Positions 1-60,028 of a DNA stretch of 60,028 nucleotides are shown piece after piece (the stretch's first letter is position 1; every line of letters begins with the position of its first letter). Position numbers and translations under genes: made by a program. The notes under the pieces are model-generated. The model saw only the letters and a list, made by a program, of their open reading frames with translations, was not told where the DNA came from and did no database searches. This DNA is from Gekko japonicus (lineage: Eukaryota): assembly GCF_001447785.1 (NCBI RefSeq), contig NW_015166462.1, positions 442,116 through 502,143 of the forward strand. The letters are read 5' to 3'.

Positions 1-105
1 CTATTCCAACTGACTGTTCTGCTATCCTGCTGGGGGGGTTGAACTGAAATAAACGGGGGAGGGAAGAGATGATTTCTCGAGCAAGTTCTGCTTACTCAGG
101 ATCAC

Positions 106-355
106 TTTGGTGTAGTGGTTAGGAATGTGGATTCTAATCCGGGGGACCGGGTTTGATTCCCCTCTTCTCCACATGCAGCTGCTGGTGTGACCTTGGGTCA
201 GTCATAAGTTCTTTCAGAGCTGTTCTCTTAAGGAGCTCTTTCAGCCCCACCTACCTCACGGGGTGTCTGTTGTGGGGAGGGGAAGGGAAAGGGATTGTAA
301 GCTGCTCTGAGACACCCTTCGGGTATGAAGGGGTGGGGTATAAATCCAATCTCAT
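106..355 (+). mobile_element. Squam3-type tRNA-derived SINE
   Basis: tggtgtagtggtta A-box, ggtttgattccc B-box, cagccccacctacctcac core, tataaatccaatctc tail. Confidence 0.8.
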
Positions 356-638
356 AATCATCACTCGCAAAAATTTTGTTTTAAATTGCAATTTTAAATT
401 TAGGCCAATGCATGGATACTTTTGGACTGTGGTTTCTTCTCTGGGACAAAACAAAGTCTGAAAGTATTGTGGTTGGCTAGGTGACATTGTCCTCATTATT
501 GCCTTAAGATTTGTTAATGATATGCTCGACGATACTTCCACAAATTTTAAAGTCTTGTAGCATTCTAATGGGTTGTGTGAAGATTCTCTGCCAGCTCTTG
601 TCCTTCTCCCAGAATTGAGACTGGTGGAGCCAGGAAAC

Positions 639-1169
639 CAAGTAACCAAAAGGCTGAGAAAAACTGATAGTGAATCAGTAAGGGAGGGTATAAATTTAAT
701 AAATACCACTAGAAATACTATAAAATGTATGAAATGAAATATAATACATTAACAAAATGTAAATGGTTAACCACATAGTGAGAAAGTTGTACTGTTGATT
801 GAATTTCAGTATAGACGTGAGTGGAGTCATTTTTAAAACTCTGATTTATAGGAAGGCACTAATTCTGCAGTGGTTCACTGAAGAGTGTTACCCGGTCAGC
901 AGGATATATATATTTTATATGGTAATTTTATATGACTACACACACAGTTCTCAAGATGATTTTTTCCAATAATGAAGGCAATTTCTTGCCAAAACACACT
1001 GAACAATGATTTAAAGTGCTGTTATTTTAATTGATTAGGAAGCGTATTTTTAGTGTATTGTATTTCATGTATTACATTTCATATGTTTTCATGGTATTTC
1101 TAGTGGCATTTATGAAATTTATATCCTCCCTTGCTGGTTTCTTGTTTTTCTCGGCCTTTTGGTTACTTG
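639..1169. repeat. Inverted repeat with ~115-bp arms (639-752 and 1050-1169)
   Basis: caagtaaccaaaaggctgagaaaaac...ccactagaaatac is reverse-complemented at 1050-1169. Confidence 0.8.
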
Positions 1170-1781
1170 AGTCATTTAGCTGGGTTCTTTTCTTTTCCCC
1201 CCTTTTCCTTTGTTTGTTACTGGAGGAAGGAAACCAGCCAGCTCTTGGGACTCCTCTTTACCTCAGAATGTTCCATTTCTGGGATTGACTTCTAGTATTC
1301 TAATGTGGCAGTGAGATGCCACTCTGCTTTTCCTCCAGCTTGCCCACATCTTTCTTTGTGCCCATCATCTCAGCGCTGGGTCCATATTGGTCAGAAACTT
1401 TTCAACAGGACAGGGGTGCCCACAGGGAACTTCACCCCTTGCATTCTGACTTGCTGGGTATCTGTGAGGACAACAAAAACCTTCTGCTCAGTATAAAGGG
1501 GACATTTCTGAGGAAAGTTGTTGCCAGATCTCCAGGGCTAGGTCCTAGAAGCAGGAAGTCTGCCCTTTGTAAAGAGCAGCTGGTCTCAAAATGTTCACCC
1601 TGGCTAATTCATAACTGCCATACTAACAACTGCAGGGAAGTTTCCTTTTTTGCTTCAGTTCTTGAGGCAATGCAAGTCCTCCCCAGTGTAAGATACTCAC
1701 ACCGTCCCAATGCCATTGTTTTGTCTGTCCACTGTGTATATACGTTATGCTGGCAAGACGTAGCCAATTTATGGCAAGGCC

Positions 1782-1988
1782 CAGTGTTCCCTCTAAGCTG
1801 AGTTAGTGTGAGCTAGCTCACAGTTTTTTAGCCTCTGGCTCACACATTTTTGTCTTAGCTCAGGAAGGGATGGCTCCAGAGCAAACTAATTTATGCAGCA
1901 GCCAAAGCTCCTGCTCACAACTTTAATGCCAGTAGCTCACAAAGTAGAATTTTTGCTCACAGGGCTCCATAGCTCAGAGGGAACATTA
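1782..1988. mobile_element. hAT-type MITE (CAGTGTTCCCTCTAAGCT TIR family)
   Basis: TIRs cagtgttccctctaagct ... agctcagagggaacatt. Homologous copies at ~24080, ~24295 and ~49161. Confidence 0.75.
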
Positions 1989-2203
1989 ATGGCAACGCCA
2001 GCAAGCTTTCAAAGCAAACGAGAAGCAGAGGTAGTTTGCCATTACCTTCCTCTGCAGTCTTCCTTGGAGGTCTCCTATCCAAGTACTCACCATGCTTAGC
2101 TGCTGACAAAATTGGGTTATACCATGCCACCTCTATACAGTGGCGATCTTTAAAGGGACACTCCTCTGAGCTCAAGTGCCCCCCACATCATCAGTTAAAG
2201 TCG

Positions 2204-2788
2204 TAAGAACATCAGAAGAGCCCTGCTGAATCAGACCAATGGTCCGTCTAGCCCAGCATCCCATCTCACACAAGTGGGCAACCAGTTCCTCTGGACAGCC
2301 AACAACAGCACAAAGGCCAAGGCCTTCCCCTGATATTGCCTCCTGGCTCTGGCATTTTGAGGATTAGTGCCTCTGAATGTGGAGGTTCCCCTCAGTCACC
2401 ATGGCTAGTAGCCATTGACAGATCTATCCTCCATGAATCTATCTAATCCCCTATGAAAGCTGTTTATTCCTATGGCCATCACTACATCCCCTGGCAGCCA
2501 ATTCCACATTTTAATCACCCTCTGTGTAAAGTAGTATTTCTTTTTGTCCATCCTGAACCTACTGCCCATCGGCTTCAGTGGATGCCCTCAAGTTCTAGTA
2601 TTCTGGGAGAGGGAGGAAAATTCCTCTTTGTCAACTCTCTCCATCCCACGCATAATTTTATAAACCCCTATTATGTCCCCCCCTTAGTCATCTCTTTTCT
2701 AAACTGAAAAGTCCCAGACTCTCCAGTCTTTCCTCACAGGGAAGGTGCTCCAACCTCCTCATCGTATTGGTTACCCTCCTCTGCAATG
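2204..2788 (-). mobile_element. CR1 LINE 3' fragment
   Basis: RT C-terminus RLEHLPCEERLESLGLFSLEKR and taagaacat tail. Confidence 0.8.
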
Positions 2789-2854
2789 TCCCAGGGGTCC
2801 CCAACATGGTGACCGAGACTGCCCCGCACCCACCAAGTTCTTTTAGAAAGTGGG

Positions 2855-3662
2855 TGTAGAAAAAGCCCAGCAGGAACTCATTAGCATAATAGGCCACACC
2901 CAACAGCAGGAACTCATTAGCATATTGGGCCACACCCCTGACAGCACAGCTCATTAGCACATTAGGCCACACCCACATGTTACCAGACATAAGAACATAA
3001 GAACATAAGAGACGCCAATGTTGGATCAGGCCAAAGGCCCATCCAGTCCAACACTCAGTGTCACACAGTGGCCAAAAATACCAGGTGCCATCAGGAGGTC
3101 CAGCAGTGGGGCCAGGACATTAGAAGCCCTCCCACTGTTGACACCCCCACCCCCAAGCACCAAGAAGACAGAGCATCACTTGCCCCAGAGCCCCTAGCTA
3201 TACCTTGTGGCTAATAGCCACTGATGGACCTCTGCTCCATATGCTTATCTAATTCCCTTTTGAAGCCGTCCATGCTTGTAGCCGCCACCACTTCCTGTGG
3301 CAGTGAATTCCATGTGTTAATCACTCTTTGGGTGAAGAAGTACTTCCTTTTATCCGTTCTAACCCGACCGCTCTGCAGTTTCATGGAGTGCCCACGAGTT
3401 CTTGTATTGTGAGAAAGGGAGACGTGGTCATCCAGCCACACCCACCTTTTGCTTGTTACTCTGTTTACCTTGTTTGTTGTCAAAACCCAGGGCTTTTTTT
3501 TGTAGCAGGAACTCCTTTGCATGTTAGGCCACACACCCCTAATGTAGCCGATCCTAATGAGTTTCTGCTGTTGGGTGTGGCCTATTATGCTAATGAGTTC
3601 CTGCTGGGCGTGGCCAACTTGGGAGCCAGCCGGAACTCCGTTCCTGCCCAAAAATAGCCCTG
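2855..3662. mobile_element. OCT/KLF-motif hAT MITE interrupted by a CR1, itself nested in an older MITE (~2792-3900)
   Basis: Matches 30852-31207 on both sides of the CR1 insert and ends aaaatagccctg. The left end is eroded. Confidence 0.7.
2987..3419 (-). mobile_element. CR1 LINE 3' end
   Basis: TRGHSMKL...RKYFFTQRVINTWNSLPQEVV and (cataagaa)n tail. Confidence 0.85.
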
Positions 3663-3939
3663 GGTGTGGCTAGGTGCGGCTTTTGCCCAGCGGGGCTTCT
3701 GATTGGCTGTGCAGATTAAAAGGCGTCCTGTAAAGCACAGGTTCTGCCTGAAATGCTGAAGAGTTAGAACTATATATACGCTGCTCCTTGATATTTTTTT
3801 GGTTGGCTCTGCATCTTGTGGCAGCCATTTTGTAATTGTGCTCGCTGCCCTGTATCAGAATTCCAAAGGTGCCTGCCAGCTCAAAAAGGCAGGGAACACG
3901 TCAATTAAACAAACCTGGTCACTATTCAATGCATGGCGC

Positions 3940-6900
3940 ATACATTTTTTCCCATTACTTTTTTTAATGTTTGTTTAGTCTGTACATTGTGAATCAGACA
4001 CTTTTAGCAATTGCTTGGTTTAAAACACGAACACGCTCCAGTCCCCCACCCCGACTGAGAAACACACACACTGTACAGTTCCCAAGGGGCGCAACGAGGG
4101 CTTATCGCAGTCCAGGCCCATCAGCTGCGTGGACGACAAAAGGGGTTCTATACATGTTTTAGTACACTTTGTTAACAACGAGGAATCTTGGCACCAAAGG
4201 AACTGCACTCTGTGGCCAAAGGAAGAAAGGGGTAGTTAGAAAAGAAGAATTTATATATAAATGTATTTATATATCTGTATTAATATAAAAAGTCATCTGC
4301 TAACACGATAACGAAGGGTTGGATTCAATCGATGGCATGACTCTTCATTGAGAGGTTGCGACAGCTACCGGTCTGGGGAGTTTTGAGTCCTGTCTCAGGA
4401 ATATCCGTCTCCCAGTTTGGCCAGCACATGAAGATTATCTTGCCATGAAGTCTTAAACACAGAATCCCAAATTCTCCAAAAAAAGGGGAGGGCAGAAGTT
4501 ATTCTTGGATGACAGCTGTGTGTCTTGTGGTGTCTTTTAAGATGGAGTCTCTTCCCCCAGTCCCTGTTTCACAATTCCAATACAAAGGCAGAGAAGGCAC
4601 TGCAGGAACCCCGCAGGACGTGGCATCCTAGCAGCGCACGATTCAGGGCTCAGAATCCAACTAGGGGTGTAACAGGCAGGGCAATGCAACGGGAACGCTT
4701 AGTCGTGCTCTCCGCACCAAGCAGGTCTTCGAGAAAACTCTTGCTTCCTGACCAGAATTAAAACCTGAACTTCCCAGGTCTCCGACCCACTACGTTCTCG
4801 TAAGCCTCTGCCACAGAGCTTGACCCAAAGCACGCTGCCTCCCGGGCCCTTTGCTCTAAAATCCATCAGATCCCTTCCACCCTTCCAGAGATATCTGTCC
4901 ATCCTCCTCTCTTCCAGAATTAGGACAGTGATGTGTTTCAGGGGCTAAATTCACACTGTGCCCGCAAGCAAAGCTCAACCACTACAGAGAACAGAAACAG
5001 CTACTGGGGGGAAGGGGGGACACGACGAAATGGCTCCTAGAAAGAAGGACGACTGCAAATCTTCCTTGTTAAAGAGCTCTGATGCAACATCAGCAGGGGT
5101 TAGGTGAGCCTTTGCTAGCAAGTACTGCATGCCTACATTCTGCCATAAAAGATCTGGCTAGAAAAGAACTGGCATTCTTTCTGCTCTGCCCTCTTCATCC
5201 AAAAGAAAAAAGAAAAAAAATGCAGTGAACGAATACCACTTTCTAATCATTCTAATAATGAGTACTAAAAGGGTGCTAAGGATAACTAACTCATATTAAG
5301 TGAAGCCAGGAAACTTTAAAAAAAACCCCACCACACCTAGAAAAGATAAGACTCCATTTTCTCATATGTAGGAAACATGTCACCATTGTGAACGTGATAA
5401 GCAATGCCTGGCTGAACATGATAAAATCGGTTTTCTAGCTGAAACAGGGATTTCACAATTGTGAAACCTGACTTGTGCATTCCAGACCTGTAAATTATTC
5501 CAAGAGAATTTTCTTTGGGAGTCCACAAGCTTGGGCCGAGGGTAGAGAGTTTGGTGATTCTGAATCAATATTTTCCCTTGCAAGAAAGCACAGAAACATT
5601 TTCCCCCCTCTCTTCCCCCTCCCACCCCCATCTTCTGCTGGGTTTCCCTGTCCAATCAGGAAACTATAATTCAACAATTCAACAGCTGTATCACCCACTG
5701 GATGCTTTGTAGAGAACTCATTTTATCAAGTTTAAAGGGCAGGTAAGCATACAGATTAACCTTTGGGGGTCCGAAAAGTTTGGAGATTACAATTCATTAC
5801 GACAGGATTTCCACGGATGCAATGCTCAATTAAAATGATGGAGGAGCTACTTCTGATAAAGCAGATATGGGATAAAGAGACTGCAGTGTATTCATAAAGG
5901 GATTTTCTTTTCTTTTCTTTTTTACAAATGTTCAACTCTACTGGCAAATCAGGAAGCTAGGGAAGAGAATATGGAAAAACGGTTCCCATATAAAGCAGAC
6001 AGAAGTAGAAGCAGAAAGAGTCCACTGAATTTCAGCTACAGGTTCAGGTTTTTAAACTTCGGGATAAAGATTAAAAACAAAAGGAAGATCCAGTCCCTAC
6101 CACTGCTGGAGGCAAGGCATTGGCCTGACGGGACTGATCAGCTGATCCAATTTTTTGTTGTGAGGTATCTTTTCACCTGCAAAAGCACATCCCCCTCCTG
6201 CCTCTCACTTTCTCCATCATGCATCTAGCTTGTTTAAATGGCACGCTGGATCACCAAATGCTGCCCCAAACTCTCTCTACCCAGATCACAAAGGCAGGGG
6301 GAAAGAATACCCCGCAGAGAATGGAATGTCCAACATAGTGTCCAAAGGAGGAAGAGAGGCGCTTTTAGAACTCTTTGGTTGTTTGTAGTACATCGGCCAC
6401 GCCCTCCCGCAATAATGTGCCTGGCAATTTGCTGAGAGAAGGAAAAGGGGGGGGGGGAGGCGGGAATCAGGGAAACACATGGGGAAGCTGGACTGTGAGC
6501 AAGCATCTCTTTTGTCTGTATCGCATCAGTGTTTCCACTCTGGGGATGGAGTCCCATGACAGAACCGAGGACGAGGGTGTTATCATGAGGCATGCCAAGA
6601 AAGGGAGGGGCCCATGGCTCAGACCTAGGAGGAGAATGCACATGAACTGCAGAGGAGCGGAAGTAATGTATCACCCTGGCCTGGGATGTGAGTGGTCACC
6701 ATTCTGGTTAGCTTTCCTACCTCAACCAACGGGGGGCGGGGGGCACAAAGAAGTGCCTTGGCCTATGCATGAGTGACCACTGGCCACAGGCCCCCCCCAC
6801 TGCAGATCGACTGTATTTGCAGCTTGAGAAAAGGCATTCGGCATTCATGTTGGGGGTGGGGATTCATTTACACGAGGTGAGAGGGCGCATTGGCTAATGC

Positions 6901-7796
6901 AAGAATCTTAGCATTCTGGGGCACAGAGGAAAGGTCCCATGCCACACTTTCAGTAAGGGACAACCAAAACTGCTTTAGGCCAATTCACACGTTGCTAAAA
7001 AGAACCTGTGTGTGATACTGTTCCCTCCTGGGACTGTACCATTTTAGAATGCGGCTAGTGGAAATGCATGTCTGAATGCTCTCTCATATTCAATTCTCTC
7101 TACCTATGCAAAAGCAGCACAGCAGGGAGGCTATGCTCAAACCCTGACAGTCTTTCCATGTACAGAAAAAAAAATATGTGAGGGGGAGACATTCAAGTAC
7201 GTAACCCTTAGCTGCAGAACAAAGTGACACAATCCCAGAGGACTGTACCATCTTTCTCTCAGTGTGAACTGGTTCTAACATTCCACTCCGGCTACAGGGG
7301 ACTGCAGAAAGCACCACGCCTTCCTGAAAACGGGAGCCCAGTTGGGTGCCTGTTTCCTTTCAGCACCTGTGCTTGGGACAGAAACGCTGCCATTATGCCC
7401 CCCACCCCGCCCACTTTCCCAGAACTTCCCTCCCCAAAGCTACCCTTGCTCTTGGTGCGAAAACGTCACCTTTGGGGCAGTCCTTTCCCCACCCCCACCA
7501 CATTCGTCCTGGGGAATCCATGGTGGACAGGATTGCGCCTAGTTTTGTTTTAGGGAACAGAGAAACCGCAGGGCGTGGCCCAGGGACTGTCCTTCCTCAT
7601 GCATTCCATCTCTGGCCTGACACAGCTTACCTCATGCGGGCGTTTGTGACTCCTCCCCAACCCCTCCCCACGGTGCCACCAAACAAGCACGCTTTGCTTA
7701 CTATATGGCCCCCCTCCCCTTATGGCTTACAATAGCCCGGAACTAGCCCCCTTTCTCACCCTCGGACCACCCATCTTTTCTGCAGCTCCCTCCACA
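3940..7796 (-). other. ZNF865: Probable long 3'UTR of ZNF865 ending at ATTAAA (~3963-3968)
   Basis: ~3.85 kb stretch free of recognisable TEs. AU-rich block at 4248-4290, TGTACAGA at ~3979-3986 (minus strand), then ATTAAA. TE density rises sharply beyond it. Confidence 0.5.
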
Positions 7797-10715
7797 CTAG
7801 GGCTGCTGTTCCTTGTGGCTCCCCATGGCGGCGAAGCGCTCCATCTTGTGAATGTGGCGGTGCTTCTTGAGCCCGTAGGTGTTGGAGAAGGCTTCCCCGC
7901 AGGTGCTGCACTTGAAGGGCCGCCCGCCCTGGTGGGCCTGGAGGTGCTTGCTGAAATACTTGGGGTCCTTGAAGAGCTTGAGGCAGGCCCCACATCTCAA
8001 CTCGCGCTTGGCGTCGTGGGAGCGCTGGTGGCGCAGGATGGACGACAGGTAGAAGAAGCTCTTGGAGCAGCGGTCGCAGCGGTAGACCTTCTCGCCCAGG
8101 TGCACTCGCTGGTGCTCCAGGAGGTTGCTGCGGTAGCGGAAGGTCTTGCCACAGGTGGGGCAGCGCTGGGGCCTGGCCACCACGTGGAGGCGCTGATGCT
8201 CGGCCAGGCTGGATGACTGCGCAAAGCGCTTGTTGCAGAGGGCACATTTGTAGGCCCGCTCGCCCGTGTGCACCACTTTGTGTTGGCGCAGGTACCACGA
8301 GCGCAGGAAGCCACGGCCACAGACGGCACAGCGGTACGGGCGCTCCTCTGTGTGGCACCGCTGGTGGCGCATCAGGAGAGCGGCCTCCCAGAAGCGCTTC
8401 CCACAGACTGGGCAGGAGAAATGGCGCTTCTGGAGATGGGTACGGCGGTGCAGCAGCAGGTCGTAGGCCCCCGCGAAACTCTGCCCACACACCGAACAGG
8501 CCAGTGTGCGGCGCACCAGGTGCACATACTTGTGGGTGACGAGCCCCAGGAAATGCTTGAAGGTCTGGCCGCAGATGGAGCAGGAGAAGCGCTCCCCGCT
8601 CGGCAAGGTGGGGTGGTGGTCTTCGTAGGATGCCGCCATGTTGTCGCCGCCGGCCAGCCCGTTCTCCAGGGGAGCCACTGCAGCTGCCGTCTCATCCGGG
8701 GGCAGGAGCCGCTCGGGGGCCGCCTGGTGGACCAGCTTGTGCCACATGAGGTTCTCAATGAAGCCGAAGCACTTGCCGCAGGCATCGCAAGGGTACGGCT
8801 TCTCGGCCACGTGGACCTCCTTGTGGCTCATGACGTGAAAGAGGTCGGGGAAGCGCTCTCCGCAGTCGGAGCACCCGTAGGTCAGCCCCTCAGGAGGAGG
8901 GGGCAGCGAGGGCCCCATGGATGTCAGCGAGGGCCCAATGGGGGGCAAAGAGCAAGGAAGCTGCAGCCGGTGGATCTGCTTGTGCCGGGTTAAGCTCTGC
9001 GGGTAGCCAAAAACCTTCCCGCAGATCTCGCACTTGTAGGGCCTCTCCCGCGTGTGCACCACGTGGTGCTTGCTGAGGTGGAAGGACTCGCGGAAGCGCT
9101 TCCCACACACCGCACACTGGTGGGGCTTCTCCCCTGTGTGGATCCGCTCGTGCCGTTTGAGCGTCTCCCTCCGCCCAAACCCACGGCCACAGATCCCGCA
9201 GCAGAAGTTCTTGCCCGCCGCCGTCCCCACCAACAGCGGGTGGGCCCCCAGAAGCCCATACGGGGCTGGCTTGGTGTCTCCGTCAGAGCTGGTAGCCTGC
9301 CCGTCTTGGGGGAGGAGATAGGCCCCTGGCGGTAGGTAGGACAGGGCAGCGTTGGTGCCATCCTTGGGCAGCTGGGCTCCCTCGTGTTGCAGCTGCCGAT
9401 GGCGCAGGAGGTTCTGGGGGGCGACGTAGCCCTTGCCGCAGATGTCACACTTGTATTCCGGGCGCGGGGGGATGGTTCCGGGTGGGGCGTGGGTGGCCTG
9501 GTGCTTGAGCAGATAGGAGGCATCCCGGAATTCCTTGCCGCATACCCCGCACTGCACTCGCAGGAGGTCCGAATGGGTCCGGACGTGACGCTTCAGGCTC
9601 TCGCGACGGTTGAAGCTCTTCTGGCACACGGAGCACGAGAACGGCTTTTCGCCGGTGTGGATGATCTGGTGCTGGTGCAGGTGGCTCGGCTTCTTGAACA
9701 CTTTCCAGCACAGAGAACAAGTGAAAGGGCCTTCTGTCTGAGCAATGGCGGCACCCAGAGCAGAGGCAGCCGTCACCCCGGTGGGTGTTGGTACGACCTG
9801 CGGGTTGCTGCTTTGGGAGGGAGGTTGGGCAGCTCCCTCAGCACTGGGGGCAGCTGCCGCGTTGGCTACGGCGGCTGCAGCAGCTGCCGCAGCCGCTACA
9901 TTGGCAGCTGCCGCATTGGCGGCTGCCGTGACATCCTCAGAGTCCTTGTGACAGCGTCGGTGCCGGATGAGACTGGAGATATGGTTGTAGGTGCGCCCGC
10001 AAGTGGTGCACTCGTACGGCCGTTCGCCTGTATGCACCAGCATGTGCTGTACCAGGTGGGACGACTGCTTGAATGACTTCTGACACACCCCACACGGGAA
10101 ACGCCGATCGATGAAGTACTTTAAGCGCCGGAAGTAGTTCTTGTCGTCCTTGATGGCCTGGCTGTCAGGGGTAACGGAGGAGGTGGCCTGCGGTGGTGCC
10201 TGCCCACGTTTCAGGCTATTGAAGAGGTGCTGGTGGCCGGAAAGATCCACGATACCCCACTGTGGAGTGTTGTAGGCAGCAGCGGCAGCTGCAGCAGCTG
10301 CTGTAGTATCAAAGAGAGGCTGGCCGGTTGGCGGAACCACTGCTGGCGCACTGTATGGGGGTTGTGGCTGTTGTGGTGGCTGCTGCTGTGAGGCCGGGGC
10401 CCCAGGGTCGGGTTTCTTGACTTGCACGTTCGTGGAAGAGGTGGAGGAGGAAGAGGAAGAGGAGGGCCCTTCAGTTTTGGGCTTAGAAGTGCCGACGGTT
10501 GAAGGGATGCGGTCAAAGTGAGCAGGCGGGGCAGCAGTGGGTGGCTGGGCGTACTCGTAAGGCGGCTGCGGGCAGGGGAGGGTGGCGACTGCTTTGGCGT
10601 GTTCGTGGTTATAAGCCTCCATAGGTTCAAAGCGCTGGTGGTTCAGGAACTCCAGGAAGTCGAAGGGGTAGCTCTGGAAATGCACACCCTCGTCGCTCGC
10701 TGCATTGGCTTCCAT
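7797..10715 (-). CDS. ZNF865: Zinc finger protein 865, single coding exon, 20 C2H2 fingers
   Basis: Intact 972-aa ORF. The N-terminus EGVHFQSYPFDFLEFLNHQRFEPME matches the ZNF865 N-terminus as I recall it. I counted 20 C2H2 motifs, several joined by TGE(K/R)P linkers. Good Kozak context (gagATGG). Splice acceptor tttctttgtccag lies 23 nt upstream of the ATG (exon starts 10738). Confidence 0.95.
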   Translation of the reverse strand: MEANAASDEGVHFQSYPFDFLEFLNHQRFEPMEAYNHEHAKAVATLPCPQPPYEYAQPPTAAPPAHFDRIPSTVGTSKPKTEGPSSSSSSSTSSTNVQVKKPDPGAPASQQQPPQQPQPPYSAPAVVPPTGQPLFDTTAAAAAAAAAYNTPQWGIVDLSGHQHLFNSLKRGQAPPQATSSVTPDSQAIKDDKNYFRRLKYFIDRRFPCGVCQKSFKQSSHLVQHMLVHTGERPYECTTCGRTYNHISSLIRHRRCHKDSEDVTAAANAAAANVAAAAAAAAAVANAAAAPSAEGAAQPPSQSSNPQVVPTPTGVTAASALGAAIAQTEGPFTCSLCWKVFKKPSHLHQHQIIHTGEKPFSCSVCQKSFNRRESLKRHVRTHSDLLRVQCGVCGKEFRDASYLLKHQATHAPPGTIPPRPEYKCDICGKGYVAPQNLLRHRQLQHEGAQLPKDGTNAALSYLPPGAYLLPQDGQATSSDGDTKPAPYGLLGAHPLLVGTAAGKNFCCGICGRGFGRRETLKRHERIHTGEKPHQCAVCGKRFRESFHLSKHHVVHTRERPYKCEICGKVFGYPQSLTRHKQIHRLQLPCSLPPIGPSLTSMGPSLPPPPEGLTYGCSDCGERFPDLFHVMSHKEVHVAEKPYPCDACGKCFGFIENLMWHKLVHQAAPERLLPPDETAAAVAPLENGLAGGDNMAASYEDHHPTLPSGERFSCSICGQTFKHFLGLVTHKYVHLVRRTLACSVCGQSFAGAYDLLLHRRTHLQKRHFSCPVCGKRFWEAALLMRHQRCHTEERPYRCAVCGRGFLRSWYLRQHKVVHTGERAYKCALCNKRFAQSSSLAEHQRLHVVARPQRCPTCGKTFRYRSNLLEHQRVHLGEKVYRCDRCSKSFFYLSSILRHQRSHDAKRELRCGACLKLFKDPKYFSKHLQAHQGGRPFKCSTCGEAFSNTYGLKKHRHIHKMERFAAMGSHKEQQP

Positions 10716-10847
10716 CTCCGCCCGGGAGGGGGCACTGCCTGGACAAAGAAATGAAACATGCCATCAACATACATACATATGCACACTACATACATCAAGT
10801 TTCTCCCCTGCAGCAGCTCCTTGTTTTTTCAGGCCTAACAATAACTC

Positions 10848-11040
10848 ACTGCCTTATACTGAATCAGACCCTTGGTCCATCAGTCATTATTGCCTACTCA
10901 GTCTGGCAGCAGTTCTCTGGGGTCTCAGGCAGAGGTCTTTCACACCACCTACTACCTGGTCCCTTTAACTGGAGGTGCCAGGGATTGAACCTGGCACCTT
11001 CTGCATGCCAAGCAGATGCTCTGTCACTGAGTCACAGCCT
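10848..11040 (-). mobile_element. tRNA(Ala)-like SINE (related copies at ~12990-13160 + and ~22030-22225 +)
   Basis: Head ctcagtgacagagc...caggttcaatccctggcacctcca resembles tRNA-Ala. Body shared among the copies. Confidence 0.65.
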
Positions 11041-11949
11041 CTACGTATTGTGAGAAGGACAGAATGTGCAATTAAAAAGATCCTAATTACTATCTGGGCT
11101 AATGAGCTCTCTGAAGCATCCATACCTCATTTTATGTGGCTCATTAGCTGTCAGATGCTTGATACCACTCCAATTTTATGATGCCAGCAGGGTTCATATT
11201 TTGTCTGTACTAGATGAACACTGAGAACTCCCGTGTCACTAGTTCGATGAAGATTTATGGAGTTCTATCCACTACAGCAGTTTAAAGCATGAGTTATGAG
11301 CTGGACGACAGGGATAGGAATTTCAGTTCAGCTGTGAATTCACTGACTGGGAAGATGACATACAGGTCTGGGTTGGAAGGCAAATGAGAAATCAGAAAGT
11401 AAGTATATGGCCTGAGAAAGTGTGCAAGGCCAGGGTCACTGCGGGGAGTCCAGGAGCCCTACGCTTGCCCGGATCTAGCCACATGCTTCCCCTGTAGTTT
11501 ATGGCCTGCTCCTACAGCATAGTTTGCAAAGTGCAAATATCTCCTCGCTGCTTGTGGCACGCCATGGAGTTGGCTTTGAACCTGAGAGATCCATGTCTCA
11601 ATTCAGACACAAGACTTTCAGCGTGGCCTGGGGCAAGGCTCACTCTGTCTCAGCCTCTCAGAGTGATTATAAAATAAGACAGCCCCATATACAAGCCCCT
11701 GAACACCCAAGAAAGGGGAAGGCAAGATACATATCTGGCTAATAACCACTTGCATGGGACTGGAGATTGGAAGATTTTTGGCCTCTTCTCGTCCCATGCT
11801 TTCTAACTTATCCTTAATTTGAGCATGTATACTTTAGGGTTTATTCAAGTCTAAATTCTTTTGCACTCAAGACATCCCAAAGTTCTGCTTCCAAAGCAAC
11901 GAATTGTTCAACCCGTGTAAACTAAAGAAGATTAATTCAGTTGCATAAA

Positions 11950-12172
11950 TTTTTATTTACTTCTCCAATGATTCATACCACTTTTCCCCCCAGTGGGGGA
12001 CCCAAACCAGTTTACATAATTCTCCCCTCCTTCATTCTAACCTCACGATAACCCTGTGAGGTAGGTTAGGATGAGGGTGTGCAAGAGGCCCAAGGCCACC
12101 CAGCAAACTTCCATGGCAGGATGAATTCAAGCCTGAGTATTTCAGTTCCTAGGCTACAACCATTACACCACA
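11950..12172 (-). mobile_element. Older MIR/Squam3-related SINE (similar copy at ~37175-37400)
   Basis: aaccctgtgaggtaggttagg core, degenerate tRNA head, tttattt tail. Confidence 0.55.
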
Positions 12173-12499
12173 TTCTCTCAGACACGAGAAGAGTCAAGGA
12201 CCAAGGTTCTTAAGGTTTCTTTTCTCATACATTATAACAAGGCCCCCCAGTCTAATGTCCATCGACACCATGGCACACCCCAACACCTCACCTGACAACC
12301 CACCAAGTGTTTTCACAAAGTGGGTGGAGTCAAGTGGGGCTCTTGCCCAGCAGAGCTTCGAATAGGCCACAGGAGATCGGATTGGCTGTGCAGGTTAAAA
12401 TAATGTTGCTTTGGCGGCAGCTGCCACCGAGTCCTGGTTTTAGTCCCTCTCACTCTTTCTCAGTGTATATTTAAAGTTACCCCTCTTCTCCCCTGCACC

Positions 12500-12748
12500 T
12501 GGACATATGGAGCAGAGGTCCATCAGTGGCTATTAGCCACAAGGTATAGATAGGGGCTCTGGGGCAAGTGATGCTCTGTCTTCTTGGTGCGTGGGGGGGG
12601 GGGTCAACAGTGGGAGGGCTTCTAATGTCCTGGCCCACTGCTGGACCTCCTGATGGCACCTGGTATTTCTGGCCACTGTGTGACACAAAGTGTTGGACTG
12701 GATGGGCCTTTGGCCTGATCCAACATTGGCATCTCTCATGTTCTTATG
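12500..12748 (+). mobile_element. CR1 3' end inserted in a MITE (~12240-12860)
   Basis: Reverse complement of ~3000-3245; ends atgttcttatg. Confidence 0.75.
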
Positions 12749-13292
12749 ACTTCCTCTGGGTGTGTGCATGGCCCTACCTCCTGCGGCAGCCATTTTGTGG
12801 TTCTGCCCACCATCTTGTTGTCAGCATTCCACAGGGCCCAGAGACTCAAAAAGGCTGGGGAGCCCTGTGTTATACCATAAGGATAGGAGGAACAGCAGCT
12901 GACTTGCGTGTGTCCCCCCCCCACCCGCACAGGATCATCTTAAGTTGCCCTTAAACATCTTTTTAAAAGATCTGACAGGTTTGTGAAGGGGTCATTGCTC
13001 AGCGATACGAACATCTGCTTTGTGTGCAGAAGGTCCCAACTTTAATCTTCCATTGAAGGATCAGGTAGCAGGCAATATGAAAGGCCTCCATCTAAGACCA
13101 TGAAGAGCCACTGCCTGTCAGAGTAAATAATATGGGGCAAGATGGAGCAATGGCACAGTACAGGGTAACCTCACCTATTCCCCAATTTCAGGAGTCTTTC
13201 ATCAATACAGGTTAGCCATTAAGAGCTAAAAATGGTACCTGTGCATCCAGTGGTACTACACCTCTAGTTTCCAAACACACTAGCCAAACAGT

Positions 13293-13809
13293 GGCCCCGG
13301 TCACACGGAGCATTAGGCACGCTAGAGAGACAGAAGATAGGCGGATTTTCCAGGCGCGATCTCACCGCCACATCTGGGAAGCGTAGAGCTCCCGTGGCAC
13401 ACCCGAGGCTTCCCGCCGAAGATGCGCGGTAAAAAAACTAGTACCTCGGAGGTACTAGTTTCCGGAAACCACAGGGCAAGGGCGGGCGTCTGATCGCGTT
13501 TCCGGTGGTAGTTCTGGTGCCCGCCCATGTCCCCTCGCAAAAAGGTGTTTTTTTCCCCAAGTCTCCACGGATGCGCACAAGCACCCAACGAAGCATGCGC
13601 ACATTTCAGTTTAAAAAAACAAACACAACCCCGTTTGCCGCGCCGCTACGCTTCTTTGCCGCGTCGTGTGATCGGCACCTTCCCCCTAACCACGGGAGCT
13701 CGACGGGACCTCAACTCGACACCTGATCGCGCAGTCGCGCATTAGTTTGCTTCGGGGCAAACAGCCACGCCTCCCCCCCCCCCATTTCCCTAGCCGTGTG
13801 GCCGAGGCC
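13293..13809. mobile_element. Young CpG-rich MITE, PIF/Harbinger-like
   Basis: TIRs ggccccggtcacacgg / ccgtgtggccgaggcc flanked by a 3-bp agt duplication. Confidence 0.65.
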
Positions 13810-14632
13810 AGTGTATGGTTATCACTTACCACACCTTGCTTGCAATTTTGGGTTGGCTACTGCCACAGCTAGAATTGGGCTAGTTGGAACTTTGGTGTGA
13901 TTCAGCAAGGCAATTCTTCCCTGTTTATGTTGAGTAGAGGCACCTTTTCAAACCCTTTTTTATGTTTCAAGTGGCATCAGAAATCTTCCCTTCCCCCCCA
14001 GTTCAAGACTGTAAAGATAGCTCAAACTAAAGATGTATGGAAGAAGGTAATGTATAGGACTAAAGCTATTGATAGATGATTTATCACATGCCTAGCAAAT
14101 ACACTAGGAACTGTAACCACTCCATATCCCTTGGATTCATCAACACTATATCTCTCACCCTACCTCCCTGACCTGAACAAAGAAATGTGATTTCTCATTC
14201 ACAATAGGAGCTAACATCTCAGTCAGCCCCTACCCCTTAAAGACATTAAAAAGTTCAGCTATACTTTTCTAACTCGATCTCCTTAGGTTTCACTCTGTAC
14301 TTCCCTAGATTAGATCTGACTTTCCATTAATCTTGCTTTGTCCATCTACCACCAGCTGTGAGTGATCCTCACCCACTCGGAGTAGATTGATTATTCTTCG
14401 GACTGGATCTTGTTTTAAGCTGGCCTCTCTTTGTAATATCTCCCCCTGCCCCAGCTTTCTGTAGTTTGTAGCTTTCAGTATAAATGTGTCTGCCTTATGG
14501 ATGAACGTTTTGTGCATCTGACAAAGCAAACTCTGACTCATGCAGGCTTATGCTAGAACAAACATTAGCTTTTAAAGTGCCATTGGATTTGAAAAGAAGG
14601 TTTTATTTTATTTTGCAACCTGTATCCTATAA

Positions 14633-15593
14633 CAGGGGCTGCGGTGGCTCAGAGGTTAAGACGCTGAAGCTGCAGACCTGAAGGTCTGTAGTTCAGCAGT
14701 TCCAGACCCTGGTGCCGCATGACGGAGTGAGCTCCCGTCTCTGGCCCCAGCTCCTGCCAGCCTAGAAGTTCAAAAGCGAGAAATTGCAAATAGATAAATA
14801 GGCACCGCTTCGGTGGGAAGGTAACAGCGTTCCATGTGACTCAGCATTTAGTCATGCCGGCCACCTGACCACGGAAACGTCTTCGGACACCGCTGGCTCT
14901 TCAGCTTGGAAACGGAGATGAGCACTGCCCCCTAGAGTCAGATTTGACTAACTTTTGAGCAAGGGAAACCTTTGCCCTTACCTGTAGGTGGCCAAACTTG
15001 CTTAACATAAGAGCCACACAGGAAAAAAAAATCAGATGTGACAAGACATGAACACACATGTTTTTATTGAAAAATATACGAATTTGCATATTAAATTAAA
15101 GAGACAAATGCCTTCTCTGAGCCAAGCCAGTCTGCTGGTGTGGCGGGGGCTGGAGAAAACAAGAGGGAGAGGGGGGGGGACAGAAAGAAAGGTAGAAAGA
15201 AAGAAAGGTGGAAAGAAAGCAAATAGATGGGGGAGGGAGAGAGGGAGGGACGGAGAGGCAGAAAAGAAAACAACTTTGAATGTAAATGCATCCTCCAAGC
15301 CCCCCACGCTGGCTGGCTTGGAGAAGGGATTTAAAGAGACAAATGCGTCCTCCAAGCCAGCCGGCCGGCCGGGGTAGAGGAAAGCTTTGAGAATGCATTT
15401 AAAGTTAAAGTAGCTTTCTTTCTCTGCTCCCCCCCACCTCAAGGCTACCCAGGGAGGGAAACGCTGGCTGGAGAAAGGAAGACCAATCAGGGAGGCATGC
15501 CCTCCCCTTCGCTTCCCCAGCTACCCTGCCGGGAGCTGCATAATATGTGTGAAAGAGCCACATGTGGCTCCCAAGCCAGTTTGGCCACCCCTG
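14633..15593. mobile_element. hAT MITE (CAGGGGTGGCCAAAC TIR family)
   Basis: Ends gtttggccacccctg. Flanks tcctataa/tcctagac. Homologous to 49094-49739. Confidence 0.65.
14635..14982 (+). mobile_element. Sauria SINE inserted in the left end of a hAT MITE
   Basis: ggggctgcggtggctcag head, Sauria body, acctttgcccttacct tail. Confidence 0.8.
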
Positions 15594-15738
15594 TCCTAGA
15601 CCACCCTGACCTGGATGGCCCTGGCTAGACTGATCTTGTCAGATCTGAGAGGCGGCAGGGGCAGCCCTGGGGAGTACTTGGGAGGCAGGGTCGCTACACA
15701 GAGGCCGGCAGTGGCAAACCACCTCTGGATGTCTATTG

Positions 15739-16435
15739 CAGTGGTGGCGAACCTATGGCACGGGTGCCAGAGGTGGCACTCAGAGCCCTCTCCGTGGGCA
15801 TGCGTGCCATTGCCCCAGCCAGGCCCAGACCGTCATTAAAGTGTGGAATTCTCTGCCAAATCATTTTAAGTAAATGAAAGCATTTGGGATCGCTTTCCTT
15901 ACTTTGGCTGGATCATCTTAAATTAATATATGAGTTGTTTTTTCTAAAGTAAAACCTCAGTATTCAGGTTAAATTGCCGTGTTGGCACTTTGCGATAAAT
16001 ATGTGGGTTTTAGGTCGCAGTTTGGGCACTCGGTCTCTAAAAGGTTCACCATCACTGGTGCTCAAGTGGTTAAGACGCTGAACTGCAGGCTGTGGAAGGT
16101 CGGTAGTTCAGCAGTTCGAGACCCGAGTGCGCCGCATGACGGAGTGAGCTCCCGTCTCTAGTTCCAGCTCCTGCCAACCTAGCAGCTCAAAAGCAAGAAA
16201 TTGCAAGAAGATAAATAGGTACCACTTCGGTGGGAAGGTAACAGCGTTCCGTGCGCCTTGGTGTTTAGTCATGCCAGCCACATGACCACGGAAATGTCTT
16301 CGGACAGCGCTGGCTCTTCGGCTTTGAAACAGAGATGAGCACCGCAACCCTAGAGTCGGATTCGACTGGCTTTCGAGCAAGGGAACCTTTACCTTTACCT
16401 TGGGCACTCGGTCTCTAAAAGGTTCGCCATCACTG
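15739..16435. mobile_element. hAT MITE with 8-bp TSD gtctattg
   Basis: TIRs cagtggtggcgaacc / ggttcgccatcactg. TSD at 15731-15738 and 16436-16443. Confidence 0.8.
16060..16399 (+). mobile_element. Sauria SINE with 38-bp TSD
   Basis: (accttt)n tail; flanking duplication at 16022-16059 and 16400-16437. Confidence 0.85.
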
Positions 16436-19400
16436 GTCTATTGCCTTGAAAACCCAATAGGGCTGCCGTGAGTTGGCGGAGACTAGACGGTCCTTTCCAC
16501 CACCGTCCCTATAACATTCATTGTCATTCTATGTACAAGCAGAGCTGGCCATTAAACCAACCAAAGAAGACTTTGTCAGCTGGTGGGTGAAGTGCTGGTT
16601 TCTATATTTTTAAAGCATTAACTTTATTAGAACACCAAAACAAGACATTTTAATATTGTCAACCGATTAGATAACATACACTAGTTACAAAAACAAGTTA
16701 GCTAACTTTATTGTAAAAGAATGAAAATTTTTTTAAAATCACAATTATTTATTATAACTTAATGGTAGGTAAGGTTTCTAATAAATGCAAATACCGTAAT
16801 TCATTGTCCAGTTCTTTGGAATTTTAAGCTAGAACTCAAGAGCCAGCCCACAAATACCATTTTTAAAATGAAATTAAAAACAAAAATAAAGCAAAGGGCA
16901 GTTTAAAAAACAAAACCCAACCCTGAAGCCAGTTTTTAAAGGAATCGGTACTAAGGTGAGTAGCAAGTCAACCTTCCGTTTGGAGATGCCTGCAGTTACA
17001 GCAGGTGGCCAGGAGGCAACATTCTCCTATTGGGCCAGGCCTGCCACTCAGCACTGCAGGGCAAGGGGAAGAAAACAGCCTCCTGTCTAGCCCTTCCTGA
17101 GGAATTACACCATAATGAAATAAGAATGGCAGACTGCTACTTTGGTCCCAAAGTAAATTCCAAGAGCGCGAAGGTGGCGTCTGCCATGGAGTGCACTTCC
17201 TCTTCTGACGTTATTTCGTACAAGATCAATGGTTTTCAAACAGCCCCTGTGCAAACAGAAGTCGTAGTGGAAGAGGAAGTGCACTCCCCCACAGAGGCTG
17301 CCTTAGTGCACAGGGGTTCATAGGCTCCAAACCAAAACGTTTATGGAAAATGTCATCAAAAAGTTAAATAACCACACATCCACCTTGTTAGCTTGACTGT
17401 GGCCACCAACATGTTTGTCCCAATAGAAAATTACTGCAGGGCTTTCCAAATATGCTACAGGTTAAGGCTCCAATAATGATCCAAGGGAAGGAACTTGCAG
17501 GCAGGTGCAGTTCAGTACATGGGTAGCATGGTTAGGAAAGCACATTGTGGGGGGACATGGTGCAGAAGTACAGCCATTTGAGAAACAATTTATCTGAAGC
17601 ATCCCCTCTACACTGAAAGGAGACTTTTACTACTGGCCTGGATGTCTGATCTAGTGCAAATGTCTTCCGAAACATGTTACCACATGGCTAGGCATGACAT
17701 ATGGGCCTATCCATGGTAAAAGTTTACCCTGTAGTAAAATGGTCATCCTCTTTCAATGTGATATTGAGATGCAAGCAGTCTCCAAGGGACAAAGGGTCCA
17801 AGTCACATAAGGCTATACTGGTCTTGTCTCAGTGCTCCCCCCCCCTTTCATCAGGGGTCTTACATGATAGGCTGTTCTTGAATGGAAAGCCCTTCTCTGC
17901 AAGAGAAAAAAATGAAATCCTTATGGAGAGTGTTGTGAGCAATATATCCATTTGCTTTGCTGGAAGCTGTAGCCAAATGTCAATGGATCAGAAATACCTG
18001 AGTTTTGCTCCACATACACACTATGAGGAGCTCCTAGGGTGTACATACGGAACAAAACATAGGAATGAGCCTTCTCACATGATGGTGATTGTGTGTGTAT
18101 TTCATGCTCTTGTACAGAAGGGCATTCTTACAGAAGTAGCCTAATGTGAATTAGTCCACAATTCCTGCCAGAAAGGGGCAGGGGACCACTACAGTATAGC
18201 TTTGCAATCTGGTGAATATATAGGATCAAACATGTAACGTTCTTGGTTCATTCTTCCATCTTCGTCCTCTCTCCTGAAGCCAATTTCAACATTCTTCTGT
18301 ACCAACTTTGCAGCCACCTGTGCAGGTATGCCCACGCACAGACGCCTAGCAAAAACTTGGGCTACAACTAGTTCCCCCAACTTTTCACTATCAAAATGTT
18401 TTTTTAAAACTTAGGAAACACAAGAAAATTCCCAAGCTGCTCCCCACGTGTATGACATAGATACACTGTTGTTCTAAGTGCAAGATCTGAGTCCAGTAGC
18501 ACCTTACTAAGAAACACTGTTATCACCAACCACTTTTACCCTAATCTTAACCAGTGGCAAACTGCCTTAAATTAAAATGAAACTGACAGAAGTCTGGAGC
18601 ACGACTGACGCCCCCAGTGGTAAAGAGCAGTCAATGGCAAAGCAATGAGTTACAATGCGGCAGAAGAATGCTTGGAAACCAGAGTTCCAAGATTTCTGGA
18701 TAAAGGAGCAGGGCAGAGAACATTGCTACAGGCAACAATGTAAGCCAGAATGCCTGGGTTCCTTTAAATAACTGCCTTCATTCAGTGCCAACAACATACT
18801 AGGAGCTATACTAAGCAAAGAAGTGACACAATGACTAAACTGCAGCTACATTAAAAAAACACACCAGAAGTAGCAACATAAACACGAACAGAAGAACTGA
18901 ACTGTACATTAGATGGACTCAGTAAGGAGTCTGACAACATTACAGAGATGGGGAAGAGAGAAGACACAGGTAACAAGGAAGGCACTGGTAAAGAAAGGTC
19001 TACAAAAGAGAAGAGAGGGGCATTTGTTGTTTCAGCAGGGTGGGTGGGGCTGCAAGATCTCCCAGTCCTTTGAAGGCATGGAGGCAAAAGCAGGACAGAA
19101 AGAACCAAGCTCTCTAAAATGAGGAGCACTCAAGGAGGTCTGATTCCACAGTCCTTGAGAGAGAGAATGAGATCTACGGCATTAATTGAAGCATGCAGGG
19201 CTTGAAGCAATGGCTCCTGGGTTCTGTCCCCGAGTGTGTTCTGGTTCCCTAGATAACTGTCACCCAAGGAACATGCTCCATTGCCGGTTTCCTCCTGCAC
19301 TTCTGGACAGGATATACATATATAAAGAATCCTAGGAGTTTTCCTGCTCAACACAACAAATGGAGTAGCATTAAAATGGCAAGAGATGGTCCCCCATTGT

Positions 19401-20639
19401 TACTGCTTTTGCAACGTACATTTTCCAGTTCAGGAACTGCCTGCTAATTCTCCACTAATTCAAGCATGCAGAACTGGGGCAATGCAATCATGCCACAGGA
19501 ACCATGCCATCTCAAAAGTATGATGTTCGAGGAAGGGGGAAAATAATCTGCTAGGCAATACTTCCACGGGAAAACGGCATCTTTCATTGGGATGAAGACT
19601 AATGCAGTAAGACAGGATGTGGGCAATGCCCAATCAAGTATCAAAAGCCAGTGCTGGATTGATGCAAAAGTTCCTAGTACACACAGGAGGGTAAAGCTAC
19701 AGTGGAGTCCATAGCTCTTCCCCCTCCCCTCATGACTAGCAGTGCAAAATAAAAGATTGAGAAAATGCAAGCAAATTTGCTCAATTCATACAGGTCACAG
19801 AACGTAGCCCAAATTCTGCACCACAAAGAATTATCTTGATTCTGTGTAAAGCTGGGTTTTTGCGGGGGCAGCAGAGAGTGCTTTGGATGCTTCTGATGAA
19901 ATGTGAGTGGGGCAACTTCCCACACTTGACAGAATGAGACAGAGACGGCTTGATGTTGACAGAGGCTGGCACAGAGTCACAGAAACAGACAGGAGATGGT
20001 GCAGTATGGGATCACACTGATGGGGAAGGTTACAAGAGTGGTATGAATACGGAGAATGCTGGAAGGATGGATAGGAGGGGTTTGGTTTTTTACCAAGGAT
20101 AGACACAAGGTGAACATTGAAACACAAGTGATAACTGTAGAAGAGTAGTAAGCCACTCAGGAAAGGAGCTTCCTATAGGGAGACAAGAAATATCCATGAG
20201 GAAGACAGTTCCCTACTGCTGATGCATAGGTGTGGGCAGAACTAAATGGTAGGATGGGGGTGGGGGAATCAGGGAAATCGACGCAACACCTTTCACTTGG
20301 AAAATGCCTGTAGCATTCGGAAAGATGGGAGCAGACAATCAGATTGTGCCCAGTGAATTGAAGAAAAGGCAGAGGACCCTTTATGACACCGGCAGGCTTA
20401 TGAGATAAAACAAGCTTGTGATAAAGTACAGTTTAGTTTTGAGGCAAGAGACGGGGATGTTGATTGTGCTTTATAAAAGGATACCAAGCAGGTTAAAGAG
20501 AAGTGAGGGGGGAGGAGAGCAGATACTGGACTGTGAGCATGTATGTTACTACGCAGATTAGCAGTTTGGGGAGCAACCTAATTCCATGCTACCCTATAAG
20601 GTTCGGAGAGATGAGAAGCTCACAGCTTTCGGGTTGGGG

Positions 20640-21480
20640 GGGGGGGGAAGGAAAAGAGCACACCCCCACCACGGAGTAAGGGACTACTGGGGGAAAGGGG
20701 GGGGAGAGAAAAGGGTCGGTCAAGCGGGTTTGCAGAGTGGCCAGGGGTGGGGCTACTGAAGGGAGGGGGAGGCGGAAGTCAAAAGGCGTTAATGTGGGGA
20801 GGGGGCTTGCGAGGATTCTCATTCGCAATACGGTAGGGGCGAGGAGGTAATTTCTAGGGCAGGACTGGCTCTTGGGTGGCACTCACCGGTGTGTGGCGCT
20901 GCCCCAGCCTCCTCCGCGCCCCGGGTAGGGGCTGGTCCCGTGCAGCAGGATTGGAGTCGGGGGAAGCCCCCTGGCCCTTGCCTTGCCCCCAGGATACGCG
21001 GGGGGCGTCGCTGGTCCCTCTGGGGTGGGGGGTAGGGGGGGCACGGCCAAACTGCAGCTCTCACAGGCCCGACCGGAACCGGAAGCCTCCCTCCCAGGCA
21101 AGAGCCCCGTTTCCTGCCCTCCCCTCGTACCCACAACCCTCTGCGCATTCTGTCCCCACCCCCACCCCTCAGCTTCGCTTCCCGGAGTACTTTGCGCGCG
21201 CCCACTTGCCCTTCACTTTACCCACAAGCCGTTGCGGTGGTCACGGTCTTCCCATGTCCGGCAGTGTCTGCTGACTGCCTCCAGTGCCGTTCAGTGCGAT
21301 GAAAAGAATGCATCGCCGCCGTACAGAATCAGAAGCCTTGCAGCGCATTGAAGCTTGGCAGGCTTTTTAAAAAACGTGTGTGTTTGTAGCAGGCAGAATT
21401 TCAGGAGGTGTGAAGCTGTCTGTCTCTTAGCATGGCGGTGAGATGGAAGTCGCGGGAAACGTCGCGGTACTGCTGTGTTC
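20640..21480 (-). promoter_or_regulatory. ZNF865: CpG-island promoter and non-coding exon 1 of ZNF865; splice donor at 20887/20886
   Basis: GC/CpG-rich island with minus-strand donor CCG|gtgagt. Tandem ETS-like ccggaaccggaag (~21073-21085), E2F-like tttgcgcgc (~21191) and tttcccgcg (minus strand, ~21451), YY1-like atggcgg (~21433). Implies a ~10.1 kb intron down to acceptor 10739. Confidence 0.75.
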
Positions 21481-24079
21481 CCGCCTGCTAGGCAACTGTC
21501 AAGGACAGAGGAGTCCTGCCGTGGGAAATGAGTTGGGAGGAATTGGTGAGAAGCTACAGGAAGAAATTCTGCGAGGGTGGCCCCAGGGTCTGGACAGGGG
21601 CTTGTGCAAAACTATGAGAGTATTGTGGGCTGGGGGCTCTTCTGAAGTATCAGTGTATGCACGGCCCTTCCTAAAGCGACACCTCCACATGCCGTTTCAT
21701 TGCCGTTTCTTTTTCTTAAGATAAACGAACTTCGTGCTGCTACACTGCAACTTAACACACTGTAGTGAAGATGCAGGTTGTCACATAAGGCGTGGAAAGA
21801 TACATCTGTCTTGAAAGTGAAACGCCCAGAGGATGTGGAGGGCCAAATTCTTCACCCAGCAGATGAATGGCATTTTTTCATGGCAAAAAGCCAACTGGGC
21901 TGCAATTTGATGAACAATAGCAGCCATTGACAAGTCAGTACCTTTGCCCTACTAAGAACACTGGGAGTCTGGCCTTGAAATTGTTTAACTGGTGTGGAAT
22001 GCAGTAAGGGGACCAAGAGTCAGGGTTGGGGGTCATGGCTCAGCCGCAGAACATCTGTATGTGCAGAAGATCCTGAGTTCAGTCTCTGGCATCTCCAGAT
22101 ATTAAAGGACCAGGAAATGGGTAATATGAAAGACCTCAGCCTGAGATCCTGGAGAAATGTTGCCAGTCAGAGTAGGCAATACTGACCTTGTTATAGATTC
22201 AGTATATGGCAGTTTCATATTTTCATGAGATTCCAAAAGGCCCATTTTAGGCTTAGAGCCTTGCATCTGACATCATGTCATGATTCAATGAACATCAGCT
22301 GCACACTCAATGAATATCAGTTCCCCCAAGCTCTTGATACCCGCTGCACACTACAAAATGTAGCTCTCAAAGAGCAACAGAAGATGAATGAGAGGCAAAT
22401 TAGAAAGAAAAGAGGCATAAATTAAAACAAAGCTGTAGACCTAGGCAGAATATATCCAAATAGAGCAGCAAATTGCATATTTATGCAAGCGGTTCAAGTC
22501 CATGACAGAGAATCACACCTATGTATGATACCAGGCTTCTCTATTCTTCTCTCCCCCCTTCCCCCTCCCCCTATGGAATTTCATGCATAATAATTAGGGA
22601 AATCATTTCCTTTCCCATTATATCTGAGGAAGTGAGCCTGACTCAAATGCTAATACCAAATAAATGTTTTTAGTCTTTAAGGTGCTACTGGACTTCTATT
22701 GTGTCTTGTCTTGATACTTGCCACCCTGGTGTGAACTCAAAGAAGCTAGATAAGTGTTGCCATGCTGTTATACTATAATCAACACCTTTGCCTTATTAAG
22801 TACATGGGGGCTGTGGCCCTGAAAGTAATTAACTGGTGTGAAATGTGGTAAGGGTTCCATGAGCCATACTAGAGATCCCAAAGGATCTGATAAGGAGTCA
22901 GGAACTTACATTTGACATCATTTCACTACTATGCTATGCATGGATATAGATTCCAGACAGTAGCCCATCCAGTCCATAGGCTCAAGGTGGGTAATCACAG
23001 TCCCTTAACTCCTTTATATCTTCTGTACCACCTCCACGAATTGTTACCATGATCTCTGTTAGTATTTTAAGTAGGGTTGCCAACAAGCCTGGAGAAAAAT
23101 GGCCTGTCCCTTTAGTGGAGGTTTAGTGTGTAGAAATGGGCAGTTGAATCTTCTCATGGCACAGAGGTAAATGACATCACATCAAGCTTCTGTTAAAGAG
23201 ACATGACTTTTCCCTCCAGGTAGCTGGCAGCCCAAAGTACCTGCCAGCTTTTTGTAAAACAAAACATCAGGAAGCTCTGACCTGGTGTCTTTGAGCATGC
23301 ACAGACTCACTTTCCCTTGCAATAGGAAGTGGTGTTTTTTTTTAAGTAAGCATAGAAAAATGTTTTTGAACATGTGTTGATTTCCCTTATTTGAAACATC
23401 ATCGATGATCCATCTCTGTCTATAGAAAGTAGGCAAATAATTCAAATACCAAACTTTTTTTCTACCTTTACAGCCTCCTTTTCTAACAACTGGCTATGAG
23501 GATGTGTCAAGTCAAAAAGCAAAATGCACAAAACTGGGGAGAGAATCCTCACTACCCAGGATAACAAGCCACCACCAGCCCCTCTAGCTAACCTTCAGCC
23601 TTACCAGGTGTTAATCAAGGTCACCCCTGCAAGGTAGGACAATTGCAAGATGAGTTCCAAGAACAATTACTTTGGTAGCTGTAGCCAAAATAGGCCAAGG
23701 TATTGGGTTTAGACTGACCCAAACCCAAATAACACCACAGAAATATAGTTAACAAGGTTTATTTTTAAAAAATGTGCAAAAGGTTACAAATATAAGACCA
23801 GTGCAAAACGAAAAGGAAAATAATAAAATCTAACTAGCTAACCTAAAACACTTATACAGGCTTTTTGGTTCTCTGGCCCAGATATTACCAGGCCAGGCTG
23901 AAAAGAGTCCAGGTAAGTCCAAAATCCAAGAGGCAGGTATTCTGGCCAGGCAAGACCGAACCTAGTCAAAAGGATGACCCAAAAGTACAAGCTAGAATGA
24001 ATGATCTTTTATGGGAGATTGCCCACAGCTGGCCTGATCCTGGTGGATCAATCAGGTGTGTTGCTAAGACATGTGGCCA

Positions 24080-24985
24080 CCAACACTCCCTCTAAGCTAT
24101 AGAGTCTTGTGAGCAAAAATTCTACTTTGTGAGCTATTGGCATTAAAGTTGTGAGCGAGCGATTTGGCTACTGCATAAATTACTTTGCTCTGGAGCCATC
24201 CTTCCTCAACTAAGACAAAAATGTGTGAGCCGGAGACTAAAAAACAGTGAGCTAGCTCACACTAACTCAGCTTAGAGGGATCACTGGTGACCACCATTGT
24301 TCCCTCTAAGCTGAGTTAGTGTGAGCTAGCTCACAGTTTTTTAGCCTATTGCATCATGCCAGGTCCTCCTGTCTTCCCTCGTGCTCCGGAGTTTGCTTAA
24401 TTTCATGTTCGTTGCATCTATGACACTGTCTAACCATCTCATCCTTTGCCGTCCCCGTCTTCTTTGACCTTCAATCTTTCCCAGCATCAGGGTCTTCTCC
24501 AGTGAGTGCTCGCTTCTCATTTGCTGGCCATTGCTTCAGCATCTGGCCTTCCAGGGAACAGTTAGGGTTGATTTCTTTTAGGATTGACTGATTTGATCTC
24601 CTTGAAGTCCAAGGGACTCTCAAGAGTCTTCTCCAGCACCATAATTCAAAGGAATCTATTCTTCGGCGCTTGACCTTCCTTATAGTCCAACTGTCGCAGC
24701 CATACAGTACTACTGGGAATACCATTGCTTTGACCATGCGGACTTTTGTTGGCAGGGTGATCTCTCTAGTTTTTATTATGCTGTCTAGGTTTGCCATCGC
24801 TTTCGCAAAGAGTCGGACTTGACTGTGACTGAACAACAACACACATTTCTGTCTTCGCTCAGGAAGGAGGGCTCTAGAGCAAACTAATTTATGCAGCAGC
24901 CAAATCACTTGTTCACAACTTTAATGCCAGTAGCTCACAAAGTAGAATTTTTGCTCACAAGACTCCACAGCTAAGAGGGAGCACT
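24080..24985. mobile_element. Two adjacent inverted hAT MITEs (CAGTGTTCCCTCTAAG family)
   Basis: Pattern gtggccac-[MITE]-gtgaccac-[MITE]-gtgaccac. Confidence 0.75.
24348..24840. mobile_element. Bov-B (RTE) LINE 3' fragment with 5' inversion
   Basis: Minus-strand KAMANLDS...KAMVFPVVLYGCDSWT...FELWCWRRLLRVPWT, followed by plus-strand 3' terminus tcgcaaagagtcggac...gaacaacaac. Confidence 0.85.
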
Positions 24986-25867
24986 GGTGACCACGTACTT
25001 CTGCAGCTAGTATGTGTCCATGATCAAGCAAACACTCCTGCCAAAGGTTTCTTGTGCTAATGAGATGGAATGCAAGTACAAAACTCCCTCTTGGTCTATG
25101 GCCTTGAAACTCTCATGATCTCATTTGCACCTGTGTCCATATCATCCCTTATTTATCTGAATTGCAAATCATCATGAAATTAGTTTCCCAGAGAGGACCT
25201 TCCATAAATTACTAGGACCAAAAGCCTGAATCCAAGATTTTGAAAGGCCAAGAAATGGCCAGAAAAAGGTCAGTTTCATGACAGGATGTAATGCTGACTG
25301 CTGCTAACATCCTGGTTAATTAGAAACTGCAGCCATCATTGAAGTGAGTCAGCTTCTAAACCAATGTTCTGGCACTGCTCTTTCAACGAATCTGGTCATC
25401 TCATTTCAAAGAGGCTGGAGTTTAAATAGGTGCAGATAAAGGACAACCACAATTATCTCTCCTACAAGGAAAAGTTAAGGATTTAGAGCTTTTTCAGTTT
25501 AAAACCCCCCAAAACAATAACATCAAAAGCAGATGTGATTGAAGGAGAAAGTGAATAAAGAATCCCCTCCACTTTCCCTCAGTCATGGTTACCTGATGAA
25601 GTTGATGAGCGCAGACAGGTTTTTCTTTGCACAATGTATTCCCAACTTGTCTAATTTACTGCCATGTGTAGCCTTGGCCACGCCTTAGGTGGTTTTCAAG
25701 GGATTACACAAATTTGTGGAAGAAAAGCGTATCAATAGCTGTTAGCCAGGTGACCTGAATGCAACTTCCAGGTTTAGAGGTAGTATATCTTTTGAACCCC
25801 AGTGGCTGGAGGGCAACAACAGGGGAGAGCTGCTTCCTTCTGGCTGTGCTCATGGGCTTCCCATAAG

Positions 25868-26183
25868 CAGGGCTCTAGTCGGGGGGGGGGGGCTCTCAGG
25901 TACGGAGCTCCGGAAGAGAACCTCTAGGGGGCGGGGCGGTCACGTGGTGAAGCCCCGCCCCCTTCTTTACCCCGCCCTCTGCTTCGATCCTCATTCCGTT
26001 TGGGAATGAGGATGAAGCAGGAGGGTAAGTAGCCGGGCCTTCTGACACACTTCCGGTGATGTCAGGGGGTGTGGCCTTCTGTCACTTCCGGTGATGTCAG
26101 GGGGCGTGGCATATGCAAATAAGTTATGCTAATGAGTTATGCTAATGAGCTCCGGCAGCTCTTTTTCTACAACAAGACCCCTG
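25868..26183 (+). mobile_element. Young hAT MITE with OCT/KLF/ETS/GC-box cassette
   Basis: caggg...ccctg ends and perfect 8-bp TSD cccataag. Near-identical inverted copy at 57426-57738. Confidence 0.85.
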
Positions 26184-26637
26184 CCCATAAGCATCTGACT
26201 AGCCATTGTGGGAAACAGGACAGTGGCCCAGATGGATCCAGAAGAGCTCCTCTTGGCTTTTTACTATGCATCTTAATGTCCATACAAACTTCCCCTACCC
26301 AGAAACACAGAGACCTGAGATGAACCATTTGTTTATTTTTAGCTTTTTTTTCAAAATCCACCTTTCAGCCCCCCAATTCAGGCCCTTAGGATGGGTTTAC
26401 ATTATTTTCATACATAAAAATACAGTTATAAATACAATACAATATTAATAAAGGAACAGACCAGAGCCTTTGGGTTTTGAACAAATCTAATTTGTTATAT
26501 TTCTCTTTGGGCTTCACTATGTGCAGGGAAGTGGGTAGATTCAGGAGTAAGGTGGGTTACTTCACTAGCTCCTAACACCCGGTCTCTGTTTGTCCCAGAG
26601 CTGGCAGTTCAGACAATGCTTGGCAAGCCATGCCAGG

Positions 26638-27014
26638 TAGGGTTGCCAGCCTCCAGGCGAGGCCTGGAGATCTGGAATCACAACTGATCTCCAGAACACC
26701 GAGATCTGTTCCCCTGGAGAAAATTACAGCTTTGGAGGGTAGACTCTGTGGCAGGGGTGGCCAAACTGCAGCTTGGGAGCCACATGTGGCTCTTTTACAC
26801 AGTCTGATTTAATGTTAATAAAAAGCAAATGTGTGTGTAATATTTGTTCATGTCTTGTGGCTCTCAAACATCTGACGTTTATTCTGTGTGGCTGTTATGT
26901 TAAGCAAGTTTGGCCACCCCTGCTCTATGGCATTATACTCCACTGAGCTTCCTGACCTCCTCAGACCCCATCCTCAAATCTCCAGGAATTTCTCAACTCA
27001 GAGCTGGCAACCCT
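26638..27014. mobile_element. TAGGGTTGCCA-type MITE with a nested CAGGGGTGGCC MITE (~26752-26922)
   Basis: tagggttgccagc ... gctggcaaccct ends. The inner element is flanked by ctctgtgg/ctctatgg. Confidence 0.65.
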
Positions 27015-27526
27015 CAGATCAATGTCACAAACAGCACTTTTATGTCACCACCTCAAACACACAATGCCATTTAATTGTGAAAGCAGTGTCTAGCAGGCAG
27101 GGAGGCTTCCTCGTGAGCTGTAAGTCCAAGAGATCCCCGGGTTCCACCTGGAGGCTGGCATCCCTAGACTGGGAGCAGAGCTACACCTCCATCAGTGGGG
27201 TGGGCGGTAGGGATGCCAGCTCCAAGTCGGGAAACTCCTGGAGGTGGAGCCTAGGGAGGACAGGGACCTCAGTGGGGTACAAGGCCATAGAGTGCACCCT
27301 CCAGAGCAGCCATTTTCTCCATGCGGACTGATCTCTGTACTCTGGAGCTAAGCTGTAATTCCAGGGGATCCCCAGGTCCCACCTGGAGGCTGGCATCCCT
27401 AGTGGGAGCAGCTCTACACCTCCATCAGTAACCTAGCCAGCCATTTCAAAGAAACACATTTGCAAGGGCAGTCTTCCTTGTGGTGCTAAGTGAATCAACG
27501 CTGTGGAGGCATTTGTACATCTTAAA

Positions 27527-27852
27527 CAGAGGTCATTTCGGGGGGGAACGCGGGGGATTGCAGTTCCCCCGGGTGAGGTACGGGGGGCGGGGCACATGAC
27601 GAAGCCCCGCCCCCTGCTTCCGGCCCTCATTTAGCCAGGAGGAGGCAGGAGAAGAGGGAGGGTAAGTTGCTTCCTCCCCGCCTCTCCCCACCCCTGCCTG
27701 CCTGGTGCCAGGGAGGGCCTTCGCGGGGCTTCCTCGCACTCCCGCCGGCCTTGCAGGTCCACCGCCAGGCCCCTGATGTCAGGGGGTGTGGCATATGCTA
27801 ATGAGTTATGCTAATGAGTTCCCCTAGCTCTTTTTCTACGAAACGACTCCTG
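27527..27852 (+). mobile_element. hAT MITE related to 25868-26183
   Basis: Shared gggtgtggcatatgctaatgagttatgctaatgag block and gggtaagt; flanks atcttaaa/attcttaaa. Confidence 0.75.
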
Positions 27853-28644
27853 ATTCTTAAATGAGGCACTAAAATAAAACAAAGAGCCCTCATGTAGCAT
27901 GAGCTGTGGTTTAACTTATGTCCCACAAGGTGTTTGGGGGGGGGGGGACACACCACAGCTGCCACGAACAAATATTTCATGGAGTATTGCACCAAACCAA
28001 TCCAACAACACGAGTTTCCATAACTCATTTTCCTTATTTCCAAAGGTTCATATCTCTGTGCCCAGGAAAAGGAAAAGAAAAACAGAGATGCGATAGCATG
28101 TTTTCATTTAATCCATCTGCAGTCTTTGCGCAGCCAAGGCCTTGAGGCCCTTCTTAACAAAGATTCTGCTTGTAACAACCCAACTGTGCGCTCAAGGTGG
28201 TCTCCATGGCAACACAGATAACTTGGAGGTCTGGGCATACAAGAGAGCCCTGGAGGTAGTTCAAGGCAAGAGGCCAGCTCTGTTTCGAATACCCTCTTCC
28301 TCCCACTTCATGTCTCTCTCTCTCATGCAGTTTGCTGGAAAGGAGGCAGGGAGCTCCTCTGAAGGGAAATAATGTTGCTGGGTGGAAATTTGCCAGTGTG
28401 GACACAACATAGCCTCAATAAAACAGGGTGCCATCTTTTACAGAGCTAGTCAGACTTCAGAGCCAACACACTGCTTTGATCTGTAGTGTTGCTGGAGGGG
28501 AGAACTGGACGGGGAGTGGAGGGAAATGCTCAGAGTTGTACGAGCTGACAGAGGAAGAAAATGGCAAAAGTTAGCTTTCTTAATCACCAGCGGCAACTTG
28601 AATTACAGTAGACCAATTGAGGAGGGGAGGGAGAGAAAGGGGGG

Positions 28645-28842
28645 GTGGCCATCAAGTCACAGCTGATTTATGGCCACCTAACTAGGGTTTTCAAGGCAAG
28701 AGACATTCAGAGGTGGTTTGCCGTTGCCTGACTTTAGGTTGTGACCCTAGATGTGCTTGGTGGTCTCCCATCCAAATACTGATCAGGGCTGACGCCGCTT
28801 AGCTTATGAGATCTGACAAGATCAGGCTAGCCTGGGCTAACC
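28645..28842 (-). mobile_element. 5S rRNA-derived SINE
   Basis: Reverse complement reads cctgatcttgtcagatctcataagctaagc...agtatttggatgggagaccaccaag, which resembles the 5S internal promoter region. Confidence 0.75.
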
Positions 28843-30851
28843 AGTCACTGTGAGTAATTTTAGAGGAATATTTATCTACACCTCCCTTTCTCCTGACTAC
28901 CTATGAAGAAACATAGGAATGGCTGCAAAAATCTCAGCAGTGTGTATGATCTGGTGGCAAAAACAGAGTTCTTAGAATCTTGGCCTTCATTTTAAAACAT
29001 GGAAATGTCATGATTTGAGTTTGCATGAGTCTAGAGCTGGAGTGGGAGACTGTGTGGATACCACACCACATCGCCAGTTTTAATTGGCAGGTCTATTGCA
29101 CGTGGACATTCTCTGTCACTCACACAAGCATGCAAACACATTTCCTATTATGCACAATCATTTCCCCTCTCACACAAACAAAAGCCACACTTACACTCAA
29201 GCTATCTGCATGCCCACTCTTGGTGCTTAAAGGAGACACCCAAAAAGTATTACCTACAAAACAGGAGATTTGTATATATAAAGACCGCACAGGTCACATA
29301 AACTCACATCCTCTACTTTTTTGGAAAGGTAAAGGATGCATGCATGTGTTGTTGGATGCTACGTTATCTTGTTGGGACAACAAGCACTGAATGAATGCAA
29401 CCAACACATTCCTTTCCCCCATGCCATGGGTCCTCCTATTTAGCGTCTATTTGGGGCTCACTTCATTCATTTCTTGAGACTGAATCCACAAGGCAGCTAC
29501 TCCACCAGATGGGCCATCTGTAAGCAAACCCTGCAGACTGACCTGCTGTTTTCTCTGTGCTTCCGGAAACCAGTGGCAGGAATGTTTTCTGATTCCAAGG
29601 AGAGTGATGGTGCGCATGAATGGCTTGCTACATAAAATAGCTACCACATGGATTCAGTCGAGAGCCATTTCCACACTGTACATTGTCAATGTGGAAAGGA
29701 CCTTGAATAAAGCTTGTGCCAAAGAACTGAAAAGAAGCAGTGTATCCAATCCATGTTCATGGACAAAATGGGGATGCTGATCATGGTGACAGTGAAAGCA
29801 AAAGAAAATTAGCTGTTCCCAATTAACAGAATGCAAGGATATGACCCTGAATACAAGGCACTGGCTGTTTGGGCAACTATGTCACTCTGTAGATCTTGGT
29901 TGGTATCAAGCAAAGCGTCCGACAGGCAAAAGAAAGGCAACTCAGCCCAGCTCACAGTTTACAGAACATATTCATTATCCACCTATCTGTGCAAGCTAGT
30001 TTTAGAATTACAGCTCACAGGACATTCCGGCACAGTTCCCTTGGTTCTGAAGGAACCAACCGTCTTGAAGTCTGGGACCAAGAGTCTAGACTTTTGGTAT
30101 TAGAAGTGGTGCAGAATTCAAGAGTTTCCCTTTTGCCGTGCCTTTTAGCAACTCACACCTCCCTCTTTGAACATCACCATCCTGAATTCTTTCCACCTGC
30201 AGCATCCATCAACTACACGTTGAGAGCCCTTTTGCCTGCCTGTAATCAGGGCCATGGCTCTCAAAGTGTGGGACAGGATCCTGTAAGCAGGTATTAATCA
30301 AGCTCAAGACCCTCCTAGACTTTTCTCCCAAAATATCTTCAGTGGTATCTCGAACTGGGCCAGGAATCAGAGCGGCAACCCTTTTTTTGTCAACAGTGTC
30401 TGTTTGGAACAGCCCTCTTGTTCTTTTTCAGAGCTTGGGTTACCTGACCTTACAGGATGTTGTCTAAATCGGCACCATCCCTCTTCTTTTCAATTTGCTG
30501 TTTGTTAAAGAGAAATAAAGAATACAGATTGGAAGCTGACTCCTCTGTTGGCCTGACATTACAGGGAGGATTCCTTGTTTGGCTTTGGAAGGCTAAAAAC
30601 CCTTGGGATAATGGCATCTTTGCTTGCACTCCAGAATTCAGATTATTTGATATGGTTTCCTGCTCAACCACAAAGAGCTCTGGGAAATGTAGTTTTGGGA
30701 AGGGTTTAGGGCAGTCTATTGGAGAATCTTCTACACCCTCCTAAAATAATACATTTCCAAAGTTAATTGAGAGAGGCCACTCCATTTAAAGTTGGTGCTG
30801 TAGATGTAGTTTTGGCACATCTGTCCTTATTAGCCATGATTTTGTCTCAAG

Positions 30852-31207
30852 CAGGGCTCTTTGTAGAAAAAGCCCAGCAGGAATTCATTAGTATAATAGG
30901 CCACACCCAACAGCAGGAACTCATTAGCACATTAGGCCGCACCCCCATGTTACCAGAAGTGTGGTTATCCAGCCACACCCACCTTTTGCTTCTTATTCTG
31001 TTTACCTTGTTTGTTGTCAAAACCCAGGGCTTTTTTGTAGCAGGAACTCCTTTGCATGTTAGGCCACACACCCCTAATGTAGCCAATCCTGATGAGTTTC
31101 TGTTGTTGGGTGTGGCCTATTATGCTAATGAGTTCCTGCTGGGCGTGGCCAACTTGGGAGCCAGCCGGAACTCCGTTCCTGTGCGTTCCTGCCCAAAAAT
31201 AGCCCTG
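30852..31207. mobile_element. hAT MITE with repeated gggtgtggcc-tatgctaatgag units
   Basis: cagggct...agccctg ends; inverted subterminal repeat arrays. Confidence 0.75.
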
Positions 31208-31477
31208 GTCAAGGCATATGTGACACTCAAGCATAGCAATGGCCTAACACCACAATCCTGCATTTAAAGGCATGCCAGACCAGCGGCATTTACTTGTACA
31301 TGAGCATGCTTAAGAATGATATGATATGCCAACTTCACCTCCCCATATTATGAAGGAGGAACAAGACAGACGTCTGGGCAATCAGGAAGGGAACACTGGA
31401 TTCAAACTCTTCTCCACTTTTTATATATTTATCTCATGAATGTGTTTAGTACATTTGTGAACCACCTTTCTGCCAAA

Positions 31478-31760
31478 GAAGAAGAGAGGAGATTGGATTT
31501 ATACCCCGCCCTTCACTACCCAAAGGTGTCTCAGAGCGGCTTACAAACTCCTTTCCTTTCCCCTCCCCCACAACAGACACCCTATGAGGTAGGTGGGGCT
31601 GAGAGAGCTCTGACAGAAACTGCTCTTTTTTCAAGAACAGCTCTTATCAGAACTACGGCTTGCCCAAGGTCATCCAGCCAGGTGCAAGTGGAGGAGTGGG
31701 GAATCAAACCCAGTTCTCCCAGATTAGAGTCCACATACTTAACCACTACACCAAATTGGC
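31478..31760 (-). mobile_element. Squam3-type SINE
   Basis: Reverse-complement copy of the 106-355 element, with a (GAA)n-type tail. Confidence 0.8.
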
Positions 31761-32578
31761 TCCTAAGCACCTAAGGCAGTTAAATACTTCTTCATTCTTT
31801 CACTTCCTCTTAGATATGAATCCAGCTGGGTCTTAGCTGATTCCTTAGGATTCTGCATCGCCCTCCAACATCTGCTGAGAAGCACATAAAAGGAGGTATA
31901 CAACTCCATGTGTGCCGAGCGTGTCTGCTCCCTTTCTGTCACATTCTAGGCACAGATATTATCAGTATGAACAACCGGGGTGCTTTTGAAACTTAGGCTG
32001 CCTTTCTTAGGAATTGGGGGGGGGGGGGGAGGAGACCACTTCTCTTTTGTATATGTTAATTCATTGAAATGTATGCAAATAGAAAACATTCCATTGGATG
32101 GAGAATAATCTTTTTTTTTAAAGCAGTTAGGAGGGGGGGTCAATAATTTTACAGATGTCCACTATGTATCAAAGTTTTGTTTGGTACAATTGGGGAGGGG
32201 GCTTTCTTCTCAGAAAATTGCAACATACTGAAAGAGCAAAATCTCCAGTTGCTCTTGCTCCACCCTGTTACAGATTACAGAATATAATGTCCGATATGGC
32301 CCCTCCGATCCCTGAATAGCTCTGGGATGTCATGATACAACTGCTGGAAGGAGGAGCATTTCCACCGTCAGCATGCTCCAGTCCGTCATTCCAACCACTG
32401 GAATGTCAAGGTCCGCGGCATTCTAGAGCAGTTCTAAGAAGGTGCTCCATCCTCAGTCTTGTGGCTTCCTTTGACACAAGCCATGGAAGGGGCATTTACA
32501 GAGATTTAAGCCCCTATGGGAAATTGCAGTTCATCCCTCAGTCCGGCTTCTTCACTGGTACCCCCAGTATCTGCATAT

Positions 32579-33694
32579 TTATGGGGGCTGGATCTGAAGT
32601 TTGTCTTTGTCCTTAACAGGTTCCGTTTCTGGCAGATGTGACATGGCTACAGGTGTGCCTCCTGCTCCGCCTTCTTCAGGTTCCCCCCAGTGGCTGCCAT
32701 CCCCAACCCAGTCCTCCACGGCGTCATTGGTCCAGCCACTGTCAAGCTCCTCTGCCCCCCAGTCCCCAGTCCCTGCCACTTCTGATTCCCAGTCCCCTGC
32801 CATAGTCCAACTGCCGCCTCCCTCCTCGACAGAGCGCTGGTAGTAGGTCTCGCGGGCATGTTTGCGCTTGGCGTGCCGACGGAGGGTGTTGCGCTCTGTG
32901 AAGCGCAGCCGGCAAATCTGGCACTGGTACGGCTTCTCCCCTGTGTGCACCCGCTGGTGGCGCAGGAGCTCGCCGGATTCGCGGAAGCCCTTGCGGCAGA
33001 CGGGGCAGCTGAAGGGCCGCTCGCCGGTGTGGATGTGCTTGTGCCGCTGGAGGTGCGAGGAGCGTTTGAACGCCTTGCCACACTCCCGGCACACGTACGG
33101 CTTGCTCTCCGAGTGGGTGATGCTGTGGCGCTCCAAGTCCGATTGGTACAGGAACGTCCGTAGGCAGATCGGACAGAAGTACAGCTGCCGTGGTGGTGGA
33201 GCCGCTGCCAACAGCTCGGGCTCTGAAGATTGCACCTGCCCGGCCAGCTCCACCTCCTGCCGGGATACCGTGTGAGGCACCCCTTCCGCATCGATCAGCA
33301 CCAAGGAGCCCTCATCGGTTGCGTCTCCGTCTCCCAGCTGGCCACGATGCTTGGCAGCAGAAGGCTGGATGCTGGACCGCCCCCCTCTGTGTCTGGTCAG
33401 TGCTGAGTGCAGTTTTGGCCCCCACAGGGCAATGCTGTAGATCTCAGGATGGGAGGGCCGGTCCTCTAGTCCAATATGGTTCTGGGGGATATCATTATTG
33501 AGCGGTGCCTGCGTGTAGTGGGCCCAAGGAACTGGGGGGCAGGTTTCTATCACCTGGTGCTCAAGCCCGATGCCGCCATGGCTTTCCGCTCTTGGCCAAC
33601 TACTCCCGCTGGGCACCAGCACCCGAGCCTTTGCCTGCAGCTCCACTGGATGCCCATCACCCCTCTCGACATGCCACCTGTGAGATGGCTCCAT
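32579..33694 (-). CDS. ZNF524: Zinc finger protein 524, single coding exon, 4 C2H2 fingers
   Basis: Intact 371-aa ORF. The fingers FCPICLRTFLYQSDLERHSITH through YQCQICRLRFTERNTLRRHAKRKH and the LVLIDAEGVPHTVS motif match ZNF524 as recalled. It lies upstream of ZNF865 on the same strand, as in mammals. Acceptor ttctcccatctccacag, exon starts 33736. Confidence 0.92.
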   Translation of the reverse strand: MEPSHRWHVERGDGHPVELQAKARVLVPSGSSWPRAESHGGIGLEHQVIETCPPVPWAHYTQAPLNNDIPQNHIGLEDRPSHPEIYSIALWGPKLHSALTRHRGGRSSIQPSAAKHRGQLGDGDATDEGSLVLIDAEGVPHTVSRQEVELAGQVQSSEPELLAAAPPPRQLYFCPICLRTFLYQSDLERHSITHSESKPYVCRECGKAFKRSSHLQRHKHIHTGERPFSCPVCRKGFRESGELLRHQRVHTGEKPYQCQICRLRFTERNTLRRHAKRKHARETYYQRSVEEGGGSWTMAGDWESEVAGTGDWGAEELDSGWTNDAVEDWVGDGSHWGEPEEGGAGGTPVAMSHLPETEPVKDKDKLQIQPP

Positions 33695-35084
33695 CGGGCA
33701 CCAGGAACAAGAGCGCGTTCAGCTACACGGACATTGCTGTGGAGATGGGAGAACAGTGAGAACCACACACAAGCCCACCTGGAAGCATTCCCACCCCAGA
33801 AATGCATTCCATCATCTTAGGGGCAAAACCTCTATGACCTTTCCACTTCAAGCCACGAGAACATATCGGCGTATGATTGCCAGAAGGCTAGCTGAACCAA
33901 ACTATAGCAGCAAAAAGCAGTCTGAAGCAATGTTCTGCAACGCTTACTTAGGAGAAAGTCTCATTAAACTCATCAGATTTCAATTTCACAGTAAATGCAT
34001 GGAAATTAAGCTATGAATAAACTTTGAAACTAGAGAATAAACTCCTCTGACACTTTCTCCAAAGTGGGCTACAAATCTAAATGAAAGAGCTTATGTTGTG
34101 TGATAGTATGTACATACACACATCTGCCTTAAATCTGTGTATGCCATTATTTTAATACATACACAGAATTTAGGGATGATTATGCACTTAAACATGGATG
34201 TAACTGTGGACAATGTATGTGCAATCTCAATGGGATGCAGAGATTTTATGTATGGTGTCTTTCTTTGTCAATGCAAATGTGTGTGTGTACAATGCCTACA
34301 ACACATTTAGGAGCATAATCAGATACCCAAACATGCATGGGAATGGTTATACGTGCACTGTGGCATTTGCCCTTGGGTGCTTCCCAAGTATGTATGCTGT
34401 CACCACCAAATCTATGAATTTAGTTCCATTTAACACTGGTAACACAGATTAGCTCTCCTTTAACCATTGTGCCATCAATCAGGTTGGCTGAAGACTGCCT
34501 TCATGCATGCTTTCAGTCTGTGCATGTGGATGAAGTGGGAATTACAAACTGCATGCACAATCATAAGGAACCACAACAAGTAGTTATTCTAGACCAATTA
34601 AAAGAAAACAGAGGAATGCGATGGGGTGGGGGGAAGATGGCATCTATCACTGACTTAAGAGGTGAGGGTGGACGTGGATAGATATAGAAATTGTTACGTG
34701 TGTCCAATGCTTGTGTCCTTTACTCTGAAGGTTTGTGCAAACATGAACAATTCTGCAACATAAGTGATACTTCTTGCAAGTACAATGGGATGGTTCACAG
34801 ATGTTAAGGGGTCACTAATCCATACTGCATGTTTAGAAGAATTGACATGTGCCCTAAAAATAATTCTCACAGAACTCTCAACATTCCCTCAGGGCTTTGC
34901 CATCTACTCTCAAGAGATGGTGGCTGTTAGCAGAAGTAAGTCATCTGTTGGGCACTCTCTCTAGCCACTTGCATCTACTGAGAGAGACACACATAGCAGC
35001 CATCTCACAGTACGGCCGCCAAGCACGAGAGCTTAGAGCTTAAATTTGCCATTCGGCTCCAGAACCCATTTTCAACCTTGTTAC

Positions 35085-35188
35085 CTCTTTGTCCAGATCA
35101 TTCTCCCAGTCCCATAAATACCCTTTCCATGCTCTGCTTTCCCAGTTTTACAGAAATATGCTCAAATACAGATTGGAATCCACTAGCA
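35085..35188 (-). other. Possible internal non-coding 5'UTR exon of ZNF524
   Basis: Minus-strand acceptor-like aaaatttcattgtag and donor-like GAG|gtaaca bracket ~104 nt. Motif evidence only. Confidence 0.25.
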
Positions 35189-35929
35189 CTACAATGAAAT
35201 TTTGCACAAATCCAAGATTTCAGACTATTAATTGGCATTTTCAAATTCTCCTTTTGAAATTCAACTCTGACAAATACTTTAAAAAATACAAGTCCTGCTG
35301 GTTCATTTTAAGACAGTTATGTATCTTATTGCACATTTTATGCTTCTTCTAAAAGATTTAGAAATCTACATTTTCCAGTATCTTACATTAAAAATGCTCA
35401 AGAGGAAAATGAACACACACAAGAATTGAACAGGAATAGAGATCTGGCCTATGACTTTATGAACTGGGAAAAGAGATCCCCCACCCCAATTCATTTAAGC
35501 TACAGGTTGGAACCCTGAGAAAGGAACCATGCACCACTTCCAGCTAAATGCATGTGGTCAAGCATTGGTCAACACAACCACCAGCTTCACTGCTTCACCT
35601 GAATGGAGCCTTTGGCAGTGCTCTGACAATGAACCTTCCAGAACCTTGTGTCAGATTCTGGAAGGCTCCCTCTCATGTGTTTTACTTGGGGACTGGCTTT
35701 GCTCCACAAGGAGGGAGAGAGGACCTCTGGGCTTGTGATGAGTGCCCTTCCCTCACCCTTTTAATCTCCACAAGCCACCCTTCCAAGCACTTGACATTTT
35801 GAGGGGAGGAGTGGCGGGGGAAGCCAAAGTAAATAAAAAATAAAGGGCTTCCAAAAAGGTTTGGCTCCCAGCATACTGAAAGGGAAAACTGAGCCAGGTC
35901 TAACCCATTGTCCGTTCCTTAAACACGAA

Positions 35930-36530
35930 AAGAATGGCTAAAAGGAGCGGATACGTAGCCGTTGCCACTGTCTGCCATCCATCTCGCCCCGCCAGCACTG
36001 CCGCGGCTTCCTTCTTCTGCCCCCAGCCTGCCAACGAGAGCCCAAAAGCTTCGATCTTCCACCGTCTCCCAACACCCCCTGTCTCTCTGGGCTGTTACCC
36101 ACCCAGCCCAGGCGGCCGCCGTTACCTGTTTTGCATCGTGATCTGCTGCAGCTGGTGGTTTCAATGGGCCAGCAGCGGGTGGGGAGAAGATGAGCGTCCG
36201 GTGGGGGGAAACCTCTCGCCGCCCGGCCGCTGCAGAACAAAAGAGGCTGGCCGGCCTTAGCTGGGCATCCGGGAGGCGCACGGACCCAGCAGCTGGACCG
36301 AGCCGAGAGGGCGATTCCTCCACTCCCAGGCGGCGGCTCCCGGGTCCCTGCGCCGCCGGATACGTAGGGCTCAGGGCAAGCAAAGCGACGGTGGTCGGAG
36401 CTATGAATCTCAGGGGGTGGCCCTGTGTCTTTAAGAACTGGCCTGCTTTTCCCGGTCGAGGTCCTACAGAGACGGGAGAAGCTGCACTGGGCAGAATTTC
36501 CCCTTCCCGGTAGCTCTTATACTGGCGCGG
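35930..36530 (-). promoter_or_regulatory. ZNF524: CpG-island promoter and non-coding exon 1 of ZNF524; candidate donor near 36125
   Basis: CpG-rich island 2.2 kb upstream of the coding exon, with minus-strand CAG|gtaacg at ~36120-36128. Confidence 0.65.
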
Positions 36531-36699
36531 GATGGCATGACAGTTCTGGTTTGGCACGCACTTTGGCAAAAAAGGGTGTCAATATTGTCCCATTCTTAAC
36601 AGCACCAAACCTCAAGGTTTAGACAAACCTTCAAGGGTTTCCCCCCTTTCCCCATCGTACGTTTAAGCATGCCATTGGGCTACAACGACAGTAGATTAA

Positions 36700-37959
36700 G
36701 GGCAGCTTCTTCGTCCTTTGCAATGCTAGAGAAAGCTTCATCTGTTGAATTTCGACCCACTGGGCGGCTGTCAAAGGACTTGAGTCGATTTAAAAAAAAA
36801 TACATGGTCAGCGTAAAATTGCCCCCGCCGGGCTCAGTTTTGAGGATGCAGAAGGGTAGAATGGATGGACTGCACCACGCTAGACCGCAGCTGGTGGGTG
36901 GATTCATTCCAGCTCTGAATGGCACTTTGCTTTTAAAAAACAGACTTCATAGGAGGAGAAGGCAAGCTCAGCGAGTAGGAGGATCCCACTCGGCCCTCCT
37001 CTTGGTTGCTGCTGTGCTGGTTCTCTGTTTACAAGCAATGTTTAACATGGGGGAGCATTCCAAAATTCCTGCAGTGATACTGGCTTTGTCACTAGTTCCT
37101 TCTCCTGCACTTGTGAATCTGGAATTCTCAGTGGCAGGTAGAGCGTTGCACTTCATGCTGCATTTTTATGCTGCATTTTTATTTATTTCTTGATATATTT
37201 ATTCCCCGTTTCTCTCCCCAGTGGGAACCATAGCAACTTGCAAGCATGGTTCTCTTCCACTCTGTGTTTTCAACAACAGCCCTGCAAGGTCAGTTAGGCT
37301 GAGAGAGTGTCTGACTCCACCAAACCAGCTTCGATGGCAGAGTGGGAATTTGAACCCGGGTCTCCCAAATCCTAGTCCACCACTTTAACCACAACACCAC
37401 CATTTTTGGGATCATGTTTTTCGGTAACACTTCTTTACATTTAAAAAAAGATGTCCCTGAAAATAGCATTAGCAGACAGCAGGCTGAACTACAATCTCTT
37501 TTGATGATTTTTTTAAAAACTTGCAAGGAATGTTTCTACATTCTACATTAGGGAACATTATAAAATAATATACCTCCCCTGCAGTCTGAAGTGGCACAGT
37601 CCTCTACCACTGCATTTTACTATATGTGCAGACCGAGATTTAACTGTGATGGACAGACAACATTTGGTAGGGGAAGCAAAAACCAGTACCTGCCATTAAC
37701 AATGATCATATGTGGTGTGAGATAAGGAACCATGCAGGTATGTGGAAGCATGTGCTGGGTAGTTTCTTCATCCTTTGCAATGCTAGAGAAAGCTTCATCT
37801 GTTGAATTTCGACCCACTGGGCGGCTGTCAAAGGACTTGAGTCGATTTTTAAAAAATACATGGTCAGCGTAAAATTGCCTCCGCCAGGCTCAGTTCTGAG
37901 GATGCAGAAGGGTAGAATGGATGGACTGCACCACGCTAGACCACAGCTGGTGGGTGGAT
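36700..37959 (+). repeat. ~204-bp direct duplication (36700-36903 and 37757-37959)
   Basis: The two copies align directly, about 95% identical by eye. Confidence 0.9.
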
Positions 37960-38507
37960 GAGCAGGCTGATTCAGTTCTTTCATCTGCTGTTAGGCGGCC
38001 TCAGTTTCCCATCTGCAATTTGGGAATGGTTGCAAGGACAACCACAAAAGTGTGTTGTGAAGCACTTTGAACATTGAAAACACTACCTAAATGCTAATAA
38101 ATTGCCAGCTACTCATCCTCAGAGAATTCCTGTGATTTTAAGAGCTGTCTTAAAGTTAGGTTGCAGGTTGGAAAGGTAGGAATGTCTTAACAAATATTAA
38201 AAAATTAAGAGAAGACCATTTTCATCCACTTCACTTTTTCACATCACAACACACCCACTTTCTTCCCTATGAACCCCTGAGAACCTTAAGATGAGTTAGT
38301 CAGAACCTGCTAGTAAAAACCTTATGGATGCTATCTTGGCAGGAACTAATAGCAGGGCCTTTTCAGTGATTGCTCCAGTATTGTGGAATGCCTTCCTAAG
38401 GGAACCTCACTTAGCTTATCTCATGTTTATTGGTTTTATTTATGATGTTTATGTTTCTCCATTTAAATGGTTTTCTGGATTTTACTGCTGTTTCATTTAC
38501 CTTAATC

Positions 38508-40310
38508 AGGTTTGCAAATGATACTAATCTGGGTGGAGTCATTAATACCTTGGGAGATAGGAATACAATGCAGATGGATTTTGATGGGATGGAGGATTGG
38601 GCCCAGGAAAACAAAATTAATTTTAATAGAGACATGGGAAAAGTGTTGCACTTGTGTAATAAAAACCAGTTATATAAATATTGGATCGGTGAAACCTGGC
38701 TGTGGAAAAGAATTGGAGGTTCCAATGGACCATAAACTTAAAACAAGCAAACAGTGTGATGTGGTAGTAAAAAAGGATAATGTGATTTTAGAGTGCTTTA
38801 GCAGAAGTGTAGTGTTGGGGTCAGGTGAAGTACTGGTGCCACTGTACACTGCCTGGGTTAGGCCTTGCATAGAGTATTGTGCTCAGTTTGGGGTACCACA
38901 GTTTACAAAGGATGTGGATAAGCTGCAATGACTCCAGCATAGGGCACTGAAGCTGGTGAGGTGTTTGGAGACCATGTCCAATGAGAAGAGGCTGAAGGAG
39001 TTGGGAATCTCCACATTGGAGAAGAGACACTTCTGACTGAGGTGATAGGGTTGCCAGTTGCCACCTTCCAGTACATAAAGGGCTGCTGTCAGAGACCACA
39101 TGGTCAAAACCCCATGGTTTTTAAAAAGATTTAAAAAGTTTATTATAGGTTCAATTAGGAAAGTTTATTAAATAGCCAATACAACAAAGTTTGAGTCCAA
39201 TGGCACCTTTAAGACCAACACAGTTTTATTCAAGATATGAGCTTTCGTGTGCATGCACAGATGCATTCACACAAAATCTCATACCTTGAACAAAACTTTG
39301 TTGGTTTTAAAGGTACCATTGGACTCAAACTTCGTTCTACTCAGGGCTTTTTTTTCTGGGGGAATGCGCCAGAAAAGAGTTCTGGAACCTTTTTGACAAA
39401 ATTCTTTTAAAAATGTTTAAAAGTTCATTAGTTTTCGGTATATAGATTGAAAACTTCATTTTCCTGTTGAGTGTTCTGGCACTTCTTTTTTTTTTAAAGC
39501 CCTGGTTCTACTGCTTCAGCACGGCTACCCACTTGGAAATAGGCAATACGTTACTCTAAAACCATACAGCAAGAAAGACTAGCTCAATTGTCCAGCACTT
39601 TCAGAGCGTGCATTAGACGGCACAAACCTTAAGTCCCAAAGTCACAGGCCAAAGCTCTGAAATTATCTACGCTGCTCCCAATTGCGATTCAAGCAAAACA
39701 TAGTTTAGGCCTTCAGTCCATCAGGGTCTCAGCTAGTCCTCTCTTCCTTTGGGCCTTAGACAAATCATAGTTTTTGGCCCAATGACATCAGGTGAGGGTG
39801 ACATCCAATCAGGACGCACTCTCCGAAGAAACCTCTAGAAGATTACCTCATAACACAGGCAGCAGGTTCTCATGAGAAGCTAATCACACCACCTCCATCT
39901 CCGGCATTGAAGGTGATAACTGTACAGGCCGAGAGACCAATTAGTAACACCTGCAGGATGAACAAGGCCCCCCCTGTTACTGTTCACATTAGCCATTGAG
40001 AGGAGGCCAAGGGGCACATTGCCTCACAGCTGCCATGATTGGGGTGGACATGTTCTCAGTTGTGTTGGATGACGAGGCTCAGACCAATGGATACAAACCA
40101 CAGCAAAGAAAGGTTTGATTAAGTTGGAGGAAGAATTCCCTGAATGTTCGACATGGGAACAGTCTCCCCAGTGAGGTGGTGGATTCTTTGTTGTTGGAGG
40201 TTTTTAAGTATTCGTTGGAGTCCTACTTGCCAGAGATATTATAGCTGTAGCACCTGCATTGGTAGGGGGTTGGACTAGAGGACCCCCGGCAGTCCCTTCC
40301 AACTTTGAAG
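38508..40310 (+). mobile_element. Old CR1 LINE fragment split by a solo LTR
   Basis: FANDTNLGG, VLVPLYTAWVRPCIEYCAQFG, 3' cccttccaact end with a 40-bp tandem duplication. Confidence 0.8.
39087..40028 (-). mobile_element. Solo LTR containing a Penelope-type hairpin and a hAT MITE (39342-39504, TSD gttctact)
   Basis: tg...ca ends, 5-bp TSD gctgc (39082-39086, 40029-40033), minus-strand AATAAA. Confidence 0.7.
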
Positions 40311-40771
40311 TTAACTAGAGGACCCCGGCAGTCCCTTCCAACTTTGAAGTTAAATAAATAAATAAATAAATTAATTAAACCCTGAAAACCTGTCATGAAG
40401 CAACAGTTGAAAGGCTATCTCCTATCAATAAACAAACTGGAGAAGCAGCAACTGGCAAATTTTTTCCATTTATGCAGCAGGTCTTCACGGCACAGGAGTG
40501 AAGCTGGCAGTCCCATGGCTGCTGCTCCCATTTGCATCAAGGCTGTGTGTGTTCCCCTTTAAAACAGTATTTCCCTACCCTTTGCTATGAGCCTTGTGAC
40601 CTCTGTGCAGATCCCTGAGTTGACAAGCCTATTTTTGCCTTTGGAAACAAGGCTAAGCTATCTCCACCCCGAATGCTTTTTTCGTGGTGCAAGATTCAAG
40701 TCCAGTAGCACATTAGAGACCAAGGAGATTTCCAGGAGATAAGCTTGGGAGACTCAAAGCTCTCTTCAACA

Positions 40772-41898
40772 GGTGATGGTGGTGGAAAGTGCCATCAAAT
40801 CACAGCCAGTTTATAGTGACCTGCTGGGGCTTTCAAAGCAACCGACACTTGGAGGTGGGTTGCTTTTGCCTGCCTCTGCATCTATCATAAATTTGCTCTC
40901 TATTTCTGAGCACTGTAGGCACCCTGAATCAGGACCTCAATTTATGCTGGGGACTCAACGTTAATTAGGTAGCGTGCTCACATATCCTGAGTCCCCTTTG
41001 TTTCCCCAGGCTAACGGGCTCAGCTTAGGAGAGACGAGGAGGACACATGAATAGTCTCTACTGCCCAGAGATTCATTCAGACTCCCGGCTCATAAAACAT
41101 AAAGGTTTATTTGGAATGATTAAAACAAATAGGGGGAGTTTACAAAATAAAATAGACAATAGACAAAACCTAACCCTAACTATGCTAGCTACTCTAAACA
41201 AATGGTTTGTTGTTCCTTTCTCCCTGGAACTCCACCTCCGTTTTGGCTTGACTACTTGCTTAAGGGTCTGCTTACAACTTGAGCCGTACCTCCCAGGGCT
41301 GGTTGCTATTAGCCTATTCCAACAGTCCTGGAGGCTTCCTCTGGTCCCTCAGCACAGCCAAGGCTCACTTGCTTGCAGACACTTGTGGTTTTCTAAGCAG
41401 CCCCTGCACCCGGACAATACCTCACGGTGAGCAGTTCAGGAAGATTCTCACCGTGGCTCTTGGCTTCTTCAAGGCCACGTGCAGCATTCCTGGCATTCGT
41501 CAAGTTGTCGCCTTCAGTCTCCTTGCTCCCTCAGAAGGCGTAGACGTGTGTATTCAGGCAAGTTCATGAGTTTTCATTCATTCCTCCATCATGAATAATT
41601 CTGCCTCTAGGACTGGATCTTTATTCTTTGATTCCCCAATCCCCGTCCTAGACTAATTAGGGATTGCTGCCTTAACCCAGCTGTTTCCCATTTACTTAGA
41701 TTACAGAACGTACTGATTCTGACTACACTTACAGGCCTTCTATCTGAGATGATTCTGCAAGTCAGTATCTCTGGCATGACAGCATCGTAACCCCGGACTT
41801 CCTTGGTGGTCTCCCATACAAGAACTAACTAGGGCTGCTCCTGCTTAACTTCTGAGATCTGACAAGATTGGGCTCACCTGGACCATCCAGGTCAGGGA
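40772..41898 (-). mobile_element. 5S-derived SINE split by a solo LTR
   Basis: Tail at 40772-40882 and 5S-like head at 41787-41898. Confidence 0.7.
40883..41781 (-). mobile_element. Solo LTR, ~900 bp
   Basis: tatcat...atgaca ends (left TG mutated), 5-bp TSD gcatc, aaggtttatt motif shared with the 23505 LTR. Confidence 0.7.
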
Positions 41899-42959
41899 CT
41901 TCGTCAGGTACCTTTGTGCTTGTCTTTTGCTACCTTCAGATGGAGGGAAGTGCCTATGAGTTGGCATTTGGTGCCCATGCATGTTTCATGCAAGTTTCCT
42001 AGACCTTTCCCTCTAAGATGTAGTGTTGCCAGATCCAGGTTGGAAAACTCCTGGAGATTTGAGAATGGAGCCTAGGGAGGACAGGGACCTCAGTGGGGTA
42101 CAATGCCATAGAGCAGGGGTGTCAGACATAAGGCCCAGGGGGCGGAACCAGCCCTTCTAGGGTTCTTATCTGGCCTGCGAGCAACTGGTGTGATGGAGGG
42201 AACAGGAGGCTGCTCGGTAGGGGGAGTGGGTGGAGCTATTCTGATTTCCACACAATGAAACAGCCTTGTCTGCAGCAGTCAAGCAGAACCCCTTCACTTC
42301 AGGGACAGCCTCACTGGTAAGTTGGGAGCCACTGCAGCCGCATTCTTGCTAGCTCAGGGTTCCAAGGTGAGACTGAACGCCTCTCTGCTCAGACTGCAGC
42401 CCCGGGAATGCTGTCCCAGATGCGGGGGGGGCAGACAATCCTCTGCTGGGGCCTGCTGGCAGCCAGCACCACTGCCTATGTGGAGGCTTCTTTGGCCCAT
42501 GGGGGGTGTTCTTTGGCAGTTTTTTCCACATGTTGGAGGCCTAGTCCTGCCACCAAGCACATGACTCGGTGGTTGGGCCTCCCTTCTCCATGGAACACCA
42601 GGTAGCCGTCAGCCATAGGCGGCTGCCACCTCGTGGGAGGGTGGTGCTGGAGTTCTCCTTCAGTGGGGGAGGTCCAAGGAAGTCCAGGGTTGCTACTCGG
42701 AGGCAATGGAAAACCACCAAGTGTCTGTTGCTCTGAAAACCCCAAGGGGTCGTGGCCCCTCTCGCTCCAGGCAGGGCTATGCAAATTTGTGTAGACTGTA
42801 CTGGCTCAGAACGAGTTGACCCTCCAGTTTCGATAGCCCTGCTACTCCAGCAGGATGCTTGAGCCTAGCTCCACTTTCTTGGAGACTCTCGCCTTATTGG
42901 TATAGAAGACAGAAATTCTTGGGGGGAAAGGCCTCATCGCCAGTCTTTTCCCACTCCCC

Positions 42960-44910
42960 GATATAGTTTATTCAGTTTTCAAAATTCCAATAACAAGTAA
43001 TAACAATTGTTTACAAGATAAGTACACATAAACTTAACAGCATAAAAGAGAGCATTTTTCATAAGCTTAGTGTTGCCATCAACATTTACCACAAATGAAG
43101 AGTGTCTCTGGCATTGTTCCTTGAGAAACTAGAGGGGATAAGATCGGTAGCCATATGATTGTAAATTCACTATATTCGCCATTAGATTTTGTTGGATTCA
43201 TTATGTCAGATATTTTTTCCATTATGTATAAGTTCCATAACTTTTTGTACCATAGGTTTAGGGATGGTTTAATTTCTGACTTCCATTTTGAAGCTATGGT
43301 TGTTTTGGCTGCGAATAACAATAAAGCAATTCTTTTTCTTTGTATAGTGGATAAAGCAGTTTCATGTCTAAGGTTCAAGAGTATAGATTCTGTGTTCTTT
43401 TTTATAGTGTGACCAGATATACACTTAATATTTTTCTCTAATATTTCACCCCAAAAGGGTGCTACGATATCCAACAGTGGATGTGCCATTCTCTTTGCAA
43501 TTCCTCCAGCAGAGGGAGTTTGAGTTGTGTGTGATATGAGATAACTGTTACACAGGGGTCAAGTACCATCTAGTCATAATTTTAAGATTTTGCCATTTCA
43601 GAGAGAGTATACAGGATTTGTTTTTGTAGGAATTCCAAATGTCTAACCATCTGTCTTCATTAAGATCTGTTGTGCATGTTTTTTGCCAATATTTCTGGTA
43701 TGATAATATTGTGTTTTCTTGAAAGGATGTGAGAATGGAGTATATTTTAGCTATTACTCCCCTTTTACTTTCGTCGGTGTTCCGAATAAGTGTTTCAAAA
43801 GGAGTTAAGGACTGGCGTAATATTGCTTTAAGGTTGATTTGTGAGCAGAGGTGATAGATTTGAAGATATTGGTACCATGGTATCCTCAGGTTCAATTTAT
43901 GCTCCATTGTGTTCTTCTCCATAATTTCTTTAAAATTTGTGTTTTGTTTCTTTGTGCTTTGTTTCTGCCTGCCCGACCGATCCGCCACTGAAAGACCGCC
44001 AGAAAGGAGCCAGAAGCCGAGTGACGCCGAAGTCGACATAGCCGACCTGGGAGAAAAACCCCTCCACTGGGTGCCGGTAGGGATTGTCCCCACACCTAAT
44101 AATTGTGGCCATAGGTTAGGGATAAATGAGTAACTGTAGCCGCTCAGAGACCCCTTAGGGGGTTAGAGCGGGGTAGTAAGCTGAAATAAATACATAAAAT
44201 ACAATGTTTATCCAGTCTGGAGAGTTTTATAATTTAAGCATAGTGATTATTTTGGCTAGGTGCAGGGGTCATTTCCTGCAGGAGCGCACAGGAGCGGAGC
44301 TCCGGCAGTAACGAGCCCAGGGGGCGGGCACATGCAACAAGCCCCACCCCCTGCTCCTAGCAGCCCTCGGTCAGAGCAAGAAGCAGCCAGGTAAGCTGCA
44401 GAGCACCCCCCCCCCGGCCCCTCGGTCCAAAACAGTCCAGCGGCACCTTTAAGACCAAGTTTTATTCAGGTACNNNNNNNNNNNNNNNNGCACGTTCCCC
44501 CCCCCCCCAATAGCTAACAATCCAAAACAGTCCAGTGGAGCCTGAGCGGTGGGTGTTGCCTTCTGACACACTTCCTGTGATGTCAGGGTGTGTGGCATAT
44601 GCTAATGAGTTATGCTAATGAGCTCCTGCACCTCTTCTTCTACGAAATGACCCCTGGCTAGGTGGGTAGCATAGTAATAATTACTGAAGTTGGGGAATGT
44701 CATTCCACCTCTCATGTCTGTTCTATAGAGTACGTATGCCTGTATTCTGTGCCTTTTTTGTGCCCACAAGAAATTATTTAATGGTTTTTGCCATTCTTTT
44801 AATTTTGAGTGTGAAATTTCAACTTGGATGGTTCTAAAAAGAAATATAAATTTTGGGAGTATGAAAGATTTCAAGTTGAATCTGTCCACCCATGTCAGAT
44901 AGGGTTTGTC
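42960..44910 (-). mobile_element. L1/Tx1-clade LINE ORF2 C-terminal half and 3' end (degenerate)
   Basis: FILPKFIFLF...FLWAQKRHRI...RGGMTFPNFSNYYYA; WYQYLQI; KIMTRWYLTP; AAKTTIASKWKS; AATAAA at 42967-42972. Contains an L2-like insert (~43925-44195) and a MITE. Confidence 0.8.
44263..44656 (+). mobile_element. hAT MITE (OCT/KLF family), TSD gctaggtg
   Basis: TIRs caggggtcatttc / gaaatgacccctg and a perfect 8-bp TSD. Includes a 16-N gap. Confidence 0.8.
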
Positions 44911-45377
44911 CAGGCTCAAAAGGTAGTAGCTTTTAAATGCGCGTTTTCGGGCCGAAGGGCCAGATCGGGACGGGTGCGTGACGCTTCCCAGATGTTGCAA
45001 GGAACCTGGAATATGGCAATCATTATATCTGGATGCCGTAAGAAGGCCGCTATTGTTTACTGTTTACTGTACTGCTAGCACTTTGCACTTTGTTGTGTTT
45101 TTAAATGTTTGATCTGTTTTAATATTTGTACTATGTATTTTTATATATGACTGTAAGCCACCCTGAGCCTGCCTTTGCAGGGAGGGCGGGATATAAATTA
45201 AATTAAATAAATAAATTCTTAGCCAACTGGCTAGCAACAATATTCTGAAGCTGGATATGGGAGAGGCACCAACAATAATCAAGGCCTACCATCTGGGAGC
45301 CCCTCAGAACTCTAATAGGAAGGACCCCAGAGATATCATTTTCACCTTACTGGATTATAGACTGAGAAAAAGAATAC

Positions 45378-45769
45378 CGGAGGGGTATTTTTATTTTTTC
45401 AATAAGACTACAAACTACAAAGAAAAATATAGGAGGGGGAACTACAACTATGGATAAAGAAAAGATACCCACACTAACTAAAAACCCAAGAGTGGGAGAC
45501 CCCCTTTATGTTAAACTTAATGTTAGTATTAAAAGAGTAAGTAAAACAATATACTTGTAGAGTTCTTGTTTTTCACATTGTTCTGTATTAGTAAATTAGT
45601 TATTATGAGAGAACTTTCTGAGCATCTTCTTTATTTCAAAGAGCTATTTATCAGAGTCCTTCTGCCCTTACTTCAGCTTTCTGTCTCTAAAATCATATAC
45701 AGTTTTCATTGCTCCCGCACCCGTTTCTGCAGCAGAGTCCTCATCCGTTCCCGAGGCAGCTGAGTCACT
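45378..45769 (-). mobile_element. Short L1-mobilised insertion inside L1 ORF1
   Basis: 12-bp TSD gaaaaagaatac; minus-strand AATAAA near the left end. Confidence 0.6.
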
Positions 45770-47361
45770 TGAAAAAGAATACTGTCTGAGGCAAAACAGA
45801 CAGGAACTCTGCCCTACAAAGATATTAAAATTGAGGTTTACCAAGATCTTCCGTCAAAAGCCATCAACAGGAGGCATGACCTGAAGCCAATAGCAACCCA
45901 GCTAAAAGTAGCAAACCAGAGCTACAAGTGGGCTGGCCCAGCCACTCTTCAGATTTTCCACGATGGAAAAAAAATCCAGGTGCAGGACTATGGGACAGGT
46001 CTGCAAATGCTGGAACAACTGGAACTATCTAAACCACCAGATGCCATCAAAAAATGCTTCAAGAGTTAATGATAGTATAAATGAAATCTTAGGGTTAGGA
46101 GGAGGGAAGAACTTTAGGAAAGTTATTTAAACACACTTTAGTATTGGTAAACTGAGTAGAGGGTGGTAGAAGTTTCTACCCTCCTGTGGGAAACAGGAGC
46201 CCTATAAGCGGTTTTCTCGGTCATTTTTCTTTTTGTTAGCTTCACATCAGTTTAAATAGATAAGTAGATTAGTGGATATATTAATAAGTGTTAGGGTTAG
46301 TTTGGGGGGAGGGGTTAAAGTTAGAGTTAAGTAATTATAGGATAAGTAAGATAGACCAGAACCACAACTCATATATATCTAGATAAAACCACTACAGTAG
46401 TTGATAGGATAATAACTTGTACGCGAGTGCAAATCACTTGTAGCAATAGTTACAAGGGACAAAGTAATTTAAGATAAAGGTCATAGGTAGACAATGTAAT
46501 TCATATATCAGGAAATTGATTCTACATTACTTTGTGGGACAAAATTTGGTTAACTACTAGGAGTTGCTCATTGTAAGACCTTTAAAAGCCGGTAAAGATT
46601 TATACTTTTCAGTGTTGTATTAATACAAGAGTTTGAAAGTTTTGCATTACAATACAGTTCCAGCAACAATCTTGATAACAAACCTGAGATATGAACCACA
46701 ACATAAAAATATTTTCGCTTAACACTAGAGGCTTGAACAACGTGGTGAAATGAAAAAGAGTATATACAAACTTAATGAAACTACACCCAGATATCTTCTT
46801 ATTGCAAGAGACGCATTTAAAAGCACCAACCAAACAAAATTTTAAAAACAATTGGTTTAACCAACAATTCCTTGCTTATAGCCCCTCTAAATACAGAGGC
46901 ATAGCCATTCTCTTTTCAAAAAATGTACGCTTCAACTCTTACCAATTTATTCACAGAGCACCATTTAATAGATATTTGGAGGAAAAATCACCCAACAGAT
47001 AAAGATTACACATTTTACTCATCCAGACATCATATCCACACATGCATAGATTACTTGTTAGTATCACAAGGTATCCAGCAAAGAACACTCTCTACACAAA
47101 TAGGATATAAATTATGGTCCGACCATGCATGGGTTGACCGCATAATCTCTAAAGAAGAAGAAACAAAAAGTAAACCACAATGGATTTTAAATAAAAGTGT
47201 ATTACTGAACCCTACACTGCAGAAATAGAAACTCAGATACAGCACTATTTTCAGGAAAATATAAATGCCGAGACTGCTCCCACAATTCTCTGGGATGCCT
47301 TCAAACCAGTTTTGAGGGATCATCTTATTTCCAAAACCGCATACATGACTAGACACAAACA

Positions 47362-47680
47362 AAAGGTAAAGGTAAAGGTTCCCTTGCTCGAAAGCCAGTC
47401 GAATCCGACTCTAGGGTTGCGGTGCTCATCTCCATTTCAAAGCCGAAGAGCCAGCGCTGTCCGAAGCCATTTCCGTGGTCATGTGGCCGGCATGACTAAA
47501 TACCAAGGCGCACGGAACACTGTTACCTTCCCACCGAAGTGGTACCTATTTATCTACTTGCAATTTCTTGCTTTCGAACTGCTAGGTTGGCAGGAGCTGG
47601 AACTAGAGACGGGAGCTCAACTCGGGTCTTGAACTGCTGAACTACCGACCTTCCACAGCCTGCAGTTCAGCGTCTTAACC
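47362..47680 (-). mobile_element. Sauria SINE
   Basis: (aaaggt)n tail; reverse complement of the 16060 copy. Confidence 0.85.
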
Positions 47681-48285
47681 AGACGAATTCTTCTGAATGC
47701 CATACGGGACCTAGAAAATAAACACAAGCAAATTGGTAGTAAAAAAGTGTACAAAAATTGCTGGCAGCAAGATGCAAATTAGAATTATTTGTCGTTTCAC
47801 GCATACAAAAAAATATTATTTTCCTAAGGCAGAAATTATGGCACAATTCCTCAAGAGCACTGAAAATCTTAGCAAATAGAGTCAAATCCAAACACATGGA
47901 AAGAACAATCTACACAATTAAAGACAAGAAAGGTAGAATACAAACCACAAATAAAGCTAGAACACAAACATTCTGGGAGTATTATAAAAACCTATACTCT
48001 TTGAATAAAACACCCATAAATATCCTTACTGAACACTTCCAGAAACAACCTATGATAAAGATAAGATCTGAACACAAAGAATTTCTGGAGAAGCCCATCA
48101 CTAAACAGGAAGTTTTGGATTCTATCAAATCATTAAAAATAAACAAATCACCAGGACCAGATGGATACACAAACAAATTCTATAAAGTCTTTGCTCCCCT
48201 ATTGTCAGAACTGCTAGCTAGGGCATGCAACCATATATTAAACTAGGGTTGCAAAAAAAACAACCCTAGTCTACCTTTTGAGCCT

Positions 48286-48634
48286 GGAGCTGCGGTGGCT
48301 CAAGTGGTTAAGACGCTGAACTGCAGGCTGTGGAAGGTCGGTAGTTCAGCAGTTTGAGACCCGAGTGTGCCGCATGACGGAGTGAGCTTCCGTCTCTAGT
48401 TCCAGCTCCTGCCAACCTAGCAGTTCGAAAGCAAGAAATTGCAAGTAGATAAATAGGTACCACTTCAGTGGGAAGGTAACAGCGTTCCGTGCGCCTTGGT
48501 GTTTAGTCATGCCGGCCACATGACCACGGAAACGTCTTTGGACAGCGCTGGCTCTTCGGCTTTGAAACGGAGATGAGCACCGCAACCCTAGAGTCGGATT
48601 CAACTGGCTTTCAAGCACGGGAACCTTTACCTTT
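48286..48634 (+). mobile_element. Sauria SINE, full length
   Basis: ggagctgcggtggctcaagtgg head; acctttaccttt tail. Confidence 0.85.
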
Positions 48635-49093
48635 TTATGCTCCACTGTTAGCTGTTGTGTGTTCTTTGGTTGTTCCTGTTACTTCAATAAAGCTTATTCA
48701 CTGTTACTTCCGACACGGCGTTGAGTTCCATACTTAACACCCCCTGCCTGCTCTTTTCAGGGTCCCGCTTCGCCCTCCAGCCATGCCCCCCTCCATCACA
48801 CACACACCCTGCATCACTTTTTGAAAATGAAACTGAACTAGGTTTCGTTTCCATCTCAGAAAAGGGAGATGCAAACCAAAGATCCGGGGCTGCCTCTCTC
48901 CTGCTACTGATGAAGTCACTCACCAGACTTTTAAGTTCTGTTTTGTTTGTTCAATACTGAATAAGGGGAGAGCTAATTTTTCCAGGAGTTCCTTGACCTA
49001 AGGCAGGGGAGCCATTGCCCAGATTTCTAATGTTCCTACCCAGGCAGCCAGCAATGCTGACCACTAGCTGCTGGGAGAGATATGCTTTTAGAA

Positions 49094-49739
49094 CAGGGGT
49101 GGCCAAACCTGCCTAACGTAAGAGCCACAGAATAAACGTCAGATGTTTGAGAGCCACAAGCAATGTTCCCTCTAAGTTGGGGAGGCTTGTGAGCAAAAAT
49201 TCTACTTTGTGAGCTACCGGCATGAAAGTTGTGAGCCAGCAATTTGGCTACAGCATAAATTAGTATGCTCTGGAGCCTTCCTTCCTGAGCTGAGACAAAA
49301 ATGTGTGAGCTGGAGGCTAAAAAACTGTGAGCTAGCTCACACTAACTCAGCTTAGAGGGAACACTGGCCACAAGACACGAACAAATATTACCCACACGTT
49401 TTATATGCACATTTACTTTTTATTAACATTAAATGAGCCTGCCAAAAACAAAAGGGGTAAAAACAGTTATTGATAATCATATTTATTTGCCTTCTCCAAG
49501 CCAGCTGGGTGTTTTTTTTTTTGTTTTTTTTTTGAGAATGCACTTAAAGCAGCTTTCTTTTTCTGCTCCCCCCCACACACACCTCAAGCCTAACCAGGGA
49601 GGGGAACACCGGCTGGGGAAGGGCAGACTGATCAGGGAGGCATGTCTCCCCTTCGCTTCCCTAACTGCCCTGCTGGGAGCCGCACAATATGTGTGAAACA
49701 GCCGCACCTGGCTCCTGAGCCACAGTTTGGCCACCCCTG
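49094..49739. mobile_element. hAT MITE with a nested second MITE (49161-49366, TSD gccacaag)
   Basis: caggggtggccaaac / gtttggccacccctg TIRs; flanks ttttagaa/ttttcgaa. Confidence 0.8.
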
Positions 49740-49789
49740 TTTTCGAATAACATCTGGGAAAAAAGACATGCCAATCGGGCCTTGGGCTC

Positions 49790-50305
49790 CTTTTTTCAAT
49801 TAATGTTTTTATTAATTTCAAATTTTTTCAATTAATGTTTTTATTAATTTCAAACTCTTACAAGTTATTTACAAGTTATTCTACAACAAAAAGTAAATTT
49901 AACACTCTTTGTCGTCTTCCACAAATTGCCAATCCTATTCTGCTTCTACTTCATTGATCAATTATAATCTTTAATTAATCCAGTAGAATTGGCGCGCCTA
50001 GGTTAATATTTCTGCCTCTCAAAATTACATCCAGTACAACTGCACTTGTAAACTCTATCTCCCATAATTTCCCTTTAAATCTCATTTTATAACCATGTGT
50101 TCTATATATATTTTATCTCTAAATCATTATAATAAGATGCGTTACAATAAAGTAAGATAGAAAGTAAGATACAAACTGGAAATATATTTCTCCATTTCTT
50201 AGCTCTGCTCTCTTTACTACATTCTGTTCTTCCTCTTCAAACCGGAGCTCTTCTAATTGGCGTTCCCTCACCCGGGACTCCGGAGAAGACTCTCGCTGGA
50301 GTCTT
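49790..50305 (-). mobile_element. Short L1-mobilised non-autonomous element
   Basis: Flanking duplication gggccttgggct(c/a)ctttt. CpG-containing 5' end and AT-rich 3' end with AATAAA and A-tail (duplicated ~32-mer). Confidence 0.55.
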
Positions 50306-50859
50306 GGGGCCTTGGGCTACTTTTGAAGTACAGGAACCTTGCTTCAACCTGGAGTGTGTTTTAGAGGTGCCAGCCAATCATCCTCCTGGGGATCCCCTGC
50401 AATTACAGCTCAATCTCCAGACTACGGACATCAGTTCCCCTGGAGAAAACGCCTGCTCTGGAGGGTGGACTCTATGGCACAGTACCCGACATTGCATAGT
50501 CCCCGGGGGCCCTTTGTTTTGTCTTAGTGCGTCACTGAAGATATACAAATGCCTCACTTAGCACCACAAGGAAGACCGTCCTTGCAAAAAAGTTCCTTTG
50601 AAATGGCAGGCTACATTACTGATGGAAGTGTAGACCTGCTCCCACTAGAGATGCCAGGCTCCAGGTGGGACCCGGGGATCCCCCCCGAAATCACAGTTCA
50701 TCTTCAGACTCCAGAGATCAGCTTTCCTAGAGAAAATAGAGGGCTTTGGAGGGTGGACTGTACGGCACTGTACCCCACTACAGTCTCTGCCCTCTCCAGT
50801 CTCCATCTCCAGATCTCCGGGAATTTCCCAACCTGGAGCTGGCAGCCCTCCCTCCCTCC

Positions 50860-51350
50860 CGGCCAGTGTCCGGGGAGAAGCGAAACCGACGGCAGCTTTA
50901 AAAGCCGGGCGATGACGAGGCGTCCGTCCCAGTGGTCTTCTGCCGGTCGCGGCGTCTGGACGCTTCGGGGTGATCGCGGACGGAGCCAGCGGTCGTCGGG
51001 CGGCGGGAGATCTGCGCGGGACTCCTCAGCCTCCTCCGTCGTTCCCGGGACGGTAAGGGACTGGGGGGCGAGGCGAGCTCCTCGGCCGGCAGGACTCCTC
51101 GAGGAGGGACGGGCGGGGCCGGGAGGAGGAGGAGGAGGAGAAAGGGGTGGTTGGAAGCAGGTGTGCTACTCCAGGTCCCTTGAGGTGGATGAGCTACCTG
51201 GCCGCACCCATCAGAGAGTCCCGTTTCTACCACGCCTCCGGGGAAGCCCGTTACGAGGCCCCACGGCAGCAAAGAGCACCTCGTGTTTAGAGCTATACTG
51301 CTCCTGAACGTGGAGGTTCTACCACCGGACTTCTTCGGCGGTCTCCGTGT
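50860..51350 (+). promoter_or_regulatory. CpG-island promoter and first exon of a plus-strand gene (FIZ1 expected by synteny); donor at 51052/51053
   Basis: CpG-rich, with TATA-like tttaaaa (~50897) and donor ACG|gtaagg. In mammals FIZ1 is divergent from ZNF524. No coding exon is visible in the window, so the identity is inferred. Confidence 0.55.
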
Positions 51351-51709
51351 GTGTGTGTGTGGAGGGGCGATCCCCCTTCTTACAGATTAGAGGGGGAGTA
51401 ACGAGCCAAGGAAAAAAGTTCTAGATGAGCCTCGCCCTGGAGTGAGGAATTAATTTTTTTAACCCCCATTTGGCAGGGCGGCGGTGCCCTTTGCGGCCGT
51501 TAGTAGAGGCGAAGCTACAGTGTGAGAATGGGCGCAGTGTCGTGGTTAGGGTTGCGGTGGGGAGAGGGAGAGGCACGTTTGGGCTTATGGTTGCCAGCTC
51601 CAGGTGGGGGAATTCCTGGAGATTCAGGGGTGGAGGGTGGAACCTCAGTCGGTTGGAAGGCGATAGGTCTTCCCTCCATTTTCTCGGGGGGGGGGGGGTC
51701 TGTTTTCTG

Positions 51710-52578
51710 NNNNNNNNNNNNNNNNNNNNNNNNNNNNNNNNNNNNNNNNNNNNNNNNNNNNNNNNNNNNNNNNNNNNNNNNNNNNNNNNNNNNNNNNNNN
51801 NNNNNNNNNNNNNNNNNNNNNNNNNNNNNNNNNNNNNNNNNNNNNNNNNNNNNNNNNNNNNNNNNNNNNNNNNNNNNNNNNNNNNNNNNNNNNNNNNNNN
51901 NNNNNNNNNNNNNNNNNNNNNNNNNNNNNNNNNNNNNNNNNNNNNNNNNNNNNNNNNNNNNNNNNNNNNNNNNNNNNNNNNNNNNNNNNNNNNNNNNNNN
52001 NNNNNNNNNNNNNNNNNNNNNNNNNNNNNNNNNNNNNNNNNNNNNNNNNNNNNNNNNNNNNNNNNNNNNNNNNNNNNNNNNNNNNNNNNNNNNNNNNNNN
52101 NNNNNNNNNNNNNNNNNNNNNNNNNNNNNNNNNNNNNNNNNNNNNNNNNNNNNNNNNNNNNNNNNNNNNNNNNNNNNNNNNNNNNNNNNNNNNNNNNNNN
52201 NNNNNNNNNNNNNNNNNNNNNNNNNNNNNNNNNNNNNNNNNNNNNNNNNNNNNNNNNNNNNNNNNNNNNNNNNNNNNNNNNNNNNNNNNNNNNNNNNNNN
52301 NNNNNNNNNNNNNNNNNNNNNNNNNNNNNNNNNNNNNNNNNNNNNNNNNNNNNNNNNNNNNNNNNNNNNNNNNNNNNNNNNNNNNNNNNNNNNNNNNNNN
52401 NNNNNNNNNNNNNNNNNNNNNNNNNNNNNNNNNNNNNNNNNNNNNNNNNNNNNNNNNNNNNNNNNNNNNNNNNNNNNNNNNNNNNNNNNNNNNNNNNNNN
52501 NNNNNNNNNNNNNNNNNNNNNNNNNNNNNNNNNNNNNNNNNNNNNNNNNNNNNNNNNNNNNNNNNNNNNNNNNNNNNA
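51710..52578. other. Assembly gap
   Basis: Run of N. Confidence 1.
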
Positions 52579-52810
52579 GATCGACTATAATCCCGGGAGA
52601 TCTCCAAGCCCCATATGGCAGGCCGCTCTCTGTGGGCTTTGGCCCCCAGTCGTCGGTCAGGGAGGTTGCTGGGTGGGCTCATCACTTTAGCCCAACTTCC
52701 TTTGCAGGAAAATAGAGCAGGAACCCCGTGGTAGTAAACTAAATTATTCCGGCATCAGCCTCCCTGAGACACAGCTGCCTTCATCAGATGCATTAATGTG
52801 TCCATCCATT

Positions 52811-53088
52811 AGAAGAAGAGGAGGAGGAGGAGATTGGATTTATACCCCGCCCTTCACTCAGAGTCTCAGAGCGGTTTACAAACCGCTTTCCCTTCCCCTC
52901 CCCACAACAGACACCCTGTGAGGTAGGTGGGGCTGAGAGAGGTCTGACAGAAACTACTCTTTTCAAGGACGGCTCTGACAGAACTATGGCTTGCCCAAGG
53001 TCATCCAGCAGCTGTGATTGGCGGAGTGGGGAATCAAACCCGGTTCTCCCAGTTTAGAGTCCGCTCACTTAACCACTACACCAAACTG
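52811..53088 (-). mobile_element. Squam3-type SINE
   Basis: Close match to 31478-31760. Confidence 0.8.
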
Positions 53089-53569
53089 GGCCATGCTTTG
53101 ATAATCATGTCAGAAATACTGTGTGTGCACGTGTGTGTGTGTGGAGGGGAAAATGTTAGGAAGACAGACTGGTTTCAAGCAAGTTCCAGCCAAAAGAGTC
53201 ATCAGGTTTGTCCCCAGTGAGTGGGGGCTACTCTCAGGTGTGGTTAGACAAAACCTAATGAATGGCCCACTGTGAGCTGATCGCCCTTTTGGTTGGAGCT
53301 TGTTTTAAATCGGCCTCTCCTAACCCTGATAACCATCCTTCACCACTCAGGCATCTCCTGAGAACATCTAGACTGACCCGCTGAGAGGGTATCCTTCTAG
53401 CACAGTAGTAGCCCAATAACAAAGTAACTGGGTAGAAATCTCAGAAATTCCTTATAAGAAGCTATGTAGTGCCTGAGTGATCTATAGCACAGAGGGAAGA
53501 GATGAAGAGGAGTATCCCGGAGGAATAGATTCTACCAACCAAAGGCCCCCCCCCCAAATCTTTATACAA

Positions 53570-54023
53570 GATTTTCGGCTAAACATTAAGAAGAACTTCA
53601 TTAGGAAGAACTTCCTAACAGTTCGAGTATTTCCTCAGTGGAACAGGCTTCCTCGGGAGGTGGTGGGCTCTCCTCCTTTGGAGGTTTTCAAACAGAGGCT
53701 AGGTGGCCATCTGACAGCAGTGCCGATCCGTAGGCAGATCATGAGAGGGAGGGCAGGAAGGGCTACGCCGTGCTTCGTTCTTGCAGGCCTTTCTCGCACA
53801 CCCAGGGAAATGCTGATAAGCATTTTGAGGTCAGGAAGCAATTTTCTCCAGGCCAGTTTGGACAGGGATCCTGGAGGTTATGTTTTTTGTTTTGCCATCT
53901 TCTAGGCATGGAGCAGGGATCACTGGTGGTGTGGGGGGGACACAGGTAGTAGTGAATTTCTATCATTGTGCAGGGGGTTGGACTAGATGATCCTGGAGAT
54001 CCCTTCCAACTCTATGATTCTAT
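53570..54023 (+). mobile_element. CR1 LINE 3' end
   Basis: FRLNIKKNF...WNRLPREVVGSPPLEVFKQRL; ends cccttccaactctatgattctat. Confidence 0.85.
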
Positions 54024-54704
54024 TTCCTCTTTAAAAGGTTAACTGATGTTTGGTTAAACCTGCATCCATTTCGCATGTGTGGGTTTTCTGTAGTTAGAAT
54101 CAGGAAACGTTCTGCAAAATCATATAATGCCCTAAATAGATCACGGTCTGATTTAGCATACTTATTTTGACTTATTTCTTAAAAGTGGTCACTAAATATA
54201 TCTCGTGTTGATTTTATATGCCCCAAGATCAACCAGTAAGTTCAGCAGAAATATTTGATAAAAATGGCGTGGTTTAAATGTTTCGTTCAAACATATGCAG
54301 AGGTTTATGTGGAAATCAGTTTTATTGGCAATGATACTTGTGAAAAAATTCAGACCATACACCATGTACTTTCCTGATATTGTTTAAATCTAAGTGGAAA
54401 ACCCCAAAGGCATGGAAAACTGCCCGCTTGCTAGTTTCAGCTCAGCGGGAGAACGGTGCATGCGATGTCCTGGACATGGTTGTCCACTTAACTGTTTCAC
54501 CAGAACTGAACACTCATCCACTGGCTGTGCCATCTCAAGAAGAGTTCAGCCCTTCTAAGTCAGTGGAAGTCAGTGGGCAAAGAGGAGTATAGCTCTGCTT
54601 TTATTCATCTTTTATAATCGAGCTTTAAGACCTTTGGTCATAGAAGCTAATAAATATAAATATATATAAATAACTCTGCTTTAGGGATAGCACTGTAGAT
54701 GGTT

Positions 54705-54908
54705 GGTGGTGCTGGAGGAGGAAAGTGCCGTCAAGTCACCGCTGACTCGTGTCAAACCTGTAGCATTTTCAGGGCAGGAGGCTGATTCAGACGGGGGAAG
54801 CCTCATGACCCCCAGTAGTCCTTGGAGGTCTCCCATCGAAATACTAGCCGTGGCCGACCCTGCTTAGCTTCCGAGATTTGACAACATCAGGCCAACCCGG
54901 GCTATCTA
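54705..54908 (-). mobile_element. 5S-derived SINE
   Basis: Reverse complement reads atctcggaagctaagcagggtcggccacggctagtatttcgatgggagacc (5S-like). Confidence 0.75.
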
Positions 54909-55221
54909 CTTGAGTCTGGGCATCTGGGACGTGGAGAAAAAAACGAGTGGGGCATGTTTTTTCCCCTGTGGCTTCTGAAACCTGGCCTTCTGAGGTGGAC
55001 ATCCCTCAGAGCTAGAAGGAAAGGCCAGAGAAATAGTATGGAGCCAAATTTAAGCTAAATGCAAGGCGAAGAAACTGTGAGCGGGGAGTGTTGCAGGGTG
55101 TCCATCTGGGCTCTGGATGCAGGTTTAGCAGAGTTTGTCTGCAGTAGGAGCGCTTTTTTGCTCCTATAAGGGAAATGAAAATTTCAAAGTCTCCCTTTCA
55201 GTGAAACTCACTTTCAGTGAA

Positions 55222-55495
55222 AGTGCCACCTTTAAGACCAGCAAAGTTTAATTCTGGGTATAAGCTTTTGTGTGCAGGCACACTTCTTCAGATACATTCA
55301 GATACATCTAGCCCTTCCTAGTAACTAACCCCACCCCCACCTATATGTAAGACTTGAGGAAATCTGTTTCAGTGTTCCTGAGGAAGTGTACCTGCACACA
55401 AAAGCTTATACTCAGAATTACACTTTGTTGGACTTAAAGGTGCCACTGGACTCAAACTTTGTCCTATTTCTTCAGACAAACATATCTACCCACCT
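55222..55495. mobile_element. Penelope-like inverted-terminus remnant with degenerate hammerhead motifs
   Basis: gtgccacctttaagacc...cacacttcttcag facing ctgaggaagtgt...cttaaaggtgccactggactc. Confidence 0.55.
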
Positions 55496-55738
55496 GAACC
55501 TCCCTTTCAGTGAGGGTGCATTGGAGACCCACATGAAGCCAAAGCCTGTAATGCCGTCCTGGGAACTATACACCACTTGAACTTGAAGAAGATGGGAGTG
55601 CATAGCCATATAACAGTGTATTGTATCTTGATTTTTGAAAGCAACGTTCTTTGTCGTTTTGTACAGAGAACAGGGTTTCTCTTTGTTGTTTTGCTAGTGT
55701 TTCTAAAGTTATGTTGGGGACAGGAACACACAACTCCT

Positions 55739-56320
55739 NNNNNNNNNNNNNNNNNNNNNNNNNNNNNNNNNNNNNNNNNNNNNNNNNNNNNNNNNNNNNN
55801 NNNNNNNNNNNNNNNNNNNNNNNNNNNNNNNNNNNNNNNNNNNNNNNNNNNNNNNNNNNNNNNNNNNNNNNNNNNNNNNNNNNNNNNNNNNNNNNNNNNN
55901 NNNNNNNNNNNNNNNNNNNNNNNNNNNNNNNNNNNNNNNNNNNNNNNNNNNNNNNNNNNNNNNNNNNNNNNNNNNNNNNNNNNNNNNNNNNNNNNNNNNN
56001 NNNNNNNNNNNNNNNNNNNNNNNNNNNNNNNNNNNNNNNNNNNNNNNNNNNNNNNNNNNNNNNNNNNNNNNNNNNNNNNNNNNNNNNNNNNNNNNNNNNN
56101 NNNNNNNNNNNNNNNNNNNNNNNNNNNNNNNNNNNNNNNNNNNNNNNNNNNNNNNNNNNNNNNNNNNNNNNNNNNNNNNNNNNNNNNNNNNNNNNNNNNN
56201 NNNNNNNNNNNNNNNNNNNNNNNNNNNNNNNNNNNNNNNNNNNNNNNNNNNNNNNNNNNNNNNNNNNNNNNNNNNNNNNNNNNNNNNNNNNNNNNNNNNN
56301 NNNNNNNNNNNNNNNNNNNN
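55739..56320. other. Assembly gap
   Basis: Run of N. Confidence 1.
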
Positions 56321-57425
56321 TTATTTTCTGTGCCCCAGTTGTTTTGAAGTGCCTGTGTTTATTTTCTGTGCCCAATATGTATATAGTTAAATAAATCTTC
56401 CTTTTCTGAGTTTAAAAAGCCTGGTGTGCCTTAACCACATAGTCCTCCCCGCTTTTCACATTACCAGGGGCAAAGGGAGGCCAGGGGACACAAACGGGCC
56501 TAAATCTGAGGGTTTGCCAACTCTCCAGGGGGCACCCAAAGATCGAGATACCCACTTCTCAAGGTGGGGAATTTATCCAGAGGGGTCTCACTGTCCCTCA
56601 AGGAAGGCGGTAACTCAATTCCAGCAGTAACGAAGAGAAATAGTCCCACCAGGCGGGTGGGAAGGCCAAAACAGGGGCTTGCAAGCCACAGGACGGCACA
56701 TCAGTCTCCCAGGGCTGAGGGCGGGTCCCCATTTCGCCACAGACAGAGGGCATAAAATAATGTCTGGTGGTAGGTTCTGGATTCAGATTTCATACCAAAT
56801 CGGAAACCGCGGTCAGATGCTGGGCTTTGCATGGAGTCTGGATGGGGAAACCATGATGATAGGTGCTGTCTCACTGGCTACAGCACGGAAACATGAGTGA
56901 ATTTATAAAGCGGAGCTCTGGGAAGACAGAGAATAGACGGGCTATTTGCCTGCTGTACATCTGCAGTGACATCGTATGCAGAGTGGGTGGTGGAAAGTGC
57001 TATCGAGTCCTGGGGGGGGGGCCTTGCGCGGAACTTCCGGCTGCGATGGGCGGGGCTCGGGTCACTCCCAATGCCCAAATCCTTTTCGCGTCTTTCGGGG
57101 CCTCCCGGAGCCCGGGAGAGCCCTAACAGTTCCCTAGTGTGGAGAACTGGAGCAAGGGTTTTTTGTTGCGGCTCCTCCCGCGATTGGCGACGCGGGGGGG
57201 TGTGTCTGCTTCCTACCCTGAAGTGGGCGCGGATTGCGAGTGAGAACATGGCCTCCATGTTCTCTATAGCTGCTGCCTTCCGTCTGTTTTTATTCAAACT
57301 CGTATGGGATATACAGCAACGAAGAAAATAAGTAGCAAATACATGCATCTTTACGTTGAAAGCAAAGAAACCCCGAATCGTTTTGGCACGAAAGGAAAAT
57401 AAAGCGGCCAGAAAAGAGAGCTAAG

Positions 57426-57738
57426 CAGGGGTCTTGTTGTAGAAAAAGAGCTGCCGGAGCTCATTAGCATAACTCATTAGCATAACTTATTTGCATATGC
57501 CACGCCCCCTGACATCACCGGAAGTGACAGAAGGCCACACCCCCTGACATCACCGGAAGTGTGTCAGAAGGCCCGGCTACTTACCCTCCTGCTTCATCCT
57601 CATTCCCAAACGGAATGAGGATCGAAGCAGAGGGCGGGGTAAAGAAGGGGGCGGGGCTTCACCACGTGACCGCCCCGCCCCCTAGAGGTTCTCTTCCGGA
57701 GCTCCGTACCTGAGAGCTCCCCCCCGACTAGAGCCCTG
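57426..57738 (-). mobile_element. Young hAT MITE, TSD gagctaag
   Basis: Near-identical reverse complement of 25868-26183, with a perfect TSD. Confidence 0.85.
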
Positions 57739-57831
57739 GAGCTAAGTATATATATACTTTTTCTGCTTTCTATCGGGGGAAAAAGTGTTGTGTTCTTGGG
57801 ACAGGACTACTGAGACTTGAACTGTGTGAAA

Positions 57832-58431
57832 ATGGTGTCCGAAAGGGGAGATGAATTAGAGAAGGAACTGGTTGGAGAAATGATGGAGCAATTTCTAAAG
57901 GCTTTAAAAGAAGGAATTCAGGAGGGCATTAAAGAGGGATTTAAGGCAGCATTTGCAAGCTTACATGAACCCCCTATATTATTTGAGAATACCGAGACTG
58001 TTGAAAACTGTATTCAGATTCCGGAGAGTGTGGAACAGACTTTGGAGGTGGAGCAAGAAAAGGAGGAAGTGGAGTTGGAATATACATCGGCACAAAGGAA
58101 TAATGAGGAAATAATTAATGGGAGCAAGTTGAAGAGAGAGAAGACAAAAGGAGAAGGAACGATGTTTAAAGTGAAGAAAAAATGGAAAAGGGGAAGACGA
58201 GACCGAAATGTGTGCAAGATTCAAAGGTTCAGGAAATTATGGAGACAGGTTGTTTCAAAAAACATTGAGGAGAGACTGGAAATGAATTACCATTTGTGCA
58301 AAGGAAAAGAACATGTAGATATGCTACTGCGGATAGGAAAATTACTGGTGTATAGAAGGCAAAATAAATTATATGCACTTATATATATGTTGATTTTTAT
58401 GGACTGTTTAGATCGGAGTAGATTGATTTAG
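57832..58431 (+). CDS. TE-borne 199-aa ORF: acidic helical N-terminus, basic C-terminus, unknown function
   Basis: ATG in strong Kozak context aaaATGG; open for 199 codons inside the TSD-bounded element; no RT or EN motifs. Expression is unproven. Confidence 0.45.
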   Translation: MVSERGDELEKELVGEMMEQFLKALKEGIQEGIKEGFKAAFASLHEPPILFENTETVENCIQIPESVEQTLEVEQEKEEVELEYTSAQRNNEEIINGSKLKREKTKGEGTMFKVKKKWKRGRRDRNVCKIQRFRKLWRQVVSKNIEERLEMNYHLCKGKEHVDMLLRIGKLLVYRRQNKLYALIYMLIFMDCLDRSRLI

Positions 58432-58636
58432 GTTACAGAATTTAGGGAAAGTCAGAGGTTGAGTATAGGTGTCTGATATGAATTGTGTAGATTACAATAA
58501 ATTGATTTTAGAAGATAGGACCGAGGATTAAGTGCTAATGGAGAGATTTAAAGGTGATGGCATGAAGCGTTGTTAGGAAATTAAATGAAATCAAATTACA
58601 TGAATTTATTTATATTTATTTATATTTTGATCTTGT

Positions 58637-58979
58637 AAGGTAAAGGTAAAGGTTCCCTTGCTCGAAAGCCAGTCGAATCCGACTCTAGGGTTGCGGTGCT
58701 CATCTCCGTTTCAAAGCCGAAGAGCCAGCGCTGTCTGAAGACGTTTCCGTGGTCATGTGGCCGGCATGACTAAACACCAAGGTGCACGGAACGCTGTTAC
58801 CTTCCCACCGCAGTGGTCCCTATTTATCTACTTGCAATTTCTTGCTTTCGAACTGCTAGGTTGGCAGGAGCTGGAACTAGAGATGGGAGCTCACTCCATC
58901 ATGCGGCACCCGGGTCTTGAACTGCTGAACTACTGACCTTCCACAGCCTGCAGTTCAGCGTCTTAACCACTTGAGCCAC
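58637..58979 (-). mobile_element. Sauria SINE
   Basis: (aaaggt)n tail and Sauria body. Confidence 0.85.
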
Positions 58980-60028
58980 TTGAGTAAATTGATGTAGGCT
59001 AAAGCTGAAGGCATGAATTGTTGGGTGATGTAATTTTCATTTAGTTATCTATTTATATGGTTTGGTATAAAATAAAATGAGTTTAACTAATATAAGTATG
59101 TTGGAATATATATATATAATGTTTGGATTACTGGACACTTTACAAAGGAGTTTAAAATATTGGATAATATGCTTTTTTCTTTTTCTTGACATTAAATGGC
59201 AGTAAAGAACACTTTTGGCCGGAATAGGTGGGAGGTAAACAACGAAAATAGTGGAAAACTAAAATAAAAAGAAATAAAATGTTATAAAAATCTAAATGGT
59301 AGGATAAATATTATTGTTGGAGTAAGTGGAAATTTAGATAGTGGACTGTCTAAAGAAAATAAGGTGGATAAAGAAAATTATAAAATATTATTATTGGATG
59401 CATGTACGGGAAAAATTGTTCTAGTTTATGATTGAATAAGAAGAAGGAAAATGTAATTGTCGGTGGATCGTGTTGCTGTTTAGGAACATTTATATATGGT
59501 GATAATTGGATGAATTGTTTATGTAAAACATATTATAGGTTTATGCATTGCACTGAAAAACTCAATAAAAATATTACACACACACACAAAAAGAAAGTGC
59601 TATCGAGTCCCTGCTGACTTCTGGCAATCTCTCCAGGGGTTTTCAAGGCAAGAGGGGAACAGAGCTGCGACTTCCTCAGGGGTGTCCCATCCAAGCACTT
59701 AACCAGGGCCCGACCCTGCTTCGCTTCAGAGGTCTGATAAGGTCAGGCTGAGAGATCCCAGTCTAAAGGGCCATTGTGGTCCTGTGGGTTTGCCTGGAGT
59801 AAGTGTGTCTAGGATTGCAGGGTTCGAAGTGTCAGCCGTGGCTTGGTTGTCATGGTAAGTACAAGCCCTGTGGCAACTTTGTTGAACTTGTGCCAAGTGG
59901 GCTGATGAGCTGATCTAGAACCACCTTGTGCCTGACGGTACCTTTTGCCTGTCTCTTTCTGTCTCTGTCTCTCTCCCCCCCCTCCCCTTGTCACAGAATG
60001 GGCTTTCGACAGAGATCGCCTCCATTCC

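Follow-up and report, generated by a model that had tools for sequence, protein, structure and literature searches.

The DNA examined here is a window of 60,028 nucleotides from Gekko japonicus contig NW_015166462.1, in which an insertion occupies positions 56993 to 59610. A first-pass annotation had described this insertion as about 2.58 kb (some 1.9 kb net of nested repeats) within a perfect 18-bp target-site duplication (TSD), and these values were confirmed: the element between the TSDs (57011 to 59592) is 2,582 bp long, with a core of 1,917 bp once the two nested repeats are removed. Its parts are as follows.

56993 to 57010: left TSD, GAAAGTGCTATCGAGTCC, 18 bp, 100% identical to 59593 to 59610
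57011 to 57425, plus strand: first part of the leader, CpG-rich, with an extra G-run, the ACTTCCGG start motif, a short inverted repeat, and a palindrome
57245 to 57261: palindrome AACATGG..CCATGTT in the leader, kept in nearly all aligned family leaders
57426 to 57738: nested MITE of 313 bp with CAGGG..CCCTG ends and an 8-bp TSD, GAGCTAAG, at 57418 to 57425 and 57739 to 57746
57739 to 57831, plus strand: remainder of the leader, opening with the AGCTAAGTA motif common to the L1 group discussed below
57832 to 58431, plus strand: single ORF of 199 amino acids
58432 to 58635, plus strand: first part of the 3' trailer, AT-rich
58636 to 58979, minus strand: Sauria-type SINE ending in (ACCTTT)n
58980 to 59592, plus strand: remainder of the 3' trailer, with poly(A) signal and AC/A tail
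59564 to 59569, plus strand: AATAAA poly(A) signal
59576 to 59592, plus strand: (AC)n/A5 tail
59593 to 59610: right TSD, GAAAGTGCTATCGAGTCC, 18 bp, a perfect match to the left copy

Direct reading of the window places a run of 10 G residues at 57012 to 57021, ACTTCCGG at 57033 to 57040, GGGCGGGG at 57048 to 57055, and AACATGGC at 57245 to 57252. The ETS, GC box, and YY1-like labels of the first-pass annotation denote putative sites recognized by motif. The CpG richness claimed for the leader was borne out, with an observed/expected ratio of 0.79 over 57011 to 57300 versus 0.39 for the whole window. Upstream ATG frames are present within the leader, and in the window copy the palindrome opens one of 27 codons (57245 to 57331) in a strong Kozak context. 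The ORF itself starts in the strong Kozak context ascribed to it (A at -3 and G at +4), and the AATAAA and A/CA tail lie downstream as annotated. Elsewhere in the window, two C2H2 zinc-finger coding frames on the minus strand (7800 to 10763 and 32582 to 33718) represent ordinary host genes.

Both nested repeats named in the first-pass annotation were found. The MITE, which we take to be of the hAT type, is young; a 100% identical copy exists at locus L178 of the same genome, and the MITE is missing from other copies of the family described below. Its insertion point lies inside the conserved AGCTAAGT motif of the leader. At the MITE edges, contigs of runs X2 and X3 diverge from the reference, suggesting that other alleles may be without it. 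The (ACCTTT)n end of the second repeat corresponds to the Sauria SINE tail as given in the available text of PMC13295347, which marks the host as a squamate.

Family copies and the origin of the leader

The insertion belongs to a large family in the window's own genome (G000; L-numbers denote loci fetched from it). In a DNA search, 40 of 160 candidates were scored and yielded at least 78 matches, and thus the element is not the single copy that the first-pass annotation had named as counting against its proposal. Three divergent members used as protein queries had at least 156, 144, and 72 matches in overlapping sets; 150 candidates were scored out of 1,052, 1,523, and 830, respectively, and the counts are lower bounds. 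Most copies were recovered by protein search, which biases the collection toward open frames.

Among 137 distinct copies with enough flank, 72 have a TSD of their own of 10 to 23 bp, and all 72 differ, the shortest of them possibly including chance calls. The first position of the TSD is A in 47 of the 72, as is the second (47 of 72). The median copy length is 2,175 bp, and the TSD-bounded copies, which measure 1.8 to 2.4 kb, have a coding capacity of one ORF of ~200 amino acids with no endonuclease (EN) or reverse transcriptase (RT). The ORF is intact in 55 of the 137 copies, and an ATG frame of at least 173 codons is present in 15 of 30 loci found by DNA alone (three contain Ns). 5'-truncated copies with TSDs of 15 to 20 bp were seen at L046, L049, L055, and L056, partly inverted ones were seen at L032 and L079, and a poly(A) signal and A-rich tail were found across family copies. 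Variable TSDs of their own, A-rich starts, 5' truncation, and inversion are the traces that target-primed reverse transcription of the L1 type leaves. The proposed multicopy, non-autonomous family of L1 type is upheld, with independent TSDs, a single maintained ORF, and a common 5' end, which usually lies at or just before (G)ACTTCCGG. The G-run start proposed for the element is real in the window copy but peculiar to it and is not a trait of the family.

At identity levels of 90%, 85%, and 80%, the 137 copies form 84, 61, and 34 DNA clusters, respectively, and some copy pairs are 97% to 100% identical, indicating recent activity. Mapping of incomplete or rearranged ORF matches at 15 loci identified an internal ORF deletion in one of them, L081, where a family copy with full-length ends (L081:1500-3118) has lost the ORF a few codons past the ATG. 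Tandem duplications of the first trailer part and the ORF end occur in other family copies; as noted at L153, L133, L295, L303, and L305 and in the L008 3' trailer, the basic/C-terminal module is often duplicated in tandem without loss of frame, and the 3' trailer repeatedly holds decayed remnants of the ORF end. Locus L002 (99% match) is not taken as an independent copy, yet it is still counted among the 137: its sequence begins within the MITE, next to an assembly gap, has an ORF identical to that of the window, and continues after ~58500 with the sequence of another copy. At L002, L004, and L011, paralogous copies seem to have been misjoined in the assembly, and L004 and L011 have a 3' flank in common.

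The family leaders align across subfamilies. When a profile of them was compared with 49 L1 upstream regions, L236 (E value, 6e-6) and L237 (E value, 0.002) were matched. A reciprocal profile of 12 L1 5' ends, built from L1s picked for carrying AGCTAAGT, reached a score of at least 10 bits with 14 of the 117 family leaders, the top score being a low 16 bits, versus none of the 117 leaders when reversed, complemented, or reverse-complemented and none of 30 from another L1 group. The L1 and family leaders share the order of a TTCCGG start, a CTCTC..GAGAG inverted repeat, CCYGAAGC, and AGCTAAGT. The last motif is present in 14 of 19 L1s of the matching group and in none of 30 L1s from another group; a similar form occurs in 51 of the 117 family leaders (mean of shuffles, 13; highest, 21). 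Taken as sequence similarity that is weak but above controls, these matches indicate homology between the family leader and the 5' ends of a group of L1s with long 5' untranslated regions (5'UTRs) in this genome (L220 to L237). In the available text of PMC5381506 (section 9), the start of lizard clade 1 L1 is given as GACTTCCGGTGN8ATGGCG.

The family ORF was absent from the L1 loci examined, save for an adjacent family copy in L238. A profile of the family 3' end had a sole match among 19 L1 loci, the 3' end of L237, for which the bias exceeded the score. An origin of the ORF in purine-rich L1 5'UTR or in L1 coding DNA was also considered and rejected, with no match at the protein or DNA level. 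The genome holds another, abundant L1 group (L260 to L289) with many intact ORF1 frames at 79% to 96% identity and a 550-bp leader that starts GACTTCCGGTTGATGGCG and is not matched by the family profile.

The AGCTAAGTA motif (57738 to 57748; L220 to L237) differs from the U1-complementary 5' splice-site consensus mainly in having C at +1. L1 and the family may thus have in common a splice donor or a U1 site that does not serve splicing. In the L200, L211, L240, and L241 subfamilies, GTGAGT is found near the position of AGCTAAGTA.

The orphan protein and selection on its ORF

The 199-amino-acid protein has the following features.

Residues 18 to 46: conserved N-terminal helix, with EQFL..L.E.IQ plus Gxxx repeats
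Between the helix and the C-terminal motif: acidic linker, then a K/R-rich segment
Residues 148 to 181: conserved C-terminal motif

The net charge is -15 over residues 1 to 90 and +18 over residues 91 to 185, and the two conserved motifs are retained in lineages of about 20% identity. Two AlphaFold models consist of isolated helices without strands (pTM, 0.23 to 0.24); Foldseek with the pTM 0.24 model returned nothing at an E value of ≤0.001, which is uninformative given the model. A single-sequence homologue search with the window protein found no relative, and the ESM Atlas gave nothing usable for it, a second member scoring only up to 0.76. Neither the window protein nor 59 members had a Pfam match at the cut-off. 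A 35-sequence profile searched against 1.84 billion representative proteins had 15 matches, all of them Gekko kuhli gene predictions; nine of these interleave with G000 lineages in a tree, so that several lineages are common to the two genomes. A search of longer proteins added one chimeric G. kuhli model. The G. kuhli models P0005, P0016, and P0009 join the family N terminus to unrelated sequence and are probably prediction artifacts. Repeats are usually masked ahead of genome annotation, and the absence of the protein from other squamate proteomes therefore says little.

The family protein has no significant match to L1 ORF1p of this genome, Pfam, or PDB in the searches made, in line with the earlier observation that it lacks EN and RT motifs and the RRM and CTD of ORF1p. 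Were the family a true HAL1 (half-L1) by descent, its protein would be a highly eroded ORF1p, still with the N-terminal helix and an acidic-then-basic tail but stripped of the coiled coil, RRM, and CTD. In favor of this, the leader derives from an L1 group, the ORF occupies the place expected of ORF1, and the ORF1p of that group has a similar helix pattern at the N terminus and an acidic-then-basic tail; hhalign even puts the two helices in register. However, the helix alignment is not significant (probability, 1%; E value, 0.05; 1 of 60 column shuffles higher), the full-length proteins align with a probability of 0.2% to 0.5%, the tails reach 0.35%, below the reversed control, and Transposase_22 is missing from the listed Pfam matches of the 59 members. 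We regard such descent as unlikely. The first-pass label "HAL1-like" holds for the layout; descent from ORF1 was looked for and not detected.

The EQFL..L.E.IQ helix also weakly resembles helices 3 and 4 of the SCAN domain. If captured from SCAN or mimicking it, the helix could make the protein an anti-silencing decoy that interferes with host SCAN zinc-finger proteins, an improbable reading. The ZNF174 SCAN domain was the first or second PDB match of three family profiles (E values, 0.069, 0.015, and 0.015), but an unrelated phage protein did equally well in the PDB search (E value, 0.007), and we treat the motif as a lead only. Against gecko SCAN domains, hhalign gave an E value of 5e-4 and a score of 23.6, which none of 150 shuffles reached (maximum, 17.9), with a probability of just 13% to 32%; 96 of 121 N termini, and no reversed ones, scored at least 5 bits. 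The match nonetheless spans only ~12 to 17 residues chosen after the fact, lacks the proline of SCAN, and leaves helices 1, 2, and 5 unmatched; Pfam SCAN hits 1 of the 59 members (E value, 0.034), far below the cut-off, and the five-helix domain was not recovered. Potential targets abound, with at least 150 SCAN matches in this genome. According to the available text of PMC3458555, helix 3 belongs to the SCAN dimer core, whereas helix 4 lies outside the dimer interface. A decoy acting in trans would, moreover, account poorly for selection in cis. Lizards do have SCAN zinc-finger genes, and SCAN is similar to part of the Gypsy capsid, according to the available text of PMC4592553. The widest form of the proposal, in which the new protein of a vertebrate L1 parasite replaces ORF1p and a captured or mimicked SCAN helix disarms SCAN zinc-finger repressors across dozens of gecko lineages, is a long shot; if true, the protein would be a counterdefense factor encoded by a retroposon.

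An ORF not maintained was among the outcomes that the first-pass annotation had named as adverse. The ORF is in fact kept across copies: a codon model of 35 intact copies (174 codons) gave an omega of 0.61 (2dlnL, 108 against 1) versus 0.97 ± 0.09 in 12 column shuffles. Omega was 1.54 and 1.07 for the two remaining sense frames; the three antisense frames had values of 1.63, 1.18, and 0.72. By region, omega is 0.27 for residues 18 to 46, 0.72 for 47 to 90, 0.96 for 91 to 135, and 0.52 for 136 to 185, so that the basic segment at residues 91 to 135 is preserved in composition alone and not in sequence. Within the first 80 codons of 126 copies, 52 stops lie in frame versus 659 and 793 in the other frames. 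No site class with an omega above 1 was supported, giving no sign of positive selection. A set of 92 copies, including 34 with stops, again gave an omega of 0.61; internal branches had 0.58 and terminal branches 0.63 to 0.64, and the terminal value means that selection in active masters is inseparable from decay of dead copies. Such a low terminal omega is unlike that of dead copies alone and is likely caused by sparse sampling of many masters. Together, the codon data indicate purifying selection on the ORF in lineages as far apart as about 20% protein identity.

Selection might instead act on translation more than on its product, the open frame taking the RNA to ribosomes or shielding it from decay and so favoring ORF2p capture. 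Omega is 0.7 to 1 at the majority of sites, and in-frame indels and duplications are tolerated, as this explanation expects; however, 23 of 174 sites have a mean omega below 0.3 (F21 and H161, ~0.03), and the two motifs persist at great divergence. We consider it decidedly unlikely.

Retrocopies too show a TSD, poly(A), and a single ORF, and the family could on those grounds be processed pseudogenes of a host gene, or the window locus could hold a domesticated gene. Both are largely refuted and very improbable. The 137 copies fall into 34 clusters at 80% DNA identity with an L1-related leader, no host parent gene is among the 15 database matches (a processed pseudogene being another outcome named at the outset as adverse), and the internal-branch omega does not fit neutral decay of all copies. 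As for domestication, contigs of runs X2 and X3 carry a 13-nt deletion at 58086 that shifts the frame of the window ORF, so that the window copy itself is not conserved. The insertion as such is present in X2, whose contigs bridge both junctions. RNA over the ORF had a mean depth of 0 to 1.7 per direction in two RNA runs, a test that sees the window copy only, and no RNA data set was listed as containing the ORF stretch.

Proposed life cycle and comparison with known systems

The explanation that we favor, at roughly even odds, is a large family of ~2-kb non-autonomous retroposons likely copied by L1 ORF2, whose protein likely serves its own RNA in place of ORF1p. The CpG-rich leader, by its homology to L1 5' ends, would act as an internal Pol II promoter, and the polyadenylated RNA would be translated, as codon-level selection suggests. 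Judging from composition and conservation, the basic C-terminal half may bind the element RNA, and the N-terminal helix may oligomerize so that the RNA is packaged. L1 ORF2p would then insert the RNA in trans by target-primed reverse transcription, the footprints of which are observed; use of this enzyme is suggested by the A-rich target starts and the leader homology. As the protein is selected in a parasite unable to copy itself, its benefit should fall mainly on the encoding RNA, and we infer that it acts in cis as an ORF1p substitute.

Among the papers listed by literature searches, none describes such a family in its title or the start of its abstract; Repbase, Dfam, or supplements could hold an entry. 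The family has radiated over a long time, with some lineages found in Gekko kuhli as well as in this genome, and it seeds spurious "hypothetical proteins" and chimeric gene models in gecko annotations. It also offers a natural test of the minimum that an RNA must supply in cis for capture by L1 ORF2p and of whether the role of ORF1p can be reinvented.

SINEs and SVA are non-coding retroposons that depend on L1 for mobilization in trans. The family has long TSDs and A tails as they do but, unlike them, retains a protein-coding frame under selection. The family resembles the lizard long-5'UTR L1s (clade 1; Boissinot and Sookdeo, PMC5381506), as far as the available text describes them, in a start similar to the GACTTCCGGTG consensus, in AATAAA plus an A tail, and in many concurrent low-copy lineages, but it has no ORF1p, EN, or RT and measures 2 kb versus about 6.4 kb. 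The EQFL..L.E.IQ motif gives a borderline match to the SCAN domain (PF02023; ZNF174, PDB 1y7q), whereas the remainder of the five-helix domain is missing.

Among the closest counterparts is mammalian HAL1, which is likewise non-autonomous, with one ORF and an L1 5' end. According to the available text of PMC5753468, HAL1 encodes only ORF1p and had several independent origins in mammals. HAL1, the protein-coding L1 parasite of that account, keeps ORF1p; the gecko family keeps an unrelated-looking protein of ~200 amino acids (about 330 to 370 for the ORF1p frames of this genome) without the detectable ORF1p homology (coiled coil, RRM, and CTD) that defines HAL1, and its host is a lizard, in which dozens of its lineages run in parallel. 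With a layout like that of HAL1 and a protein unlike ORF1p, the family is best read, from its sequences, as an L1-dependent retroposon with an orphan protein.
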